This document shows, one piece after another, positions 1 through 64,000 of a DNA stretch of 64,000 bases (within the stretch, counting starts at the first letter, position 1; each line of letters opens with the position of its first letter). A model generated the notes under the pieces. That model did no database searches. It was not told where the DNA came from and saw only the letters and a program-made list of their open reading frames with translations. Source of the DNA: a virus; IMG/VR virus record IMGVR_UViG_3300009296_000199, one strand, 5' to 3'. The position numbers and the translations under genes were made by a program.

Positions 1-471
1 GCCCCGGTGATTGAACGTGGGCGACATCCTCGACCTGCGACCGGGGGTGCTGTGCCACAGGAAGGTGCGGCGGTCGGGCGCGTCCTGCTCATGCGAGTCA
101 GAAAGGCCAGCATCGAGGACAGGCCCACGCAAACGCAGGTGCCAATGGCAGTCTACCGAGATCCATTCTTCCGGGGTGTCACAGAAATCATCAGCTCCCA
201 TGATGGGAGGAGACACCCCATTCTTGAAGCTCGGGCTCGCGGCGGAGTAAACACGTTGAAGCTGGAGATCCCGGAGATGCGTGACTTCGATGATCCCGTG
301 TTGCGGCTCGAAAAGACGGACTCAGGGATGTACTACCAGGCCTACGATGCCCAGTCTGCTCTTGGCCGGCCAATTCACGTCGCGCTCCAACGAGGTATGA
401 GAACCACCCCTCGGGCGACCTTGATTACCCGCCCTCCCATTGAACGGGCAACGTGGTGGCGATTTATATAA
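1..471 (+). CDS. hypothetical protein, 3' part (frame open from window start)
   Basis: Frame 1 is open from base 1 to TAA at 469-471; no recognisable motif in the visible part. Confidence 0.45.
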   Translation, partial: APVIERGRHPRPATGGAVPQEGAAVGRVLLMRVRKASIEDRPTQTQVPMAVYRDPFFRGVTEIISSHDGRRHPILEARARGGVNTLKLEIPEMRDFDDPVLRLEKTDSGMYYQAYDAQSALGRPIHVALQRGMRTTPRATLITRPPIERATWWRFI

Positions 472-573
472 TTCTCCGCGCTGTCCCCCAGTCTCTTTAA
501 TTTACACGGATGGCCAATGGATTGATCGTGCACCGGGAGGTGCGTTCTGGATGCTACTTCGGTCGTCCGTTGA

Positions 574-1401
574 TTACTTCACTTTCCGCTGTAATGATTT
601 TAATTCGGCAATGAGGCGTGGCCCTTGCATCATCCGTTCCGCAAATTGCTTTTGCCGTCGCATGTCGTCTCGCTTGCCCTTGACTTTGTGATCGAGCAAA
701 TTGCGTGCGCCACGGAACGAATGCAAGTCGTCCTTAAACGTTGTTGTAACCAGCGGATTTCGCCCATCATTATAGGTTTGCGGCGAGGCTAGAGTGTTAA
801 TCTGATCAGACCAGTCTTTTGCCTTGATCGATGTTTCGGGTACATTTATTAAAGTCTTTCGAATTCCAAGGCGCAGCAGCGCCTCAGTCTCCCGTTCAAC
901 GAGCTCACACATGTCGCGGAGTCCGTCCTTTCGGTCGACCTCGTTAAATTTCTTCACAGCCGCTTTTACTTCTGCCGCGCACGCCCCACATTTGAGAGTT
1001 GGATCTGGCGTCACCACTAGGGCTGGATTTCTTGCTCTTAGGGACTCGGTAACCTTTCTGTCGTCGTCCACGATCAGCAGTCCAACGCCATCTGTCCTGA
1101 GCGAGGCCAAGATGCCTGCCTGAGTAGGAGCTTGTATGTGTGTCGCAAGGTAGAGCTCGGCGTAGTGTCGTTGCGCTGCAATCCATATGGCTAAATCCTT
1201 GATCGACCTAAGATAATCAAGAGAACCCTGCGCCTCGACAAGGATACTCATGCCACCTTTGGAGGCAACAAGAGTTGTTCTGTACGGGGCATTAGCCCAT
1301 GCCGCCCGTTCGCTCCTAAGTGCCATTTGTTGCTTCGCAAAATGCCTGGCGACGGCGAGTGCAATTGGCCGAGCTTCTTCGGGCGTGAAATCAAACTTCA
1401 T
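574..1401 (-). CDS. putative restriction-endonuclease-fold + HEPN-like protein
   Basis: 275 aa. N-half has a PD-(D/E)XK-like strand pattern with degenerate catalytic residues (RTTL..VEAQ; YAELYLA..GVGLLIV). The helical C-half carries RNLLDH (R-x4-H HEPN motif). Starts 6 nt after the ParB-like stop. Confidence 0.55.
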   Translation of the reverse strand: MKFDFTPEEARPIALAVARHFAKQQMALRSERAAWANAPYRTTLVASKGGMSILVEAQGSLDYLRSIKDLAIWIAAQRHYAELYLATHIQAPTQAGILASLRTDGVGLLIVDDDRKVTESLRARNPALVVTPDPTLKCGACAAEVKAAVKKFNEVDRKDGLRDMCELVERETEALLRLGIRKTLINVPETSIKAKDWSDQINTLASPQTYNDGRNPLVTTTFKDDLHSFRGARNLLDHKVKGKRDDMRRQKQFAERMMQGPRLIAELKSLQRKVK

Positions 1402-1407
1402 GGCGAA

Positions 1408-2355
1408 TCAATTTAGAAGTCGACCAACCTCTTGTTTTAGCTCCTGCAGCGACTCGATAACCTCCGAGTTTAGGTGTTTCCTGGATTTAAAACGGCGAAG
1501 TTTGTCGCAAAGACCAGCTATCTTTGTCACAAGATTTCTCTGGTCATAGGCGGTCTCTACCGTATCTTCAAAAGCTTGCTTAATGCTGTATTTCTTGTCC
1601 TTAACGAGCCGGACTAGCACCGGGGTCGCGTGATTTTTGTCAACTCCTGCTAACTCGGCACGAGCAATCTTGCTGATATCGCGAAATCCGACGACGTTAT
1701 CTATAACCCCGTCCATGTATTTGTGGACCATCGTGTCGACAAAGGCCTGTTTAGTGAACTGCTTCATAGCTTCAGGTGCGTGTCGTTCAATAACGTGGAG
1801 CGCCTTATAAGTCTCTATGAACAGGTCGGGCTTGATCCGTTGTTCGCTTTTTGGTTTCTCGGCTTCTTTCAGTAGCATGGTCTGGTACTTCGAGGGAAGA
1901 TCCAGAAGGTCAAGCGCTCGTTGAACAGTTGGAAAACGAACACCCGTGATGGTCGCAAGGGATCGCGGGGTAACCTCTTTGCCCTCCTTAATCAGCATGT
2001 CGCGAATTTGCCCAAGTTTTAAAGCCATCGGCATAAGATCCCAATCAACGCGCACGTTGTGGATGTTAAACATCATCAGGAGATTTTCAAGACGGTTCGG
2101 CTTAGGCTGAACGATGCAGGGAATTGTCTTGAGGTTAAGTTTCTTGGAGCATCGCCATCGCCGCTCCCCATCCAGAATGACATAATGGGAATGATCCCCC
2201 AAGTAAACAGAAATCGGGACCTTGATTCCGACCTCGCGAATGGATTCGAGAAGTTCGAGCATTTCATCTTCGCGAAAAATTAGCCGAGGATTATCGGGGT
2301 TGTGGCGAATATCATCAGGAGAGATATCCTGAAGTTGGCTTGTGGTTTTGGTCAT
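1408..2355 (-). CDS. ParB/RepB/Spo0J (ParB/Srx) domain protein
   Basis: N-terminal NPDNPR..LLESIREVGIKVPISV..LDGERRWR (ParB arginine patch). GGAGG RBS before ATG 2355; ATGA overlap with the methylase stop. Confidence 0.85.
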   Translation of the reverse strand: MTKTTSQLQDISPDDIRHNPDNPRLIFREDEMLELLESIREVGIKVPISVYLGDHSHYVILDGERRWRCSKKLNLKTIPCIVQPKPNRLENLLMMFNIHNVRVDWDLMPMALKLGQIRDMLIKEGKEVTPRSLATITGVRFPTVQRALDLLDLPSKYQTMLLKEAEKPKSEQRIKPDLFIETYKALHVIERHAPEAMKQFTKQAFVDTMVHKYMDGVIDNVVGFRDISKIARAELAGVDKNHATPVLVRLVKDKKYSIKQAFEDTVETAYDQRNLVTKIAGLCDKLRRFKSRKHLNSEVIESLQELKQEVGRLLN

Positions 2356-3335
2356 TTTATGACCTCCGAATTGCATCCGAGGATTGGGTAACTCGACAAA
2401 AGAGCCTCGGTCGTAAGGCCTCGCCGACTCCCTTTGCCACCAATTAGACTTTGCCGCCTTATTCTAAAGTACCTAAAACCCTTGTAAAGCTTAACCACAG
2501 CCTGAAAGTTGGCATTTGAAACGAGGACATGTACCCCCGCGTTCATCAGCCGAATTGCTGTCTGCGCAAGACGTTCCTGGTCTGCCCATGAAAAAAGGCG
2601 CACATTGTACTTCAGGAAGCCATTGTTCTCATGACCAGTAACGTAAGGCGGGTCAAAATAAACAAGGTCGTTGGCCTTGGCTTCAGCTACTGCTTTTTGG
2701 AAATCGCAAAATTTTAGAGTGGCGGATTTTAGAACCTTAGAGGTCTCTAGAATTCTATCGCGGTCACATATCCTTGGATTCGTATACCGACCAAATGGAG
2801 TATTGAATTCGCCTTTGCGGTTGACTCGGTACAATCCATTCCAACAAGATCGATTCAGATATAGGAATTTGGCTGCGGCAGACCTATTGGACATCGGAGT
2901 ACGGGAACGAATTCGGTAATAGAAGTCTTCTTCGTATGGATAGGTGGACAATAAGCGAACTATGCCCCGCGCATCATCTCGGAGCGCACGATACATGGCG
3001 ATTAGCTTTTCATTTCGGTCCGATAGAACAGCTGAGTTTGGCTGGAGTGAGAAAAAGAAAGAACCTCCGCCAAGGAATGGTTCGAAATACCTTCCACTCC
3101 AATCTTTTGGGACCAATTGTTTTGCTGCGGTGGCAAGCCATTGCTTGCCACCAGCCCACTTCACGACAGGAGATCCGCTTGATTCGGCCAAGATGTTCGC
3201 GGCGAGAATCGGGCTGCGGCTAGAGCTTCGTCGTATGACAATGGCAGACGCGCCAATTTGCACGAGGAAAGATTTTGGCAATCTTACTGGGTCGGTCCGG
3301 TTCCTATCCCTGTTGGGGCTTGCGTGGTTACTCAT
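2352..3335 (-). CDS. D12-class (Dam-like) N6-adenine DNA methyltransferase
   Basis: KWAGGK, YFEPFLGGGS (motif I), LYLNRSCWNGLYRVN, YFDPPY (motif IV). Start codon uncertain. Confidence 0.92.
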   Translation of the reverse strand: MSNHASPNRDRNRTDPVRLPKSFLVQIGASAIVIRRSSSRSPILAANILAESSGSPVVKWAGGKQWLATAAKQLVPKDWSGRYFEPFLGGGSFFFSLQPNSAVLSDRNEKLIAMYRALRDDARGIVRLLSTYPYEEDFYYRIRSRTPMSNRSAAAKFLYLNRSCWNGLYRVNRKGEFNTPFGRYTNPRICDRDRILETSKVLKSATLKFCDFQKAVAEAKANDLVYFDPPYVTGHENNGFLKYNVRLFSWADQERLAQTAIRLMNAGVHVLVSNANFQAVVKLYKGFRYFRIRRQSLIGGKGSRRGLTTEALLSSYPILGCNSEVIK

Positions 3336-3400
3336 GGCCCTGTACTGGACTCAAACCTAGAAATCCTTGGTCAATAACGCATGTTGCCGCATGGGACATG

Positions 3401-3433
3401 AAAAAGGCCGGGCCACGTTCAGGGCTCCGGCCT
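3401..3433 (-). terminator. putative rho-independent terminator
   Basis: AGGCCGG(3405-3411)/CCGGCCT(3427-3433) stem followed by a T-run on the minus strand; sits at the left prophage junction. Confidence 0.4.
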
Positions 3434-3554
3434 CTCCCCCTGCTCACGACGAATTCTAATCGCGTTGCAGCTCCCCTGCCGAACCCTCTTGACCACTCAC
3501 GATTTTGATGTGAGGTAAAGCTGGCTGCCCGTCTCCAACGGTCTTAGAAACCGT

Positions 3555-4091
3555 TTGCTGCAAATAAACCCGCTTTTTGAGCCGGAAAACGAAATAAATG
3601 AGGTTTTGCTTTGGGATGGGTCGGATTTCGGACGGGTCAACGGGGCCAAGGGCCTGGGAAGAATCCTCTCTCCCCAAGAAGCCCAGGAAGTACGGAGCCG
3701 CCAACGACGCTACCTCCTGCCCAAGCCGCCCCTCATCCAGGTCATCCTGCGGCGGGCGCACGAGCTCCAGGCGCGCCTCACCGCCGACCACAGTCTCACC
3801 CGCGAATCCCTGGCCAAGGAGTCCGGGCTCAACCCCGGCCATCTGACCCGGCTGCTGCGCCTGGCCGACCTAGCCCCCGAGATCCAGCATTACATCCTGG
3901 CCCTGCCGCCCTCGATCCATCGGGGAGTGGTCACGGAGCGTCGCCTGCGGTCCATCGCCGCGATCTCGGAGCATGGGGCGCAATTGGAACGCTTCTATAG
4001 CCTGCTCACGCTCCCTGTCCGTGCCCAAAAGAAGTCCACCCCCGTTGCCTCACCCCCCTCCCATCGGCCCTTACTGCATCTTGGCGCTTGA
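3555..4091 (+). CDS. HTH-containing protein or fragment of the type found next to large serine recombinases
   Basis: RESLAKESGLNPGHLTRLLRLADLAPEIQHYIL HTH pattern. No good start or RBS; the frame is open back to 3519 (SWLPVSNGLRN). Confidence 0.5.
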   Translation: MLQINPLFEPENEINEVLLWDGSDFGRVNGAKGLGRILSPQEAQEVRSRQRRYLLPKPPLIQVILRRAHELQARLTADHSLTRESLAKESGLNPGHLTRLLRLADLAPEIQHYILALPPSIHRGVVTERRLRSIAAISEHGAQLERFYSLLTLPVRAQKKSTPVASPPSHRPLLHLGA

Positions 4092-4165
4092 TGCCGCGCT
4101 GAGGAAGAAGGTAGTCATGTCCTTGCAACGGGCGGCCAACCGCCCGACTAGCGAGGAGGAACACC

Positions 4166-4429
4166 ATGTCTAAGTCGAAGAAATCCGCAAAGAAATCGGC
4201 GGCGACCTCAGCACCGACCGCCACGCCGGCGGCCATCCCAAAGTCTCAAGGCCCGATCCCCAAGCCCATCGTTCGCGCGATCCGCGTCAGTCAGGCTCTC
4301 TTGGACGCCGCCAAGGCGTACAAGAAGGCAACGGGCACGAGCTTCTACACCCTGGGATTCGAGGCCATCTCGGATCGCCTGAAGCGCGAGGGCTACCTGA
4401 AGGCCGCGGAGGCCGTGGCGGGAGCATAG
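4166..4429 (+). CDS. small basic protein, possible ribbon-helix-helix DNA-binding protein
   Basis: GAGGAGG RBS; low-complexity K/A N-terminus then VRAIRVSQALLDAAKAY (strand-helix-helix pattern). Confidence 0.65.
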   Translation: MSKSKKSAKKSAATSAPTATPAAIPKSQGPIPKPIVRAIRVSQALLDAAKAYKKATGTSFYTLGFEAISDRLKREGYLKAAEAVAGA

Positions 4430-4615
4430 ACGTGGCCCGGCGTAAGCGGATGATTCTGGCCGAGTTCGCGGTCACCGTGTGGGATGATCGCATCGAATGG
4501 GGCGGCGTTGAATTACTTGTCTGGCGATTGCTTCACGCGAAGCCGTCTGGCGGCTTCCTACCGCAGCTCCGGGCGATGCGTGGCCGCCGGGATCTCCGGC
4601 CAGCCCATCGAAGAT

Positions 4616-4655
4616 AACCCGGCCGCCGCAGCGCATCGCGGCGGCCGGGTTCTTC
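4616..4655 (+). terminator. perfect 14-bp hairpin, putative terminator or attenuator
   Basis: AACCCGGCCGCCGC(4616-4629)-8 nt loop-GCGGCGGCCGGGTT(4638-4651), then CTT. Confidence 0.5.
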
Positions 4656-4842
4656 CCCGAATCCGCGCGATTCTCATTCCACGATTCGGGTTCTCCGAAT
4701 TCAGGCCCGAACGTGCAAACGTGTTGCGAATTGGGCGAAGATTCTCGCCTTTCCGACGAAGAAAGGCCTTGCTTCCTTCGCGAAGTCGCTGTAGCTTCAG
4801 TGCTGACCCCGACGGTAGGCGGGTCAAAAGGAGGAAAAAACG

Positions 4843-5088
4843 ATGAGCGACAAGACGCGAATCAAGAAGGGCGACCGGGTGCGCGACGCGAAGTGGGGCG
4901 GCAAGTTCACCGGCACGGTGGTCCGCGTCCAGACGAGTGCTTCTAGGCGATGGGTCTACGTGCAGTGGGACAACATCGCTGTCGAAGACCAGCTACTCGA
5001 CTATGAGGTCGAGGCCCTGGGGACTCGGATCGAGGGCGAGATCCCGACCGTGTTTCTGACGGTCACGAAGACCGAGGGACCGGCATGA
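4843..5088 (+). CDS. hypothetical protein (SH3-like pattern)
   Basis: AGGAGG RBS; IKKGDRVR..GTVVRV..VYVQWD. Confidence 0.7.
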   Translation: MSDKTRIKKGDRVRDAKWGGKFTGTVVRVQTSASRRWVYVQWDNIAVEDQLLDYEVEALGTRIEGEIPTVFLTVTKTEGPA

Positions 5089-5306
5089 ATACGAGACGGA
5101 GTTTCTACCGGAGCCTCATCATCGAGGCGACGGGGATCAACGAGAAGGAAGCGGGGTACGTCGAGGACATCATGCGCGATGACATCTTCCACTCAACGCT
5201 GGACTGGCAGTCGCGGGCGCAGTTTGTGCGAGGCGCGAGAGAGGCGGTCGAGATGTTGAAAGTCTACCGCGCCGACCCCGCGTTGTCGAGACACTTCCCC
5301 GCGTGA
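5085..5306 (+). CDS. hypothetical protein
   Basis: ATGA overlap with upstream ORF; 73 aa. Confidence 0.65.
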   Translation: MNTRRSFYRSLIIEATGINEKEAGYVEDIMRDDIFHSTLDWQSRAQFVRGAREAVEMLKVYRADPALSRHFPA

Positions 5307-5325
5307 TTAAAGAGGAGGGCAAACG

Positions 5326-5577
5326 ATGAACCTACGGTGCGAATGTGGAAACGAGCAGTTCAAGGCCCCGAGAGTAACGCTGATCCTGATGGGCGTCCCT
5401 TGCGAGATCACGGACGACGGCCCGCAGTACAACGACGCGGAGGCCGACCACTCCGAGGGCTGGGACTACAACCAAGAGAGCCGAGTGGCCTGCGTTGCCT
5501 GTGGGAAGGAATACGACATTGCTCAGGACGGCAGGGCGAACATCTGCCTGGAGCCCGTCCAGGAGGAGGCGCGATGA
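5326..5577 (+). CDS. zinc-ribbon hypothetical protein
   Basis: GAGGAGG RBS; CECG...CVACG cysteine pairs. Confidence 0.7.
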   Translation: MNLRCECGNEQFKAPRVTLILMGVPCEITDDGPQYNDAEADHSEGWDYNQESRVACVACGKEYDIAQDGRANICLEPVQEEAR

Positions 5578-5804
5578 GAATCGAGAAGTTGTGGGTGATC
5601 GTGCGGCCGAGCCCGGCAAGCGAGCTTGGCGACGTCTGCTTCGAGACTGACGCCAAGGGGCTGGCCCTCCAGTTTAAAGGAGGGCTCGACCCCGAGGAGA
5701 TCCACGCGCTCTACACCAGCCGCAACGAGGCGGAGCGGGAGGCCAAGCGCATCCTTGTTGCCTCCCAAAATTACCAGGACGCGTTTGGGGAGGTAGACCG
5801 ATGA
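5574..5804 (+). CDS. hypothetical protein
   Basis: GGAGG RBS, ATGA overlap; MRIEKLWVIVRP...; 76 aa. Confidence 0.65.
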   Translation: MRIEKLWVIVRPSPASELGDVCFETDAKGLALQFKGGLDPEEIHALYTSRNEAEREAKRILVASQNYQDAFGEVDR

Positions 5805-6019
5805 AGATGCCAAAGGACGACGTGCTCAACGCCTTGCTGACCGACTTGATCGCGGACCAGGTTGTCAGGGCCTTGGAGCTGGGCTTCAAACGCAAGGAAG
5901 TCGAGGACGCGGTCAGGATCGGCGTCTCGCATGGCACCTATGAGCATGCCGAGCGCGAGAAGGAGATGGACAAGACGAGCCGGATGATAGAGAGGCAGAG
6001 CGCGAAGAGGCGGCCATGA
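5801..6019 (+). CDS. hypothetical protein
   Basis: ATGA overlap, GGAGG RBS; 72 aa. Confidence 0.6.
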   Translation: MKMPKDDVLNALLTDLIADQVVRALELGFKRKEVEDAVRIGVSHGTYEHAEREKEMDKTSRMIERQSAKRRP

Positions 6020-6083
6020 GGAAGCAGGCTGCCCGCTCGGTGGTGGCCGAGTTCGATGTGGCAATCGGCAGGCTGGCGATCCT

Positions 6084-6518
6084 GTGAGGATCGTACCCGT
6101 CTACGGCGTGACGCTGGTCCGCGACTCCTCGATCAAGGTGGCGGACAGGAGTGCCGACTCTCCGGTCGCCGTCGTTGAGATTCTGCGCGCGCACATCGGG
6201 AACGTGGACCGCGAGCATTTCGTGGCGCTGTTCGTAAACGCTCGGAACCAAATCATCGGCATCAACACCGTCTCGGTCGGCACCCTCTCGGCCAGCCTGG
6301 TCCATCCGAGGGAGATTTACAAGCCCGCGATCTTGATCAGCGCGGCGGCCGTGGTCATCGGTCACAATCATCCATCCGGCGACCAGCAGCCCTCGGCCGA
6401 GGACAAGGCGACGACCCGGCGGTTGGTCCAAGCCGGGCAACTGTTAGGCATCCCAATTCTCGATCACATCATCATCGGCGAGGGATACTTTTCATTCAGG
6501 GAGAGTGGACTCTTATGA
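6084..6518 (+). CDS. radC: RadC-like JAB/MPN domain protein (stand-alone)
   Basis: DREHF..LVHPREI..GHNHPSGD..PSAED..ILDHIIIG: complete JAB metal motif, no N-terminal HhH domain. Confidence 0.92.
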   Translation: MRIVPVYGVTLVRDSSIKVADRSADSPVAVVEILRAHIGNVDREHFVALFVNARNQIIGINTVSVGTLSASLVHPREIYKPAILISAAAVVIGHNHPSGDQQPSAEDKATTRRLVQAGQLLGIPILDHIIIGEGYFSFRESGLL

Positions 6519-6539
6519 AAGAGCGACGGAGGATGTTTT

Positions 6540-6701
6540 ATGGAAAAGGTCAGGGACTATAACGAGCTCGACCGCCTTGAGAAGATCGAGGGCAGGGAAG
6601 TCCTCGTTCTTTTCTCGAATCTGATCCACCGGGTGATTGGCGGCCAGTGGCAAGCGGTCGGCAAGGTGACCCAAGACGGGGATGTCGTTTACCGGCGATG
6701 A
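6540..6701 (+). CDS. small hypothetical protein (53 aa, below ORF-track cutoff)
   Basis: GGAGG RBS before ATG 6540; stop overlaps the next ATG (ATGA). Confidence 0.5.
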   Translation: MEKVRDYNELDRLEKIEGREVLVLFSNLIHRVIGGQWQAVGKVTQDGDVVYRR

Positions 6702-7123
6702 TTTGCGAACGATGTGGTGACAACGCGATGGCCGGACGGCTGGTGGTGCGGCGGACCTTTGAGGGATTCGCGTGTCACCCGTGCGCTGACGAAGTCAAAA
6801 GGATCGAATGGGAGGATAGAACCATGGCGAAGAAGAACGGTAAAGCTGGAAAGGGTGGTGTCGTTGCGGGAGCAAAGAAAGTGGCGGGGAAGAACGGAGG
6901 CGGCAGGGATGGTTCGCTGTCCATTCTGATAGACCCATTGCTTCTGGCTGGCGGCCACACCATCAAGGAGATCGCGGCCGAGCTGGCCAAGAAGGCCGGG
7001 GACGCGGCCAAGGATCGTGACCTTGCCGCGAATGTCAGAGCCAGGATGGTCAGCTACACCCGCAAGGGCTGGCAGGTCAAGAAGGACGACCAGAAGCGGG
7101 TCCAGGTCATCCAGAAGGCATAG
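6698..7123 (+). CDS. hypothetical protein (CxxC..CxxC leader plus basic HTH-like domain; second start at 6824)
   Basis: CERC..CHPC, then a GGAGG RBS and ATG at 6824 in frame; HTIKEIAAELAKK..LAANVRARM HTH-like. Confidence 0.6.
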   Translation: MICERCGDNAMAGRLVVRRTFEGFACHPCADEVKRIEWEDRTMAKKNGKAGKGGVVAGAKKVAGKNGGGRDGSLSILIDPLLLAGGHTIKEIAAELAKKAGDAAKDRDLAANVRARMVSYTRKGWQVKKDDQKRVQVIQKA

Positions 7124-7132
7124 GAGGAACGC

Positions 7133-7330
7133 GTGGAGAGCGACAAGGTGACCTGGGCGCGGCAGAAGATCGAGACGGCCATCGAGCAGAACGGCCCCTA
7201 CTCTCACAATATCTGCTCGATGGCCTTGATGGCGGTGCTCGAGGCTGAGGGCAAGGAGGCGGCCAACAAGCTCATCGAGGAGTACGGGCTGGACGCGCTC
7301 TACCAAATCCGCAAGGTGGAGGTGAGATGA
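7133..7330 (+). CDS. hypothetical protein
   Basis: AGGAGG RBS, GTG start; 65 aa. Confidence 0.6.
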   Translation: MESDKVTWARQKIETAIEQNGPYSHNICSMALMAVLEAEGKEAANKLIEEYGLDALYQIRKVEVR

Positions 7331-7848
7331 TGGACATGGATACGACCGAGAAGCTCCGTGTAGCTAAGGCTCGAATGCGGGAGGCCTGCATTCACGCGGC
7401 GCTGGCGAATACGCCCGCGTCCGTGCGGGTTATCCGCATCCGGAGGACCCTGTCGGGCCGGGCCTATAGCCCAGAGGAGATCGCGGTGCCGAGGCCGATC
7501 ACCCGCCGGGCCATCCACGTATTCCTCCACGAGTGCGCCCACGTCGCCCTGGGGCACGTCGGAGCCAACAAAGCCGCCCAGTTCGGGCCGACGTTGCCCC
7601 ACGTGGGGCCAGGGCCAGTCCGGGCGGCCCCAAGGCCCAAGTACGCCCGCAAGCCGCGACACGTAGAGGAGTACGAGGCCGAGCGATGGGCCTTTGACCG
7701 TATGCGGGAGTCCGGCATCCCCGTGCCACGGAAGTCACTGCGGCGGGCCAAGAGCTATGTGGCCTATAAGATCCGACAGGCCCGGCGGCGCGGGGCCAAG
7801 ACCGTAGACCGTGAGGCCCTCCGGTGGGCCGGGGAGGCGACGCCATGA
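7327..7848 (+). CDS. HExxH zinc metallopeptidase-like protein (ImmA/IrrE-like)
   Basis: FLHECAHVALGH plus downstream EYEAERWA; ATGA overlaps on both sides. Confidence 0.7.
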   Translation: MMDMDTTEKLRVAKARMREACIHAALANTPASVRVIRIRRTLSGRAYSPEEIAVPRPITRRAIHVFLHECAHVALGHVGANKAAQFGPTLPHVGPGPVRAAPRPKYARKPRHVEEYEAERWAFDRMRESGIPVPRKSLRRAKSYVAYKIRQARRRGAKTVDREALRWAGEATP

Positions 7849-8729
7849 CCCAGGATGCCATGCTGGACGGATTCTTGCAGCACCTGCGGGTGGAGCGGGG
7901 GCTCGCCCCCAACACCTGCCTGTCCTACGGGTATCAGCTGGGGGCCTACGTCGCCTTCCTGCGGGCCAGAGGCCAGGAGCCGGCCACGGCAACACGGGAT
8001 GACGTGATAGCCTACCTCGAACGGCGCAAAGGCGACGGCCTCAGGTCGGCGTCGCTGTTCATAGCTGCGATGGCCGTGAGGCAGTTCCATCGTCACCTGG
8101 CTCAAACTGGTTGCGCCTCGGCCGACCCGACCGCCGGTATGCGCCTTCCCCGGTTCAAACAGCGAATCCCGAAACCGTTGGACGCGGAGGGTATGGACCG
8201 GCTGCTTCGCCCACCCGTGGGGGCCACGTTCTCGGTCCTGCGCGACCACGCCATGCTCGAAGCCATGTATGCCACGGGGATGCGGGTCTCGGAGCTCGTG
8301 GGCCTCCGGTTGGGACAGGTGGACCTGGGAGCGGGCTTGGCGCGTCCTATGGGCAAAGGCTCCAAGGAACGCATCGTCCCTTTTGGGGCCCGCGCGGTGA
8401 TCGCCCTACGTCGCTACCTCGCCGCCCGCGCGGCCCGCTTCCCGGCCGCTCCGGACGTCGTATTCCTCAACACCTGGGGCCGGGGGCTCACGCGAAGCGG
8501 CTTCGGCTGGCGGCTTGCGACCGCGGCGCGCCGAGCAGGGATATCGGGACGGCTGACGCCGCACCAGATCCGACATAGCTGTGCGACCCATATGCTGGAG
8601 GGCGGGGCCGATATCCGCATAGTCCAGGAGATGCTGGGGCACGCGAGTATCACGACCACCCAAATTTACACCCATGTCTCGGCCAACCTGATGCGGGAGA
8701 CCTGTCGGAAGGCGCACCCGCGATTCTAA
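7845..8729 (+). CDS. xerD: XerD-like tyrosine recombinase
   Basis: SAM-like N-terminus (LRVERGLAPNT), ATGMRVSEL, GKGSKERIVP, PHQIRHSCATH, LGHASITTTQIYTH: full R-K-H-R-H-Y set. Confidence 0.9.
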   Translation: MTQDAMLDGFLQHLRVERGLAPNTCLSYGYQLGAYVAFLRARGQEPATATRDDVIAYLERRKGDGLRSASLFIAAMAVRQFHRHLAQTGCASADPTAGMRLPRFKQRIPKPLDAEGMDRLLRPPVGATFSVLRDHAMLEAMYATGMRVSELVGLRLGQVDLGAGLARPMGKGSKERIVPFGARAVIALRRYLAARAARFPAAPDVVFLNTWGRGLTRSGFGWRLATAARRAGISGRLTPHQIRHSCATHMLEGGADIRIVQEMLGHASITTTQIYTHVSANLMRETCRKAHPRF

Positions 8730-8843
8730 TAGGGTGTCGTTTCTGGCCTGCCGTTTCATAGAACGCTATAATGCATCATGGCGGCTTCACGAGGTTTCTG
8801 GGCCAAGTCCGGTAAGTATCATCCTCGGATTGGCAACAAGGTT

Positions 8844-9653
8844 ATGCAGATGATATTTCGATTCGCGATCTTCATTTCCCTGGGGTCTCTGCCCAGCGCT
8901 TCCTGGGCTTTCCCGTACACGCTGACGGATGTGCAGACGGCAAACGTTCATGAGCATCTGCCGTTCGGCCTTCCCTCCACGGGCGAACTTCTCTTTCGGC
9001 AGGGCTACGTCGTCAGCCACAACAACTGGCTGAAGATTCCCAATTGGACCGCATACCATCTGACTAAAGAACATGTGCAGGGGAATATTCCGCGATCTAA
9101 TGATTTTAGGCCGGACCTTTCACTTAAGACCTATCAACGAGCAGAACTTGTTGATTATCGTGGGAGCGGCTATGACCGTGGCCACATCGCACCTGCTGCT
9201 GACATGCGGTACAGCACCACCGCCGTATCGGAAAGTTTTTTTCTGTCCAATATGACCCCGCAGGTCGGAGAAGGATTCAACCAGGGCATCTGGAAGGATA
9301 TTGAAGAGATGGTCCGTGATTGGGCCAAGGAGCGCGGAGAGGTTTGGGTCGTAGCAGGCCCTGCTTTTGAAGATACCGACAGAGTAATGTCTTTTAAGTT
9401 GCTCGGCCCACACCATGTCGCTGTCCCGACACATTTCTTTAAGATTGTTTTATCCAAGGATGCTGAGGGAACACTGCATGTCATTGCCTTTCTCTTGCCC
9501 AACCAAAAGCTGCCGACAAAAGACTTGCCCAAATTCATAACAACAATCAGAGATATCGAGGAAAAGACAGGGCTCGATTTTCTCAATGAACTAAATGATG
9601 GATTGGAGGAAGAACTGGAAACCAAGAAAGCACCCAACCTGTATTTCTGGTAG
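8844..9653 (+). CDS. secreted DNA/RNA non-specific endonuclease (NucA/EndA family)
   Basis: Signal-peptide-like N-terminus, YDRGHIAPAAD, SNMTPQ, FNQGIW, VPTHFFKIV. TATAAT at 8767-8772 upstream. Confidence 0.92.
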   Translation: MQMIFRFAIFISLGSLPSASWAFPYTLTDVQTANVHEHLPFGLPSTGELLFRQGYVVSHNNWLKIPNWTAYHLTKEHVQGNIPRSNDFRPDLSLKTYQRAELVDYRGSGYDRGHIAPAADMRYSTTAVSESFFLSNMTPQVGEGFNQGIWKDIEEMVRDWAKERGEVWVVAGPAFEDTDRVMSFKLLGPHHVAVPTHFFKIVLSKDAEGTLHVIAFLLPNQKLPTKDLPKFITTIRDIEEKTGLDFLNELNDGLEEELETKKAPNLYFW

Positions 9654-9672
9654 GGTATATCAGGAGGAGACG

Positions 9673-10095
9673 ATGCGATTAATAAAAACGACGGGGATTT
9701 GTTTTTGGATGCTAGTTCTGGGCGTTTCAGTCTGCGTGGCGCACAAAGGAAAAACTGATTCCTATGGCTGCCATAACAACCGGAAGATCGGGGATTATCA
9801 TTGCCATTCGGGCCTTCTTGTCGGGCAGGTTTTTGCCAACAAGGCGGAGATGCTGGCAGCCTTGAAGGGGAATGATGCAGGGGCTAAGACCAAGCCACAG
9901 GCTAGCCGATCTTCCCCATCACCTGTTCCAAGTCAGCAGCAGGAACAGTCTGTCATGTTCAATACCAAGTCCCTGAAGTATCATTCGCCAACTTGCCAAT
10001 GGGCCATTAAATGTACGAAGAACTGCATCTCTATTCCATTGTCTGAGGCAATCAATAGGGGAGGGATTCCCTGCAAGGTCTGCGGCGGACATTAG
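9673..10095 (+). CDS. exported YHYH-type / Ada-like metal-binding protein
   Basis: GGAGG RBS, signal peptide, HKGKTDSYGCH..YHCH, C-terminal KYHSPTC..C..PCKVC. Confidence 0.75.
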   Translation: MRLIKTTGICFWMLVLGVSVCVAHKGKTDSYGCHNNRKIGDYHCHSGLLVGQVFANKAEMLAALKGNDAGAKTKPQASRSSPSPVPSQQQEQSVMFNTKSLKYHSPTCQWAIKCTKNCISIPLSEAINRGGIPCKVCGGH

Positions 10096-10099
10096 GCAC

Positions 10100-10987
10100 T
10101 TAAGACGTCTGAGCGAAATCGACCGCCACGGCGTAGCGGATGATTTCAACACGAGGCAGGTGCTTACTGGCTCGCCTGACGTCAGTTGGTAGCTTTGCTG
10201 GACCGCCGTGGACGAGTATGCCACGGACCTTCTTGCCGATTACGCGGCCAGCCTTCCGCAAATATCCTCGTAGTTGCTTGAGGTCCGCAATCGTGGGCGT
10301 GTTCTGCTTGCACTCAACGATTACGGGATTGTCGTTCCTATCGATCAGCAAGACGTCACTTCGAGTTCCATCGGGAAAGACGTTCTCGCGCACCTTGAGC
10401 GAGGGGTACGGCTGTAGCCCATCCTCAAGGCGATGAGGGTAAGTTCCGAGGTAGTCCGAGATCGACTTCTCCAGGCTAAAAGCATGTGTGGAGATACTGA
10501 CCCAATTCCGCCGGTCACTAACCGCGGCGGAGATCTTCTTGAACATGTGCTTAGGCAATGCGCAGATCGTGGGCCTAACGAGGCCTGGAGTGAGTCGCGC
10601 TGATGCGGGCAGCTCTACAACAAGGTCCTGGTCGACCGGCCCATTCACCAGATCCCACCGCACGATGATAGATCGGCCCATTTCGCCAACGGGCTCTTGC
10701 CTGCTGACCGGCACGAGAGGTTGCCACTCTTTATCTCCGACCTCCTTGCGAATAACATCCCCGATGCGACCGACGCGACTCTTGTTGAGCTGAACTACAA
10801 TTTTATCGCCAACCTCTATCGCCTTAAGGGCATTCCGAACACGGCTCCAACCGGCGCGCTTGGACTTGCCCTCCATTCTATATCCCCACTGAGGAGGGAA
10901 TCCAACCGCCGCAACCTGGTGCTGAAAATACCGCCGCCACAAGCTGGGCCAGTGGTTCTCCATACAGTAAATCTTCCAGAATCTCAT
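10100..10987 (-). CDS. PUA/EVE-like reader fused to NucS-like PD-(D/E)XK nuclease
   Basis: N-terminal IEVGDKIVV..GRIGDV..IVRW; C-terminal ENVF..RSDVLLID..VIVECKQ..LKQLRGY. Confidence 0.75.
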   Translation of the reverse strand: MRFWKIYCMENHWPSLWRRYFQHQVAAVGFPPQWGYRMEGKSKRAGWSRVRNALKAIEVGDKIVVQLNKSRVGRIGDVIRKEVGDKEWQPLVPVSRQEPVGEMGRSIIVRWDLVNGPVDQDLVVELPASARLTPGLVRPTICALPKHMFKKISAAVSDRRNWVSISTHAFSLEKSISDYLGTYPHRLEDGLQPYPSLKVRENVFPDGTRSDVLLIDRNDNPVIVECKQNTPTIADLKQLRGYLRKAGRVIGKKVRGILVHGGPAKLPTDVRRASKHLPRVEIIRYAVAVDFAQTS

Positions 10988-11301
10988 TTCTCTGGGGCCC
11001 TTAATCGGTTTGGATTTAACGCAAAAATGGATGCCAGCGCAATTCCGACGGTAGCAACGTTTATCACCGACCAGATTTCTCTGGTCAAATGGATTCGGAT
11101 GATTGGGTTATATAAGGCCGCGGTAATTCCCAGAATCCATACCCATCGCTCATTGCCGGCATCCTTTGCTCTGAAGGCTAGATAAGCAAACGTCAAACAG
11201 CATGCCCAGCGGAGGAGCACGTAATATCCGTATGGATGGCGTCCGAGCGCCAAGACTAGTAATAACGAAATGATGACCTGAGGAATCCAGAGCCTTTTCA
11301 T
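10984..11301 (-). CDS. small membrane protein (DUF6804-like)
   Basis: HPYGYYVLLRW..LYNPIIRIHLTREIWSVINV; 3-4 hydrophobic segments; ATGA overlaps. Confidence 0.75.
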   Translation of the reverse strand: MKRLWIPQVIISLLLVLALGRHPYGYYVLLRWACCLTFAYLAFRAKDAGNERWVWILGITAALYNPIIRIHLTREIWSVINVATVGIALASIFALNPNRLRAPEK

Positions 11302-12572
11302 GTTGCGGCAGTCTTCCCGCGTCTGCCGCGAAAGTACCAGGCCGCTACGATGCCTAGTAAAAGCAGAAGAGCTCCTGGCCAGAGGCTTTTCAATATCGCT
11401 GAGCGCAGTTGGCGAATATGCTGCTTGATGAACATATCCGTAAACCGATATTGGTCGAATTTCAGGAGAATTCGATCCTGCGGCGAAACAATATGATAAG
11501 TCAGGATTCCTTCTTTTTTGTCGGGGCCGCTTGCGCATAGTTCGCGAGCTAATTTCCAGGCACCGATAGCTTTCCAATACCGCCCCACATGCTCAAGACT
11601 GACTGCGTAGCTCGCCGGAATCCTGGCATCGCGCAAAACGCGGCCCTGCTGTAAAAGTTTTGAGCCTTCTTCCACCGCTTCATCATAACGGCCAAGTTCT
11701 CGAAGAACTCTTTGATGTAATAGTTGCGCTTCAACTCCATAGCCAGAGAGCCCTTTGGAATCCTTATCGACTAATAAAATCGCCTTTTCGTTCTCGGACA
11801 GCGCGCTATCATACTCCTCGTGATCTTCGCGCCAGTTCGTAATTGAGTTATGGAGAAAGATGTCGGATTTTATGTCCGTAGTCGAAGCCACGAACCAGAA
11901 CCAGTACTTCTGCTTCGCTGTATCAGGCGGCATCTTTTTGACGCGCTGCTCGAAGGTTAGCGGAAGGAGGCTCTCAATTTCCTTCAACTCGTTTTTATCT
12001 CCATCAGCGATTTTCTCATACTCTTCAGGTCCAGGCTTCGGCGGAATGCCTTTAATTGTTTCCATATTCCACTCGACCTTGTCAGATTGATTTTGGCCAG
12101 TTTGAAAATAAAACGATGCAGTGCTTCGTGGAGCGATGTTGATTTTCTGATCAAACTTACGCGAATCCTTCCCGACTGTTACAACAAATCGCACATTGCG
12201 GACATCCCACTTGCTCCCGTTGTAGAGAGTTCCAGAGAAACTTCCAGAGTTCAGCCCGCCGTTGCCGGTTACCTTCGAGGAGGCATGCGAAGATAGGTCT
12301 ACAGCAAAAGAATCTTCTCCATCCTGTTTTAGCTGAACGAGCCGATAGATGCAAAACGCGATAAGCGCGATGCTGAGAGGCAGGCCAAGAACTATTTTTA
12401 GAATTGAGGATCGTTGTCCGGCATAGCGATCCGATAGAAAAATAAATACCCATAAGAAAAGCGCGGCCAAGCTTCCTATGAACCACGCCCCATTGTCCGT
12501 CCCTTTCGCGGCACAAGCTGCCGAAAGGACGGCTGTGAATAACGAGTAAGCGATGAATTGATTTTTATTCAT
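11298..12572 (-). CDS. membrane protein with FxLYD-like and TPR-like regions
   Basis: Three N-terminal TM segments, FSGTLYNGSKWDVRNV (FxLYD-like), helical TPR-like part, C-terminal TM plus basic tail. Confidence 0.65.
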   Translation of the reverse strand: MNKNQFIAYSLFTAVLSAACAAKGTDNGAWFIGSLAALFLWVFIFLSDRYAGQRSSILKIVLGLPLSIALIAFCIYRLVQLKQDGEDSFAVDLSSHASSKVTGNGGLNSGSFSGTLYNGSKWDVRNVRFVVTVGKDSRKFDQKINIAPRSTASFYFQTGQNQSDKVEWNMETIKGIPPKPGPEEYEKIADGDKNELKEIESLLPLTFEQRVKKMPPDTAKQKYWFWFVASTTDIKSDIFLHNSITNWREDHEEYDSALSENEKAILLVDKDSKGLSGYGVEAQLLHQRVLRELGRYDEAVEEGSKLLQQGRVLRDARIPASYAVSLEHVGRYWKAIGAWKLARELCASGPDKKEGILTYHIVSPQDRILLKFDQYRFTDMFIKQHIRQLRSAILKSLWPGALLLLLGIVAAWYFRGRRGKTAAT

Positions 12573-13780
12573 TTTGTTTTAGTGATATGTGGTTCTACTG
12601 TCTCGATAACCTGAATTTTGCGGAGCGCTTCTAAATCCCTCACCTTCTGAAGGACATGATTGTTCCGGAGAAATTCCATATCAGGATCGGTTTGCGCCCA
12701 ATCCCAGTCAAACTCGTGTTTCTTCTTTACTGCGAGTTTTAGAAAGCTTTCCGCCTGTTGTCCCGCACTGCTATCGCCATTTGCCGCCTTCAACGAATAG
12801 AAGCAGGCCACGTTGTAGCAATCGCCACCTTTTCCGGCGGCGCAGGATTCCTCGAGTTTCTTGGCTCGAATATACTTTTCGAGTAACGCTAAGCCTTCTG
12901 CTCGTTTGCCTGAATGGAACAGGGCGCTTCCATAATCGGAGCACATCCTGAGGCTGCGCTCGTTGCAGAACTCGGCAAAGACGACCGCGGCTTCCGCATA
13001 TTGTTTCAGGGCAAAAAAGGTCTTTCCCTTGAAATAGCAGGCTCCCGTATTCGGCTTATCTTTGATTTTCGTTTGGCATAGTTCGTAAAAAGTGCCCCGG
13101 ACCGATTTCATATCCTGCTTGGTGTCGATTAGGAGGTCGTAAAGTTCCACGCAACGATCCCCTTCGAGCTTGCACTTCTCAAGAAAGAAATCCTTCTGGG
13201 GTCGTCGCTCACCTTTGGATGTGAAATAGCTGCTTTGATTCGGGATCGGGTACTTTCGCTCTGGCGTAAAAAATTCGTGTGCAATTAGCCGGCCATCCTG
13301 ATCCCAGGTGGACCATTCTCCAGCCTGATTCCCAGCCCTAAATGACCCTTTGCTCTCTTTCTTCCCATCGGAATGAAAAAATTCCCAAGAGCCAACTCTT
13401 TTTCCGTGGTCGTATGTCCCGCTCGCAATGATGTGGCCAGTATTCTCGTCGCAGTCATGCGAAATGCCGTCGGCAACCCAGTGTTCCGATGCATCTAGGA
13501 CGTATTTCTTCGTGCAATCAGCCTTAACTTCGCCCTTAAATATCTTCGTATCGCTGCGGTCGTCCTTGGTTCGTATCGAGCACCACTGGGCTAGCGGGTT
13601 CTGGCCCGATTCTCCAACTAGAACTCCTCCAGGAGGACAATCTCGAATTCCAGCTTTGAATAGGGCATTTTGCAGGCTCGATGGAAGATAGTTGGACGAG
13701 CAACCTGATAGCCCCGCTAAAGTGACGGCTAAAAACAGGCATGACGTAATTCGATAGCTTTTAAATTGGCGTAGGTTCAT
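12569..13780 (-). CDS. lipoprotein with MORN-variant repeats and Sel1/TPR-like repeats
   Basis: Lipobox LSGC; GTYDHGKRVGSWEFFHSDGKKESKGSFRAGNQAGEWSTWDQDG; repeated ACY/CYN helices. Confidence 0.7.
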   Translation of the reverse strand: MNLRQFKSYRITSCLFLAVTLAGLSGCSSNYLPSSLQNALFKAGIRDCPPGGVLVGESGQNPLAQWCSIRTKDDRSDTKIFKGEVKADCTKKYVLDASEHWVADGISHDCDENTGHIIASGTYDHGKRVGSWEFFHSDGKKESKGSFRAGNQAGEWSTWDQDGRLIAHEFFTPERKYPIPNQSSYFTSKGERRPQKDFFLEKCKLEGDRCVELYDLLIDTKQDMKSVRGTFYELCQTKIKDKPNTGACYFKGKTFFALKQYAEAAVVFAEFCNERSLRMCSDYGSALFHSGKRAEGLALLEKYIRAKKLEESCAAGKGGDCYNVACFYSLKAANGDSSAGQQAESFLKLAVKKKHEFDWDWAQTDPDMEFLRNNHVLQKVRDLEALRKIQVIETVEPHITKTK

Positions 13781-13787
13781 GATCTGA

Positions 13788-15358
13788 CTATTTGCCTCGT
13801 TCCTCGAAGGACCGATACCGTTGTTCGTCCTTCTTGCTTACCGAAGGTGGGACGCCGCGGCTGGCCTCCATTAGTATCTCGGATGAAATAGGTACTCCTC
13901 GTCCAAGTGCTAACCGAGCCGCTTCGTCAACTAAGAATTTAATATCACTGGCAGAATACCCTTCAAGCACGAGCGCTACGGAAGCTGGGGCCAATTCCTT
14001 TTCGAATGGTCGGTCCTTAAGGTGGAGGCGGAGCATCTCGGTTCGCGCTTCGGCATCAGGAGGACCGACATAGACCAGTTTATCCAGGCGTCCTGTGCGT
14101 CGAATTGCCGGGTCTATCTTGTTGGGCTCGTTAGACGCAGCGATTATGAAGACTTTTTTTTCCGAGCAGGAATTCAGCTGAGCTAGAAACTCGTTTACTT
14201 CCTCAGACTTATATTGCTGGTGGCCACCTAGGTCCGCACGGGAGGGCACTAGGGCCTCAAATTCATCGATAAAGACGATGGACGGTGCTCGCTCAATAGC
14301 GGTCTCGAACAGGTCGTGGATACGCAGAACGCTTTCGTGAATGTGGATACCTGCTACCTGCGAGGGGATGATTTCCACAAAGTAGTAGCCGAGTTCCTCC
14401 GCGAGTTGGCGGGCGATGTAGGTCTTCCCGCAGCCAGGGGGCCGTACAGAAGAATCCCATTAGGAATCGTCAATCCATAGCGCTTGAAAGGCTCTGGATC
14501 GCGCAGAGGTTTTAGAATGTCTCGTTCTAGGAGGGCTTTAAGTGTTTGCATTCCAGCAACTTTCGCAAGACCTTTTGTCGTTGCCTTGCCAGACTGTTTT
14601 TTCTTCTTTGAGGCCGGAACCCCTTTGGGAGTCGCTTCCCCATCAGTGGTAAGTTGTTGCCGTAAGTCATCGATGGAAGTTATTCCATCAGAACTCGTCG
14701 GAGCCAAGCATCGTCCGATTAGCGACGACAGTCGTGCTCCTGCCGTCTTGCACCAGCGATTTAGCGGCTTGAGATCGCGGGCCGGGGTTTCTGATAGGTC
14801 GATGCCTGTCGCGATCCAATAGAAGACGATGGCAAGTTGTCGGATACTGCCATCATCCGGTGCGTTAGCATTGTTGGACGCGATGAGCGGGATGATTCTG
14901 GTCTCTCCCCCTTGGAAGGATTTCCAGAGAAGCGATGGCACCAGATTCGGCACTAATTCGGAATCAGCGGCAAGCACGGAAACGTTGACTAGAGTACCAA
15001 GAAGGGAAAAGAGGACCTGCTCCTCGATCTCTTCGCCATTTCTTATACCCATCCATTCGCCGGCGATCTTAACGACGGCCTCGAAGCGTTTAGCCCCTGA
15101 TGAACTGAGGCTGAATGGGCGCTTGATTTCAATCGTTGGCCCAAGCTTCTCCCACCAGTCAGCAAGTTGTTGGCTATGGGTAGATTGTTTGTCGCCTGTA
15201 CCTGGCAGAACGACGAGTGCAATGGTGACTTGTTCGGTTTGCTCAAGAAGATAGACTTCAAACAAACTGTCGATGTGCAGAGCTTTGATCACTGCCGGAA
15301 AATCAGGAATGGCTGTTCCTGCTGGAAGGCTAGGTCTGCGCGCGATAGGATTCATCAT
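13788..15358 (-). pseudogene. kinase-like + AAA+ ATPase fusion, frameshifted in Walker A
   Basis: ORF 14354-15358 ends GILLYGP then shifts frame. One extra C in the C5 run (G5 at 14437-14441) restores GPPGCGKTY and joins ORF 13788-14378 (IVFIDEFEAL Walker B, RTGRLDK arginine finger). Confidence 0.85.
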
Positions 15359-17883
15359 TAGAACTTGCTCAAGCCCGAGCGCAGGGCTTTCTCCTGTTCG
15401 GCTTGCGCCTGAGTTGGAGTTTGCAGTTTCCAGAGCTGCCGAACGCTCTCACGTAACCCTTCGCCGTCTCCTTGTTTCACTGCAGCATTCCCCTTATCAA
15501 TCCAGCGCTTTGCTTCGGTATCGTTGAGGTAGCTGCAGTCGGGTTGCTGCATAGACTCGAATACTTCTTTCCAAAACCAGTCTTGTTTAAAGAGTACACG
15601 CCATCGAAGAGCATCCACCGCAGCATTGATTTTTTGCAGTCCGCGTTCATCGTCTTTCTGAACCGCGCGCTCTAAATCTCTTTTTAGAATTTCTAGTTCC
15701 TTCTTCTCGAGGCCAGAGCCATAACGTCCGACGACGCGGGTTGCGTTGGCTACCGCGTTCTCAATCTCGGTAGCAAAAGCGGTCTTTTCGTGTTCGACGC
15801 CAGCATTTTTTTCGAGCTGAGAGATTTTTATGCGGATTCGGCGTGATTGTTCAACGATGCGCTTGTCCTTGTCTGGATCACCAGCATCGCCCGAGGTCCC
15901 TGCTGGGGGCTGTTCCTGCGATAACGTCTCAATCTCCTTGCGAAGCTCCTGGATTTCTTCGTGGCCGCTGCCGTCGCCGTCAGGGGAAATTCGTTTTTCC
16001 AGTTCCCCGAGTCGCTCATTGTGAGTGTCCAACTCGGAGCCAACTGTTCGGGCGAGATGAGTATAGTCCTGCTCGTCTCGTTGAGGTACATAGACGTGAT
16101 CTGTGAAGTGATGGTTGAGGTGCGGAACAAATGCGTCTACTGTGATATGCCGCGAGGCGTCTATAGAAATTAGGAGTTCAATCTCGGAACCTTCCGGTAT
16201 GGTTCTCTTGATATCTTCTGACGTGATCAGCATCTTCCCAACCCAAACGTTTGCCTCGGGATCGGAAAATTCTTCGCCTTCCCATAGCTTGATTATTAGA
16301 GCGCCACCAGGTTCATTGGGTGCCAACGTGTGGCTTGCGCGATATTTTTTGACCTGTTTGCTGGGCAGTGGAGTGCTTCTTGTGAAGACTGGCTCAAGAA
16401 TGGGCTTGCCATTGGCACCTGTTATCTCAACAGAGATGGTATGCGGCAGTGGCGGCGCTGAGACGACTAGCCCATGACGGATGCTGAATTCACCAGGCTC
16501 AATATCTAGCAACTGGCCGGTTTTGTCTCGAGCATAGATCCAGTAGCGTGTTAGCTTGCCTTCTTGCAGCGCGGCGGTGACATCGAAAAGCTCGTCGTTA
16601 AGGGCCATCCATCCGCTAGTCCAGAATCCGTCTTCAGAGTCGATCTTAATTTCATGTGCGCGCGCAGCGTCACCATGTTCGACCCTGCCGGAAACGGGGC
16701 ACTGTAGCGAAGAGCTAACTGATTCAAATGCCAGTTGGACTTGGAGCTTCCCTGGGGGTGCTGGCGCTTTTGTTGTGGCTACTCGTTCTATTGATGCCGC
16801 AAAGAGGGCTGCTCCGCGGGCTACGACGGTCATAGGGTCTAGTGAGTAATCCACATGCTTGCTGATCTGCTCGACGAGTGCCTTCCGAATCAGAGGACTT
16901 TGGGTCGGTCCTCCTACAAGCAGAATCCGATCCAAGTCAGCGGCGGCGAGTCGCGCTCCGTTTATTGCATCCTTTGTGAGTCTAAGGCACTCGTCGACCA
17001 GCGACTGCATGGTTCGCTCAAGCTGGGTACGAGACAACTGAACTTCGCCCTCTAGGGGGGTGCCAGCCGTATCTTCGCCAAGGTCGACGAGGTTGATGAT
17101 AACCTTCGTTCCTGTGCTGAGCTCGATCTTTGCTTCTTCGGCCTTCGCTGCAAGGCGTCGAAGAAGTCGCTTATAATCGTCCGGCTGCTTGGTCGGATCG
17201 GGAAGCAGAAAATCCTTTGCGAGTGCAGGCAGTAGGAACTCTTCTGCAATTTTTCGATCAATGTCCTTGCCACCCAGTAGATTATTCCCACGATGCTCTA
17301 GGACAGTGAGTCTTCCGTTTCGCGTAGAGACGATGGCTACATCAAGAGTGCCGCCGCCCAAATCAAAAACCAACCAGCGCTGGTCTTTGTATCCTGGAGT
17401 GGCTCCATACGCGATCGCAGCGGCGATCGGCTCCTGCAAGAGCGGGCTCTCCTCGAGGCCCGCTAAACGGGCTGCCCGCGCAGTCGCTTCGCACTGTAGG
17501 GCACCGAATGCCGCAGGGACCGTTACAGCCGCGGCTCTAATCTCTGAACCAGACTGTCTCTGAGCATTTTCACAGAGAGATTTTAATACCTCGGCAGAAA
17601 GTTCTTCAGCCGACATGGTACGAGCAGCTACGGGGAAACTTGCTGTGCTTTTCTGTCCCATCCAGCGTTTGAACTCAATAGCGATATTGTCAGGATCGAC
17701 GGATATAGCTGTATAGGCGCGCTGGCCAACAATGATACGGCCTGACTTGAGCAGGCGTACAGCCGAAGGCGTGACGTTCATCTGTTCGTTATTGGTGAAA
17801 ATCCGGATATGCGCCCCCTCGCATTTCGCGATGCAGGAATTCGTGGTGCCGAGGTCGATCCCGACTTCGATGAATTGAGTCAT
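15358..17883 (-). CDS. non-canonical Hsp70 (DnaK-like) family protein, 841 aa
   Basis: GIDLGTTNSC, EPIAAAIAYG, VFDLGGGTLDV, LLVGGPTQSP. About 100 extra aa precede a divergent substrate-binding region; long helical C-terminus. Confidence 0.92.
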   Translation of the reverse strand: MTQFIEVGIDLGTTNSCIAKCEGAHIRIFTNNEQMNVTPSAVRLLKSGRIIVGQRAYTAISVDPDNIAIEFKRWMGQKSTASFPVAARTMSAEELSAEVLKSLCENAQRQSGSEIRAAAVTVPAAFGALQCEATARAARLAGLEESPLLQEPIAAAIAYGATPGYKDQRWLVFDLGGGTLDVAIVSTRNGRLTVLEHRGNNLLGGKDIDRKIAEEFLLPALAKDFLLPDPTKQPDDYKRLLRRLAAKAEEAKIELSTGTKVIINLVDLGEDTAGTPLEGEVQLSRTQLERTMQSLVDECLRLTKDAINGARLAAADLDRILLVGGPTQSPLIRKALVEQISKHVDYSLDPMTVVARGAALFAASIERVATTKAPAPPGKLQVQLAFESVSSSLQCPVSGRVEHGDAARAHEIKIDSEDGFWTSGWMALNDELFDVTAALQEGKLTRYWIYARDKTGQLLDIEPGEFSIRHGLVVSAPPLPHTISVEITGANGKPILEPVFTRSTPLPSKQVKKYRASHTLAPNEPGGALIIKLWEGEEFSDPEANVWVGKMLITSEDIKRTIPEGSEIELLISIDASRHITVDAFVPHLNHHFTDHVYVPQRDEQDYTHLARTVGSELDTHNERLGELEKRISPDGDGSGHEEIQELRKEIETLSQEQPPAGTSGDAGDPDKDKRIVEQSRRIRIKISQLEKNAGVEHEKTAFATEIENAVANATRVVGRYGSGLEKKELEILKRDLERAVQKDDERGLQKINAAVDALRWRVLFKQDWFWKEVFESMQQPDCSYLNDTEAKRWIDKGNAAVKQGDGEGLRESVRQLWKLQTPTQAQAEQEKALRSGLSKF

Positions 17884-18269
17884 GGCTTAGAGCCCTCTCT
17901 GTCCGTTCTTTCGGCTGTTCCCGCTCCCCGACGGATGATAACTTTGGCATGCCGCACCACGTTGTTGCGCCACAAAACAATGGGAGAAAGGACCTCATCG
18001 ACAACAGACGTTCCTTCGGGAAGATTGGGGTCATCAAGCGTGTCTGCTATCTCGACTGGCAGCCCAGCCTCGTAATCCCTTCCGGTGATATCTGAAATGG
18101 AAATCTCACGCTCGGTAAGAAAAGTGTCCAAGCGCCTGGCAGTCTGCCGCGGGATGGCCCTAGTTCGATCGGTCTCCGAGGCTGCCAACCATCGGTTCAG
18201 TCTCCAAGATTCAATTGCGAGCTCGATTAGGGCATTCAACGGAAGCTCGATCATGTTTGGTGGTGGCAT
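17880..18269 (-). CDS. GrpE-like protein
   Basis: Helical N-part then ITGRDYEAGLPVEI..VVDEVLSPIVLWRNNVVRHAKVII (GrpE beta-domain pattern); ATGA-coupled to Hsp70. Confidence 0.7.
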   Translation of the reverse strand: MPPPNMIELPLNALIELAIESWRLNRWLAASETDRTRAIPRQTARRLDTFLTEREISISDITGRDYEAGLPVEIADTLDDPNLPEGTSVVDEVLSPIVLWRNNVVRHAKVIIRRGAGTAERTDREGSKP

Positions 18270-18270
18270 C

Positions 18271-26553: not shown

Positions 26554-29322
26554 CTATACCTCGGTCAAATCGAACTCTGTGCGGAAGCTCATGAGGTCGT
26601 GGGCAACACCCAGCACCCGCGCGTCAAAGCTCTGCCCTATCTGCCTGGGGCTCGGGATGCTGAAGGTGACCCGGTCCCCAAGTTCGACCTCGGGCATGAA
26701 GCGCGCCGTGAGCGTGGCCCTGCGCTTGGGCTCCTTGTAGCGACCGAAGTAGCGCTTGGCCATGACCGTGGCTAGGTCCACGTCGGTCTGGAAGATCATG
26801 TTGCCGCCGCCCACCGACAGTGGCCTGACGCCGAAACGGCTGATAGAAGTCGGGGCGGGATCTGCCTCGCTGGCCGAGTCCGCCACCTTGACGAAATCGC
26901 CGAACGTCGCCCTGATGCTGTTGAACACCCTGTCCCAGCCTGGGGTTATGGTTTGAACCCGCTCCACGTTCAACTCGTTTAGCGTCAGGGCCGAGGCGGC
27001 CGCAGGCGCTTTGTTCCTGAAAAAGAACTTCCCGTTGCCATCCACGCCGATCTCAAAGTCGGCGATCCGGGCCAGCTCCTTGAGCACGTCCAAGACCGAC
27101 CGGCTGTTCATGTTGGCCATCGTGATCAAGACATTGGCGGTCGTAAGCGTGATTAGGTTGAGCAGAAGCGTCGGAGGATTTAGGCCGGCGGTGTTAAAAA
27201 GCGAGATGAACACCATCTTCTGCGTGATGCCGAACCCATTGCTGTTCTGGAACTCATCGGTCTGGATGGAATCCCCAGGGCCTAGCGCCTGGTGGAACGA
27301 GAATCCTGATAGGGAGTTGGCCTCTGCGGCCGTGAAGCGCTGCACGGCTCCATTGTTGGCGACTGTCTGTGCCTTCCATGTATCCCAGGAGACGATGCCT
27401 GTGCCGCCGTCTATCTTAGGCGAGACCGCCACGGCCGGAAGCCATAGCCTCTTGATTCCATAAGGGATGGATGTGAGTTGATCCGTGACGACTATGCGAA
27501 ACTTGATGAAGCGGGGCGAGTTGACATTCGTCCAGTTCCCTACGTTCCCACCATTGGAGACCTGGGTCTCGGCCGAGTAGGTGAAATCGTCCTGGCTCCA
27601 GCTCCAGAAAAACTGCGCCCCAGCCGCTATCCCGTCTACAAGCTCCGCGAAGAAAGGCCCGAGCGTCGTGATGAGCGAGAAGGCCGCCAGGCCGCTGAAG
27701 ACCGGCCCGTAGTCGACCTTGAGCGTCAGCCCGCCGCTCGCCGGCGAGTCCGTGATGCTGTTGAGCCGGAGGAAGTCGATGTGGAACTTGGATGAGCCCG
27801 TGGCTTGCAGCTCAACCGAGCCCGCGAAGAAGGGCGGGCTGCTCAAGGGTCCCAACGTGCCGGAGTCCTTCTGCACGCCGTCCACGTAGAGCCGGTAAGT
27901 CCCGGCGTTGGCGCTCGTCAGGGTCAGGTCGAGCCGGTAGACATGGAACTGAGTCGCGTCAACGGCGACCAGGGGGCCTTGGCCGTTGTTGGTGACGACG
28001 CGGATGTTGTTCAGGTTCTGAAAGCTGATGGCCGCGACGATGTTGGAGCCTGGCACCGGCACCGCGATGTAGAGGGTTCCGCTCAGGACCTCGACCCGCA
28101 GTCGGCAAGCCACCGACCGCGAGGACCAGAATGGGAACGCCACGTCGTTCTTCTGGTTGAAGAGCGAGTAGAAGCCCGAGGTCGCGGTGTAGTCGATGGT
28201 GCGGATGCTGTTGGCCAGGCTCGCGGAGGCTCCCTGGGAGACGAACTCGCTCCAGGGGAACGTGGCCTCGTTGTCTATCTGGAACCTTTCCACGTTGGGT
28301 GCCAAGTCGCCCTCGTACTGGGCGGTCCAGCGGGGGTGTATGCCGCCCGGCAGACGCTTGAAGTTGATCTTGTCGATGGCAGCCGCGGCCTGCCACTCGG
28401 CCTCCGAGTCGTACGGGTCGATGCTCAGTTGAGCGTCCTGCTCGGGGGGCGACGTCTCGGTCAGCACGACCGCCCGGTGCAGGGAGTACTGGGCAAAATC
28501 CCCGGCGGTCGTGTGGAGGATTTCCCTTTGCGCGGGCGGGCTGAAATTCACCGTTTCCACGGTCAATTTCTCGACCTGGGGAACAGTGGCAAGGAGATCG
28601 TTGACCACCTGGTGGATTTGCTGGTCCCGCTTCCAGACGATGTAGTCCGCGCGGACTTCCTCGCCGGACGCCGGCTGTAGGACGTCGAACACAATCTTGG
28701 CCTTCTTGGCGGGGTCACCGAGCCCACCGGCGGTCCAGCGGATGCCGGGCCTGACAGGGACTCCGGCCACGCGAATCTCTTTGACGATGCCGGCTGGGGT
28801 CTGGGAAAGCTCGAACTCGGACCGAACCCCATCTCCGACGCCCAAGAGCTCGTTGGTGACCAAGACGGCCGCTTTATCGGCGTCGGCGTTCTCCAACAGC
28901 TGGTCCATCGAGCGGATGTCGAGCTGGAGGACAGGGGCGGCCGAGTCCTCGTTGGCGTCCTCGATGACGCCTATGAATGCAGGGAACGTCTCTTCAACCC
29001 CCGATACTTTCAAGCCCAGGGAGATGCGTATTTTAGAGTGGAACCGCAGGAAGCCGGAGAACCTGGCCCCGGAGCCGTCATCCCACTGCCGCTTGGAATT
29101 ATCGACCTCGATGCGGATGTTGGATGCCTTGAACTCGTTGAGGGCGTCGGTGTCGAGCTTCCATGCAAGCCTGTCCAGACCGGCGACTTCGGCTGTGACG
29201 TCTATCGGGGTCGCCTCCCAGCTCGCACCACTGGCGAGTCTGCGAAAAAGCTCGACCTTGCGGACCGGGAAGATCAGGTTGGATGCTTGAGCGGCCTTAT
29301 AAAGGATGGAGGTAGTCTTCAC
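26554..29322 (-). CDS. tail hub / Tal-like protein with lectin-like insertion
   Basis: 922 aa directly after the tape measure; hub-like ends (NIRIEVDN..W; ATVMAKRYFGRYKEP..ELGDRVTF); FHVYRL..YRLYVDG LamG-like insert. Confidence 0.65.
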   Translation of the reverse strand: MKTTSILYKAAQASNLIFPVRKVELFRRLASGASWEATPIDVTAEVAGLDRLAWKLDTDALNEFKASNIRIEVDNSKRQWDDGSGARFSGFLRFHSKIRISLGLKVSGVEETFPAFIGVIEDANEDSAAPVLQLDIRSMDQLLENADADKAAVLVTNELLGVGDGVRSEFELSQTPAGIVKEIRVAGVPVRPGIRWTAGGLGDPAKKAKIVFDVLQPASGEEVRADYIVWKRDQQIHQVVNDLLATVPQVEKLTVETVNFSPPAQREILHTTAGDFAQYSLHRAVVLTETSPPEQDAQLSIDPYDSEAEWQAAAAIDKINFKRLPGGIHPRWTAQYEGDLAPNVERFQIDNEATFPWSEFVSQGASASLANSIRTIDYTATSGFYSLFNQKNDVAFPFWSSRSVACRLRVEVLSGTLYIAVPVPGSNIVAAISFQNLNNIRVVTNNGQGPLVAVDATQFHVYRLDLTLTSANAGTYRLYVDGVQKDSGTLGPLSSPPFFAGSVELQATGSSKFHIDFLRLNSITDSPASGGLTLKVDYGPVFSGLAAFSLITTLGPFFAELVDGIAAGAQFFWSWSQDDFTYSAETQVSNGGNVGNWTNVNSPRFIKFRIVVTDQLTSIPYGIKRLWLPAVAVSPKIDGGTGIVSWDTWKAQTVANNGAVQRFTAAEANSLSGFSFHQALGPGDSIQTDEFQNSNGFGITQKMVFISLFNTAGLNPPTLLLNLITLTTANVLITMANMNSRSVLDVLKELARIADFEIGVDGNGKFFFRNKAPAAASALTLNELNVERVQTITPGWDRVFNSIRATFGDFVKVADSASEADPAPTSISRFGVRPLSVGGGNMIFQTDVDLATVMAKRYFGRYKEPKRRATLTARFMPEVELGDRVTFSIPSPRQIGQSFDARVLGVAHDLMSFRTEFDLTEV

Positions 29323-31253
29323 ACCGCCTCCTTGGACAGCCGCCCCTGCTTGGCCAGGATGGACTTGACGAGTTCGGCCCCCTCGGCCGCCCCCGACCTG
29401 GTCGCCTCGGAAATCTTGCGCGTGATGAGCCGGACCTGGTCGTCGCTGATGCCGGTCCCCGACAGGGTGAGGTTGTTGTTCTGGGTAATCGAGACGCTCA
29501 CAGGCGCGGACTGGCCCAGAGCGCCCGGCCCCAACCGGTCCAACGGTATGACGGCTTCGGGCCCAGCCTCGCCCACATGAGCGAAGATAGGCTTGCGGAC
29601 GATGCCGCCTTCTTGGAGACCGAAGAAGCCGCCAAAGAACCCAGCGCCGGCCCCAGCCCCGCCGCCTGCCCCGCCCGTCGCCGCGGTCACGCCGGCGGTG
29701 ATGATGGCCCGCTGGATGGCGATCTGGACGAAGGTTTCTATGGCGGTCCGCAGGATCGTGTCGAAGACCGCCTTCATGGCCTCCTCGAGGCTCTTACCTT
29801 CCAAGATGATGTCGGCGACCGCCCGGCCGAAAGACGAGGACAAGGATGAGGCCACGGCCTCCTGCGTCCCCTTGATAACCAGGAGGTCGGCATCGATGGC
29901 GTTGCGGGCCTCCGTACTCTTTGCGATGGAGATAGCTGTCGCGTTGGACCTGGCCTGGGTAAGCTCCGCCTCGGTGAGCAGTCCCTTGGCTTTTAATTCT
30001 TCAAGCGACCTGATGCGGGTCTGCTTCTCCACATCGATGAGGATGAGCCGGGATTGAAGGCCCCTGCGCTCCATGACCCCACGGTCGTTGGCCGCCTTGC
30101 CCTCGGCCTCGAGGCGCTCGGCGACAAGTTTTTGGAGCTCAGCCCCGGCTTTCTGTTCCTCTTGGACCACCTCGCGGGTTTTGCGGACATGGATATCACT
30201 GGTGCGAACGATCAGGTCCTGCCGTTCTTTGTGGTAGCGACGATGAATTTCAGCCGCTTGCTCGGCAGAACCTTCCTCGATGGCGTCGATCTTAGCACCC
30301 GTCTCCTTGACGATGTCGACGACACCAGCGAAATCCCTGCGGAATAGGGCCTGCACGACTTGCCCGAGGCCTTGGAAGCTGACCAGTGTCTCGGCGGAGA
30401 AATTGGCCATCACCGTGCCGAGTTGCTCCATGAACTCAGCGCCGCGCGAGAGAGACTTGAGGAATACCTCGAAGACCGGGATGATCCCGGCTCCGACCGA
30501 CTCTTGGAAATTATTGAGCTGGTTCTTGAGCTGCTGCAGCCGCTTGCCGTAGCTGTCCTGGGACTCGGCCGCTCCCAGGAACTTCTTGGACAGTACGTCT
30601 ATCACCTGCTGTGCGGACTGGGCCTCACCGATGAAATCCCCGAACTCGTTCTTGAGGGCGCGCAACCTCGACGCATCACCGTTGAGGATCGGGCCGAGAA
30701 GCTCGATGACGCTGTTAAAGTCCTTGCCCGAGGCGGAGGCCAGGCCAAAGACCAGGCGGGTCGCGGTCATGGCCGAGTTGACATCCCCGGTCACGCGCAC
30801 GAGCCGACCCATGGCCTCGAAGGTCTGGGTGTCTGAGAACTGGGTGAGGGCCTCCTGCTCGGAGGCGAAGGCGAGAATCTGCTCCTTGGACTTGTCGAAG
30901 GAGCCGCCGGCGGTGTTGACTGCGAACTCAAGACGCTTAAGGGCCGCCTCTTCCTCGAGGGCTGCTTCAGCCGACGACTTGAAGAACTGACCGATGCCGG
31001 CGACGGTCGCAAACTGGAGGAGCTGGTTTGCTAGCTGCTGCCCGGCTGATTGAAGCGCGCCGAAGGACTGGGAGGTTTGCTGGGCCTTGGGCGGGAGGTT
31101 GGAGAGGGATTGGTCCACCTTCTGCGAGGCAAGCGTTACCTCCTTGGCGAACCTATCGGAGCGCTGCGCCGCCAGCAGGAGCTCCTGCGAGAGCTTCTGT
31201 ATCGTCGGCGAAGCGGCGTCGAGGGCCTCGAACTGTATTTCAAATCCAGCCAC
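29319..31253 (-). CDS. tail tape measure protein
   Basis: 644 aa Ala/Gln-rich helical; C-terminal GGIVRKP..HVGEAGPEAVIPL signature. Confidence 0.9.
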   Translation of the reverse strand: MAGFEIQFEALDAASPTIQKLSQELLLAAQRSDRFAKEVTLASQKVDQSLSNLPPKAQQTSQSFGALQSAGQQLANQLLQFATVAGIGQFFKSSAEAALEEEAALKRLEFAVNTAGGSFDKSKEQILAFASEQEALTQFSDTQTFEAMGRLVRVTGDVNSAMTATRLVFGLASASGKDFNSVIELLGPILNGDASRLRALKNEFGDFIGEAQSAQQVIDVLSKKFLGAAESQDSYGKRLQQLKNQLNNFQESVGAGIIPVFEVFLKSLSRGAEFMEQLGTVMANFSAETLVSFQGLGQVVQALFRRDFAGVVDIVKETGAKIDAIEEGSAEQAAEIHRRYHKERQDLIVRTSDIHVRKTREVVQEEQKAGAELQKLVAERLEAEGKAANDRGVMERRGLQSRLILIDVEKQTRIRSLEELKAKGLLTEAELTQARSNATAISIAKSTEARNAIDADLLVIKGTQEAVASSLSSSFGRAVADIILEGKSLEEAMKAVFDTILRTAIETFVQIAIQRAIITAGVTAATGGAGGGAGAGAGFFGGFFGLQEGGIVRKPIFAHVGEAGPEAVIPLDRLGPGALGQSAPVSVSITQNNNLTLSGTGISDDQVRLITRKISEATRSGAAEGAELVKSILAKQGRLSKEAV

Positions 31254-31256
31254 CGG

Positions 31257-31616
31257 CTAACCTCCCAGGGACAGGTTGACAATCTCTATGAAGAGCCCGG
31301 CTGAGAGCTCGTGGTCGGCCAGGATCAGCTCGACGGGTACTGAGTCGTCGTCCGCTTCCTTCTCCGCGACTCTGGGCTCAAGCACGCCGGTCACGATCAC
31401 CCGGCGCATGGTGGGCAAAGTCGGGTTCTGGAGCAGCGCCTTGATCTTTTCTCCGAGCGCCTCCTGTCCCTGCCTGGCCCAGTCCCAAATCTGCGTTGGG
31501 TCATCGAGCAGTAAAAGTAAGGAAACCTTCCTGATCGTGAAGGCCATGCCCTTGACCTCGACGAGCTTCAACCGTTTGAGGCGTTCCTTGAGTTCCTTGG
31601 CTGAGATCGGGGCCAT
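31257..31616 (-). CDS. tail assembly chaperone
   Basis: 119 aa between tail tube and tape measure. Confidence 0.65.
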   Translation of the reverse strand: MAPISAKELKERLKRLKLVEVKGMAFTIRKVSLLLLLDDPTQIWDWARQGQEALGEKIKALLQNPTLPTMRRVIVTGVLEPRVAEKEADDDSVPVELILADHELSAGLFIEIVNLSLGG

Positions 31617-31618
31617 GA

Positions 31619-32584
31619 TTAGTACCCGGTCACCTGATTGGTCAGGATCACCTCGAGGCTCTTCTGAGCGACGGGGTCGAACTCCGCATGGAAGGCGACC
31701 GCAGCACCCAGCAGGTCGTCAATGTTGCCGAAGGGATAGGCCGAGTACTTGACCTCCTGCATGGAGAGCTCGAGCTTGGCCTTCTGCGTCCCTTGCAGAA
31801 TGTCGCCGGTCAGGATGATATTGAGGGCCGAGGCCGTGCCCACCAGGAACTTGGCGCGCTGAGCCTCGGATTCGAAGAAAAGCTCGAAGGTTCCATCGAT
31901 CTCAAACGGCTTCTTTGAGATGATGTCACGCGCGTCGCGTGAAAGGTTGTAGCTGCGCAGCGCCTCCGAGTTGTTGTCGATGCTGAGGCTCCAACTCTTC
32001 ACGTTGATGTCGCTGGCTCCCTCCACCTTGAAGTCGGTCTGGAAGAACATGAGCGGTTTGGGAACGCCATAGGATGATGCGAACGCGGAGGCCGACTCCT
32101 CGGTCTTAAACAGCAGGTCGGCGTCCACCTGCGCCTTGCCATTGACCGTGCCCTTGAAGGAGAGCTTCTTGATCACGCTTAGCGGATAGCGTTTGACCGA
32201 CAGCCCCCGGTCCACGAAGTAGCTGAAAGACGGCATCAGCAGTGCGTTGAGCCGCGTGAAGCTATGCTGGAATACGGTCGGCGCGCCGACCACGTCGGGC
32301 TGGGTGGTCGCCACTGCCCCCAGGCAGCCAAACAGCAGATCGCCGATCGTGGCTGCCTCGACGTCGATAGCGTTGAGGTTTCCAGTGCCGGACAGGATTC
32401 CGGCCACTGAGGGGAACCTATCCTTGAGGCCGCGAATCTTCTCATCGGCGATGAGCGCCGTGGAGTAGTGAAACTCGCTGTCGGCCCCCACCGCCAGGAA
32501 TTTGGCCGGGGCCGCCTCGCCTATGCCGCGGGAGGCCTCTTTCTTGAAGCCGAACGTCTTTCTCTCTGTCGCAAACAGTGCCAT
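31619..32584 (-). CDS. major tail tube protein
   Basis: FGFKKEASRG..; SWSLSIDNN..; EIDGTFELFFE: siphovirus tail-tube pattern and position. Confidence 0.85.
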   Translation of the reverse strand: MALFATERKTFGFKKEASRGIGEAAPAKFLAVGADSEFHYSTALIADEKIRGLKDRFPSVAGILSGTGNLNAIDVEAATIGDLLFGCLGAVATTQPDVVGAPTVFQHSFTRLNALLMPSFSYFVDRGLSVKRYPLSVIKKLSFKGTVNGKAQVDADLLFKTEESASAFASSYGVPKPLMFFQTDFKVEGASDINVKSWSLSIDNNSEALRSYNLSRDARDIISKKPFEIDGTFELFFESEAQRAKFLVGTASALNIILTGDILQGTQKAKLELSMQEVKYSAYPFGNIDDLLGAAVAFHAEFDPVAQKSLEVILTNQVTGY

Positions 32585-32596
32585 GTCGATTCCTCC

Positions 32597-33088
32597 TTAT
32601 TTTCTACTGGTTGTCTCTACCGTGAAGGCCAGTGCTGCCGCCGTCATGTCCGCGTGGATCGTCGCTACGAGATTGTCCTCCGGCGGCTCCCACTCGATGG
32701 TCTTGAGACTCGTGAAAAGTATCTGGCCGTTGGGTAGGGCCAGGCCGCCAAGATCGACGTTATCGATGAGCAGCTCGGCGATCTTCTGCGCGTCGATGGT
32801 CTTGGACTTGACGATCTCCTCGTTGGGTCCGAAGAGCCGGACGTGGACAATGCGAAAGCCGTAGGTGATGCGGTAGGTCTGTCCGGTTGTGATCCTTTCC
32901 AAGTTGGTCGAGGGCGCGGGCTTGACGAACACGGCGGGCACGTTTCCAGAGAGATTCTCCAGGGCGGGGTAGAACTCGAGCGCCCCGAGTGAGACAACCT
33001 TGAGGCCCAGCTCGGCCGAGAGGCCCTGGTCGATAAGCTCGACGATCCTGCCGCCGATGAGGGTCTCGTGCAGACGCGGGGCGGGCAT
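32597..33088 (-). CDS. tail terminator-like protein
   Basis: 163 aa immediately upstream of the tail tube. Confidence 0.55.
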   Translation of the reverse strand: MPAPRLHETLIGGRIVELIDQGLSAELGLKVVSLGALEFYPALENLSGNVPAVFVKPAPSTNLERITTGQTYRITYGFRIVHVRLFGPNEEIVKSKTIDAQKIAELLIDNVDLGGLALPNGQILFTSLKTIEWEPPEDNLVATIHADMTAAALAFTVETTSRK

Positions 33089-33567
33089 TAGACGTCGCCT
33101 CCCAGCGCTTGGATGGCCTGCTTGATGCGGGCGTCAAAGATCAGTTGCACCCTGGGCCTGGCGGCCTCAAGGGCGGGAAGCAGATATGGCTGCGCCTTAA
33201 ATCCCCGCCTCTTGATGGCGCGCGCCACGAGGAAACCGGCTCGCTCGTCGCCCAGTTTCCTGCGCGCCCATATTCTCAGCTCATTGACAGGCGGAAACCA
33301 GCCGCTCGCGCGGCCGTACTCGATTACGGGAGCGTAGGTCAACGCCGAGCCGACGCGGCCGACGATCCGGCGATCATCGACGCTGACGCTCTGGAGGATG
33401 GACACCCTGAGGAGTCCTCGAAATACAGGGGCGTTGACCTTTGCCCGGCTTTGGATGTCGATGGCGACTTCCCGCATGGCCTGGAGCAGGGCCAAGAGCA
33501 GCCTATCGGGCAGGCTCTTGAAGAGACTTAGGGTTTCGCTCACACCCTTTACGGTGACCCGGATCAT
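33088..33567 (-). CDS. HK97 gp10-family tail completion protein
   Basis: AKVNAPVFRGLLRVSI..YAPVIEYG..AQPYLLPALE. Confidence 0.88.
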   Translation of the reverse strand: MIRVTVKGVSETLSLFKSLPDRLLLALLQAMREVAIDIQSRAKVNAPVFRGLLRVSILQSVSVDDRRIVGRVGSALTYAPVIEYGRASGWFPPVNELRIWARRKLGDERAGFLVARAIKRRGFKAQPYLLPALEAARPRVQLIFDARIKQAIQALGGDV

Positions 33568-33896
33568 TTCTTCTCCTCGACCGAAGCTTCCATGTGATGG
33601 CCGAAGTAGTCCTTGACCTCGGTGACGACGTGGACCCGCCCTGTGGCTTCGTCGATCACCTCGTAGTTCTCCTTGAGCTCGGTCGGATTGAGGAAAAGTT
33701 TGAACCGCTTCTTGGGAATGCGGCCGAGCAAGCCGCCTTCAGGCTTGAGATCGGTATTGACCGGGTTAAAACGGGCTTTGACGTGCTCCGCCACAAGCTG
33801 GTACTCAAAAACGGGCTGCTTCGTGGCAGGCGCGAACGTCTGCACCGGCTTTTTGATCGTGATCGTATCGGTCAGAAGGCGGAGTTCGATGGTCAT
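33564..33896 (-). CDS. head closure / head-tail adaptor
   Basis: ATG at 33896 overlaps the upstream stop; TITIKKP..ARF..VVTEVKD pattern; position. Confidence 0.7.
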   Translation of the reverse strand: MTIELRLLTDTITIKKPVQTFAPATKQPVFEYQLVAEHVKARFNPVNTDLKPEGGLLGRIPKKRFKLFLNPTELKENYEVIDEATGRVHVVTEVKDYFGHHMEASVEEKK

Positions 33897-34507
33897 AGCG
33901 TGTAAATCTTGAAGCGCCGGCCCAGGGCCTCCCACGCCCGGTCGAGTTCGTCGTTGAGCTTCTTGAAGCCGCGGGTCTGCGAGAAGTCGCCTATGCTCTC
34001 GGAATCGATCAAGTACCCATGCTTGGCCGCGAGCGCGGTTTTGGCCACGAGGAGGGTCGCTATCTTCTGGACGGCGGGCGGCACGAGACGATAGCCGTGG
34101 ATGTAGGCGATCTCGATGTTCTGGCAGCCCTCGGGCCAGAGGTCTCCACCGCAGCGCTTGAGCGAGCCGGTCCGGCGGTTGAGCACCACGTCGCTTATGG
34201 GAATGTCCTGCCCGTCCACCGTGATCTCGAGGATTTCCAGCACCGGAAAGCAGTCCAGGAAAATCGTCGTCAGATCGTTTCCATCCAGGTTGTCCACGGT
34301 ATTGAGAGAGGTAAAACACACGCCCGAACGCCGGTCGATCTCCTCGCGGGCCTGCTGTATCCACTCGGGCACGACCTCGGACGCGAGAATTTCGCCTCCG
34401 GTCAGTTGGCTGACCAGGGCGGCCGTCGTGTAGCCGATCGGTAGCGTGGCGATGGCGGGCGGCACCAGGGCCGCGGGAGCGAATAGGCTTGAGACTAAGG
34501 TCGCCAC
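33893..34507 (-). CDS. head-tail connector (gp6/gp15-like)
   Basis: IQQAREEIDRRSG..IEIAYIHGY..VPPAVQKIATLLV..SESIGDFS. Confidence 0.8.
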   Translation of the reverse strand: MATLVSSLFAPAALVPPAIATLPIGYTTAALVSQLTGGEILASEVVPEWIQQAREEIDRRSGVCFTSLNTVDNLDGNDLTTIFLDCFPVLEILEITVDGQDIPISDVVLNRRTGSLKRCGGDLWPEGCQNIEIAYIHGYRLVPPAVQKIATLLVAKTALAAKHGYLIDSESIGDFSQTRGFKKLNDELDRAWEALGRRFKIYTL

Positions 34508-34825
34508 TTAATCTCCATGCTTGATCCTGCGGTCGTACTCCTTGAGCTTCTCTTCAAACTTCAGGGACAGCTCCACCAGCGCCGCATCATTGGCTGCAAG
34601 GACGGCCTGGATTCTTTCCTGGGAGAGTTCGCAGACGACCGCGAAGTGCTCGGCCGCCTGGAGGTATTCCTTCAGGCGGCCGTAGTTTTCCTTGAGGTTC
34701 TGGACGTAGCGGGCCCGCTTGGCCTGGGCGGGCGTAAGAGGGGTTGCCTTCCCGGCCATGACAAAAGCCCGCGGCGCACCGCCGCCGTTGACCTGTAGGA
34801 CCGGGATCTCATGCTCTTCTGCCAT
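34508..34825 (-). CDS. hypothetical protein (coiled coil)
   Basis: 105 aa, in-operon spacing. Confidence 0.6.
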   Translation of the reverse strand: MAEEHEIPVLQVNGGGAPRAFVMAGKATPLTPAQAKRARYVQNLKENYGRLKEYLQAAEHFAVVCELSQERIQAVLAANDAALVELSLKFEEKLKEYDRRIKHGD

Positions 34826-34840
34826 TGGTTTTCGCCGCCA

Positions 34841-36166
34841 TTACCTGCCGCCCGTCCCATCGCCCGTGCCCGCCGTCTTGGACGCCTGGGTGTCGAGCGT
34901 CGGGATGTTAGAGGTGCCGTCCGACCATGACGTGGTCGTGTCCTCCGTTTCAAGCTTGTAGGAGAAGGTCTGCCCGTCGGCGGGAAAGGGTGCCACGCCA
35001 GCCGCCACACGGTTGGTCAGGTTGCCAGAGCTGTCATCGAAGGAAACCTGTCCGACCCCCTTAGGGATCAGGGTGGAGTTAAGCTTGACTGCGGCCGCCG
35101 GGTTAAACGTGGAGCCGCTCGAGCGGTAGATGTTGTAGCCGTTCGAGTTGGGGTCCGGGATCGCGTCCCACTTGACCAAGACCTTGTTCGAGGAAACCTC
35201 CGTGAGGAGGTTTTGCGGGATGGTCCCGATGAGCTCCACAAAGACCAGGTGGTTGTTTGCGGTCATCACGTCGCTGGAAAGGTTCGAGGCGTTGCCCTGG
35301 TTGTCGACGGCGAAGAGGTAGTAGGTGAAGTCCTTGCCGTTCTCTGTCTCCGTCAGGGTCGTATCCAGGGAGGATGTGGCGGCAGACGAGATTGCGGTGC
35401 TGATGGTCTGCACCCCGACAGCCGCCAGCACCTCGGGTTTGGTCGGGATCGCGACCGACGCGTTGCTGGGAATCCGGTAGAGTTCGTAGTGGTTGAGGTC
35501 CTGGAGCGTGGTGTTGTAGCGGATCACGATCCTGCTTCCGGTCGAGAAGCCGCCAGCTGACTCGGTCAACACCCCAGTTGAGGTGGTGATGGTGTAGTGG
35601 GTGTTCTCGGTCTTGGCGGCCAACGTCGCGCTCTTGACCGCGGAGCCGGATGGATGAGCGAAGAAGAGGCCGTCCTTGAGGATGATCTCCCCGGTGCCGC
35701 CGTTGACGGATTTGACCTCGACGTACTCCTCCTTGCCGGCGACGGCGTCCTCGATGACGATGAAGGTGTTGGCCAGGATATCGCCCGGCACGGGGGTGAC
35801 CACGTTGATCTTCCGCTGGCCGTGGACCGTGCTCGCGGAGAGTGTGGTCTGGGTCCCGCCCACCGCAGTCCTCTCATAGACGGTGTAGGTCCCGGCGACG
35901 AGGGGATCGAACTGCGTCTCGTGGGACGCCCCGGCGATGCCGCTGGCCAGGCTTGGCGTGTTGTCGGGATTCTTGAGCAGTTCGCCGCCGATGCGCTCAT
36001 TGCGCGTGGGCGCGGTCCAGTTCAAGGTGATCTGGGTTCTGCCCTTGGCCACGGCCAAAGACTGGACCGCCTGGATCAAACCGAGGACGGCCGGTTCGGG
36101 GGCCAGGATGTCGGCCGCCAGATTGCCGACGACCTGCTGCGAAAGTTGAGATTCAAGCGTTGCCAT
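34841..36166 (-). CDS. virion structural protein with fibronectin-III-like domains
   Basis: ITLNWTAP..YYLFAVDNQGN..LVKWDA..YNIYRS..YKLETED; Thr/Ser-rich. Confidence 0.7.
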   Translation of the reverse strand: MATLESQLSQQVVGNLAADILAPEPAVLGLIQAVQSLAVAKGRTQITLNWTAPTRNERIGGELLKNPDNTPSLASGIAGASHETQFDPLVAGTYTVYERTAVGGTQTTLSASTVHGQRKINVVTPVPGDILANTFIVIEDAVAGKEEYVEVKSVNGGTGEIILKDGLFFAHPSGSAVKSATLAAKTENTHYTITTSTGVLTESAGGFSTGSRIVIRYNTTLQDLNHYELYRIPSNASVAIPTKPEVLAAVGVQTISTAISSAATSSLDTTLTETENGKDFTYYLFAVDNQGNASNLSSDVMTANNHLVFVELIGTIPQNLLTEVSSNKVLVKWDAIPDPNSNGYNIYRSSGSTFNPAAAVKLNSTLIPKGVGQVSFDDSSGNLTNRVAAGVAPFPADGQTFSYKLETEDTTTSWSDGTSNIPTLDTQASKTAGTGDGTGGR

Positions 36167-36183
36167 AAATCACTCTCCTTTGC

Positions 36184-39100
36184 CTATTGCGCCTGGTACA
36201 GCGACATCCGGCACGAGCCGGCGACCAGGAAATTTAAGTCCGCGTTCGAGAACAGCCCGAGGCTCGTCAAATCTACGCCGGAGCCGAGGTTCATCCTAAG
36301 GCCGACGCTGCCGCGGTGCATCTGCTCGACGGCGCTTTGGTTGGTGATCGTGTACCAGCCCACCGCATGCGGAAAGCCTGCGTTGACCTTGCCCGTGATG
36401 ATGATGCAGCCGGAGACCTCGACGCTGGAGCCGCCTCCCGGGAACACCTTGAGAATCTTGGCCATGGCAAAGGTAGACCCCTCATCGTCCTGCGTGACTC
36501 CCTGCTGGTCGGTCAGCATGTATTGCTGCAGGGTCGTCGGAGCTGCGCCGTTCAATCGGAGCGCTACCCAGTTCGGCCCAGCGCCGTTGCTGGCCAGCGA
36601 AAGTTCGAACATCAGCATGTAGCTGCGACGCGTATTGAGGCTGAGGCCGGTGAAGTCAGGCGTGAATGTTTGGCCGAAGCTGCCGTTGGTCAGATTGGCG
36701 ACCAATGTCCAATTGCCTGCGCCGCCCGCGGCCGCGATGGTGATCTTGTTGCCGGGCGCGTCCTGGGTGAGCGCGATTCCCGATCCTGCTTCGAGTTTTA
36801 CGTCGCCCGAAAGAGGGCCTGCCTCGCCGAGCTTCCTGACGCCGGAGACCAGAGTCCTGGCGACGATGTTCGGGGTGGTAGCTCCCGAGTTGTCGTTGAT
36901 GGACGCGGTCTTATTCCCCGCGATGACGTTTCCCCCGGAGGCGGCGTTCCCGTTCAGGGTGATGTCCTTCTCGCAGTGGTTTCCCACCACGACGCAATCG
37001 CTCATCTCGCCCTGGATCAGGATCGAATCGGTGCCGAAGGTGTTCTCCCGGAAAACGTTGTCGGCGACGACGGACTGCCGGATGTTGGCACTGAGCGTGA
37101 CCAGCAGGCCCCTGTTCCCCACGCACCGATTGCCCTCGATGCTGCCCTTAACGAATGTGGACGCCACGCGGAGAGGGACGTTGCCGGCGTTCGCCGAATC
37201 CGGCCAGACGATGGTATTTCCCTTGCAGACGATATTCGTGCCGCCAAGGTCGATACCTGCGGGGTGGCCCAACGCGGCCTGCTTCTCGATGTAGTTGTTG
37301 AGGATGAAGGAGTCCGACCAGGTCGAGGACTCCACCAGCGCTTGACAGTCGATGGCCTCGCAGTCGCGAATCCAGACGCGTTTGACGGTGCCGGCACCGC
37401 CGATGGAAATTACGGTCGTGCAGGTCAGGAACTTGATCCGCTCGAAAACCATGTTGCTCCAGACCGTCGCGGCCGGAACGCTGAAGAAGAGGAAATTGGC
37501 CTGGTTGCTGCCGCCGACGTACTCGAAATCCGACATGACGATCTTTTCGAGCGTGCCGGACGCAGGACCCCGGAACGGCGCTGCACCGGGAGCAAAAGTC
37601 GGGTCCAGCGTGATCCTGGTCGACTTGCCTTGGCCCATGAAATTGAGGGGCTTGGAAGCGGGCAAGGTGATGTTGCCGTTCAGGACATAATTGCCCTCGC
37701 GCAGGATGACGGAGCCGCCTGAGGCCGGCAATGAGTTGACGGCGTTCTGGATGTTCGTCGTATCGGTGGCCGCCACCCCGGTCGGGGCCGCCACGATGAC
37801 GGTCGAATAACCGCCGCCTCCGCCGCCTGCGGCCGCAATCGTTATCTTTTTGTTCGGGCCATCCTGAGTGAGCGCGATGCCCGAGCCGGCTTCGAGTTTA
37901 ACGTCGCCGGTCAGCGGGCTCGCCTCGCCCAGCTTGCGCAGGCCGCTCAAGAAGGTCGAGGCGATGACGTCGCTAGAGGTCCCGCCCTGGATGGATGAGG
38001 CCCTGTTCGCTATCACGACGTTGTTGCCCGACGGTCCTGCCGTCGGAAGGTCAACGAGAAGATCCAATTTATTTCCGACGATGACGTTGTTGCTGACCTC
38101 GCCCTTGCCGGTCAGGACGATGCTCTTGAGGATCAGCGGGTCGACGTCATGGTTGACGTTGTCGGCCACGACGTTGTGCCGGAACACCGCGCCGGCCGGC
38201 GTAAAACCCAGGAAGGCCAGCAGGCCTTGATAGCGGACCAGGTTGCCCTGGATGACGCAGCGCTCAAGGCTGTCGCGGATGCCGATCGCGCCCTCGCCTA
38301 TGGTGCCGGCTTGGAGGAAGAACTGGTTTCCCTCGATGACGTGCTGCTCGCCGCGAAGCCAGAGGACCGAGTCCGTCTTGTTGATGTCGTTGAAGGTCTT
38401 GTTGTCGCGGATCGTGAATCGCTGGAAAGTGCCTGAGCCGAGCATCAGCACGAGCTTGTCGCCCAGGTTCGTCTCGCACCCGGATATCTCCACGCTCTTG
38501 ATGGTTGTTCCCGCGGCGGGATTGGCGTGGAGATGTCGGCTCGAGCGGTTGCCGTGGACACGGAGTATCTTGATGTTCTCGAAGACCTGGCCGGTGGTCG
38601 GGGCCAACTCCAGGACGCCCGAGCCGCTGTTGGTTCCATCAACGAGGAAATCGCAGAGCACGAGGCCCGAGACGTTACCTGCGGCTGGGCCCTTGAAGAT
38701 GCCGAGCATGAACACGGACGGCGCGTCCGCCAGCACCGTGCCGCGTCCCTGGCCCACGATCCAGACCGGCTTGGCGGAGGGCAAGAGGATCTGCGCGTTG
38801 ATCGCGTAGGTGCCCTCGCGCAGGACCACGGTCCCGCCCGCGGGGGGAAGGCCGTTGATCGCGGCCTGGATGTTGGCCGTATCGGTTGCCGCGATGCCGG
38901 TAGGAGCTGCGACTACGACCGTGGCGTAGCCGGCGGCTCCGCCTCCCGCCGCGTTGATCGTCACGTCCCCTGTGCCATCGGGCGGACTGATCGTGATGTT
39001 GGTCCCGGCTACGATCTTCGAAACGGAGGTCCGGGCCGTGTTCGCGGCCGGGACCGAGATCGCACCGTTAACCGTCGTGTTCCCGTCGTCGGTGTAGATC

Positions 39101-39510
39101 GCCGTGGATTCCCCTACGACCGAAGCGAGGAATTTCTCCTGGCCGGAGAGGGTAGACTTGTAAATCTTGTAGCTGGTGGCTCCCTTGACCGTTTCCCAGG
39201 AGAGAATGATGGGAACGGGACTCGCCGACTCGGTGACCTGCGCCTCGATCGCGTCCGGGATCTTGCCTTCCGTGGTCTCGCCCGCCGCGTTGACCGCCGT
39301 GATCTTGTAGAAGTAGGTCGTGCTCCCAAGGAGATTCGCCCCGACCGCCCCGCTGCCGAGCGACACGGACAGCGTGCGCGGAGGGCGCAGCGTCGCCTGT
39401 TGGGCGTGCTGGTCCACCGCGTCCAGGTTGGCGTTGGCCCCCTGGCCCCAATTGATGTCGCCGGTGTCGCGCTTGGAGAGCTTAAGCTTGTCTGTCAGTG
39501 ATTCAGCCAT
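36184..39510 (-). CDS. spike/depolymerase-like protein with two parallel beta-helix modules
   Basis: 1108 aa; two DT.NIQ.A...GG.V.LREG.Y starts each followed by Asn-ladder repeats, with a repeated GDVKLEAGSGIALTQD linker. Confidence 0.8.
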   Translation of the reverse strand: MAESLTDKLKLSKRDTGDINWGQGANANLDAVDQHAQQATLRPPRTLSVSLGSGAVGANLLGSTTYFYKITAVNAAGETTEGKIPDAIEAQVTESASPVPIILSWETVKGATSYKIYKSTLSGQEKFLASVVGESTAIYTDDGNTTVNGAISVPAANTARTSVSKIVAGTNITISPPDGTGDVTINAAGGGAAGYATVVVAAPTGIAATDTANIQAAINGLPPAGGTVVLREGTYAINAQILLPSAKPVWIVGQGRGTVLADAPSVFMLGIFKGPAAGNVSGLVLCDFLVDGTNSGSGVLELAPTTGQVFENIKILRVHGNRSSRHLHANPAAGTTIKSVEISGCETNLGDKLVLMLGSGTFQRFTIRDNKTFNDINKTDSVLWLRGEQHVIEGNQFFLQAGTIGEGAIGIRDSLERCVIQGNLVRYQGLLAFLGFTPAGAVFRHNVVADNVNHDVDPLILKSIVLTGKGEVSNNVIVGNKLDLLVDLPTAGPSGNNVVIANRASSIQGGTSSDVIASTFLSGLRKLGEASPLTGDVKLEAGSGIALTQDGPNKKITIAAAGGGGGGYSTVIVAAPTGVAATDTTNIQNAVNSLPASGGSVILREGNYVLNGNITLPASKPLNFMGQGKSTRITLDPTFAPGAAPFRGPASGTLEKIVMSDFEYVGGSNQANFLFFSVPAATVWSNMVFERIKFLTCTTVISIGGAGTVKRVWIRDCEAIDCQALVESSTWSDSFILNNYIEKQAALGHPAGIDLGGTNIVCKGNTIVWPDSANAGNVPLRVASTFVKGSIEGNRCVGNRGLLVTLSANIRQSVVADNVFRENTFGTDSILIQGEMSDCVVVGNHCEKDITLNGNAASGGNVIAGNKTASINDNSGATTPNIVARTLVSGVRKLGEAGPLSGDVKLEAGSGIALTQDAPGNKITIAAAGGAGNWTLVANLTNGSFGQTFTPDFTGLSLNTRRSYMLMFELSLASNGAGPNWVALRLNGAAPTTLQQYMLTDQQGVTQDDEGSTFAMAKILKVFPGGGSSVEVSGCIIITGKVNAGFPHAVGWYTITNQSAVEQMHRGSVGLRMNLGSGVDLTSLGLFSNADLNFLVAGSCRMSLYQAQ

Positions 39511-39522
39511 TTGTCGTTATCC

Positions 39523-39948
39523 TCAAAAGCCGAACGGCTCTGCACCGAACGGAGCCTCGCCCCAGCCCCTCATCGGAGAGCCCCAAGGACGAGAGTTGAA
39601 GGGCATAAGATCAAACCCACCCGCGTCAGGCTGGCCATAAGGCCCGACGCCGAACGCGCCGTCACCCCAGCCGGATTCCTCCACAGCGACCAAGACGTAG
39701 TGCCGGTTGGGGCCCGCGTCGGGAGCGGTGTCGTCGAACTGGAACGTCGCCGGTCCAATGGTTTTCTCATCGGCTATTCGGACCCCCAGCTCGCCGGGGA
39801 CAGCCGACTTGTATAGCCGGTATCCCTTGATGCGCCGGTTCTGCTTGACCACGGTCGGAAAATCCGACCAAGCCAGCCGGATGAAGGTCGGCTCGACCGT
39901 AGCCACCCGAAAGTTGGGCGGCGGGGGAAGCGGAAAAGGAAAGGCCAC
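39523..39948 (-). CDS. small FN3-like structural protein with Gly/Phe/Trp tail
   Basis: IRLAWSD..GYRLYK..HYVLVAVE, then GxxxFG/WG repeats. Confidence 0.6.
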   Translation of the reverse strand: MAFPFPLPPPPNFRVATVEPTFIRLAWSDFPTVVKQNRRIKGYRLYKSAVPGELGVRIADEKTIGPATFQFDDTAPDAGPNRHYVLVAVEESGWGDGAFGVGPYGQPDAGGFDLMPFNSRPWGSPMRGWGEAPFGAEPFGF

Positions 39949-39951
39949 ACG

Positions 39952-40152
39952 TTATCTCCGCCCCTTCGGCTTCGGGGCCGGCTCATCTGCCATGTCCTCG
40001 TAGCCCAGATTGACGAGGTACTGCCTGGATTCCGGCAGCTTCACCTCGCAGATTCCGTCCACGACGGGGACAGCCCCCTCGCTATACAGAGCCTCGTACA
40101 TAGGATGGTCCCTGCTGCCAAACGGCGGCTCTTTCTTCCGCAGTCGAAACAT
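39952..40152 (-). CDS. hypothetical protein
   Basis: 66 aa directly after the capsid gene, in-operon spacing. Confidence 0.55.
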   Translation of the reverse strand: MFRLRKKEPPFGSRDHPMYEALYSEGAVPVVDGICEVKLPESRQYLVNLGYEDMADEPAPKPKGRR

Positions 40153-40162
40153 CGGGCCCCCC

Positions 40163-41062
40163 TTACAGCGTCACACCGGCCAGCCGCGACGCCTTGATGT
40201 CGTTGGCCAGAACCAGAGCGAGGTCCTCGTAGATGTCAAACTCGCCGCCCTGCGAGGACTTCTGCGCCAGGCGCAGCATCCGCAGCGGGGTGAGCTCGCC
40301 GATCCAGACCGCGCTCGTGTCCAGGATGTGGATGTCGGTCGCGGCGTTGGACGTTCCCTGCGTCTGGGTGTCCGAGACCCAGATCGAGCGGAAGATCGGA
40401 ATCCCGTTGTAGACCTGCACCCGGAATCCGCCCTTGACCTCCATCGTGTCCACGAAGCGTTGCTGGGCCTGGAGCAAGCTGTTGAGCTTGCGGTTGGCCT
40501 TCTTGGACATGACCAGCATGCTCGGGTTGCCGCGGTTCAAGTCGATGGCCTGGTCGAGCAGGTCGAGGGTGAGCGGCGCGCCGTTGGCCCCAGCCACGAC
40601 CACCTGGCCGCCGGGGATGAGCTTGCGCAGCCCGTTGAACTGCTTCGGGTTGACGGCCGAGTCGCCGTTGATGAGTGCGTTCTCTTCCGAGTCGCGCACA
40701 TTTTGCAGGCCGTTATCGACTTCCTCCGCTTCGATATCGAGCAGGGTCTTGCCCACCGCCTGGAGCTTGCGCGTGACCTTGCGCCGGTCCAGGATGGTCT
40801 GGTAGGGGAAGGTCTTCTGCCCGTAGGCCCCCTGGTTCTCGACCGGCTCCTCGGTGTCGTTGACGAATCCCGCCCCCGCGCCACGCGAGGTCCTCTGGTT
40901 GAGGACCCACGCGGAGCCGGAGCCCGGCTTGCGCGGCAGGTTCACCCGCAGCGGGTTGTTGACCTCGATGAGTTCCTGGAGTACGCGGTCGACGAGGGGC
41001 TGCTGTAGTGCCCCTCCGCTCGCCATGTCCAAGGCCTTCTTGAGCTGTGTCAGATCGTTCAT
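40163..41062 (-). CDS. major capsid protein (HK97-type fold)
   Basis: GAGGAGG RBS; follows protease/scaffold; KQFNGLRK, DLLDQAID, VYNGIPI patterns; 299 aa. Confidence 0.85.
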   Translation of the reverse strand: MNDLTQLKKALDMASGGALQQPLVDRVLQELIEVNNPLRVNLPRKPGSGSAWVLNQRTSRGAGAGFVNDTEEPVENQGAYGQKTFPYQTILDRRKVTRKLQAVGKTLLDIEAEEVDNGLQNVRDSEENALINGDSAVNPKQFNGLRKLIPGGQVVVAGANGAPLTLDLLDQAIDLNRGNPSMLVMSKKANRKLNSLLQAQQRFVDTMEVKGGFRVQVYNGIPIFRSIWVSDTQTQGTSNAATDIHILDTSAVWIGELTPLRMLRLAQKSSQGGEFDIYEDLALVLANDIKASRLAGVTL

Positions 41063-41104
41063 TGCTGTTTCCTCCTCGCCAGACGTCCCGATTCCCGGGA
41101 CGCC

Positions 41105-42139
41105 TTACCCCTGCTGGAGAGCCAGGGCCACCCTGAGCTTGCGCTCAGGTGTCAGGCTCTCGAATTGCTTCCTCACGTCGTCTTGCTCGACGTCCGGCTG
41201 GACGAGTCCCTTGCGGAGCGTCGGGATCGCCTTGAGGGCGGCCTCGACCTGCCGGGCCACCTCGCCCGAAATCATCTTGCTGAGCTCATCGCGGCCCACC
41301 ATCTTGGGGGCGGGCTGAGGCGCGACCGCGGGCGGCGCGGGTGCAGGCTCAGCCGCCAGGATCGCCTTGACCTGCTCGGCCAGCGGTCCGGCCTGGCCGC
41401 CCAGCGCAGCGATCTTGTCTAAGATCACGCGGGCGGACTCCGGCTTGGGCGGCGCGGACTTTGAAACTTCCGCCGGCTGCGGAGCGACTTCCGGCTTGGC
41501 GGCCTCGGGCTTCGGTGCCTCGGCGGCCGGTGCTGCGGACTGGGGAGGGTCTCCGGCCTCGGGCCGTAGCTCCTCGATGACGACTTGTTCCTCGGGCATG
41601 TGGATTCCTCCTTGCGGCTTTTGATCGTTGGCTTCGAGAGCCTTCGAGACGTACCACCCGACGGCGCGGGCCTCCGGGTTGGCGGGGACCGAGACCACGG
41701 ACACTTCGACGAGCGTCATCTTCTTGATGACGTTGACCGTCCGGTTGAGCTCGGGCATGAACTTGCGCTCGCGTTCGAGCACCTGGCCGCGGATCGAAAA
41801 CTTGTTGAGTACGCCCTCCTTGATCTTCTGGATGATCTCTCCTTCGGTCTTGGAGATGAGGGCGTCGATGAGAAGGCCGTTGCGGTCGAAATTGACCTTG
41901 GTGACGCGGCCGATGGGTCGCTTGAAATCGTGGTTGAGAAGGACCGTGGAGTTCTTGATGAGGTCCGCTGCCGAGTCGGCCAGGGCTTCCTCGGTGATCA
42001 CGTCGCCCTGGAGGTCGAAGTCGGTGGTGGCGGCGTAGCCCACGATGTGGAACTCGCCGTTCTCCTCCACAGCCTTGAGCAGGCTGATGGGAAAATCGAA
42101 GGGCACCGCCCGCTCCGCGACCGCCGTCATGTTTTCCAT
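41105..42139 (-). CDS. prohead protease with C-terminal scaffold region
   Basis: IVGYAAT..DLQGDVI, LLNHD..PIG, LNKFSIRG, LVEVSVVSVPANPEA, followed by a Pro/Ala-rich linker and helical end. Confidence 0.9.
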   Translation of the reverse strand: MENMTAVAERAVPFDFPISLLKAVEENGEFHIVGYAATTDFDLQGDVITEEALADSAADLIKNSTVLLNHDFKRPIGRVTKVNFDRNGLLIDALISKTEGEIIQKIKEGVLNKFSIRGQVLERERKFMPELNRTVNVIKKMTLVEVSVVSVPANPEARAVGWYVSKALEANDQKPQGGIHMPEEQVVIEELRPEAGDPPQSAAPAAEAPKPEAAKPEVAPQPAEVSKSAPPKPESARVILDKIAALGGQAGPLAEQVKAILAAEPAPAPPAVAPQPAPKMVGRDELSKMISGEVARQVEAALKAIPTLRKGLVQPDVEQDDVRKQFESLTPERKLRVALALQQG

Positions 42140-42147
42140 GTCCCCCC

Positions 42148-42193
42148 AAAAAGAAAAAAGCGCCGCCGGGCCCCGGAGGGCCTGACAGCGCTT
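42148..42193 (-). terminator. putative rho-independent terminator upstream of the protease gene
   Basis: AAGCGC..GGCCC-TCCG-GGGCC..GCGCTT followed by TTTTCTTTTT on the minus strand. Confidence 0.55.
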
Positions 42194-42223
42194 CGATTGA
42201 GCTCGACCGCGCTTACGTCAAAA

Positions 42224-42403
42224 CTATTCCGCCGCGAGGCGGTTCAAATCCTTCGGCAACAACACTTCCTGCTTCTTGACCCGCACGACTTGTCCATCAT
42301 GCCAGTGCAACTCGGTGATGCCGAAGAAGCGGCTCTTCTGGATCTGCGTCACGAACTTCCAGAGGGCTTCGTCTAGGATCTCCGGCTCGCGCGGTTCAGG
42401 CAT
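42224..42403 (-). CDS. small DUF2292-like protein
   Basis: FFGITELHWHDGQVVRVKKQE pattern; 59 aa. Confidence 0.6.
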   Translation of the reverse strand: MPEPREPEILDEALWKFVTQIQKSRFFGITELHWHDGQVVRVKKQEVLLPKDLNRLAAE

Positions 42404-42434
42404 CGCACATATTTTGACGCATAGAGCCGCAGGT

Positions 42435-42460
42435 GTCCATAAACAGTCAAACTGTTGACA
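42435..42460. promoter_or_regulatory. 26-bp repeated operator, copy 2
   Basis: GTCCATAAACAGTCAAACTGTTGACA; 25/26 identical to 51085-51110; contains AACAGT-N3-ACTGTT. Confidence 0.7.
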
Positions 42461-42569
42461 CTCCGACGAGGTTTTGGCGTGTGTCCCAGACAAAGAGGTA
42501 AAATCATGATTCGCGATCATGCATGGGGCACTGCACGACAGCCAAGATGACTGGTTCGGATTGTGCCCG

Positions 42570-42603
42570 TGCGGCAGGCATCCGGCTCATCGTAGCGTTG
42601 GCC
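42570..42603 (+). other. partial attC site (3' half)
   Basis: CGGCTCATCGTAGC-GTTGGCC parallels the 3' arm CGCTCATCCATCC-GTTAGGC of the next attC; no matching 5' arm. Confidence 0.5.
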
Positions 42604-42610
42604 AATCGAT

Positions 42611-43087
42611 ATGGAGCTAATGAAGAAATTCAAGGAAATCGTTGAGCACCTCCAGTGGTGGTGGGCACTGATAATCGCCATCCCCGGAGCGACTGCTTAC
42701 TGGGCCTACGTCGGGAAAATTCCGGGTCCAATCATATTGACAATAGTGCTTCTGGTCGCGGCCTCTGTGTTTCTGATTGTCGTCCTCTTCAATTACTGCA
42801 AAAACCCGCCTCCAATTGTTGGCCCATCCTTTACGCACGGGGGAGTGAAATGGACCCCAGTCCTGTACAACGCTGGAAAACCAACCGCAACGATTCAGGT
42901 TGGTGATCCATTGTGCTTGGAATGCGGGGCGCCACTTTTCGTCAAGAATGCTAGGACTGCCGAGTGCCCAACAGAAGCGTGCAAGCAGGAAGTGTATTCC
43001 TTCCAAGACTCAATCGCTGACACGAAAGAAAAGGCCAGAAGGGATGCCATTGGCAGAAGTGGCAGAAAAGAATTGAAATTTGGATGA
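42611..43087 (+). CDS. cassette gene 1: two-TM membrane protein with Zn ribbon
   Basis: Antisense to the phage operon, AT-richer; two hydrophobic segments, CLEC..CPTEAC; stop 2 nt before attC. Confidence 0.75.
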   Translation: MELMKKFKEIVEHLQWWWALIIAIPGATAYWAYVGKIPGPIILTIVLLVAASVFLIVVLFNYCKNPPPIVGPSFTHGGVKWTPVLYNAGKPTATIQVGDPLCLECGAPLFVKNARTAECPTEACKQEVYSFQDSIADTKEKARRDAIGRSGRKELKFG

Positions 43088-43089
43088 TG

Positions 43090-43194
43090 GCTTAACGGAT
43101 TGAGCGGACGGGCGCATGGAGAGAATTAGGAAAACCTGGGTGGACTCGCCGCGGCTGCTTGAAAGTGCGCCCGCCGCTCATCCATCCGTTAGGC
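43090..43194 (+). other. integron attC recombination site
   Basis: GCTTAAC (RYYYAAC) ... GTTAGGC (GTTRRRY); arms GAGCGG-A-CGGGCGCA / TGCGCCCG-CCGCTC with an unpaired base at the usual position. Confidence 0.85.
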
Positions 43195-43207
43195 ACACAG
43201 GATTTAA

Positions 43208-43795
43208 ATGAAGAGGAGCGCGATAGTAGATGCCGACGATTTGGCAACCGAATTGCACAAAGAAATCACTCGTTCCGAATTGGCATTGGCGTTTCGCAGG
43301 CTTGTTCTAACTCCACTACATACGAACACTTCGTTTCAGGCCGATTGTCGTGGGGCCTACAATCACATGGCAGTATCGACACTCAACTTGGCCTTCATAA
43401 CAATTGCGCGCTTGTTCGACCGGCCAAAAGGACGCCACTCTATCACCCTTCAATTCCTAATTGAGCGAATCAGAGATTTGTCGGCCAACAACGCGCGAAT
43501 AAATTCCGATGCCGAGAAGCATCTCCAAACGATAACGGATGTGCGTCTCAAGCTGTCACACCTGCGGAACAACGCAATTGCTCACAGGAATATTACCGAC
43601 GATGTGAGTCCTGTTTCATGGGATCTTCTCGAAGAAGTTCTAGACGACGCTCGGAAGATATTTGATTGGTGTGGAAGTGAGCGGGGACAAGCGTATTCAT
43701 ACTCCACCCACTTGCGAGGTTATAGAGGGGACTGCAGGCGATTGCTTGAGGCATTGGTTAATAAAGCGCCTCAGCCGGGGCCGAATTGTGCCTAA
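43208..43795 (+). CDS. cassette gene 2: HEPN-domain (AbiU2-like) protein
   Basis: All-helical; ITIARLFD..HSITL; LRNNAIAH (R-x5-H). Its stop TAA is part of the attC core GCCTAAC. Confidence 0.75.
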   Translation: MKRSAIVDADDLATELHKEITRSELALAFRRLVLTPLHTNTSFQADCRGAYNHMAVSTLNLAFITIARLFDRPKGRHSITLQFLIERIRDLSANNARINSDAEKHLQTITDVRLKLSHLRNNAIAHRNITDDVSPVSWDLLEEVLDDARKIFDWCGSERGQAYSYSTHLRGYRGDCRRLLEALVNKAPQPGPNCA

Positions 43796-43881
43796 CCATC
43801 GGATAGAGCCGCCGGGCGCCCTAGAGGAGCGCCAATATCCGCGGCGGCAGATCCTCAGCATTATGAATCTTATGGCGCGCG
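43790..43881 (+). other. truncated attC site
   Basis: GCCTAAC-CATC-GGATAGAGCCG-C-CGGGCGCC 5' arm is intact; the 3' arm stops after GGCGC at the stop codon of the phage methylase gene. Confidence 0.65.
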
Positions 43882-46290
43882 CTACTGAGCGTCGGCGTTG
43901 AGTATCATTCCACCGGTGGCGCATGCGATATTTTTCTCAACGTATAGATCACCCGGCTTGAGCGCGTAGTTCGCAACCAATAGCTCGTATTCCTTCCTCG
44001 CCCCGCCGAGTTGGTGCGAGCCGGTGTGCAGCGTTTTGATCCGGTAGGTCTTGAAGCCCTTGAAGAGCTTGGCCTTCTCGAGCTCGTAGCTCAGGAGGAA
44101 CTGACCCTTGATGCTCTTGAGGACCGGCATCATGTCCTCTTCTTTGAAGAACTTCGCCCCGAACTTTCCCTTCTCTTTTGGCCAGTGCAGCGGGTAGGGC
44201 GGGTCAAGGTAAAAGAACGCGTTGGGTCCGTCGTACTCCTTGACCACGTCCTTCCAGTCCCAGGAGTGAAGCTTGACCCCTTGGAGCCGCTCCTGGATTT
44301 TGGGCAGCTTATCGACCAATCGAATGTGGGCTCCGATACCGGTCGAGCCGTTAGGCCGCATACCTTCCCACACGTCCGTCCGGCCCCAATACTGGGCCTT
44401 GTTCAGGTAGGCGAAGCGATAGAACCGCTCGCGGAATGTCCGAGGCTTTAGCTCGAAGAGCTTCTTGGCCTGGGGTCGGGTGATGATCCAGTTTTGTTTC
44501 TTGAGCCAATCCAAATCCTCGGGCGTCATGCCCTTGATGAAACGGTAGGCCCAGATCAGGTCCGCGTTGACATCGTTGATCGCCTCAAGATCCGAGCGTT
44601 TCTTGTGGAAAAGCACCTGCGCCCCGCCGGCGAATCCCTCGATATAGCTCTTGTGCTCCGGCATGAGGCGGACGATTTTTTTGCACATGCGATACTTGCC
44701 GCCGGGGCTCTTGAAGGCACCCTGGACCTTCTCGACCTCGTCATCGTCGAGATGATTGAACAGCGGCCGGGCCTCGGCCTCCAGCCCCTCCGGTTCGGCC
44801 TCGAGTTCTTTCTCGATGTAGAGGTGGAGCGGCTTGAGCGGAAACTTTGAAACGAGGAGCTCTGTGATCCACTCCTGGTTACCGCCCGCTCCCTTCATCT
44901 GATTGCGCCGCTTGACCTTGTAGACGTTCCAGCTCTTCATGGCCCCTGCCATCTCCTTAGGGTAGGACACGATCCAGTTGGCCTTGAGGCCCTTGATCGC
45001 TTTCAGGAAATCCTCGTGCTTGAATCCGAAGTCGAAGAGGTTGAATTTGCCGGGATACGGCGGGTCCATGTAGAAGAACGTCTCGGGGCCGTCGTGCTCT
45101 TTGAGGACGTCGAGGTAGTCCTTATTGCTGACCGCGACGTTCTTGAGCCGCGCCTGCGCCCGCTCGATGTTGGCCGGGAAATCGATGCGGACCCCGGCGT
45201 TGGCGGGGTTGAACGAGCCGCCGCGCATCTTGCCGTAAGATGAGCGGGTCAGATAGAAGGATTTGTAGAAGCGGTCCCGATCACTCTCGGGCTTGAGCTC
45301 CTTGAGCCGCTCGTGGGTCTCCTTGCGGATCGTCCACTCGCGCTTGGCCAGGGCGGCCCGGTCTTCCGGGGAGTGGTCCCGGATGAAGCGGTGCATGAAG
45401 GCAATCTCCGGATCGCGGTCGTTGAGAGCCTCCTGTGGCGAGGGGTCCTTGGCGTAGAGAACGGCTGCCCCGCCCGCGAAGGGCTCAACGTAGAGTTTGT
45501 GGTAGGGGATGTATGAGACGATCTTGTGCGCCAGTGCCCGCTTGCCGCCGTAGGAGCCGAACGCCGCGCGCACACCCTTGAGCAATTCCTCTGCGGCGTC
45601 GCCCTCGTACAGGGCTCCGGCCGTCCGGGCGGCCTTGGCCGCCTCACCCACCGTCATAGGTTTGCCGCGGCCGGCGACGCTGGAAATCCTTGATGCCGAG
45701 ACGGAGATCGCCGTCGTCCCATCCGCCCGCTTGGAGAGGGCCATACCGTCGCACTCGACTTCGACGATGTCGCCCGCGTCCGACTTGGCCTCGGACGATT
45801 CGACCAGGCCTGCCTCCAGGAATAATCTTCCCTGGACAGAACGGACCAGTTCCGTCGCCTTCATGTTCTGGAAGTCCAGGCCGAAGTAGATATCGGCGGT
45901 GTCTGGAACTCGGCCCTCGTCGACCCGGGTGACCACGGCGCGGATAACGAAAGCTGGGGGGCGGTCGAAGGCGGCCAGCGGGTCCTCGGGCTCGCCGTCC
46001 GTGACCGAGCGGAGCAGCGGCTGGGTCTGCGCCTCCAACTCGTCATTGATCGCGTGATGGAAGGCGCGGCTGCTCAACTCGCGGCGCGCGGCCGCGTGAA
46101 GCTCCAGAAGCTCCGGGTAGTCCCAGTCCTTGCCGTTCTCGAACACTTTGTGCCCGGAGCGCTTCATCTCCCAGGCGCGGTGCAGGATGAAGTCCAGGGA
46201 CAGAAGCTCCTGATCGGAAAGTTTCGCGGGGTCCGACCGGAACAGGCTTCCAAAGTCGGCCAGGTTGATCTTTACGGTTTCCATGGTCAT
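43882..46290 (-). CDS. head-operon protein with two tandem D12-class adenine methyltransferase domains
   Basis: Start ATG 46290 (GAGGAG RBS, ATGA overlap with the portal stop). Domain 1 SYGGK/YVEPFAGG/YMDPPY; domain 2 SPGGK/YIEGFAGG/YLDPPY; about 235-aa non-methylase N-terminus. Confidence 0.9.
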   Translation of the reverse strand: MTMETVKINLADFGSLFRSDPAKLSDQELLSLDFILHRAWEMKRSGHKVFENGKDWDYPELLELHAAARRELSSRAFHHAINDELEAQTQPLLRSVTDGEPEDPLAAFDRPPAFVIRAVVTRVDEGRVPDTADIYFGLDFQNMKATELVRSVQGRLFLEAGLVESSEAKSDAGDIVEVECDGMALSKRADGTTAISVSASRISSVAGRGKPMTVGEAAKAARTAGALYEGDAAEELLKGVRAAFGSYGGKRALAHKIVSYIPYHKLYVEPFAGGAAVLYAKDPSPQEALNDRDPEIAFMHRFIRDHSPEDRAALAKREWTIRKETHERLKELKPESDRDRFYKSFYLTRSSYGKMRGGSFNPANAGVRIDFPANIERAQARLKNVAVSNKDYLDVLKEHDGPETFFYMDPPYPGKFNLFDFGFKHEDFLKAIKGLKANWIVSYPKEMAGAMKSWNVYKVKRRNQMKGAGGNQEWITELLVSKFPLKPLHLYIEKELEAEPEGLEAEARPLFNHLDDDEVEKVQGAFKSPGGKYRMCKKIVRLMPEHKSYIEGFAGGAQVLFHKKRSDLEAINDVNADLIWAYRFIKGMTPEDLDWLKKQNWIITRPQAKKLFELKPRTFRERFYRFAYLNKAQYWGRTDVWEGMRPNGSTGIGAHIRLVDKLPKIQERLQGVKLHSWDWKDVVKEYDGPNAFFYLDPPYPLHWPKEKGKFGAKFFKEEDMMPVLKSIKGQFLLSYELEKAKLFKGFKTYRIKTLHTGSHQLGGARKEYELLVANYALKPGDLYVEKNIACATGGMILNADAQ

Positions 46291-48278
46291 CTCTCCTCGA
46301 GGACGGTAACCCACGTACATCTGCAATTTGGATGGATTGGAATCGTCCCCGACACATCGTCGATGGACATGATACGGCCCAGCTTCTCCCCGGGCATGAT
46401 CTCGGCTGCATCCACGCAGAGAGGACAAGCGTCCGATGCCAGCAAAAATTGGACACGATCTACATCGGCTTGCTTCAACGCATCCAGGTTGCCCTCGTTG
46501 TAGGCGCGGTTGGCTTCGGTGCGGGCGATCATCTCGGACAAGGTCGATCGGTCGAGCCGACGGGTTCCGCCGACGCGCAGCACGTTGCCCGCATCGTCCA
46601 AGACCGGCTTCACTGTGAATGTTCCTGGCGAGTCCAACTGCTCCTCGATTCGGCGCATGAGCTGGGGGATTGTCTCATTGGCGGCCACGCCATCGATCAG
46701 GGCCTGACGGAGCCCCGCCTTGAGGGACTCCGAGACATTGGTAGCCACGGACAGAGCGTTGCTTCGAATCTTCTCCTGGAGTGCCAAGCTCGGCTCATCT
46801 ACGTCCTTGAGCCCGTTGCGACGGGCCGAGAGCGCCAGGCCCTTGCGTGCGGACTCCAGCGTGAATCCCTGCACGACCCTGGCGATCTTGTCCTTGTCGA
46901 TGAGTTCGAGCAGGACCTCCAGGTCATCGAGCTGCTTTGTGGCCTCGCCGCCCAGGGCGGGGAGCCCGGCGGCCATCGCGGCTTTGATCTCGCGGAAGAG
47001 CCGTTCCATGGCCCGCGCGAAACGTTCCTCGATCTCCACGGCCTCGCGGCTTGAAGCCACGATGGCCTTAGAGAGGGCCATGCCCTTTTGGAGTTCCGGC
47101 ATCCTGGGAGCCACCATCCGGCGCACCTCCTCGGCTGTGAACACGCCGTTCTGGAGGTAGACGTTGAATATCTCCGCCTGGTCCTTCTCATCGATAGCCC
47201 GCTTGTTAAACTGGAAGGACCAATCTGAGATCCCGAAACCTTTCCGGATCACATGCTTGTTGATCTTCTCGGCCACCCGCATCTGGAAGGGGAGGATGGT
47301 CTCATCGTAAAAGGTCTGTGTCTGGTGCTCCCCGGTGCCCGACCCGATGTTGCCTGTGTCGATGATCGAGACTTTGCTGGGCGGCACACCATAGACGGCC
47401 AGAATCTCATTGCGGGTGAACGATCTAAGTTCCAGGAACTCCATGTCCTTCTGGTTGACGCCGATCTGCTTAAAATCAATGTCGCCCTCCATGACCAGGT
47501 CCGAGTGAGCTGTATCTGGATTCTTGGCGCGGGCGGCCATGTACTCTCGGTTGCGCTCCACCTGCTCAGGGGTGGCGTCCTTCATGATGAACGCGCCGCG
47601 GATTTTGGCGCCATTTAAAAAGAACGATCTGTTATATACCTGTGCGAACTTGTCCACGGTGATCGGCAGGATGAGCGAAGCCAGCGGGGAAAGGCCGTAG
47701 AGGGTAGCCCCCTTGGTTCCCAGCTTGAAGTGGATCACTTCCCTGGGTTCGAATTCGACCCTTCCCGTCTGGTTCCGCGTCGTAGCAAAGCGCGGGACCT
47801 GGACGTAACCCGTAATCCCGCCGTGCTCGTCCGCCTTGACCCGTATCGTAGTTGCGTCGAGGTTCCACAACTCGCGCGGCTTGCCGTCCGGGCCGGGGAC
47901 CAGTTCTAGGAAGGCGTTACCGAAGACGTAGACATCCCGCGCCAGGTCGTCGAGTATCTCCAGCAGGGTGTCGTTGGGATTGCAGTTGCCGAAGAACTCC
48001 TGGAGGAGCTCGGCGTTCTTGGGGTCCGCGTCAGGCTTGGCGGGGACCAAGCTGTAACCCCTGGCCGTGACCGCCTTGCAGATGACGCTCACCACGGCCC
48101 GGACCCAGGAGGTCTGCTCGTACATCTGATTGAAAATCTCAAAATCGATATCCGGCAGGATGCCCTCGTCAAACGAGATGCCCGCCGCGTGGGAGACCAC
48201 CTGCTTGGAGGATTTCTCAATCTCCTCGCGGATCACGCTTCCAAACAAGGTTTTGACGATCAACTCTTTTATTCCCAT
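46287..48278 (-). CDS. portal protein fused to MuF (phage Mu F-like) domain
   Basis: Portal motifs (YVFGNAF, EVIHFK, YGLSPLAS, EILAVYGVPP), then IARTEANRAYN..CPLC..PIHPNCRC. Confidence 0.9.
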   Translation of the reverse strand: MGIKELIVKTLFGSVIREEIEKSSKQVVSHAAGISFDEGILPDIDFEIFNQMYEQTSWVRAVVSVICKAVTARGYSLVPAKPDADPKNAELLQEFFGNCNPNDTLLEILDDLARDVYVFGNAFLELVPGPDGKPRELWNLDATTIRVKADEHGGITGYVQVPRFATTRNQTGRVEFEPREVIHFKLGTKGATLYGLSPLASLILPITVDKFAQVYNRSFFLNGAKIRGAFIMKDATPEQVERNREYMAARAKNPDTAHSDLVMEGDIDFKQIGVNQKDMEFLELRSFTRNEILAVYGVPPSKVSIIDTGNIGSGTGEHQTQTFYDETILPFQMRVAEKINKHVIRKGFGISDWSFQFNKRAIDEKDQAEIFNVYLQNGVFTAEEVRRMVAPRMPELQKGMALSKAIVASSREAVEIEERFARAMERLFREIKAAMAAGLPALGGEATKQLDDLEVLLELIDKDKIARVVQGFTLESARKGLALSARRNGLKDVDEPSLALQEKIRSNALSVATNVSESLKAGLRQALIDGVAANETIPQLMRRIEEQLDSPGTFTVKPVLDDAGNVLRVGGTRRLDRSTLSEMIARTEANRAYNEGNLDALKQADVDRVQFLLASDACPLCVDAAEIMPGEKLGRIMSIDDVSGTIPIHPNCRCTWVTVLEER

Positions 48279-48282
48279 GGTT

Positions 48283-48495
48283 TCACCCTACGCATAGTCC
48301 CTCAGCTTCTTCAGGCAAAATTCCACCCGGCGCTTCGTAGCGCGCCCGCAGCTCGGCGAACGTCTCCGGGAAGGCGGCCTTGAGCTTCGCTATGTTGTCG
48401 TTGTCGGCCCCACGCATGGCGGCCATGAGGACTGCATAAAACGGATGGTCCTCCGCCCAAATCTTCTTCGAGAGCTTGTAGTCGTAGAGGCTCAT
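48283..48495 (-). CDS. hypothetical protein
   Basis: 70 aa between terL and portal; PFYAVLMAAMRGAD..FPE..ELRARY. Confidence 0.65.
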   Translation of the reverse strand: MSLYDYKLSKKIWAEDHPFYAVLMAAMRGADNDNIAKLKAAFPETFAELRARYEAPGGILPEEAEGLCVG

Positions 48496-48680
48496 GGCCG
48501 GACTCCATTGCAGTCATCACCGATGCTCGCCAGTTTCTGCACGCAGACGATGAACTGGCCGGAGACTTCAGCCGTGAACTTGAAAGTCTCCATCAACCAT
48601 TTGGCCACATCGTCAGGACTCTGGCCGGCGGCCAGCCTCTCTTCGACTTCGATGGCAACGTCGGCGACCTTACTCATCAA
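48492..48680 (-). CDS. hypothetical protein
   Basis: 62 aa, GAGGAGG RBS, ATGA overlap. Confidence 0.55.
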   Translation of the reverse strand: MMSKVADVAIEVEERLAAGQSPDDVAKWLMETFKFTAEVSGQFIVCVQKLASIGDDCNGVRP

Positions 48681-48686
48681 ACCTCC

Positions 48687-50105
48687 TCATTCGATGTCAT
48701 CCGTGAATGTGATCCTGGGCTCGCTCTTCTGCACCCTCACCGCCCGCAAGGCGAGCACGAGGGCGTCGAGCATGTCGTCGTTGCCGTTGGGGAACTCCGC
48801 CATCTCTTCTTCCAGATGCGAGACCCATGTGGCGAAGTTGAGCCTCGGTAGGCGTATCGCTCCGCTTTGCACCAAGGGAGAGAGCCCGCTGATCCGGGCT
48901 TCCTTGGGATCGTTCACGGAAAGCATCTGAAGCGGCATGCGCCTGGTCTCGGGGTCCACCCGCAGGAGCTGGCCGAACACGCCCTGGTAGCCCGTGGCCT
49001 CCGCGACCATCAGGACCGGATTGAAGACCCGCCAGATGCGCTTGGCGTGGGCGATCTGGTCTACGACCCCGATGTGGCCGCGAAAACCGTCCAGCACGAA
49101 TGCGCAGCCGGTGCGGTCGAGGCCGATCACGATGTAAGCCCAATTAGAAGCGCCTCTTTTCTCGCTGATCGCCAAGTCGATTCCACAATACACCCTCAGG
49201 CTCTCGGGCGGCTTGTCAAAGCGTCCCGACTCGATCCACTCGATCCTGAAGGCAGAGTCCTCCTCCTGGCCGGCGATATCGTTGAGGAACTGCAATCGGT
49301 AGGCCGCCGAACCCATGTTGGCCCTGTACTGGTCCAGGGTCTCCGGCGAGAACTTTTGGGGGAACAATATCTTGCGATTGCCCCGCTCGTCCGTCCACTC
49401 GGCGCGCTGCTCGATGACCTTCCAATTCTTGAACCCCGGCTCGGACATGATCACGCCGGCCAGGTCGTCGCGGTTCCAGCGCGTCATGCAGGTCACGATC
49501 TGCCCGCCCGGCTCCAGGATGGGAAGCACCACCTTTTGGAACCAGGACATGATCTTCTTGCGCTGGAAGGAGGATTTGCTGTTCCTGTCTCCCTGCGGAT
49601 CATCCAGCAGGATCAAGTCGGCGTGGGAGCTGAGGATCGTGCCCAGTATGCCCGCTACGCTAATCGACGGCTCCTTGAGCACCTTGTCCCTGGGGATGAG
49701 AATCTTTTCGGCGGTCCACATCTCGCTGAGGGTGTCCCAGTTGCCGTGGAGTTCGCGGAACTTGTCCGAGGCGATGTGGGCCTTGATGGAGCTGAGGATG
49801 TCCTTGGAGTTTCCCAGGACTTCGTTCAAGATCAGGATGCGCAGGTTCCTGTTCTGGGTGAGCCGCCAGAGCGCGTAGGCCGTGCTGACGGCCGAGGTCT
49901 TCAGATGCCCGCGAGGCGATAGCAGCAGCACGAAGCGGTTTCTCAGAATCTGGTCATACCAGCCCAGATGGAAGTCGCTTATGTCCTTGTAGCCCAGGCC
50001 CTCCCTTGCGAAGGCAAACAGCTCCAAGAGCTTCGCCCGGAGCGTGGCGTCGTCCCAGTGGGGGAAGAGGGCGGAGGGCGGCGTAGCTGAGTTGGGGGCG
50101 TTCAT
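48687..50105 (-). CDS. terL: terminase large subunit
   Basis: SPRGHLKTS (Walker A), ILLDD (Walker B), MTRW, GIDLA, NDDMLDA. Confidence 0.92.
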   Translation of the reverse strand: MNAPNSATPPSALFPHWDDATLRAKLLELFAFAREGLGYKDISDFHLGWYDQILRNRFVLLLSPRGHLKTSAVSTAYALWRLTQNRNLRILILNEVLGNSKDILSSIKAHIASDKFRELHGNWDTLSEMWTAEKILIPRDKVLKEPSISVAGILGTILSSHADLILLDDPQGDRNSKSSFQRKKIMSWFQKVVLPILEPGGQIVTCMTRWNRDDLAGVIMSEPGFKNWKVIEQRAEWTDERGNRKILFPQKFSPETLDQYRANMGSAAYRLQFLNDIAGQEEDSAFRIEWIESGRFDKPPESLRVYCGIDLAISEKRGASNWAYIVIGLDRTGCAFVLDGFRGHIGVVDQIAHAKRIWRVFNPVLMVAEATGYQGVFGQLLRVDPETRRMPLQMLSVNDPKEARISGLSPLVQSGAIRLPRLNFATWVSHLEEEMAEFPNGNDDMLDALVLALRAVRVQKSEPRITFTDDIE

Positions 50106-50243
50106 TGTGACGCAAAAAATCTAGAAGGCTTTCGGAAACGTATCTGACGTAAAATCAGCGAATGGGGAGCTTGCAGGCTTTGGACCCCGATTTTCTCGCT
50201 AATTTTCGGATGGTCCGCCGAGGCCGTTTTCTCGACGGTGGTA

Positions 50244-50272
50244 GCTCCACATAATCCACGATTATGTTGAGC
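50244..50272. other. 29-bp palindrome, dif-like or packaging-site candidate
   Basis: GCTCCACATAA-TCCACGA-TTATGTTGAGC; arms 10/11 complementary. Confidence 0.5.
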
Positions 50273-50295
50273 ACACGGCGCGACGTGTTGCGCCT

Positions 50296-50838
50296 TCACG
50301 CGGCCTCCGTCGGGGCTGCGGCCCCGTCGTCCTGGCCCTCGGCGGGCGTGGCAGGATCGTCGGGATTGGAGCCGCCCAGGTCCTTGGGAGCTTCCGCTTC
50401 CGACGCGGCGACGCTGACCTGTTGGACGCCTACGGTCCGCTCGAAAATCATGCGGGTCTCGTCGGTGACCCGAGTTATCTTCCCCTGGGCGCTGCTCCCT
50501 CCCGAGGGCAGAACGGATTTGATCTTCACCAGGGCTTCCGCCAGCAGAGCAACGCCCTTCGTGTCGGCTTTCGAGGCGAGTTTCGCTATCTGGCGCAAAA
50601 CCTTGTCCACGCCGCCGCCCCACAGCTTGAATATCTTCTCCGCGTCTTTCGCCTTCAACTGGAGCAACACCTGCTCTCGCAGGGCGAGGGGGAGCCTGGC
50701 GCTCTTGGCGCACTGGATGACGGATGTCCTGGGCTTGCCCGTGGCATGGGAGATGGCCGAGGGGCTCTCACCGCTCGCCAGCCGCTGGGCGATATCGAGA
50801 CATTCCTCCTGCGAGTAGATCGGTTTGCGGCCTCTCAT
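50296..50838 (-). CDS. terS: terminase small subunit
   Basis: N-terminal HTH (ASGESPSAISHATGKPRTSV), helical middle, acidic tail; upstream of terL. Confidence 0.7.
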   Translation of the reverse strand: MRGRKPIYSQEECLDIAQRLASGESPSAISHATGKPRTSVIQCAKSARLPLALREQVLLQLKAKDAEKIFKLWGGGVDKVLRQIAKLASKADTKGVALLAEALVKIKSVLPSGGSSAQGKITRVTDETRMIFERTVGVQQVSVAASEAEAPKDLGGSNPDDPATPAEGQDDGAAAPTEAA

Positions 50839-51080
50839 TGTTTAGCCCCGGCTTTCAGATCCTGTGCTCCATCGCCCCCGATTTCATCCCATCCCCGCTT
50901 GAGTTCCTTGCGGACTTGCCGTTGGTAGTTCCTGAAATATCTGCGCCGCCACTTCGGGAAGCACCCGCGGTGCAGCTTCTGGCTGCAATGCCAGGGCCAG
51001 AACCCCTTCTTGCACCACGCGCAAACGCGCCGGTGCGAGGTGCGGCCGGCCCTGCTCAAAGTTTTAGTCCTTGCGCCCAT
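50835..51080 (-). CDS. hypothetical basic protein
   Basis: 81 aa, CAWC..HC..HRGC; ATGA overlap with terS. Confidence 0.45.
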   Translation of the reverse strand: MGARTKTLSRAGRTSHRRVCAWCKKGFWPWHCSQKLHRGCFPKWRRRYFRNYQRQVRKELKRGWDEIGGDGAQDLKAGAKQ

Positions 51081-51084
51081 GGAA

Positions 51085-51110
51085 GTCCATAAACAGTCAC
51101 ACTGTTGACA
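51085..51110. promoter_or_regulatory. 26-bp repeated operator, copy 1
   Basis: GTCCATAAACAGTCACACTGTTGACA; 4 nt from the first ATG of the packaging operon. Confidence 0.7.
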
Positions 51111-51155
51111 GCCTCGCGGCTTCGAATGTCCATGAAGGATTCAAAGCCCCGCGAC

Positions 51156-51989
51156 TCAATGCGCATAGAACCCGGCGGCCTGCATGGCCCGATTCCATGA
51201 GCCGAAGTGCGCCCTGATCGTCTGATAGCACGGGAGTCCACTCGACAGGTGGCCGGTAAAATCCGCGGCCATGGGCATGCGACCGTGCTCCCGGGCGAAT
51301 TTCCTGAGGCTTGCGAGCAGTTGATCGTCCGAGTAGACGGGTGCAGGCAGCCTCGTAGAAAAACCGTTCGCCGTCTTGAAGCAGTTGAAGTTACTCCAGT
51401 GGCGGCGAATGGCTTTATGCAGTCCGGGTTCATGGCGGTGGATGTCATGATTCGAGGGTTCCCTGCCAAGATTGTCCGCGAGAATCAGATACCGCCTCAG
51501 CACCTGCTCCTTGCAGATGGCGTGCTTGTTGAGCCATGCCGCGCTGTTTTTCGCGTACCACGCGGTCTTCACTCGCGATGCTTTTTTGTAAGAGAATTTG
51601 ATAATCCTCTTCAACCACAACCGCTGCTTTTCTCGAAAGACGGGATCGGAAAAGCGCTTCCGGCTCCAATCAGACATTCTCTTTGAGAACGAAATGCCGC
51701 AGAGAGGAAACCCTAAGGGCAATCCGAATCTGAATTTGTAGGCCCTGGATGATATCCCGTGCGCCTGATTGAGGTGGGTGCTCAACAGCTTGAACCACTT
51801 CCCGCAGATATGGCACTGGATCTTGTCCGAGACGGTATCCCGCAGGATTACGCCGAGGTATCCGAATCCGCTTTTCAACTTCTCCAGGGGCGGCTGGACC
51901 TTGAAGAGCGTTTCGATTTTAGCCCCGCATTCCGACTCGATCTGATCTTCAGGCGCGACTTTCGGCACACCTTCCTGCTTCAGGCTCAT
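51156..51989 (-). CDS. MucR/Ros-like zinc finger plus homing-endonuclease-associated-type repeats
   Basis: IQCHICGKWFKLLSTHLNQAHGISSRAYKFRFGL; two repeats ending RRHWSNFN and RAHFGSWNRA. Confidence 0.7.
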   Translation of the reverse strand: MSLKQEGVPKVAPEDQIESECGAKIETLFKVQPPLEKLKSGFGYLGVILRDTVSDKIQCHICGKWFKLLSTHLNQAHGISSRAYKFRFGLPLGFPLCGISFSKRMSDWSRKRFSDPVFREKQRLWLKRIIKFSYKKASRVKTAWYAKNSAAWLNKHAICKEQVLRRYLILADNLGREPSNHDIHRHEPGLHKAIRRHWSNFNCFKTANGFSTRLPAPVYSDDQLLASLRKFAREHGRMPMAADFTGHLSSGLPCYQTIRAHFGSWNRAMQAAGFYAH

Positions 51990-52354
51990 TGTTTGGCCTC
52001 CAATCGAGCAGAGTTGCTCTTCACGTCCAGAACCTCGGAGGTCCCGTCCATGCGGTGAATCCGGTAAACGCCGGCGCGAAGGTGTTCCCAGACCTCGGCT
52101 TGGGGCCAGACCGCGAAAGCCTTGACTCTGCGAACCGCGACCGCGCCCGATGTTACCTGGATGAACCGGACCTCGGCCGGCTGGCGGATCGCCACGATGT
52201 CGAATGCCGCGAACAGATCGCGGGCGCAGAATACGAGGCCGCGTCCCGGCTGCCAGCCGGGCTTGCCGAAGCTCCGCTCCACCAGGTAGCCCTGACCCTT
52301 GAGGAAGTCGGCGACCTTCTTCTCATGCAGATTTCCCTTGCTCCTGTTGCTCAT
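51986..52354 (-). CDS. Holliday-junction-resolvase-like PD-(D/E)XK nuclease
   Basis: SKGNLHEKKVADFL..GYLV..FDIVAI..FIQVT; GGAGG RBS. Confidence 0.75.
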   Translation of the reverse strand: MSNRSKGNLHEKKVADFLKGQGYLVERSFGKPGWQPGRGLVFCARDLFAAFDIVAIRQPAEVRFIQVTSGAVAVRRVKAFAVWPQAEVWEHLRAGVYRIHRMDGTSEVLDVKSNSARLEAKQ

Positions 52355-52366
52355 TTCACCTCCGAG

Positions 52367-52460
52367 TGACGGATGGTGACGGGTTTGCACGAAATCCCCG
52401 TTGTGCGCGCACGCGCGCGCGCGTGACGCTCATTACGTGCAAAAGGGTCACCATCCGTCA
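52367..52460. repeat. inverted repeat around an alternating purine-pyrimidine tract (origin candidate)
   Basis: TGACGGATGGTGAC(52367-52380)/GTCACCATCCGTCA(52447-52460) plus TTTGCAC/GTGCAAA; (CG)n-rich core at 52402-52424. Confidence 0.6.
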
Positions 52461-52484
52461 TCATTTCCAGGAAAGCGATGGATT

Positions 52485-53471
52485 TCACAGCATTTCCTCC
52501 TGTTCCTTGCCCCGGAGGGTCAGACCGCGGAGCCCCCTCTTCTGACCGCTGCGCCAGCGCTGGAAACCGTGCTTGCCCAGGTCCTCGGCGAGCTTCTTCA
52601 TCGATCCCACGAACTCGCCCTGCTTCTCCGCCCAGGTTTTCCATGCCCCGTAGGCTTCCTCGGTGGAGACTGTCGCGCGTTCGGACTGGATGCACTCCTC
52701 CTCAATCCAGCGCTTGATGGCATCCTGCGATTCGAAGTATTCCTCGGTCGCCGCCAGGACGCATGCCGGAGGCTTGAGCCCGACCCGCTGCCACTCCACG
52801 CAGCCTTGGATGGCCCATCCCAGGATGCCGTCCATTTCGGCCAGCAGGCGCTCGGGAAGCGTGTGGTCCCGCTTCTCGGACGGGATGGTGACGGTAAACG
52901 GGATCATGTGGAGCCGCCGCCGCATGGCCTCATCGACGTTTCTCAGCGATGGCTTGTGATTGCCCGCGATCATCAGCTTGAATTGCGGTTTGTAATCGAA
53001 GAAGTCCTGCCGCATGAACCGAGCCGAGATGGTGTCCCCTCCGGTCAGCGCTTTGATCTTTCCTTCGTCCCACCGCTTGCCCTGCCCCACCTCCGTGGCG
53101 ATGACAAGCCTTGCTCCGCGGAGTTTGGCCAGGTCCGTGGGATGGCGCTCTCCTCGGGTTTCCATGAAAGCGTCGATGGGCGCATGGGTCGCGTAGTCGC
53201 CCCAGACGGCGGCGAGCGTGTTGAGGAATACCGATTTCCCGTTCGCGCCGGTGCCGTAGAGGAAAAACATCACGTGCTCGGTGGTAACGCCTGTGAGCGC
53301 GTAGCCTGCGACCCGCGCCAGGTAGCGCTGAAGCTCCACGTCGCCGGCCGTCACATCCGAAAGGAACGTCCGCCAAGTCGGGCAATGCGTTCCCGGAGAA
53401 GCATTCGTCATCTTGGTCATGTAGTCTTCCCGCCTGTGCGGTCTCATCCGAACGCCTGGTATCTCGGTCAT
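52485..53471 (-). CDS. P4/D5-type SF3 helicase (C-terminal part of split primase-helicase)
   Basis: FFLYGTGANGKS, LVIATE, IKALTGGDTISARF, IAGNHKP; GAGGA RBS. Confidence 0.9.
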   Translation of the reverse strand: MTEIPGVRMRPHRREDYMTKMTNASPGTHCPTWRTFLSDVTAGDVELQRYLARVAGYALTGVTTEHVMFFLYGTGANGKSVFLNTLAAVWGDYATHAPIDAFMETRGERHPTDLAKLRGARLVIATEVGQGKRWDEGKIKALTGGDTISARFMRQDFFDYKPQFKLMIAGNHKPSLRNVDEAMRRRLHMIPFTVTIPSEKRDHTLPERLLAEMDGILGWAIQGCVEWQRVGLKPPACVLAATEEYFESQDAIKRWIEEECIQSERATVSTEEAYGAWKTWAEKQGEFVGSMKKLAEDLGKHGFQRWRSGQKRGLRGLTLRGKEQEEML

Positions 53472-54613
53472 ATGGTTTCCTCACTTGTCCTGAGCATGAC
53501 GACGCCTCCTTGTGTGTCAAAAAGCCAGGGGTCCGTATCCCACTGGTCGATGGTCGCCGCATGCCGCCTGTCGGCGCGGGCCATACGTTCCACCGCCGCC
53601 ACGGTGCTGGCGCTGGCCACTTTCGCCGCGATCTTTGGCTTGAGGCATCTGGCCGCCGCCTCGCGGCATATCATGCGGGCGTTGTCGAAGGCTTTGAGGG
53701 TGGTCTCCTTGGCCCAACGCGTCCCCTCCCACTGCAGCCAATGTCCCCAGCCCGCGACGAAGCGCCAACCCTCGGCGTGGCGCTCCGTGAAGTCAAGCGC
53801 GAGCGCGTCATCGGTAAAGCCAGGCGGCATCACCTCGGCCTCTGAGTCCGTCGCGCTCGGTTCGTTTCCGTTGGCGTTGGGAGCGGAGGACTCGGGAGGG
53901 TAGCGGGCGATGCTCGCCGAAATCGTTTCGACCTCTTCATCGGGCAGCGGAGGCCTGCACCGTTTTGCGTTCGTCACCTTGAGCGCGGCAGTGATCGCGT
54001 CCGCGTCGGCTCCGCGCCTGCGCATCGTGCCGGCGAGGCTGGCCAGCGTGGAGTTGCGCCCGCCTTCTATGATCGTCTCACCTACGGGAGGAGCCGGCGC
54101 GGGGTGGGAGCCGTTCATGCTTCGGCCCAACGCCTCGATGATTTGCTCGGGCAGCGAGGCGATATGTTCCTCGGCGTCCTGGTACTCGTAGGGCTTGCCG
54201 TCGATGACTGAACCCGGCGCGACCACGTAGCCGCCGTCGGCCTTGAGATCGATGCCCGGCAGGGCCCCGTTGCGCGAGCGCAGGCCGCCTTGAGGGCATA
54301 GGTAGTAGAGATGCCAGCCGCCGCTTGGCGTCGTGACCGTCAGGGTCGGCGGCAGACCATTGAGCGAGGAAAGCGATTCGCGGCCTTTGGCCCCGCCTTT
54401 TACATCCACATCGATCACGGCGATGCCCGACACCTCGCCCGTGGCCAGGCCGATGTTCGCGTCGGGATGCGCGGTCCACCACTTTCTGACCGCGAAGACA
54501 GACTTGGATGCGTCCTTGAAGCCGTTGGGCGTTAGCGGCCTCTTCGTATTCGGGACGAGCGGAAAGACGGCCCAGCCCTGCTCGACACAGGCAAGAGCGT
54601 GATCGAGCATCAT
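53468..54613 (-). CDS. bifunctional primase-polymerase (Prim-Pol) + PriCT-1 + start of D5_N
   Basis: NIGLATG..VIDVD, TPSGGWHLY, GIDLKADGGYVVAPGS, EGGRNSTL..LPDEEV, W..WEGTRW. Confidence 0.9.
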   Translation of the reverse strand: MMLDHALACVEQGWAVFPLVPNTKRPLTPNGFKDASKSVFAVRKWWTAHPDANIGLATGEVSGIAVIDVDVKGGAKGRESLSSLNGLPPTLTVTTPSGGWHLYYLCPQGGLRSRNGALPGIDLKADGGYVVAPGSVIDGKPYEYQDAEEHIASLPEQIIEALGRSMNGSHPAPAPPVGETIIEGGRNSTLASLAGTMRRRGADADAITAALKVTNAKRCRPPLPDEEVETISASIARYPPESSAPNANGNEPSATDSEAEVMPPGFTDDALALDFTERHAEGWRFVAGWGHWLQWEGTRWAKETTLKAFDNARMICREAAARCLKPKIAAKVASASTVAAVERMARADRRHAATIDQWDTDPWLFDTQGGVVMLRTSEETI

Positions 54614-56274
54614 GGCCTGCCTCCCATCGCCTGCCTAAGCGCCTGGGCGATCTTCCAGCGGTTGAAGGTATGGGCCAGGATGCAGGACGCCTCGTAGCGG
54701 GTGAGGTCCGCGCCGCGGTGCTCGACGGGCAGGTAGCGCAGCTGCTTGTCCGTCGCCGGCTGCCGCAGCCAGCGGCGGGACTTGTGCGCCGCGTCCTCGG
54801 TCTCGTTCTCGCGCAGCCAGTCGTCGGCTGAGGACAGGCAGGCGAGACGGTCGCCTACCTGGAGCACGTGAGCCGCCCCGTCCTTGGAGCCGCCGACCGC
54901 GTACCAGCGGCCGTCGCGCGAGATGATGCCGCCCCAGGCCTCGAAGCCGGTCGCCATGACGACGGAGCTGTCTGGCGCGACCGGGCACCACTGGAAGGGC
55001 GAGTTGCGCAGCAGGTCGATCTCCGTCATCTCGAAGCTCTCAAGCGTCGGCTTCTCGGGCGGCTCGAACGTGTGGCCGCACATGGGGCACTCGACGACGC
55101 GGATGGGAACGGACGCCCCGCACTCGGGGCAGGTCTTGGATGGAGCAGCCTGGCCCGCTTCCGTCTCCTCGCGGCCCTCGAGCACGATCTGCTGCTCCAG
55201 CGCCCCGTGCGTGATCGCAGATGCCCCGAAGTCGAGTACGACGCAGTCGGTCTTGACCACGCCGGGGTAGTGCTCGGGGTCAACCTTGCGAAGTCCCCGG
55301 CCAATCATCTGGACCATCGTGGATTTGTAGGAGCATGGCCGCAGCAGGGCCACGCAGGAAATCGGCGGGCAGTCCCAGCCCTCGGTTGCGACCGCAACAT
55401 TGACCAGGACCTGCGTGTCGCCGCGATCCAGGCGGGCAAAGATGGCGGCGCGTTGGGCATCAGGCGTTTCGCCTGTCACGAGCTCGGCCGCAATCCCGTC
55501 CTCGCAAAAAGCTTGCGCGACGTGCTCGGCGTGGGCGACCGTCGAACAGAAGACGACGGTGCGTCGGTCGCCGGCCTTCTCCTTCCAGTGGCGCAGGATC
55601 TCGGCCGTGATCGGACGACGGTCCATGATGGAGGCAACCTGGTCCATGTCATACTCATCGGCCAGCCGCCGGACCTGGCGCAGTTCCTCTTGGACACCGA
55701 TGTCGATTACGAACGTTCGCGGCCGGACGAGTTGGCCCTCCGCGATCATCTCGCCCAGGGTTATCTGGTCGGCTACGTTGTCGAAGATGCAGCGCAGACC
55801 CTTGCCGTCACCACGGTTGGGCGTGGCCGTGACGCCGTAGACCATCACCCTGGGATTGCGGGCCTTGGCGGCGTCGATGACCCGGCGATAGCTATCGGCC
55901 CTGGCGTGATGGGCTTCGTCAATGATGAGCAGCTCGAGCGGCGGCATCAGCTCGAGGTTGCGCTCTCGCGCGAGCGTCTGGACCATGGCGAAGACGGCCT
56001 TGCCGGTCCAGTCTTTGCCGGCCGCGTCCACGACCGACACGGGCAGGCCGGGGTTGACCTTCAGAAACTTGTTGACGTTTTGGGCCGTGATCTCGTCACG
56101 GTGGGCCAGGACGCAGGCCTTGGCCCCGTTCGAGTCCAGGATGCGCCCCGCCACAGCCGCGAGCATAATGGTCTTGCCCGAACCGGTCGGGGCGACGCCC
56201 AGGGTGTTGCGGCGCTCCTGTAGCGCTGTGACGCACTTCTCGACGAATTTCTTCTGCCTATCGCGTAAGATCAT
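54610..56274 (-). CDS. SF2 DEAD/DEAH-box helicase with C-terminal Zn ribbon
   Basis: APTGSGKT, IIDEAHH, TATP, QMIGRGLR, CPEC..CPMC. Confidence 0.92.
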   Translation of the reverse strand: MILRDRQKKFVEKCVTALQERRNTLGVAPTGSGKTIMLAAVAGRILDSNGAKACVLAHRDEITAQNVNKFLKVNPGLPVSVVDAAGKDWTGKAVFAMVQTLARERNLELMPPLELLIIDEAHHARADSYRRVIDAAKARNPRVMVYGVTATPNRGDGKGLRCIFDNVADQITLGEMIAEGQLVRPRTFVIDIGVQEELRQVRRLADEYDMDQVASIMDRRPITAEILRHWKEKAGDRRTVVFCSTVAHAEHVAQAFCEDGIAAELVTGETPDAQRAAIFARLDRGDTQVLVNVAVATEGWDCPPISCVALLRPCSYKSTMVQMIGRGLRKVDPEHYPGVVKTDCVVLDFGASAITHGALEQQIVLEGREETEAGQAAPSKTCPECGASVPIRVVECPMCGHTFEPPEKPTLESFEMTEIDLLRNSPFQWCPVAPDSSVVMATGFEAWGGIISRDGRWYAVGGSKDGAAHVLQVGDRLACLSSADDWLRENETEDAAHKSRRWLRQPATDKQLRYLPVEHRGADLTRYEASCILAHTFNRWKIAQALRQAMGGRP

Positions 56275-56334
56275 GGGGTATCAGCTCCTCGCCAAGAGCC
56301 CCGGAGTGGGTTCTTCCCGCTCCGGGGCCTATGG

Positions 56335-56814
56335 TCAGAAGCCGATCTTCTCCGTCCCAGCCTTGGCCGGTTGGACCGGAGGCGGCGCAGCGGCAGCGGG
56401 CTTTGCGCTCGCGGTCGTGGACTCCTCGCCGTCGACCAGGAAGCGCGCAATCTTGTTGCGCTTCTTGCCCTCCCACTCGTCGACCACGATGTGCGCGTGG
56501 CAGAATTTATGCAGGTACTCGTCCGTGTCGAAGTCGAGACTCCCGTCGTAAGGCAGACCAAGCGCATGGTTGGCCCGCAGCCACATTCCATGGCCCGGCT
56601 CGCCCTTGGGCACGAAGACCATCGTGTGCCAGCACTTGCCCACCGACTTGCCGTCCTCGGTCATGATGTCGCAGAACAAGTCGACCTTCTGACGGCCGGT
56701 CTCCTTGGTCGTGCCGTCGCGCTTGTCGATAACCTCGACGACGTAATCGCCTTTCGGCGCGACGGGGAAGTCCTTGCTCTCCTGCGAGGCGTCGGCGTCC
56801 ATATGAACCCTCAT
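56335..56814 (-). CDS. DUF669-like ssDNA-binding protein
   Basis: [12 protein letters not shown]-like core, RNKIARF, acidic/Pro tail ending IGF; follows the Sak4-like ATPase. Confidence 0.7.
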
Positions 56815-57548
56815 CGCGCACCTCCCGCGACCTTAGGGGCCGTCTCGAAAAGACCCGCGAACGCCGAGTACGGGTTTTCGCGCGGCAGCTCGACCGTCTT
56901 GTCCTCGAGTTCGGGGATGCGGCTGCCCCAGATCCCGAGACTTCCGCCCTGGAAGCTCAGGAAGTACTTCGTGACGGGCCCGATCTGGCGCTTGAAGGAA
57001 TTCCCAATTGCGTCGGCGTTGGCCGCGATGACGCCCGCGCCCTTGCCGCTCACGTTGATGCCAGCGGGGATCACGATGGAACCGCTGCCGTCGAGCTTCG
57101 GGTCCTTGGTGTGGGCGATCAGGATCACGAACTTCCCGCTCGCCTTGAGGAAGTTGACCATCGCCTCGAGCTTGCGGCGCAGCTCTCCCCACAGTGCCCA
57201 GCCGTCCACGCCCGCCTTGCGTTCGGTCATGCTGGACAACCCGGCGGCCTTGGCGATCTCCTCTTCGAACCAGTCCGACAGCACATCGATGCTGTCGATG
57301 ACGACCGTCTTGACGCTCGGGTCGGCCACAGCCAGCTTCAACGCCTCGCGGAACTCCGCGAGATTCTTGATGTCGTGGATGCGGCCGTCGATCCTGTCTC
57401 CGCCGCCCGCCTCCAGCTCCAGGACGTAACTGCCGGGCCATGACGCGGCCAGCGTGCTCTTCCCGCTCTTGGGAAGGCCCACCAGGATCATGAGTCCGTC
57501 TGTCGGCAATCCCTTCTTGGGTGCCGGCCTTCTTGCGATCAGTTCCAT
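56811..57548 (-). CDS. Sak4-like AAA ATPase (phage recombination)
   Basis: [24 protein letters not shown]; AGGAGG RBS. Confidence 0.85.
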
Positions 57549-57571
57549 GTATTCCTCCTTTCTCGTTTCAC

Positions 57572-57739
57572 TTAATTCCCAACAAAATGGTTCTTGGCGT
57601 CATCCGGACTTGGATTGCTGTCGTCGAGACGACGGAAATAGCCTCTGGGTATGGCTGTGCCCTTGGGTTCCTCCAAACACACCCACTCGTGAGTCTTTTC
57701 GATAGGCCACGACACAAATCCGCGTCTAATCTTTGTCAT
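57572..57739 (-). CDS. small hypothetical protein (55 aa, below ORF-track cutoff)
   Basis: AAAGGAG RBS, ATG 57739, TAA 57572-57574; fills the operon gap. Confidence 0.5.
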   Translation of the reverse strand: MTKIRRGFVSWPIEKTHEWVCLEEPKGTAIPRGYFRRLDDSNPSPDDAKNHFVGN

Positions 57740-57764
57740 CGGCGTTTCTCCTTTTGGATATTTG

Positions 57765-58541
57765 CTACCAGTCGATAAACTGCGGCTTCTCCAACGCCTC
57801 TTTGAGCGCCTTGGCGGCGAGGAAGGCGTCCAAGGAACGCTTCACGTCCGCCAGCTCTTTGGCCTCGAACTCGATCGGCTGTTTTTTCCCGAAACGCACG
57901 ACCACCGCGTCAGAGCAGGGAAGGCCGTAGGTTTCCGTGAAGGCCTGGGCATAGGCCGCGACTTGGAGGGCGTACTCGGCGTATATCCCCGACGACGTCT
58001 TCCAATCGAGGATCACGAACTTCCCGTTGCGTCGGCCGAGGGCGTCGAGGCTGCCGCCGTAGCCGTGGATGCGGGAGGCGACCTTTGTGTCACCCATGAC
58101 CAGCTCGATCCCGGAGCCCTTCCACCAGTCCTTGAAGGCATTCACCGGGGCCTCGATCTCGGGTGGAACCGTATCCGGCTCCTGACCATGGATGATGAGA
58201 TCGATAAAGGCGTGGGCTCGGGTGCCGAGGTCGGCGGCCTCGTCCTTGATCTGGTCGGGACGCTTCTTGGCGTCGATCAGGATGTTGTCGATCCACGCTT
58301 TGTTGAGGACGATCTGCGCGCAGCGCTTGCCGTCCAGCCGATTCACGAGCGCCGACTCGACCATCGCCAGAGCCTCGCGCTTGGCCCAGGGGACCAGCGC
58401 GGGCTTGCTAATAATCCCAAGGAAGCCGGTCACGCTCGGATAGCGGGCGGCCTCACCCTCTGCTGCTACGTCGTAGAGGTGGCTCCTGCCTTCAACGACC
58501 AGATCCACCCGATACAGCGGGTTCAGAGGCGCGGCCTGCAT
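57765..58541 (-). CDS. Cas4/RecB-like PD-(D/E)XK exonuclease
   Basis: YPSVTGFL, GTRAH, YGGSLDAL..ILDWKT, ALQVAAY. Confidence 0.85.
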   Translation of the reverse strand: MQAAPLNPLYRVDLVVEGRSHLYDVAAEGEAARYPSVTGFLGIISKPALVPWAKREALAMVESALVNRLDGKRCAQIVLNKAWIDNILIDAKKRPDQIKDEAADLGTRAHAFIDLIIHGQEPDTVPPEIEAPVNAFKDWWKGSGIELVMGDTKVASRIHGYGGSLDALGRRNGKFVILDWKTSSGIYAEYALQVAAYAQAFTETYGLPCSDAVVVRFGKKQPIEFEAKELADVKRSLDAFLAAKALKEALEKPQFIDW

Positions 58542-58804
58542 CACGCTCTCCTCAGCTTGAGCAGGAAGTCCTCTATTGCCGGATGGGGCTTGGTGTTGAC
58601 GGCGTCGCGATCCGCCTTGGCCGGAGACGCCTCGCTTGATTCCAAGCGGCGCAGGCTTTTGTCCAGGATCACGTCGAGGTTGCGCATGAGCCGCCACACC
58701 AGGTCATCGTCCAGACCGTGGACCGCAGCCAGCCCGCCGATGACGAGCGCCTCTTCCTCGAAGAGATCGAGGACCAGTTCCCGCGCCTTCTCCTTGGTGA
58801 TCAT
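58541..58804 (-). CDS. hypothetical protein
   Basis: 87 aa, AGGAG RBS, stop overlaps the next start. Confidence 0.6.
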   Translation of the reverse strand: MITKEKARELVLDLFEEEALVIGGLAAVHGLDDDLVWRLMRNLDVILDKSLRRLESSEASPAKADRDAVNTKPHPAIEDFLLKLRRA

Positions 58805-58878
58805 GTCGGCTCCTTTTCCTGGGAGCTTCCCCGCCCCCACTAGAGAAAGGGGGGTGGGGGTCGGATTTGCGTGACAGA

Positions 58879-59634
58879 TCACCCGGCTCTTTCATGCCGG
58901 TGAATCGTCGCTTCGGCCCTAAACCTTCTTTGGCGGGCCAGGGCGCAGTCCATCCCGGTCTCTCTGGCGTACTGGGCTGCAGTTTTGCCGTAGACCCGAG
59001 TACCGACCAAGAGCAGAAAGTCCGGCTCGTTGATCCTGCCCGCCTCCAAGTGGGCGCGGAGCCTACGGATCTCGGCCGCTTGGGTCAGGCGCAGCTCGAT
59101 TCCCGCGTAGTCGATGTCGTCGGTCCCGAGCGCGGTAAGCTCCTCGGGGTCCATGGCGACCTCTTTGTCAGAGGCGGACCACTTGCGCTTGTAGTCGAGG
59201 TATAGGTGATGGGCCGTATCGTTGAAGAGCTTCTGAGCGATCCGGTCAGGACGGCGATCGAAGTCTATGCGGCAGAGGATTTTAAGGAACGTCCATGAAA
59301 CGGCCTGCCAGCGTTCGGCGATATCCGCATCCCACGCGCGCTTCTGCCAGTGGATGGCGCGCAGCGCCGGCCAGAACATGACCAGCATGATCGTTCGCCA
59401 TCGCGGGTCCTGATCGCTTCGGTGGATTCGAAGGATGGGCCGCAGGACTTGGTCCTTTTCAGCATCGCTGAGGCCCCCCTCCCGCATGAGCGCGATGACT
59501 TCGCCCCACGTCTCGAACCGGCGGAAGATGGATTCGTCATGCCGCAACTGCAAGAGAAGGGCGATATAGCTCTCGCTCCGCAGTTCCTGCTCCAACAACG
59601 TCTGCTGCTTTCGGTTTTCTGTTTCCCAGTTCAT
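58879..59634 (-). CDS. sigma-70/ECF-like transcription factor
   Basis: Helical; region-2-like segment (MFWPALRAIH..ERWQAVSWTF) and C-terminal HTH (KTAAQYARETGM..ARQRRFRA). Confidence 0.5.
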   Translation of the reverse strand: MNWETENRKQQTLLEQELRSESYIALLLQLRHDESIFRRFETWGEVIALMREGGLSDAEKDQVLRPILRIHRSDQDPRWRTIMLVMFWPALRAIHWQKRAWDADIAERWQAVSWTFLKILCRIDFDRRPDRIAQKLFNDTAHHLYLDYKRKWSASDKEVAMDPEELTALGTDDIDYAGIELRLTQAAEIRRLRAHLEAGRINEPDFLLLVGTRVYGKTAAQYARETGMDCALARQRRFRAEATIHRHERAG

Positions 59635-59688
59635 GCAGACACTGGGTCAGAACTCACCGATAGGGCTGGCGAGGTGAGCGTGGAAAAC

Positions 59689-59714
59689 AAAAAAGCCCTG
59701 CGAAATGCAGGGCT
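59689..59714 (-). terminator. rho-independent terminator after the lexA operon
   Basis: Perfect AGCCCTGC-5 nt-GCAGGGCT stem followed by a T-run on the minus strand. Confidence 0.85.
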
Positions 59715-59775
59715 AATGGATGGGGCGGAGGATTACTGGGCTATCGGATTAAGGGGGATGAGGGCCGGTCAGAAA

Positions 59776-61281
59776 TTACCGGCGTCGGGTCGCGGTACGG
59801 GTGGAAGGCACGACTTCGCTTGAGGATTCAAACTTTGCGACCCACTTTCCCTGGAACTCGGCGAATTCGAACGCCGAGTCGTCGATGCCGATCCATGCGC
59901 AGAGGAACCCATTCAACTCGAGCATGGTATCGTCCTCGTCCTCGGGGCGATGGACTACGCCCTTGCCGCGAAGGACGGCGATGAGCGCCTCGCCGCGCCG
60001 ATCCGGCTTGCCTTGCGCATCGGCTAGGGTCAGGCTGGTGAGGTCAAACTCCCTCTCTTGCTCGACCTCGCGTTCAGCGGCCTCCAGGCCGTGCGCGGTT
60101 CCGTCTTCATCGCGATGTCCGGAAACGCCATACGTTTCCTGAGCGCGGAACGAAACGTGGATCATGCCGTTCCGCGTTTCGGAGATGGAAACGCCCGCCC
60201 AAGTCGTCCCTTGCGGTGCTTGTAGGCGCGGCCCCTCATCCGTGGAGATTTTGAACGCCGCCTTGTATTGGCGTTCATCCTTATCATACGGGATCGGATC
60301 GCCGTCTATGTCGGGAATGAGCGCATGGATGAGTTTGCGAAGCACGGTCATGTACTGTTTGAGATTCGTGCGCGCCTTGTAGTCGAGACTGGCCTCTTGA
60401 TCTCCGAGCGGGCCGCCGCGAAGGGCGATGGCCTTCAGCAACGTCCACATCCGGTCCGGGACGCCCTTCTTTCTCCTTTCCTCGAAGCCCGCCTCCTGAA
60501 AGGAGAACTCCTTCGTCTTGCCTTTGGCGGTGACGCGAACGCGGTGTTCCGAGACCTGTAGCCGAACCTCGGGCCAGGTTGTGCCCTGCGGCGTCGGGAA
60601 GGACTGTGAAGCGACGATAGGCGCCTTACGTCGACCCTCGCTGAGAGCACTCGCCAGATGATCGCGGTCGATGGACAGCTTGCCGTTCGCAATGCTGGCG
60701 ATGGCGCTCAATGCCAGGACACGGGGATTCTCGCCGTTCCAGACGGCATCCGGGGGCACCGCCCCGGCGACCAGCACGACGGCGTTCGATGATGCATTAA
60801 GGCGAGTTGCTGAGCCGACGATCGCGGCCGCGTCGGTCCAGGTCAGGCCGCGGGCCATAAAAATCTCCCGGGATCGGCCGGAAAAGCTGCCCTTGCCCAG
60901 GAGCCATACCCGGTTGGAGACCACTTCTTCCGGCGAGCCCGCCAACTCCAGGCCCGACGCGACGGCTTTCCCGAGCGCCCGGAAGTCGAGCGCCCATTGC
61001 GTGAGGCGGTGGGGCGGGACGCGAACGCGGCCATGCTGAGGGCAAGAGATGTAGTGACGCGCCCCGGTCCTCGACGGACTCTTGAGGAAGACGACCTCCT
61101 CTATGTGGCCGACGTCGCATGCGTCGCAGACGACGCTGTCGGCGTTCGTGGCTTGCGCGACCATCCCCGAACGGATCAGGGGGTCGGCGAGTCCCGCTCC
61201 GCTTGGGCCGATCTCGTCGCCTGACCAAACCGGCTCCTTGGCGTCGGCCCGGTCCCAGAGGATGGATAGCGGATTAGACAC
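59776..61281 (-). CDS. hypothetical protein, 501 aa, with internal repeat
   Basis: CDAC..YISCP Zn-like N-region; PQGTTW repeated 125 aa apart; overlaps the upstream gene. Confidence 0.7.
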   Translation of the reverse strand: MSNPLSILWDRADAKEPVWSGDEIGPSGAGLADPLIRSGMVAQATNADSVVCDACDVGHIEEVVFLKSPSRTGARHYISCPQHGRVRVPPHRLTQWALDFRALGKAVASGLELAGSPEEVVSNRVWLLGKGSFSGRSREIFMARGLTWTDAAAIVGSATRLNASSNAVVLVAGAVPPDAVWNGENPRVLALSAIASIANGKLSIDRDHLASALSEGRRKAPIVASQSFPTPQGTTWPEVRLQVSEHRVRVTAKGKTKEFSFQEAGFEERRKKGVPDRMWTLLKAIALRGGPLGDQEASLDYKARTNLKQYMTVLRKLIHALIPDIDGDPIPYDKDERQYKAAFKISTDEGPRLQAPQGTTWAGVSISETRNGMIHVSFRAQETYGVSGHRDEDGTAHGLEAAEREVEQEREFDLTSLTLADAQGKPDRRGEALIAVLRGKGVVHRPEDEDDTMLELNGFLCAWIGIDDSAFEFAEFQGKWVAKFESSSEVVPSTRTATRRR

Positions 61282-62458
61282 GCTCGATCTCCCACTGCCG
61301 CAGGCATTTCCTGGCCTTTAGGTGTTCAGGCTTGTCCTTGAGGCTACAGCCATCGGGGGAGGACACCCTGAAGGTCACGATTTTCTCGGCCCGGCCTCTG
61401 CCCGTGGTGTTGGCGAAGCGCAACTGAAGGACGGCGGAGTTGACCTCGACCATCGACATCGGCAGTCTCCGTTCGTGAAGAGCGGTCTCGATCCATTCGT
61501 GGATATCATCGCGGGAGCCCTTTGGCCCAACATCCAAGGCAATGCGCCGACGAGAGTTTCCGACCAAAGAGAGGCACATCTCTTTGACCCGCACGTCCGT
61601 GATTCCGTCCGCCGGGTCCGTTGGAAACGCGAAGCCGCGCTGCTTGAGAATGTTGAGCTGGTATGGGGCGGAAGCGGCGTTCTCCTCGCCCAACTCATGC
61701 TGGAGGATTATGCGCGAGAAGAGCTTTTGGAGATCTTGCCGTGCCTTCTTGTCTCCTTTGACGAAGAGGTCGAGCGTCCCTTCGCTCTCGTCGTAAACGA
61801 AGACAATATCGAAAGCAGGGTTGTGGGGACGCCGCTTGAGGGTGCCGTCTCCGTCATAGCCGACGTAGGTATCCGCGTAATCCTGCGGATAGGCGAAGAA
61901 GTAGTTCCGGCGTCGGCCACGAAAGTAGGTATCTACGTGACAGTGCTCGCCGCGTCCCTGTGTCTCCTGATAATACGCCTTGATCGCTTCGCTGAGTTGA
62001 CTGAGAGCTTCCGCAGAAACGTCGGGCCTCTTTTTTGGCAGGTTCTTTCGTTTGTGCCAGCTTCGCCCGTTGAGATTATCGGCGTGGTCGAAACAACAGG
62101 CCACGTCGAATATCCGGTGGTGACTCAGGAATACATGCATGATCTTGTCGATGAACCCGGCATGAGCTTCTAGCTCAGTCGTGAGATCAGTGTTGTGATA
62201 CTGGCCTTCCTCGATGATGGTCTGGACGCCTTCCGCCGAAGCAAGGTCGTGGATGTCCCGGAAATCTTGCTCTATCTCTTGCACGGTCTTTTCCGGCAGG
62301 GCATGCCATGCGGTAAATATCACCTCAACATCAGTGTCGGTCTCATCCATGCCGGCCCAGTTTATATCGCCCAAGACTTCGCGGGTGGAAAAATAGCGCT
62401 GCAAGAGGCCATGATGGACGTGCCTGAGAAAATGTTTTGGGGCGTACTGGCTCGGCAT
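61274..62458 (-). CDS. hypothetical protein, 394 aa
   Basis: AAGGAG RBS, 11 nt after the lexA-like stop; no recognisable catalytic motif. Confidence 0.7.
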   Translation of the reverse strand: MPSQYAPKHFLRHVHHGLLQRYFSTREVLGDINWAGMDETDTDVEVIFTAWHALPEKTVQEIEQDFRDIHDLASAEGVQTIIEEGQYHNTDLTTELEAHAGFIDKIMHVFLSHHRIFDVACCFDHADNLNGRSWHKRKNLPKKRPDVSAEALSQLSEAIKAYYQETQGRGEHCHVDTYFRGRRRNYFFAYPQDYADTYVGYDGDGTLKRRPHNPAFDIVFVYDESEGTLDLFVKGDKKARQDLQKLFSRIILQHELGEENAASAPYQLNILKQRGFAFPTDPADGITDVRVKEMCLSLVGNSRRRIALDVGPKGSRDDIHEWIETALHERRLPMSMVEVNSAVLQLRFANTTGRGRAEKIVTFRVSSPDGCSLKDKPEHLKARKCLRQWEIERV

Positions 62459-62469
62459 GACTGCTCTCC

Positions 62470-63099
62470 TTAGTTGACGGCGTCCATCTTTCTTATCACC
62501 CTGACGACCTTGCCTTGAATTTTGAACTCGCCGCCCTTCACGACGACGGGCGACATCGCTCGGTTGGCTGGCTCTAGTCGAACTTTTTTGCCTTGGCGGT
62601 AGAACCGTTTCAAGGTGGCCTCGTTTTCTATAAGGGCTACGACCACGTCGCCATTCTCCACGACCGGCTGTTTGCGGACGATCACGAAATCGCCGTCCAG
62701 GATTCCGGCATCGATCATGCTCTGCCCCGCGACTCGAAGGGCGAATCCTTTGGCCCCGTTGAGAAGGGTCCTCTCCACTGTAATCGTCCCTGAGTGGTTC
62801 TCGATGGCCTCTATTGGCCCGCCGGCGGCGATGACGCCGAGTACGGGCAATTCCTCGCAGCTGCAGCCGAGCGCTTGATCGCCCACGGTCAGCGACCGCG
62901 CGCCGAGAGAGCCGCGGCGAATCATGCCCTTCTGTTCCAGTTCCCGCATCAAGTAGAAGCCGGTCGAACTCGCAATGTTCATTTCTTTCGCGAGCTCGCG
63001 GACGGTCGGCGGCATGCCATGATGCGCGATGAAATTGCGGATTGCCCGCAAGGCCTCTTCTTGACGAGGCGTAAGTCCGGTGGAGCGTGGTCGAGCCAT
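62470..63099 (-). CDS. lexA: LexA-like SOS-cleavable repressor
   Basis: LTPRQ..PPTVREL wHTH; IAAGGP cleavage site; VAGQSM (Ser); ATLKRF (Lys). Confidence 0.92.
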   Translation of the reverse strand: MARPRSTGLTPRQEEALRAIRNFIAHHGMPPTVRELAKEMNIASSTGFYLMRELEQKGMIRRGSLGARSLTVGDQALGCSCEELPVLGVIAAGGPIEAIENHSGTITVERTLLNGAKGFALRVAGQSMIDAGILDGDFVIVRKQPVVENGDVVVALIENEATLKRFYRQGKKVRLEPANRAMSPVVVKGGEFKIQGKVVRVIRKMDAVN

Positions 63100-63213
63100 G
63101 ATTGTCCTTTTTCTTCTCAGGTCGCTGGGAATTTCGCCGTGACGAAGAGAATCGGCAGGGGCCTTGAGAAAGAGGGGTATTTTATCACGTACGAGCGTGC
63201 GAGGTCAAATCTC

Positions 63214-63238
63214 CGTCGAGCAACTGTCGTCGAGCAAC
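63214..63238. repeat. 11-bp direct repeat in the lexA/recombinase divergent intergenic region
   Basis: CGTCGAGCAAC at 63214-63224 and 63228-63238. Confidence 0.55.
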
Positions 63239-63286
63239 GTCGGCGATGTCACGGTGCCACTGGCATTAGGGGCCTTTCTCATATGG

Positions 63287-63466
63287 ATGGCGAATTATCG
63301 CCTGCATATGCATCCCGACGACATGACGCCGGAAGAACGGCTGGAGCGAGTGATCGAACTCCTGGCCCTTGCATCAGTGCGCCTGGCCGAAGATGAGGCT
63401 GGCGTGGCAATCCCACCCGATGCTCTACCGCAGAAAGGCCTTGATTCTTCGGGGAAGTCCGTATAA
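63287..63466 (+). CDS. small hypothetical protein upstream of the recombinase
   Basis: PDDMTPEERLERVIELLALASVRL; start uncertain. Confidence 0.55.
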   Translation: MANYRLHMHPDDMTPEERLERVIELLALASVRLAEDEAGVAIPPDALPQKGLDSSGKSV

Positions 63467-63544
63467 GCTCGGCTCCTGAGAGGCCGCGCCCGTCGGTGAT
63501 TCGCCTTGATGACGCGGCGGGAAGGAAGGTAAGAATTGGACAAG

Positions 63545-64000
63545 ATGCCCACTGACAGCGCGCGCGTGGCTGGACGAGAAAAAGAAAAGCAACTCGTCTG
63601 CGCCATCTACACTCGCAAATCGACCGATGAGAACCTGAACTCCGGTTTCACGTCTCTCGATTCGCAACGCGAGTACTGCCAGGCGTTCATCAAGAGCCGG
63701 GAGGGCGAGGGCTGGCGGCTGTACCCCGAGGACTATACCGATCCCGGTTTCTCGGGCGGGAACATCAATCGCCCCGCACTCCGCAAGCTACTCTCCGATG
63801 CCCGCCAGGGCAAGTTCCAGGCGGTGGTCTGCTATAAGTACGACCGTCTCAGCCGCAATACTAAAGACTTCCTCCATATTCTGGATACCTTCGACCGGAA
63901 CGGGGTCGCATTCGTCTCCGTCACCCAGCCCATAGACACCACGTCTTCGGTCGGCCGCCTCATGCGCTCGATTCTCGTCGACTTCTCCCAGTTCGAGCGC
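63545..64000 (+). CDS. large serine recombinase / resolvase domain (5' part, runs off window)
   Basis: Manual translation: AIYTRKST (catalytic Ser), SLDSQR, DPGFSGGNINRPAL, YKYDRLSRN, FSQFER. Absent from the ORF track because there is no stop in the window. Confidence 0.92.
   Translation, partial: MPTDSARVAGREKEKQLVCAIYTRKSTDENLNSGFTSLDSQREYCQAFIKSREGEGWRLYPEDYTDPGFSGGNINRPALRKLLSDARQGKFQAVVCYKYDRLSRNTKDFLHILDTFDRNGVAFVSVTQPIDTTSSVGRLMRSILVDFSQFER

Follow-up and report, generated by a model that had tools for sequence, protein, structure and literature searches.

Proteins of the ParB fold are repeatedly encoded beside HEPN nucleases and enzymes that modify DNA, both in many candidate defence systems and in a few validated ones (PD-lambda-5 and PD-T4-2). 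PD-lambda-5 from E. coli ECOR7 (Vassallo et al. 2022) protects against 9 of 10 phages in E. coli; it is annotated as 'ParB/HEPN, methyltransferase', combines a ParBc domain and weak DUF4145 and RiboL-PSP HEPN matches with a D12 methyltransferase, and was read by its authors as a compacted RM+Abi system (PMC9519451). Anantharaman et al. 2013 (PMC3710099) list HEPN families (MAE_28990 / RiboL-PSP-HEPN) whose genes share an operon with those for ParB and a DNA methylase.

Here we describe a three-gene operon in a viral DNA stretch of 64,000 nt (the window, i.e. the whole stretch that was analysed). The trio belongs to a conserved, mobile cassette that, by analogy, most likely acts like the RM+Abi defence PD-lambda-5. 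Judged by domain content it is a split variant of the PD-lambda-5 design, with ParB and HEPN parts that lack detectable sequence similarity to their counterparts. The design itself is not new: it matches the validated PD-lambda-5 and the HEPN/ParB/methylase operons listed in 2013, and the novelty is therefore smaller than first assumed.

Operon layout and DNA methylase

The minus strand from 574 to 3335 carries three intact, tightly coupled genes in the order methylase, ParB, 275-aa protein. Their reading frames and the sequence elements around them are the following:

3401-3432, minus strand: terminator-like hairpin (GGCCGG...CCGGCC, then TTTTT) upstream of the operon, a sequence pattern
2352-3335, minus strand: methylase reading frame (327 aa), a D12-class (Dam/DpnM-like) N6-adenine DNA methyltransferase by its matches to PF02086, TIGR00571 and DpnM (2dpm)
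3060-3077, minus strand: FLGGGS, SAM motif I of the methylase, located by script
2643-2654, minus strand: DPPY of the methylase, located by script
2352-2367, minus strand: GGAGG Shine-Dalgarno sequence and ATGA stop/start overlap between methylase and ParB, read from the DNA
1408-2376, minus strand: ParB reading frame (322 aa; 315 aa if the second ATG at 2355 is used)
574-1401, minus strand: reading frame of the 275-aa protein (the effector)

At the first junction the methylase stop codon TGA shares ATGA with the start codon of ParB, 8 nt downstream of GGAGG; at the second, the ParB stop codon is followed by a 6-nt gap and the ATG of the 275-aa gene. Reading frames and junctions thus bear out the coupled arrangement proposed in the earlier note. 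The hairpin at 3401-3432 would, from its sequence, shield the operon from upstream transcription; scans for sigma-70-like promoters and terminators gave a signal no higher than background. The operon has a GC content of 49% compared to 59% for the window. Neither a direct repeat of the 3527/3528 junction nor an alternative right-hand flank was found elsewhere in the window.

The methylase matches MethyltransfD12 (PF02086) at 6e-49 and the TIGR00571 dam family at 1e-67, far beyond chance, and its best solved relative is DpnM (2dpm, 3.8e-58). Both catalytic motifs, DPPY and FxGxG, are present, so the enzyme is intact, as the earlier note had it. Six of the seven residues through which EcoDam contacts GATC are identical (K9, N120, L122, R124, P134 and Y138), while the seventh, Y119, is replaced by W; judged by these residues, the target is probably GATC. 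GATC and other 4-mer palindromes are not depleted to an informative degree, neither across the window nor within the operon (GATC observed/expected in the window 0.87-0.90). DpnM and most homologues align to the methylase only from residue 55-56 onward, and the first 55 residues are poorly conserved even in comparison to the closest relative; translation could therefore begin at TTG 3191 (279 aa) just as plausibly as at the ATG at 3335.

Nearest to DpnM and with the GATC-contact residues kept, the methylase connects the trio to DpnII-type (GATC) type II R-M systems, which are likewise small, mobile units of coupled genes. Unlike these, however, the trio contains no DpnII/MboI-type or other competent endonuclease, and ParB and the HEPN protein occupy the restriction slot. 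The absence of a conventional restriction enzyme, claimed before, holds: no REase family of Pfam, PADLOC or NCBIfam matches in the trio, and its sole nuclease-fold domain lacks the catalytic residues.

ParB protein and its predicted HEPN partner

The second gene encodes an orphan ParB-family protein with an N-terminal ParB/Srx NTPase fold (residues ~1-95), a central HTH DNA-binding region (~105-235) and a C-terminal helical hairpin (266-315):

1408-2355, minus strand: orphan ParB-family protein, 315 aa, identified by PF02195, TIGR00180, an AF2 model and VIA fold matches
2152-2169, minus strand: GERRWR (Box II) arginine patch of the ParB nucleotide pocket, located by script

It scores 70.2 bits against ParB_N PF02195 (1.5e-19; cut-off 26.3) and 73.6 bits against TIGR00180 parB_part (1.7e-20; cut-off 58.45), the latter over residues 7-167 and thus including the HTH region. 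The AF2 model (pLDDT 85.5) matched sulfiredoxin (Z 11.8), KorB-CTP (Z 11.6), Spo0J (Z 9.3) and the KorB DNA-binding domain (Z 7.0) in VIA. The ParB/Srx protein with a GERRWR patch that had been proposed at this position is therefore present with its arginines kept: E64, R65 and R66 are invariant in 11 trio ParBs and align to E102, R103 and R104 of Caulobacter ParB. Mutation of R60, S74, G79, R103, R104, N136 or R139 abolishes CTP binding in the Caulobacter protein; six of these seven positions are kept in the trio ParBs as invariant R24, S38, G43, R65, R66 and R102, and the seventh, N136, corresponds to N100 in the window ParB and is not invariant across the family. The residues for hydrolysis and clamp timing are swapped, with Caulobacter Q58 and E135 replaced by N22 and H99, both invariant in the trio ParBs.

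The trio ParB shares its N-terminal fold, the Box I/II/III arginines and the HTH with ParB-CTPase clamps (Spo0J, Noc, KorB), and its C-terminal helical element could dimerise as in these proteins. In contrast to them, it has no ParA partner, always carries N and H at the Q58 and E135 equivalents, and has a HEPN effector as its predicted partner. A ParA gene next to ParB was absent at every cassette copy inspected, the protein lacks an N-terminal ParA-binding peptide, and no PADLOC model matched it at E≤1.

The 275-aa protein was modelled with a pLDDT of 92 as a PD-(D/E)xK-fold N-domain followed by a HEPN-fold C-domain:

1027-1401, minus strand: PD-(D/E)xK-fold N-domain, residues 1-125, from VIA fold matches and Foldseek AFDB
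1228-1239, minus strand: VEAQ, an E-x-Q remnant of (D/E)xK, located by script
574-993, minus strand: HEPN-fold C-domain, residues 137-275 plus stop codon, from VIA fold matches
688-705, minus strand: RNLLDH, an R-x4-H motif (R233...H238) and predicted RNase active site, located by script

Residues 4-125 show the alpha-beta-beta-beta-alpha-beta core of this superfamily and matched AF2093 (Z 10.1), XisH (Z 9.9), AF1548 (Z 9.4) and NucS (Z 9.1) in VIA, and Foldseek AFDB returned Mrr, REase and VRR-NUC rows. Both the catalytic D on strand 2 and the K of (D/E)xK on strand 3 are missing. Across the effector family, strand 2 carries R, T or P, E/D56 is the sole acidic residue retained, position 58 is unconstrained (Q, R, M, E, T, K, A, N, S, I) and E9 in helix 1 is not conserved. 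For the N-domain we predict a loss of catalysis and a role as the docking surface for ParB.

The C-domain matched 1wwp (Z 10.7, rmsd 2.9 over 114 aligned residues), the HEPN toxin 8xdj (Z 9.9), the AF_0298 HEPN protein (2hsb, Z 9.4), and SO_3166 and HEPN/MNT (5yep and 7ae2, Z 9.0 each) in VIA. These values are to be read with the caveat that the HEPN fold is an up-down bundle of four helices, a type of fold for which Z ~10 can arise from the common arrangement alone. Further VIA matches were MtlR, sacsin, Csm6, RnlA, LsoA and HepS, and the Atlas structure rows for this domain were HepT-like and DUF4145. In 25 effector-family sequences with identities down to 16%, only G107, E169, R233 and H238 are invariant, the last two being the R and H of R-x4-H. 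Selection on the effector is thus concentrated at E169, R233, H238 and G107 and not at the nuclease catalytic residues. On the basis of the model, the C-domain is a predicted HEPN RNase; the assignment rests on fold and motif, because no sequence profile ties the domain to a HEPN family. Both halves described in the earlier note, the degenerate PD-(D/E)XK-like one and the one with R-x4-H, are recovered in the model, and the HEPN fold, when looked for in the predicted structure with VIA, was found.

The 275-aa protein has no family in Pfam, PADLOC (E≤1), NCBIfam, PHROGs or the PDB sequences, and a profile of the effector family yielded only spurious matches to designed helical proteins in the PDB. 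Membership in HEPN_MAE_28990 (PF18737) was rejected: the window protein and 24 relatives gave no match at E≤10, the trio loci of five carrier genomes gave none either, and hhalign of the effector family against true MAE_28990 members returned a probability of 0.3%.

A complex model of ParB and the effector reached 0.69, compared to 0.00 for the best control. Among solved complexes 58 of 80 attain this mark, among mismatched pairs 2 of 110; these counts hold only roughly here because our own alignments, unpaired and shallow, were used for the model. The runs share at least 92% of contacts, with a partner pLDDT of at least 85. The predicted interface comprises residues 26-40 and 68-74 of ParB, beside GERRW, and residues 4-10, 31-41 and 58-69 of the effector, including the conserved PYR(P/T)T patch of the family. 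The model supports binding of ParB to the dead nuclease-fold domain of the effector.

Distribution and relation to described systems

The order methylase, ParB, effector with gaps of ≤20 nt is kept in 13 of 14 intact loci inspected, which come from Acidobacteriota, Verrucomicrobiota, Elusimicrobia and Planctomycetota (at least four phyla) and from unassigned metagenome contigs. The three genes thus co-occur across phyla, while their flanks are unrelated between loci and effector identity falls to ~20%. In one peripheral member of the family (L045), a methylase gene is lacking immediately upstream. In one decayed copy (L006) the N-terminal half of the methylase and the core of ParB are lost and the effector gene is intact; this single case fits ParB as an activator rather than an antidote. 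Carriers of the close family are rare, with only 10 among ~185,000 species genomes by a search with two peptide patterns, and a search of the IMG/VR viral contigs did not turn up the close family. The effector family comprises ~220 clusters at 50% identity. A weak search for fused forms of >500 aa found none.

The genomic setting among defence genes speaks for the candidate defence system suggested earlier. In an identical metagenome contig the window copy runs on into a defence island with a PLD-like gene, two N6_N4 methyltransferases, an Eco57I-type enzyme, Mrr, a NACHT NTPase, a transposase and a serine recombinase. Other copies adjoin a BglII R-M system, Mrr/MTaX1, or DUF87 and HATPase genes, and at some loci just the three genes are inserted among housekeeping genes. 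At two loci the gene ahead of the trio is of the HTH_3 type and resembles that of a C-protein.

Whether the trio matches a described system, as the earlier note had asked, has a divided answer: its design matches PD-lambda-5 and the 2013 operons, but ParB and effector match no PADLOC or PD-lambda-5_A model and the effector none of Pfam. The trio and PD-lambda-5 have in common a D12 adenine methylase, a ParB_N domain (PF02195) and a HEPN-like domain in one operon; in PD-lambda-5 the HEPN-like domain has a DUF4145-like first helix. The window methylase also matches the PD-Lambda-5_B model (PDLC04018) at 2.2e-12. However, PD-lambda-5 consists of two genes, with ParB and HEPN fused (~500 aa), whereas the trio has separate ParB and effector genes and the reversed gene order with the methylase first. 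Compared to PD-lambda-5, an HTH and a C-terminal hairpin belong to the trio ParB itself, and the effector carries a dead PD-(D/E)xK domain in addition. Neither the window ParB nor the 275-aa protein matched PD-Lambda-5_A (PADLOC, E≤1), and when four carrier genomes were searched in six frames with PDLC04016, there was no match at their trio loci. One MAG that carries a trio also has a PD-lambda-5-like pair, which showed no profile similarity to the trio ParB and effector families, and single-sequence hhalign of a PD-lambda-5A-like protein against the two profiles, a comparison of low power, gave nothing.

The MAE_28990 / RiboL-PSP-HEPN operons share the logic of the trio, i.e. a ParB-superfamily protein, a HEPN protein and a DNA methylase. 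The true PF18737 members examined come immediately behind a ParB-superfamily (GmrSD_N/DUF262) gene, and in one case a methylase is next. These operons use the DUF262/GmrSD_N clade, whereas the trio uses a partition-type ParB with HTH; the methylase seen is a C5 cytosine methylase, unlike the adenine methylase of the trio, and the HEPN protein (~215-240 aa) has no REase-fold domain, unlike the trio effector. PD-T4-2, a validated DUF262+HEPN system, likewise shows the ParB-superfamily plus HEPN logic of the trio.

Proposed mechanism and alternatives

We lean towards reading the cassette as a self-contained, horizontally mobile R-M-like immune unit of the PD-lambda-5 design that is split into three genes; it is probably also addictive. 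In such a unit, the DpnM-like methylase would mark the host's own DNA, probably at GATC. ParB would bind DNA as a dimer through its HTH, with its N-domain as a nucleotide switch, and would be the sensor that engages unmarked DNA; its N-domain would be held by the dead restriction-enzyme-fold domain of the effector, as the complex model supports. Nucleotide- and DNA-driven engagement of the ParB N-domains could then bring together or release the HEPN domains so that an active RNase dimer forms, which would cut RNA and halt the infected cell or the phage. No DNA-cleaving enzyme would be required. Only tentatively do we go as far as to propose that a partition-type ParB acts as a non-self sensor that reads missing GATC methylation via its HTH, and that engagement of its N-domains on DNA assembles two HEPN domains, tethered by the dead REase adaptor, into an active RNase, giving immunity without DNA cleavage. 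The methylation sensitivity of ParB in this proposal is purely inferred.

Alternatively, ParB itself could be the restriction nuclease that nicks or cuts unmethylated DNA, with the HEPN protein as a back-up suicide module or regulator. DNA-nicking ParB/Srx proteins do exist (Osa and RK2 ParB, as cited in PMC12839542), Aravind's group labelled the operon partner a 'ParB nuclease', which is an assumption (PMC3710099), and the invariant H99 and N22 where CTPase ParBs have E and Q suggest an altered chemistry. We nevertheless regard this as unlikely: the protein scores as partition-type with HTH (TIGR00180 above cut-off), six of the seven CTP-binding positions are invariant, and in fold it is nearest to CTP-bound KorB and Spo0J, with nucleases absent from the top matches. 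Moreover, the strongest constraint in the 275-aa partner falls on the HEPN R-x4-H, which is why we argue that this protein is the effector. The same protein might instead be an active, unconventional restriction enzyme with an E-x-Q site as in BglII-like enzymes, which would make the trio an ordinary type II R-M system and ParB its controller or DNA-loading factor. The nuclease matches of the N-domain, SdaI, PaqCI and BstEII among them, with Z values of up to 10, the family-wide retention of E56 (E or D) and the C-protein-like HTH_3 gene at two loci would agree with this. But strand 2 has no conserved acid, position 58 is free and helix-1 E9 is not conserved; in addition, conserved N-domain residues map onto the predicted ParB interface and the invariant residues are counted in the HEPN half, so that an active restriction enzyme appears improbable.

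The cassette could also be a selfish addiction or epigenetic module that has no anti-phage role. Methylation would prevent ParB from engaging the chromosome, and cells that lose the cassette would suffer HEPN toxicity (post-segregational killing), or ParB and methylase would regulate host genes. Its bare three-gene insertions between housekeeping genes, its foreign GC content and the joint loss of methylase and ParB in decayed copies are consistent with such a module; behaviour of this kind is typical of selfish R-M systems. However, an R-M system can serve addiction and defence at once, defence islands surround several of the copies, and PD-lambda-5, the nearest described design, protects against phages; a purely selfish role thus seems rather improbable to us.

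As an R-M-like immune unit, the trio would be unusually easy to dissect, with sensor and effector as separate proteins. Its ParB is of the well-understood CTPase-clamp type, for which binding and hydrolysis residues have been mapped, its methylase probably has a known target, GATC, and the predicted, conserved ParB-effector interface is open to mutation. PADLOC recognises neither ParB nor effector and Pfam does not recognise the effector, so that defence annotation now misses such cassettes. If true, the reading of ParB as sensor and the HEPN protein as effector would for the first time connect the ParB CTPase-clamp cycle mechanistically to the activation of an immune effector.

Gene layout, conservation and genomic setting

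An earlier note had described three coupled minus-strand genes, and the open reading frames and their junctions bear this out:

3401–3432, minus strand: terminator-like hairpin (GC-rich stem, then TTTTT), 66 nt upstream of ATG 3335
2352–3335, minus strand: methylase, 327 aa
1408–2376, minus strand: ParB, 322 aa (315 aa if started at ATG 2355)
574–1401, minus strand: effector, 275 aa

Read from the DNA, a GGAGG precedes an ATGA in which the methylase TGA overlaps the ParB ATG, and a 6-nt spacer separates the ParB stop from the effector ATG. The DPPY, GERRWR and RNLLDH motifs that the note had named were all found. Similarity of the methylase to DpnM and most relatives starts only at residue 55–56, and even the nearest relative shows little conservation of the N-terminal extension, which makes TTG 3191 a plausible start besides ATG 3335. 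The hairpin looks like a terminator that would shield the operon from upstream transcription.

The trio is real, strongly conserved and mobile. Fourteen of the loci inspected are intact and extend far enough upstream; ParB stands immediately before the effector in all of them and a D12 methylase immediately before ParB in 13, with gaps or overlaps of at most 20 nt, so that the co-occurrence at issue in the earlier note is a conserved one. The exception is a peripheral family member on a 3.3-kb contig (L045, 429–3240), where a YLATT gene encoding three TM segments, not a methylase, precedes ParB and effector; the modification gene may be dispensable there or sited elsewhere. Among the carriers are Pyrinomonadaceae and other Acidobacteriota, Verrucomicrobiota, Elusimicrobia and Phycisphaerales. 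The flanks differ between loci and show no kinship: some copies lie among housekeeping genes (murD-ftsW region, yebC, der), others adjoin a BglII R-M pair, Mrr and MTaX1, or TniQ, HATPase and DUF87 genes. Three decayed copies were found. In that of a Terriglobales MAG (L006, 5084–6828) the effector gene (275 aa) is still intact, while the methylase is reduced to a C-terminal remnant by loss of its first 206 residues and ParB carries an internal deletion of residues 69–200 and a frameshift. In two unrelated copies (L019, 2938–3168, and a Logan contig) a small HTH_3 gene, similar to those for the controller (C) proteins of R-M systems, lies directly before the methylase; the window copy has no such gene in this position.

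The window copy has a defence-island setting. Positions 1–3527 are 100% identical to two contigs of the same groundwater metagenome sample (L037, L039), and divergence is abrupt and complete from 3528 (window ...GCTGGCTG/CCCGTC... versus contig ...GCTGGCTG/GGCCAC...). The break has the look of an insertion junction at the strain level and is probably the left end of a prophage; the divergence at 3528 would thus place the trio outside the prophage that occupies the rest of the window. Neither the alternative flank nor a repeat of the junction sequence was found elsewhere within the window. The following features lie to the right of the junction, the latter two in a segment of 60–69% GC:

3555–4091, plus strand: 178-aa ORF with a weak HTH_ParB match (E 3e-4, under the cut-off), just inside the divergent (prophage) side and unrelated to the trio ParB gene
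6084–6518: RadC-like JAB gene (9e-43)
7824–8729: XerD-type tyrosine integrase (7e-44)

The GC content of the operon is 49%, versus 59% for the window. Past the window's left end, L037 (10931–20828) carries a PLD-like gene, an N6_N4 methylase, an Eco57I-type enzyme, an HTH_17/MerR gene, a DDE transposase, Mrr and a large serine recombinase, and the contig's alternative right flank holds a NACHT NTPase and another methylase. The block of ∼13 kb comprising the trio and its L037 neighbours may be a recombinase-borne integrative island.

The methylase and ParB

The methylase scores 6e-49 against Pfam MethyltransfD12 and 1e-67 against TIGR00571 (dam), and its best solved relative is DpnM (3.8e-58), which methylates GATC in the DpnII system. 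In an alignment to E. coli Dam, whose GATC-contact residues are named in PMC4417163, K9, N120, L122, R124, P134 and Y138 are identical and Y119 is replaced by W; from the identical contacts, GATC specificity is likely. GATC is not depleted within the window.

ParB scores above the curated cut-offs of ParB_N and TIGR00180 over residues 7–167, and the match therefore covers the HTH region. Its AF2 model (pLDDT 85.5) ends in a helical hairpin (266–315) and matches sulfiredoxin (Z 11.8), CTP-bound KorB (Z 11.6), Spo0J (Z 9.3) and the KorB DNA-binding domain (Z 7.0). We compared 11 ParBs from trio loci with Caulobacter ParB and its mutant classes (PMC8367383). Of the seven positions that abolish CTP binding when mutated in Caulobacter (PMC8367383), six are invariant (R24, S38, G43, R65, R66, R102), and the seventh, N136, corresponds to N100 in the window and varies across the family. 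The class II residues Q58 and E135, required for hydrolysis and correct clamp timing (PMC8367383), are always replaced by N and H, respectively. No ParA gene accompanies the trio at any copy inspected. We infer that this ParB acts as a switch that binds nucleotide but differs in its hydrolysis step.

The effector and its predicted complex with ParB

The effector is not recognized by Pfam, PADLOC, NCBIfam, PHROGs or PDB sequences. A collection of 5.8 billion clusters yielded 389 homologues, nearly all of 273–280 aa and all unnamed. When 1.84 billion representatives were searched exhaustively with a profile, the family came to only 223 clusters at 50% identity. Confidence in the AF2 model is high (pLDDT 92.4, pTM 0.77). 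Residues 4–125 match PD-(D/E)xK folds (AF2093, Z 10.1; XisH, Z 9.9; also AF1548, NucS, Can2/Card1, SdaI, PaqCI and BstEII), and residues 137–275 match HEPN domains (1wwp, Z 10.7; the AMPylated HEPN toxin 8xdj, Z 9.9; also AF_0298, SO_3166, HEPN/MNT, MtlR, sacsin, Csm6, RnlA, LsoA and HepS); AFDB and Atlas structure searches had the same outcome. In 25 members with identities down to 16%, only G107, E169, R233 and H238 are invariant. The nuclease fold retains one acidic residue (E/D56), and the strand-2 aspartate and the lysine of the PD-(D/E)xK site are missing from these members. The earlier description as a degenerate PD-(D/E)xK half plus an R-x4-H motif was thus right. This pattern of constraint says that the HEPN site is the putative business end of the protein and that the PD-(D/E)xK fold is probably not a nuclease.

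A model of the ParB–effector complex scored 0.69 (three runs, 0.68–0.72) with at least 92% contact agreement between runs and partner pLDDT of at least 85, whereas the best of three controls scored 0.00; 58 of 80 complexes with solved structures and 2 of 110 mismatched pairs attain this mark, counts that apply only approximately to a model built from custom alignments. The predicted interface joins ParB 26–40 and 68–74, the helices flanking GERRW, to effector 4–10, 31–41 and 58–69. On the effector side, the interface is made up of the family's conserved positions in the dead nuclease domain (PYR(P/T)T patch, Q58, Y63). This would account for the retention of a fold that has lost catalysis, as an adaptor linking the RNase to the nucleotide pocket of ParB. 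HEPN RNases are generally dimers with a composite active site. ParB N-domains dimerize upon nucleotide and DNA binding (PMC8367383), and coupling of this step to HEPN dimerization would provide a simple model of activation.

Relation to described systems

Anantharaman et al. (2013; PMC3710099) tabulated HEPN families whose operons also contain ParB and a DNA methylase, among them MAE_28990 (PF18737). Our assignment test of the effector to PF18737 led to rejection. The profile misses the window protein and 24 relatives, matches nothing at the trio locus in any of five carrier genomes, and its members align to the effector with 0.3% probability (hhalign). The true PF18737 members examined come after a GmrSD_N/DUF262 protein, and a C5 methylase lies behind one of them.

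Of the systems described so far, the nearest is PD-lambda-5 of E. coli (Vassallo et al. 2022), annotated as ‘ParB/HEPN, methyltransferase’ in Table S1, validated against 9 of 10 phages and regarded by its authors as a compacted RM+Abi system (PMC9519451). By HHpred, its protein A matches ParBc (96.4%) and, weakly, DUF4145 and RiboL-PSP, and its protein B matches MethyltransfD12 (99.9%) (PMC9519451). The match to a described system that the earlier note had allowed for is hence a partial one: the design class is that of PD-lambda-5 and the window methylase matches PD-Lambda-5_B, but neither ParB nor the effector matches the PD-Lambda-5_A model. A Phycisphaerales MAG carries, at a different locus from its trio (L042, 1236–3508), a PD-lambda-5-like pair in which a 466-aa protein, both ends of which match PD-Lambda-5_A (E about 6e-6), overlaps a 291-aa D12 methylase. 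A survey of orphan ParB-CTPase proteins published in 2025 makes no mention of HEPN partners.

New in the trio are the split three-gene architecture, a partition-type ParB with substituted hydrolysis residues, a dead nuclease domain as predicted adaptor and a HEPN family covered by no library. The design class, a methylase with a ParB fold and HEPN, is already known and experimentally validated: R-M-like self-marking with an RNase effector.

Follow-up and report, generated by a model that had tools for sequence, protein, structure and literature searches.

Variable accessory hotspots, which carry morons or defence genes, occupy fixed positions in the genomes of temperate phages, for example the P2/P4 hotspots. 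Parts of integrons have also been published from phages, as fragments of sedentary chromosomal integrons or as CALINs, with examples in the Vibrio anguillarum temperate phage Va_90-11-286_p16 and in the virulent phages TJE1 and PH101 (Qi, Rajabal, Ghaly, Tetu, Gillings 2023, PMC9892861). Outside the integron platform, cassettes can be inserted at genome sites by a non-classical reaction (attC x attG, with a GWT consensus), giving isolated cassettes or SALINs (Loot et al., bioRxiv 10.1101/2022.09.11.507474), and anti-phage defence cassettes have been described in chromosomal and mobile integrons (Darracq et al. 10.1101/2024.07.02.601686; Kieffer et al. 10.1101/2024.07.02.601719), the main text of the former making no mention of AbiU.

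Here we describe a stretch of viral DNA of 64,000 nucleotides (IMG/VR record IMGVR_UViG_3300009296_000199; hereafter the window), in which positions 42596-43859 are confirmed as two genuine integron gene cassettes, one of them of AbiU2 type, inside the prophage of an uncultured groundwater Elusimicrobiota bacterium. The best explanation, in which we have good confidence, is that this block is a two-cassette piece of an Elusimicrobiota-type chromosomal integron array, which a temperate Elusimicrobiota phage now carries in a variable slot as fixed accessory cargo. As in the cases of Qi et al., attC-bounded cassettes lie in a phage genome, their attC sites are of the type found in the chromosomal integrons of the host lineage and the cassette genes are co-oriented, and as in their CALIN cases the phage has no integrase of its own. 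Unlike those cases, the host is an uncultured member of the Elusimicrobiota, there are just two cassettes with one complete attC, the block sits in a defined slot between two head-gene units with known empty-slot relatives, one cassette contains a recognisable abortive-infection gene, and the block is known from sequence alone. With the cassettes of Darracq et al. and Kieffer et al. it shares a small, single-gene defence-type function (HEPN abortive-infection family, here a sequence-based prediction), although in the window this cassette has left the integron and rides in a prophage.

Results

A variable slot between two head-gene units

Each of the nine relatives of the phage prohead protease in the genome collection belongs to an Elusimicrobiota genome. 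Two late transcription units flank the slot, one containing the portal and methyltransferase and the other the operator, small ORF, protease and capsid (Table 1). The slot is empty in L012-L014, L092, L093, L116 and in relatives from runs X8/X11, which join 42478/9 straight to 43949/52 with 38-40 nt between. In other relatives it is occupied by unrelated antisense genes, with other cargo in L011, L125, L126 and L131. A position between conserved genes that is either empty or filled with unrelated cargo in relatives is an accessory (moron) hotspot, and like the P2/P4 hotspots it combines a conserved location and conserved structural flanks with differing, often antisense, cargo or none. It differs from those hotspots in that two members of the phage family have cargo with attC sites, and part of the slot content therefore comes from the integron cassette pool. 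The second member is a distant relative, L105, whose slot holds a different attC cassette (71 bits) in the orientation seen in the window. Among the other related phage loci scanned it was the only one with an attC, the remaining 59 having none. An earlier first-pass annotation of this DNA had raised the prospect of finding different cassettes at this locus in related prophages, and this was borne out as far as the slot is variable and L105 carries one attC cassette, but not for turnover at the central attC of the window, of which the copies compared showed none.

Table 1. Features of the cassette block and its flanks (positions in the window).
Feature	Position	Strand	Description and basis
Small conserved phage ORF, 59 aa	42224-42403	-	First gene of head unit (protease, capsid); left flank of slot
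Phage palindromic operator-like motif GTCCATAAACAGTCAAACTGTTGACA	42435-42460	.	Phage-side slot edge, not integron DNA
Slot leader	42461-42505	+	Ribosome-binding site AAAGAGG; common to other phages ahead of different cargo
14-codon ORF, probable remnant	42506-42550	+	ATG 42506, stop 42548-42550, behind ribosome-binding site of leader
Possible upstream attC remnant	42555-42602	+	L''-like CGGATTG, L'-like GGCTCA-N6-CGTT, R' GTTGGCC 42596-42602; sequence likeness only
Cassette 1 gene, 158 aa	42611-43087	+	Translation; two predicted N-terminal membrane helices
Complete attC of cassette 1, 105 nt	43090-43194	+	R'' GCTTAAC, R' GTTAGGC; covariance model and fold
Cassette 2 gene, HEPN AbiU2-family, 195 aa	43208-43795	+	Pfam PF18734; stop TAA inside R'' (GCCTAAC)
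attC of cassette 2, R' core missing	43790-43859	+	R'' GCCTAAC, L''/L' stem, end ...CTCAGC; model R1 and comparison with L007
90 bp stretch between attC end and conserved methyltransferase end	43860-43949	.	Junction comparison with relatives
Head-module protein with two D12 adenine methyltransferase domains	43882-46428	-	Pfam PF02086, PADLOC MTase_II; right flank of slot

The cassette strand (+) is antisense to the phage head genes, and the GC content of the block is 0.518 compared with 0.636 and 0.608 in its flanks, in keeping with its first description as an antisense, AT-richer insert. We rejected an assembly artefact because eight separate contigs overlap the block in phage context and all match the window exactly, and because sequencing runs of six studies contain at least part of the stretch. 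Pieces of run X7 are likewise an exact match, with no cassette turnover seen in any of these copies, and searches of phage and plasmid collections returned no DNA match to the stretch.

On the phage side of the slot, the 59-aa ORF is called on L001-L004 and conserved in relatives, and the operator-like motif, which has a second copy at 51085-51110, is kept just upstream of this ORF in many related phages. Homology in the leader extends to 42468 in L131, to 42478/9 in the X8/X11 relatives and to 42504 in L011, and beyond these points the cargo differs. The leader of L011 precedes a 188-aa gene, and the 14-codon ORF found behind the leader in the window is probably what is left of a previous cargo gene. 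A consensus scan of the leader on the + strand found no cassette promoter, and the pair formed by TTGACA inside the operator and TAAAAT was rejected as such a promoter, the two being 38 nt apart. The cassettes, each with its own ribosome-binding site and without an obvious promoter, would probably be transcribed from the conserved leader of the slot, and as with the insertions of Loot et al. their expression would depend on a nearby resident promoter.

The central attC and its family

The first-pass annotation had read the block as a half attC, gene 1, a complete attC, gene 2 and a truncated attC. Both genes and the 105-nt central site were upheld, while the left half site went undetected by our covariance model (model R1). 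This model was built solely from attC sites, 18 in all, of Elusimicrobiota integrons that adjoin true intI genes, and because these training sites were found via a 20-nt pattern from the window's own attCs the model is biased toward that 20-nt stretch; its remainder owes nothing to the window, and neither does the intI context.

The central attC scores 62.9 bits (E 1.3e-18) with this Elusimicrobiota-trained model and 24.3 bits on the opposite strand, a clear strand preference, and all 23 model pairs are formed. Failure of an attC covariance model at this site had been named in advance as evidence against integron DNA, and the result instead favours attC, with a model specific to the Elusimicrobiota. 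The core boxes, R'' (5' end, RYYYAAC) and R' (3' end, GTTRRRY), are mutually complementary and enclose an imperfect palindrome of L'' (GGAT[T]GAGCGG[A]CGGGCG) and L' (CGCCCGCCGCTCATCC), in which two unpaired bases (T and A, top strand) both fall on the '' arm (R''-L''). With DNA folding the fold beats shuffles (z -5.6). There is no spacer between R'' and L'' (0 nt, compared with 3-4 nt in all 18 training sites), and the other arm keeps its 4-nt spacer. Near-identical sites are found at L030:5659-5769 and L051:5084-5194, both in arrays adjoining intI.

Across the family, the stem shows compensatory changes at seven of 16 pairs and the core begins CGTT in each of the 18 aligned sites. The training sites form arrays adjoining intI with one ORF per repeat; in L030 an intI of 448 bits (cut-off 265) is followed by at least 10 family sites with one ORF before each, and similar arrays lie on intI contigs of two further genomes (L034/L081, L048/L079). 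Four of the five genomes having this attC family contain an intI above the cut-off, and in L030, the sole array examined for orientation, intI is co-oriented with the cassettes. Using model R1 at E <0.1, nothing else was detected in the window and just one other site in ~390 kb of related phage loci.

A true integron integrase was present in 24 of 300 sampled Elusimicrobiota genomes (~8%), the phage family in 11 and both in three (Fisher p 0.049). This co-occurrence appeared only in the wider 300-genome sample; five genomes with the attC family had no relative of the phage portal, and five genomes with related prophages had no intI at E 1e-40 or below. A literature search found no paper naming integrons together with Elusimicrobiota, which is not proof that none exists.

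The reported absence of intI from the 64-kb window was substantiated. The sole tyrosine recombinase tested (7824-8729) was rejected as an IntI, as it is XerD-like and scores 108 bits with TIGR02249, below the cut-off of 265, and tblastn with Elusimicrobiota IntI matches only its C-terminus. The block is thus not a complete integron with intI and attI beside the cassettes, its left flank also being unlike attI. Measured against the definition of a CALIN (at least two attC sites and no intI), it has one complete site and one R'-less site (22.9 bits), with no intI in 64 kb.

An AbiU2-type gene in a cassette with exact ends

The cassette 2 protein matches Pfam PF18734 (HEPN_AbiU2) over profile positions 40-192 of 193 with 37.8 bits (cut-off 26.8, E 1.8e-9), the single match on which its AbiU2 membership rests, and contains the HEPN motif Rx4-6H as RNNAIAH. 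Searches of PADLOC, PHROGs and NCBIfam returned nothing for this protein. Going by family membership, the useful product of the block would be this HEPN AbiU2-type protein, a predicted abortive-infection RNase that may protect the lysogen against other phages. The cassette 1 protein has a zinc-ribbon-like C-terminal part (CxxC...CxxxxC); searches of Pfam, NCBIfam, PADLOC and PHROGs gave no match, the Atlas returned unnamed look-alikes only, and its sole protein-database match is itself, on three contigs. A pattern scan of the species-genome collection detected no relatives of either cassette protein.

The start of cassette 2, GTTAGGCACA (43188-43197), is the perfect reverse complement of its own inverse core, TGTGCCTAAC (43787-43796), exactly as first observed. 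On contig L007 an identical cassette 2 has a complete attC and is then followed by a different ORF. In runs X8/X12 there is a 91%-identical copy whose homology begins exactly at 43188, the G|TT boundary, with an attI-like flank (AATTCAAA|GTTAGGC; compare L030), and L010 holds a homologue that is 83% identical at the protein level and also cassette-like. As far as these copies indicate, cassette 2 is a mobile cassette. The proposal that part of an integron array was taken up by the phage is supported by these exact ends of cassette 2 elsewhere, by the occurrence of the attC family beside true intI genes in Elusimicrobiota, by the Elusimicrobiota genomes in which the nine protease relatives lie, and by the empty slot in close relatives.

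Junctions and route of capture

Both outer attC sites had been described as cut mid-site. For the right site this needs correction, since it lacks only the R' core and is complete to the crossover point; the left is a weak site, with an R' core and an L'-like element. At the right junction ...CTCAGC is followed by ATTATGA, where L007 has GTTCGGC. Identity to L007 breaks at the G of G|TT (43860) and disappears after a common TT at 43861-43862, and the R-box pairing is lost on the bottom strand. With model R1 the right site (43791-43866) scores 22.9 bits (E 6e-5), compared with 30.8 bits for the complete L007 copy.

The 90 bp that follow represent cargo of older date or else the beginning of a third cassette. 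Within them, 43882-43932 reads as a 17-aa C-terminal extension of the methyltransferase, which in L131 stops earlier than in the window. BLAST of both unassigned junction stretches against all related loci compared gave nothing telling, and 43860-43949 had no match elsewhere.

The left boundary of cassette 1 is the G|TT at 42596/42597. The site around it was undetected by model R1 even with filters off (best 6.3 bits) and its folds were no better than shuffles, and a reading as a complete but decayed attC was rejected. It was also dismissed as an attI, being unlike the AATTCAAAG|GTT junctions of Elusimicrobiota integrons (L030, L079, L080).

An identity break at the base before the canonical G|TT crossover would fit IntI having joined the attC to a non-canonical GWT-type site. 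It would fit no less well with a third cassette beginning in the next 90 bp and the whole array fragment having been picked up by illegitimate recombination with IntI uninvolved, so that the break at G|TT reflects only a different next cassette in the donor; we give this second route somewhat less than an even chance. The crossover base is A instead of the expected G, and therefore either route needs one extra mutation.

Like the insertions of Loot et al., the window cassettes lie outside an integron platform and the last attC ends at the crossover, joined to foreign (A)TT. The base before TT is A and not G, the target is a phage and not a chromosome, and the left junction lacks the clean target-G|TT-cassette form that insertion of a circle should give. 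This left end, with its L'-like remnant upstream of R', the A at the crossover and the 90 bp of unassigned DNA after it all favour illegitimate capture, and for phage CALINs off-target recombination, homologous or illegitimate, is the route that Qi et al. propose (PMC9892861). On the other hand, an R' of ATTATGA in a live array would be exceptional in a family whose cores start CGTT at all 18 sites, and insertion by IntI at GWT genome sites is efficient experimentally (10.1101/2022.09.11.507474). An empty slot reading ...G/ATTATGAATC..., together with a donor in which cassette 2 is followed by GTT and then by sequence unlike 43863-43949, would contradict illegitimate capture. The two routes compete over how the block arrived and not over what it is.

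Present state of the block

The first-pass annotation had further suggested that the block could be a landing pad for cassettes, and an active role of this kind was not supported: the outer sites are defective, a spacer is missing, no intI is in view, and the eight contigs and the X7 pieces are identical to the window. With no intI, both outer sites defective and all overlapping copies identical, the block is most likely a fixed, domesticated fragment in which the array is frozen. Excision by attC x attC needs two complete attC sites around a cassette, and with both outer sites defective neither cassette has them.

An active landing pad would mean that a host IntI still uses the central attC, with cassettes gained and lost at the prophage locus and the phage sharing the cassette pool of its host, and we regard this as unlikely. 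The central attC is structurally complete, with both cores, all model pairs and its two unpaired bases on the correct arm, three of the 11 host genomes of the phage family carry intI, the distant relative L105 holds an attC cassette of its own at this slot, and IntI1 has been shown to recombine phage-borne attCs (PMC9892861). Against this, none of the identical copies showed a different cassette at the central attC, the left flanking site has no R'' and the right no R', the 3-4-nt spacer that follows R'' in 18/18 training sites is absent from the central site, the 64-kb window has no intI, and all related phage loci scanned apart from L105 are without attC. The central attC is probably an intact-looking relic, at which recombination would be possible in principle.

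That the block is not integron DNA at all, the hairpins being phage terminators or attC-like host repeats and the genes ordinary accessory genes, is highly improbable: no Rfam family matches the attC sites, their attC scores come from the family-specific model R1 and the left site is not significant, but this reading is contradicted by the one-gene-per-repeat arrays that the repeat family forms directly beside integron integrases in several genomes, and also faces the presence of both canonical core motifs, unpaired bases and covariation, and the copies of cassette 2 elsewhere that end exactly at core sites.

Discussion

A fixed two-cassette fragment of this kind is a clean new example of a phenomenon already reported in other phages, and it opens no new question. 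Because relatives with an empty slot or other cargo and free-standing copies of one of the cassettes are available, the captured DNA can be delimited with a precision of a few bases.

A more far-reaching view, that the central attC is still functional and that the phage family trades regularly with the Elusimicrobiota integron pool, IntI bringing cassettes into the head-module slot, as two separate captures in the window and in L105 might hint, seems to us unlikely. If the central attC did work, the circular phage genome would be a giant cassette that a host IntI could insert at attI or attC, and the phage would gain a second route of lysogenisation and carry cassettes between hosts.

As fixed cargo, the block joins three things that were each known already, namely anti-phage integron cassettes, integron parts in phages and fixed cargo slots in prophages, and it does so in a lineage new for phage-borne integron fragments, the groundwater Elusimicrobiota.

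Two integron cassettes within the phage head-gene region

As the first-pass annotation had described, the block (42596-43859, + strand) is antisense to the phage genes on either side and richer in AT, with a GC content of 0.518 compared with 0.636 and 0.608 in the flanks, and the perfect 10-nt inverted repeat reported there was also confirmed (43188-43197 and 43787-43796). Only 2 nt separate the gene 1 stop from the R'' of the central attC site.

Features of the cassette block in the window, and cargo at the same position in related phage loci (L-numbers)
Locus	Feature	Position	Strand or orientation	Remarks
Window	Prohead protease	41105-42139	-	Left flank of block
Window	Small ORF	42224-42403	-	Left flank of block
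Window	Core GTTGGCC of left site	42596-42602		Upstream of gene 1
Window	Gene 1 ORF, 158 aa	42611-43087	+	
Window	Central attC, 105 nt	43090-43194	+	R'' GCTTAAC, R' GTTAGGC, fold, R1 score
Window	Gene 2 ORF, 195 aa	43208-43795	+	
Window	R'' GCCTAAC of right site	43790-43796		Contains TAA stop of gene 2
Window	Head-module protein, two D12 methyltransferase domains	43882-46428	-	Right flank, next to portal
Window	Portal	46287-48278		Adjoins methyltransferase-domain protein
L011	Cargo	11231-11797	Antisense to head genes	Chlorite-dismutase-like protein
L125	Cargo	4197-4613	Antisense to head genes	One unknown ORF
L126	Cargo	2804-4641	Antisense to head genes	Three ORFs, one with NOV_C match
L131	Cargo	4156-4692	Antisense to head genes	One unknown ORF
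L105 (Ga0265297_10045191)	Cargo	1-2100	Antisense	Two ORFs, 280 and 168 aa; no family matches

The central site folds as single-stranded DNA with z-scores of -5.6 and -5.3 against shuffles, and an Rfam search with the sites gave no match. Using a pattern of 20 nt common to the central and right sites, we obtained matches in 60 species genomes, mostly single chance matches, with clearly homologous whole sites in seven groundwater Elusimicrobia genomes among them. Eighteen family sites from those Elusimicrobia genomes, none from the window, formed the training alignment of a covariance model (R1). In this alignment, 7 of 16 stem pairs show compensatory changes, and the R''-L'' arm has two unpaired positions. 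This family-specific model does score the proposed central attC, at 62.9 bits on the + strand (E 1.3e-18) and 24.3 bits on the - strand, and the right site (43791-43866) at 22.9 bits (E 6e-5), with no further site in the window at E below 0.1 and one other in ~390 kb of related phage loci. Because the seed pattern was taken from the window, R1 is biased towards those 20 nt. This dependence does not extend to the other arm, the cores, the structure or the intI context. The R''-L'' spacer is 0 nt in the central site and 3-4 nt in 18/18 training sites.

Both outer sites had been described as cut mid-site. This does not hold for the right site, which runs to ...CTCAGC (43859) and lacks only its R' core, with ATTATGA in place of GTTRRRY. 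At the left, the core is preceded by GGCTCA-N6-C, a weak L'-like stretch spaced as in the 3' arm of attC-family sites, but nothing else there is convincing and R1 with filters off reaches 6.3 bits at most.

Cassette genes and their copies elsewhere

Gene 2 matches Pfam HEPN_AbiU2 at 37.8 bits, above the cut-off, and contains the motif RNNAIAH. The gene 1 protein is predicted to have two membrane helices, contains a stretch resembling a zinc ribbon and gave no match in family searches. The only protein-database match of gene 1 is the same protein on 3 contigs, with short, roughly 97%-identical pieces in sequencing run X11, and the exact gene 2 protein occurs on 14 contigs. Eight of the compared contigs (L001-L006, L008 and L009) reach into the block in phage context and match the window at 100% identity over the shared stretch. 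In contig L007 the same cassette 2 is followed by a complete attC (...CTCAGC GTTCGGC) and then an unrelated ORF, which is an array context; its match to the window is interrupted at 43860 (the G of G|TT) and does not continue past the shared TT at 43861-43862.

Contigs from the groundwater runs X8 and X12 carry a 91%-identical copy of cassette 2. Its homology with the window sets in precisely at 43188, which is the G of GTTAGGC, and stops at 43782 or 43799, two positions that straddle R'' (43790-43796). The left flank in X8, ...CCAATTCAAA|GTTAGGC, resembles the post-intI junction of the integron L030 (GAATTCAAAG|GTTGGCC) and those of L079 and L080, which suggests that the X8 copy occupies the first position of an integron. 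L010 (logan SRR22388193_645244) encodes an AbiU2 homologue of 83% protein identity that lies between GTTAGGT and GCCTAAC and may be an isolated cassette; it adjoins an unrelated divergent gene and has no recognisable attC upstream. These copies show that cassette 2 is mobile and that its boundaries are the canonical ones.

Integrons in the host phylum

Elusimicrobiota possess true integrons. In L030 (= G001:C39 48001-56000), a complete example, an intI (TIGR02249, 448 bits; cut-off 265) precedes at least 10 attC-family sites on its own strand, with one ORF ahead of each, and intI was above cut-off in 4/5 genomes with such sites. The intI of L030 is co-oriented with its cassettes, the 'inverted integrase' layout, and in three of these integrons (L030 ~1740-1756, L079 and L080) intI is followed by AAT(T/C)(A/C)(A/T)AAG|GTTRGMC, a candidate attI core. 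No paper naming integrons together with Elusimicrobiota was found in the literature searched.

In the species-genome collection the prohead protease has nine relatives, each in an Elusimicrobia genome, thus the phage and the attC family share a host phylum. An intI above the NCBIfam cut-off was present in 24 of the 300 genomes sampled from the phylum, this phage family in 11 and both in 3 (Fisher one-sided p 0.049), which places integron-bearing hosts within the range of the phage family. No intI was detected in the 64-kb window by a profile test of its recombinase or by tblastn with L030 IntI. The tyrosine recombinase at 7824-8729 is XerD-like (NF001399, 295 bits), with L030 IntI matching its catalytic end only, and was rejected as an IntI; the DNA around its gene (4-8 kb) is rich in GC and is bordered by low-GC regions with defence-like operons.

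A variable slot in the head-gene region

A palindromic motif (42435-42460; second copy 51085-51110), which many relatives carry directly ahead of the small ORF, forms the border of a variable slot. It is ~26 bp long (GTCCAT-AAACAGT-N3/4-ACTGTT-), is conserved across the phage family ahead of the small ORF opening the head unit (window, L011, L013, L014, L092-L094, L115-L117 and L131-L139), and in the window borders on a promoter-like site of the - strand (TGGACA-17-CAAAAT, 42439-42411); the motif probably serves as the binding site of a late regulator. The slot is empty in L012, L013, L014, L092, L093 and L116, where the methyltransferase stop directly follows the motif. In contigs of close relatives from X8 and X11, a mere 38-40 nt separate 42478/9 from 43949/52, which delimits the cargo region to 42479-43949. 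A leader with a ribosome-binding site (42461-42505) is common to the window and L011. In the window only a 14-codon ORF follows it, and the present cargo seems to have taken the place of an older gene.

In L105, a distant relative (protease 45% identical), two ORFs occupy the same slot in the same orientation with a 71-bit attC after the second, which makes this a second, independent capture; a scan of 59 further related phage loci found no attC. Between the two L105 ORFs, ACCTAAC-A-GTTCTGC may represent a collapsed attC reduced to its cores. The methyltransferase protein of the window carries a 17-aa C-terminal extension (KNIACATGGMILNADAQ, 43882-43932), absent from the L131 homologue. As this is encoded by unassigned DNA beside the attC end, cargo insertion has altered how a gene of the phage structural module terminates.

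Route of capture and present state

The right end fits joining of its attC to a non-canonical site by IntI, a route for which a GWT consensus and efficient insertion into genomes are on record (10.1101/2022.09.11.507474), although the crossover base is A where G is expected and the left end lacks the clean junction expected from insertion of a cassette circle. An alternative that fits equally well is that 43860-43949 would be the head of a third cassette, with both ends arising from illegitimate recombination. Here too a G must have changed to A, and all 18 aligned family sites agree at that position.

The first-pass annotation had envisaged a landing pad that gains and loses cassettes. Excision by attC x attC recombination needs a cassette flanked by two complete sites; neither cassette is so flanked and no cassette variation was seen at the locus, and we therefore read the block as domesticated cargo. 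Related phages have other cargo at this position, and L105 an attC cassette; the eight overlapping contigs, being identical, showed no turnover. The AbiU2-type protein would probably give the lysogen a predicted abortive-infection defence, with the cassettes probably transcribed from the slot leader; a scan found no promoter for them.

Integrons, integrase-less attC clusters (CALINs) and chromosomal-integron fragments in phages have been published with recombination assays (PMC9892861), and as in the window these are integron parts inside phage genomes. Defence cassettes in integrons have likewise been published (10.1101/2024.07.02.601686), with a defence-type gene as the cassette, as for the predicted AbiU2 cassette here. 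The finding is therefore of a known kind, integron parts in phages, of which the window provides a well-delimited new example, in Elusimicrobiota.

Follow-up and report, generated by a model that had tools for sequence, protein, structure and literature searches.

A gene overlapping portal-MuF in the head module of an Elusimicrobia prophage encodes tandem D12 adenine methyltransferase domains in a candidate head-borne cargo protein

The window analyzed here is a stretch of 64,000 nucleotides, in which the gene under study (43882 to 46290, minus strand) forms an open frame of 802 amino acids in a prophage of an uncultured Elusimicrobia bacterium. From the N to the C terminus, the encoded protein, referred to here as P0001, consists of an endonuclease V (endoV)-like domain, a remnant of a ligase comprising its OB domain, a first D12 methyltransferase (MTase) domain, an acidic linker, a second D12 MTase domain, and a short tail. 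The genes encoding the terminase large subunit (48687 to 50105, minus strand) and a portal-MuF fusion (46287 to 48278, minus strand) lie upstream, and the prohead protease and capsid genes lie on the other side. The protease is of the S78 (HK97) type (41105 to 42139, minus strand), features a linker rich in Pro and Ala and a C-terminal part resembling a scaffold, and is the candidate processing enzyme, while the major capsid protein (MCP) belongs to the HK97 fold family and has no delta domain (40163 to 41062, minus strand). This arrangement agrees with the preliminary description, which had placed the gene in the head module rather than in the replication module. No endonuclease gene adjoins the methylase gene, its neighbors being portal-MuF, an AbiU2-type gene, and head genes, and no Dar-type gene was recognized among the head-module genes scanned, which are a subset of the neighbors.

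The methylase gene is separated from the next head gene by a low-GC inserted block on the plus strand (42570 to 43881), which is missing from related phages and carries the AbiU2-type HEPN gene (43208 to 43795, plus strand) and a further ORF (42611 to 43087, plus strand); the junction 3' of the methylase gene is an accessory-gene insertion site. The C-terminal tail of P0001 (residues 787 to 802 plus the stop; 43882 to 43932, minus strand) is absent from homologues and adjoins this block.

The upstream gene was assigned with Pfam and PHROG profiles. Phage_portal matches residues 58 to 388 with an E value of 2e-53, Phage_Mu_F matches residues 523 to 656 with 23.6 bits, which is under the gathering score of 29.6, and PHROG minor-head/MuF families match the protein down to an E value of 1e-16. 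Its TGA stop shares the sequence ATGA with the ATG of the methylase gene, so that the coupling of the two genes proposed earlier is upheld by the open frame, the overlap, and the domain matches. A second ATG, 6 nt downstream of the first and 8 nt past a GAGGAG box, agrees with the "MET.KINL" start of homologues, and in the loci L001 and L003 this start itself overlaps the portal stop. An effector fused to MuF would lie C-terminal to it in the same ORF, whereas here portal-MuF ends at its TGA and the methylase is encoded by a separate ORF. A portal-MuF-methylase fusion produced by frameshifting was considered and dropped, the junction being an ordinary stop-start overlap with no hint of a slippery site.

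Two stretches of P0001 match Pfam D12 (PF02086), with 120.7 bits where the cut-off is 22 and an E value of 1e-34, and PHROG DNA methyltransferase families match the protein with an E value of 1e-82. According to Pfam and the alignment, domain 1 comprises residues 239 to 494 (44809 to 45576, minus strand), with motif I EPFAGG at residues 269 to 274 (45469 to 45486) and the motif IV DPPY at residues 409 to 412 (45055 to 45066), and ends in the tail LYIEK. Domain 2 comprises residues 522 to 786 (43933 to 44727, minus strand), with EGFAGG at residues 551 to 556 (44623 to 44640) and DPPY at residues 696 to 699 (44194 to 44205), all four motifs being encoded on the minus strand, and ends in LYVEK. 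The acidic linker between them (residues 495 to 521; 44728 to 44808, minus strand) shows a conserved PEG.E ... LP.LE pattern and has VEK at its end. Motif X reads FGSYGGK in domain 1 and FKSPGGK in domain 2, the order X, I, IV is kept in each, and all three motifs are invariant in both domains among 17 homologues. The two domains share 38% identity over 274 columns and differ by gaps between motif I and DPPY, and the earlier claim of two full, diverged D12 domains is therefore in line with Pfam, the motifs, and the alignment. Judged by its motifs, each is a catalytically intact D12 N6-adenine methyltransferase. Since the closest solved enzymes, Escherichia coli Dam and DpnM, match P0001 only at an E value of about 1e-4, no methylation target can be inferred.

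The part preceding the methylases had been described as a nonenzymatic region which targets the protein to the prohead. The region is there, but in place of an anonymous targeting domain we found endoV-like helices followed by a ligase OB domain. Residues 1 to 96 (46003 to 46290, minus strand) are modeled as three long helices (pLDDT 88) and appear to be distantly related to Pfam Pyr_excise (PF03013)/T4 endonuclease V. PF03013 matches 28 of the 42 members of the N-domain family at an E value of 1 or less, the best being 5e-6, and P0091 exceeds the cut-off; the profile scan gave no such match for the N-domain of P0001 itself. Its model aligns with the T4 endoV structure over 72 residues (Z score, 4.7; 18% identity; rank 34), and the hhalign comparison of the N-domain family with T4 denV was nonsignificant (probability, 1.4%). 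In that nonsignificant alignment the catalytic Glu of T4 endoV is not conserved, E23 being paired with I35. The endoV-like domain begins about 12 residues after the N terminus of P0001 and is internal in several relatives, and the combination by which an endonuclease V is recognized, Glu23 with an N-terminal amine placed as in the T4 enzyme, is not found in P0001. Searches with the N-domain profile against PDB sequences gave nothing meaningful, and the protein Atlas search gave no usable match. A complex prediction for N-domain residues 1 to 100 with residues 400 to 663 of the MuF part of the portal protein scored 0.00, which is evidence neither way.

Residues 109 to 226 (45613 to 45966, minus strand) are assigned, from the model and the alignment of relatives, to the OB domain of an ATP-dependent DNA ligase. 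In VIA-align, the top nine structures were OB domains of capping enzyme and DNA ligases (Z scores from 9.3 to 6.8; rmsd, 3.1 to 4.0; 80 to 108 residues aligned), while Foldseek with the model of residues 1 to 245 gave no PDB match at an E value of 0.001 or less and weak OB matches only. Pfam detected no DNA_ligase_A_M, the ligase adenylation domain which holds the catalytic lysine, in P0001. Residues 113 to 245 of P0001 align to residues 493 to 630 of P0046, and since this alignment starts right after the ligase domain of P0046 (residues 295 to 490), about 390 residues have gone from P0001. By this comparison, the nucleotidyltransferase domain which precedes the OB domain in relatives is deleted in P0001. 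The ligase-less form recurs in several independent contigs at 66 to 79% identity (P0003, P0004, and P0007).

The preliminary description had also pointed to four hydrophobic-x-Lys sites bracketing the methylase domains as places where a protease might release them: LLK (residues 236 to 238; 45577 to 45585), IEK (residues 492 to 494; 44809 to 44817), VEK (residues 519 to 521; 44728 to 44736), and a second VEK (residues 784 to 786; 43933 to 43941), all on the minus strand. Their coordinates are exact and the border lysines K238, K494, and K521 are invariant in homologues, but the conservation is limited to the domain-border position, the protein shows no enrichment of the motif, and homologues that stop earlier (P0004, P0006, and P0008) lack the fourth site. 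P0001 contains 24 hydrophobic-x-K occurrences against 18.8 ± 3.5 in shuffled sequences, and 4 occurrences of [LIVMF]EK against 1.5 ± 1.2, a nonsignificant difference; in most relatives, the count of hydrophobic-[E/D]-K is at chance level. We do not claim cleavage sites on statistical grounds, since the enrichment tests were nonsignificant in P0001 and in most relatives. The border sites resemble the HK97 S78 protease site TFNK|SLGS, which is cut after F-N-K. Nearly all MTase domains of the family have a Lys 9 to 12 residues ahead of motif X, at a variable offset. In standalone relatives, the sequence begins with M-K/R/N near the position of the border Lys. Since these relatives commonly have a basic residue so close to the start of the domain, the border Lys may belong to the fold and not be a linker feature per se.

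When related loci were inspected, the same slot was found to hold a shifting set of domains. The profile of residues 1 to 98 finds 79 representative proteins, and those scanned carry DNA ligase, metallo-beta-lactamase (MBL), LigD-phosphoesterase-like, or other methyltransferase domains; across the relatives, ligase, LigD-phosphoesterase-like, MBL, zincin, PolA, and extra MTase domains are gained or lost. At about 25 related loci, the gene occupies the same slot behind portal or MuF. The order TerL, portal-MuF, methylase gene, protease, MCP recurs in loci of Elusimicrobia metagenome-assembled genomes (MAGs), with portal-MuF directly upstream in seven and protease-MCP downstream in six, and among IMG/VR viral contigs the gene abuts portal-MuF in 11 of 13. 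The distant N-domain proteins P0079, P0105, and P0109 carry DNA ligase or MBL domains; their genes come directly after that for a portal or, in the case of L084, after an unidentified truncated gene, and two of the three have S78 protease and MCP genes downstream. The check proposed in advance, a search near portal genes for fusions of the N-domain to other enzymes, thus gave a positive answer, with ligase, MBL, LigD-phosphoesterase-like, and MTase partners and the portal directly ahead. P0011 carries a zincin peptidase (HExxH; Pfam ATLF), and the number of D12 domains per protein in the slot is one (L007, L097, and L099), two, or three (P0051).

In two other phage lineages, distant relatives are fused to a protease. 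The polypeptide of L081 contains three D12 domains and that of L012 a D12 MTase, a MetW-type MTase, and a DNA ligase, each set being covalently joined to an XkdF prohead protease, the sole protease seen in either head module. Since a protease of this kind has to work within the prohead, these fusions are the best, though indirect, evidence that the family is loaded into proheads. They share with P0001 homologous D12 domains (about 35% identity) and the slot between portal/MuF and the capsid gene, and polyproteins of this type share with the P0001 family the accessory set of DNA ligase and LigD-phosphoesterase-like domains. In place of the protease domain, P0001 has the endoV-like N-domain and the stop-start overlap with portal-MuF, and its phage encodes the S78 protease-scaffold in a separate gene; that P0001, unlike these relatives, is not fused to a protease counts against packaging. 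Searches of the literature yielded no relevant report of a methyltransferase combined with XkdF or a prohead protease, of a ligase within polyvalent or minor head proteins, or of methyltransferases in the proteomes of virions.

Among known systems, the polyvalent proteins of Iyer, Burroughs, Anand, de Souza, and Aravind (2017; PMC5512222) resemble P0001 in carrying several DNA-acting domains per chain, with a content that varies between orthologues, and in being encoded among virion genes near MuF. P0001 has four domains, which vary in its relatives, and is encoded directly after portal-MuF. In that article, the N6-adenine methylase is a hub domain, the zincin peptidase is a processing domain typical of polyvalent proteins, and delivery with the DNA is predicted. 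The methylase described there is of the DarB type and paired with an SNF2 helicase, whereas P0001 has the D12 class; on a text search, the article does not mention a D12 class, XkdF, endonuclease V, or a glycosylase, and contains "ligase" three times, two of which concern ATP-grasp RNA ligases. Furthermore, the P0001 locus has its MuF domain within the portal protein and encodes the cargo in an ORF of its own, which overlaps the portal-MuF gene. In phage P1, the darB gene has the portal and protease genes as neighbors, and DarB, which an N-terminal signal directs into the head, travels there and protects incoming DNA from restriction (PMC9024508). Both loci have a DNA methyltransferase gene by portal and prohead protease genes. 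DarB, however, is a 250-kDa methylase-helicase which depends on Hdf, DarA, DdrA, and Ulx, whereas P0001 consists of two D12 domains without a helicase; Pfam and PHROGs detected no helicase domain in it, so that the DarB-type methylase-SNF2 pairing is not present.

Our preferred reading, to which we give about an even chance, is that P0001 is a polyvalent DNA-acting cargo of the head module which is packaged and methylates the phage genome against restriction; for the family as a whole, we think that it probably travels inside the phage head and shields the DNA once injected. We infer incorporation into the capsid, cleavage, target sites, and an anti-restriction effect for P0001. The protein would be made late, by translational coupling to portal-MuF, and a few copies would be built into the prohead beside portal-MuF or the scaffold, where the S78 prohead protease may split the modules at the conserved Lys-ended borders. 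P0001 would stay with the packaged DNA, the endoV-like domain acting in DNA binding, and would methylate two kinds of site in the phage genome, either during packaging or on entry into the next cell, so that host restriction enzymes would meet sites already modified. Against packaging, a folded 28-kDa methylase would need to exit via the tail channel, and a late cytoplasmic methylase would fit the late operon equally well.

The latter consideration leads to a serious, though on balance somewhat doubtful, alternative, according to which P0001 is an ordinary late orphan methylase which stays in the cytoplasm, methylates concatemers before packaging, and never enters the virion, the slot only securing late and moderate expression. 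Orphan D12/Dam methylases are common in phages (231 phage records match), single-domain relatives are widespread in bacterial genomes, the junction behind the gene takes accessory insertions, and targeting by the N-domain is hypothetical. The Dam-type methylases of T4, VP882, and Campylobacter Mu-like phages belong to the same Pfam family (about 30% identity to either domain), and self-protection of phage DNA is their role as it is the one proposed for P0001; they are, however, single-domain proteins of about 250 amino acids, encoded outside the head-assembly genes and without accessory domains. An orphan methylase of this sort leaves unexplained the same slot across distant phage lineages, the methylase-prohead protease fusions in L081 and L012, and the non-methylase DNA-repair domains and conserved N-domain which accompany the methylases.

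Another alternative, compatible with either location, is that the chain stays uncleaved and each domain serves one strand of an asymmetric site, giving a single specificity and making proteolytic release unnecessary. In M.FokI, two adenine methylase domains occur naturally in tandem, each specific for its own strand (PMC5974420), and P0001 resembles it in having two diverged adenine methylase domains per chain, which are paralogues with gaps between motif I and DPPY and which most homologues keep as a unit. M.FokI, however, belongs to a restriction-modification pair, while P0001 lies in a phage head operon among head genes, with no restriction endonuclease nearby, and the occurrence of one, two, or three domains in the slot suits independent modules better than an obligate pair; we consider this arrangement unlikely. 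It is very improbable that P0001 is a decaying, functionless remnant of a larger ligase-methylase polyprotein, as the deleted ligase adenylation domain and the unique C-terminal tail abutting the insertion might suggest, since the frame is open over 802 codons, both methylases keep their full catalytic motifs, which do not vary among homologues, and the ligase-less form is found in independent contigs. A bolder view, which we regard as speculative and rather less probable than not, is that these proteins represent a widespread, undescribed class of head-internal "repair-and-protect kits," which would be loaded into the prohead, cut at Lys-ended borders, and ejected, sealing nicks and methylating DNA before host nucleases act. 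The contents would be D12 methylases, an ATP-dependent DNA ligase, a LigD-type phosphoesterase, an MBL hydrolase, and the endoV-like DNA-binding domain, loaded either by fusion to a prohead protease or, as for P0001, by coupling to portal-MuF.

Returning to the reading as a packaged cargo, P0001 extends the theme of polyvalent proteins and of P1 Dar as a protease-free form of its family, and it adds the endoV-like marker domain and a clear case of module loss, from ligase to OB domain. If the proteins are carried in the capsid, phages of several phyla would deliver ready-made methylases and, in relatives, also ligases and end-healing enzymes together with their genome. In this way, the phages would forestall restriction and DNA-damaging defenses, the P1 Dar paradigm would be extended to enzymes that are small and common, and the natural examples of loading through portal-MuF or a prohead protease would be useful for packaging foreign enzymes in phage particles.

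The open reading frame at 43882-46290 on the minus strand is stop-free and encodes P0001, a protein of 802 residues. The gene is coupled to that of the portal-MuF protein, as proposed in the preliminary description: its own ATG and the TGA of the portal-MuF gene overlap as ATGA. A second in-frame ATG lies 6 nt downstream of the first (start region 46284-46290), follows a GAGGAG box at 8 nt, a better spacing than that for the first ATG, and corresponds to the "MET.KINL" N terminus of homologues. Since in the related loci L001 and L003 the "MET.KINL"-type start itself overlaps the portal stop, the stop-start coupling is conserved whichever ATG is used in the window. Pfam D12 (adenine methylase) matches P0001 in two stretches, in agreement with the two full domains described earlier, which are indeed diverged, being 38% identical to each other. 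Each domain has motifs X, I, and IV, which do not vary across 17 aligned homologues, and both domains share the C-terminal tail LKP..LY[IV]EK. The gene is almost certainly genuine and intact, encoding a double adenine methylase within a prophage head module.

Directly upstream, 46287-48278 encodes the portal-MuF fusion, identified by Pfam and PHROG: Phage_portal covers residues 58 to 388 (E 2e-53), Phage_Mu_F matches residues 523 to 656 with 23.6 bits, below its gathering score of 29.6, and PHROG minor-head and MuF families match down to E 1e-16. The large terminase lies beyond portal-MuF, while a small ORF, the S78 (HK97-type) prohead protease, and the capsid gene follow downstream on the same strand, so that the head-module position is as previously described. 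The protease (41105-42139, minus strand) has a scaffold-like C-terminal half; a long Pro/Ala-rich linker joins the protease to this helical part, a probable scaffold. No delta domain is present in the capsid protein (40163-41062). A 1.3-kb low-GC block (42570-43881; GC 0.54 versus about 0.61) separates the methylase gene from the head gene that follows; it occupies the plus strand, opposite to the head genes, and contains an AbiU2-type HEPN gene (43208-43795, plus strand) and an unassigned ORF (42611-43087, plus strand). In L001, L002, L091, and L093 the small head ORF directly follows the methylase gene, which identifies the block as an insertion, and the different inserts, about 2 kb long, that occupy this junction in L006, L013, L094, and L096 mark the site as a hot spot for accessory genes. 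Upstream of the packaging genes, 51156-51989 (minus strand) encodes a protein of 277 amino acids with both a ROS/MucR-type zinc-finger regulator domain and an HNH_repeat domain of the homing-endonuclease-associated type.

Elusimicrobia metagenome genomes are the source of almost all close homologues (55 to 83% identical in the methylase pair). Wherever the ten MAG loci examined include flanks, the order is TerL, portal-MuF, methylase gene, small ORF, protease, MCP. A search with the N-terminal domain identified 13 IMG/VR viral contigs, in 11 of which the gene abuts portal-MuF; one of the others has a 1.6-kb gap, and one has no portal match in its 0.9 kb of available flank. Domain content varies among members: L007, L097, and L099 carry a single methylase domain and others two, the ligase is kept in L090, P0046, and P0079, and P0011 has an inserted zincin peptidase (HExxH). 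A C-terminal LigD-phosphoesterase-like domain is found in P0020 and P0025; behind the methylase pair of P0020, P0025, P0058, and P0079 we observed a domain with the motif ..QHHWRG..HADLRFE, resembling LigD 3'-phosphoesterase, and a weak Pfam LigD_N match is seen in P0111 only. Distant proteins sharing only the N-terminal domain carry DNA ligase, MBL hydrolase, MetW-type methylase, or LigD_N-like domains, and the three of them whose contigs were examined (P0079, P0105, and P0109) all lie within head modules. P0105 and P0109 lie directly behind a portal gene and P0079 behind a truncated, unassigned gene; P0079 and P0105 precede an S78 protease and a capsid gene, and the P0109 contig is too short to cover this region. 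The N-terminal domain is thus fused to other enzymes next to portal genes, a positive outcome of the check that the preliminary description proposed.

The N-terminal region reported earlier is present in P0001 but is not anonymous, since it consists of two domains. The predicted model of residues 1 to 245 (pLDDT 77) shows a helical domain (1-96), a disordered stretch (96-108), and a beta-barrel (109-226), whose nine best structural matches among 48,161 solved chains are OB domains of capping enzyme and ATP-dependent DNA ligases (Z 9.3 to 6.8, rmsd 3.1 to 4.0, 80 to 108 residues aligned). Residues 113 to 245 are 44% identical to residues 493 to 630 of P0046, directly after its DNA_ligase_A_M domain (295-490), and the counterpart in P0079 likewise lies directly behind the ligase domain. 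The barrel is thus a ligase OB domain, and P0001 descends from an N-domain-ligase-methylase-methylase ancestor through a loss of about 390 residues that removed the adenylation domain. A profile built on residues 1 to 98 of the helical domain (A2) found 79 representative proteins among 1.84 billion, and a model from a 42-member alignment reached pLDDT 88. Of these 42 members, 28 match Pfam Pyr_excise (T4 endonuclease V family) with E <= 1, the best with 5e-6; every other family is matched by at most 2. T4 endonuclease V superimposes on the model with Z 4.7 over 72 residues (18% identity), ranking only 34th, among helical proteins, and hhalign of the family against T4 denV was not significant; in that alignment the catalytic Glu23 of T4 pairs with Ile35. 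As the domain is internal in several relatives, a T4-type N-terminal nucleophile is not available there. We infer that it is a non-catalytic and probably DNA-binding offshoot of the endonuclease V fold.

Tandem adenine methylase domains can serve both strands of one asymmetric site, as in M.FokI (PMC5974420). P0001 shares this tandem arrangement but lacks an endonuclease partner at its locus, and the same slot in related phages holds one, two, or three methylase domains; independent modules therefore fit better than a single M.FokI-like unit. The linker between the domains (residues 495-521, window 44728-44808) is acidic, with a pattern PEG.E ... LP.LE kept in homologues down to 55% identity. 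Such conservation is unexpected in a spacer, and the segment could be a docking peptide.

The four hydrophobic-x-Lys tripeptides proposed as protease sites, LLK (45577-45585), IEK (44809-44817), VEK (44728-44736), and VEK (43933-43941), lie exactly at these positions. The window phage protease belongs to the HK97 (S78) family, and in the capsid protein of HK97 the cut falls at K103/S104 (PMC10275583), within TFNK|SLGS, itself a hydrophobic-x-Lys site. Nearly every methylase domain of the family is preceded, 9 to 12 residues ahead of the motif X GGK, by [hydrophobic]-[E/D]-K at a variable offset, behind linkers that are otherwise variable and acidic; the pattern also precedes some non-methylase domains, and K238, K494, and K521 are invariant among aligned homologues. 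Hydrophobic-x-K occurs in P0001 at chance frequency (24 versus 18.8 +/- 3.5 expected), its E/D form is not enriched in most family members, and the fourth site is missing in homologues that end earlier. Standalone relatives start with M-K/R/N at about the same place as the border Lys, so the basic residue may belong to the methylase fold. On balance, we consider cleavage at these sites rather unlikely.

A second lineage, with methylase domains about 35% identical and no N-terminal domain, joins three D12 domains and, at the C terminus, an XkdF-type prohead protease in one polypeptide; in its locus L081 the order is terminase, portal, MuF, this fusion, an unassigned gene, and capsid, with no other protease. 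In a Desulfobacterales MAG prophage (L012:7458-11588), one 1,376-residue protein, encoded immediately behind portal and MuF, unites a D12 methylase with a MetW-type SAM methylase, an ATP-dependent DNA ligase, and, at its C terminus, an XkdF prohead protease. Since a prohead protease works inside the prohead, the enzymes fused to it in these phages must enter it as well. Of all the evidence, these fusions speak most strongly for the entire family being head cargo, a role that for the protease-less P0001 is suggested by homology and synteny only. In our judgment the chances are about even that P0001 itself travels in the capsid and counters restriction by acting on the DNA of its own phage; a purely cytoplasmic late methylase is possible if somewhat doubtful. 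The interpretation first given to the gene is in this sense partly supported.

The closest concept is that of the polyvalent proteins, multidomain effectors for which injection is predicted (Iyer et al. 2017, PMC5512222); they are encoded beside virion genes or fused to MuF, and often include a zincin peptidase. In a word search of that article, D12, XkdF, endonuclease V, and glycosylase are absent and "ligase" occurs only three times, at least twice for ATP-grasp RNA ligases. The closest experimental system is DarB of phage P1, whose gene lies beside portal and protease genes and which is directed into the head by its first 30 residues (PMC9024508); P0001 differs in lacking the DarB helicase and in its methylase class. 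To these, the window adds a protease-free form coupled to portal-MuF, a shared endonuclease V-like domain, and a ligase deletion.
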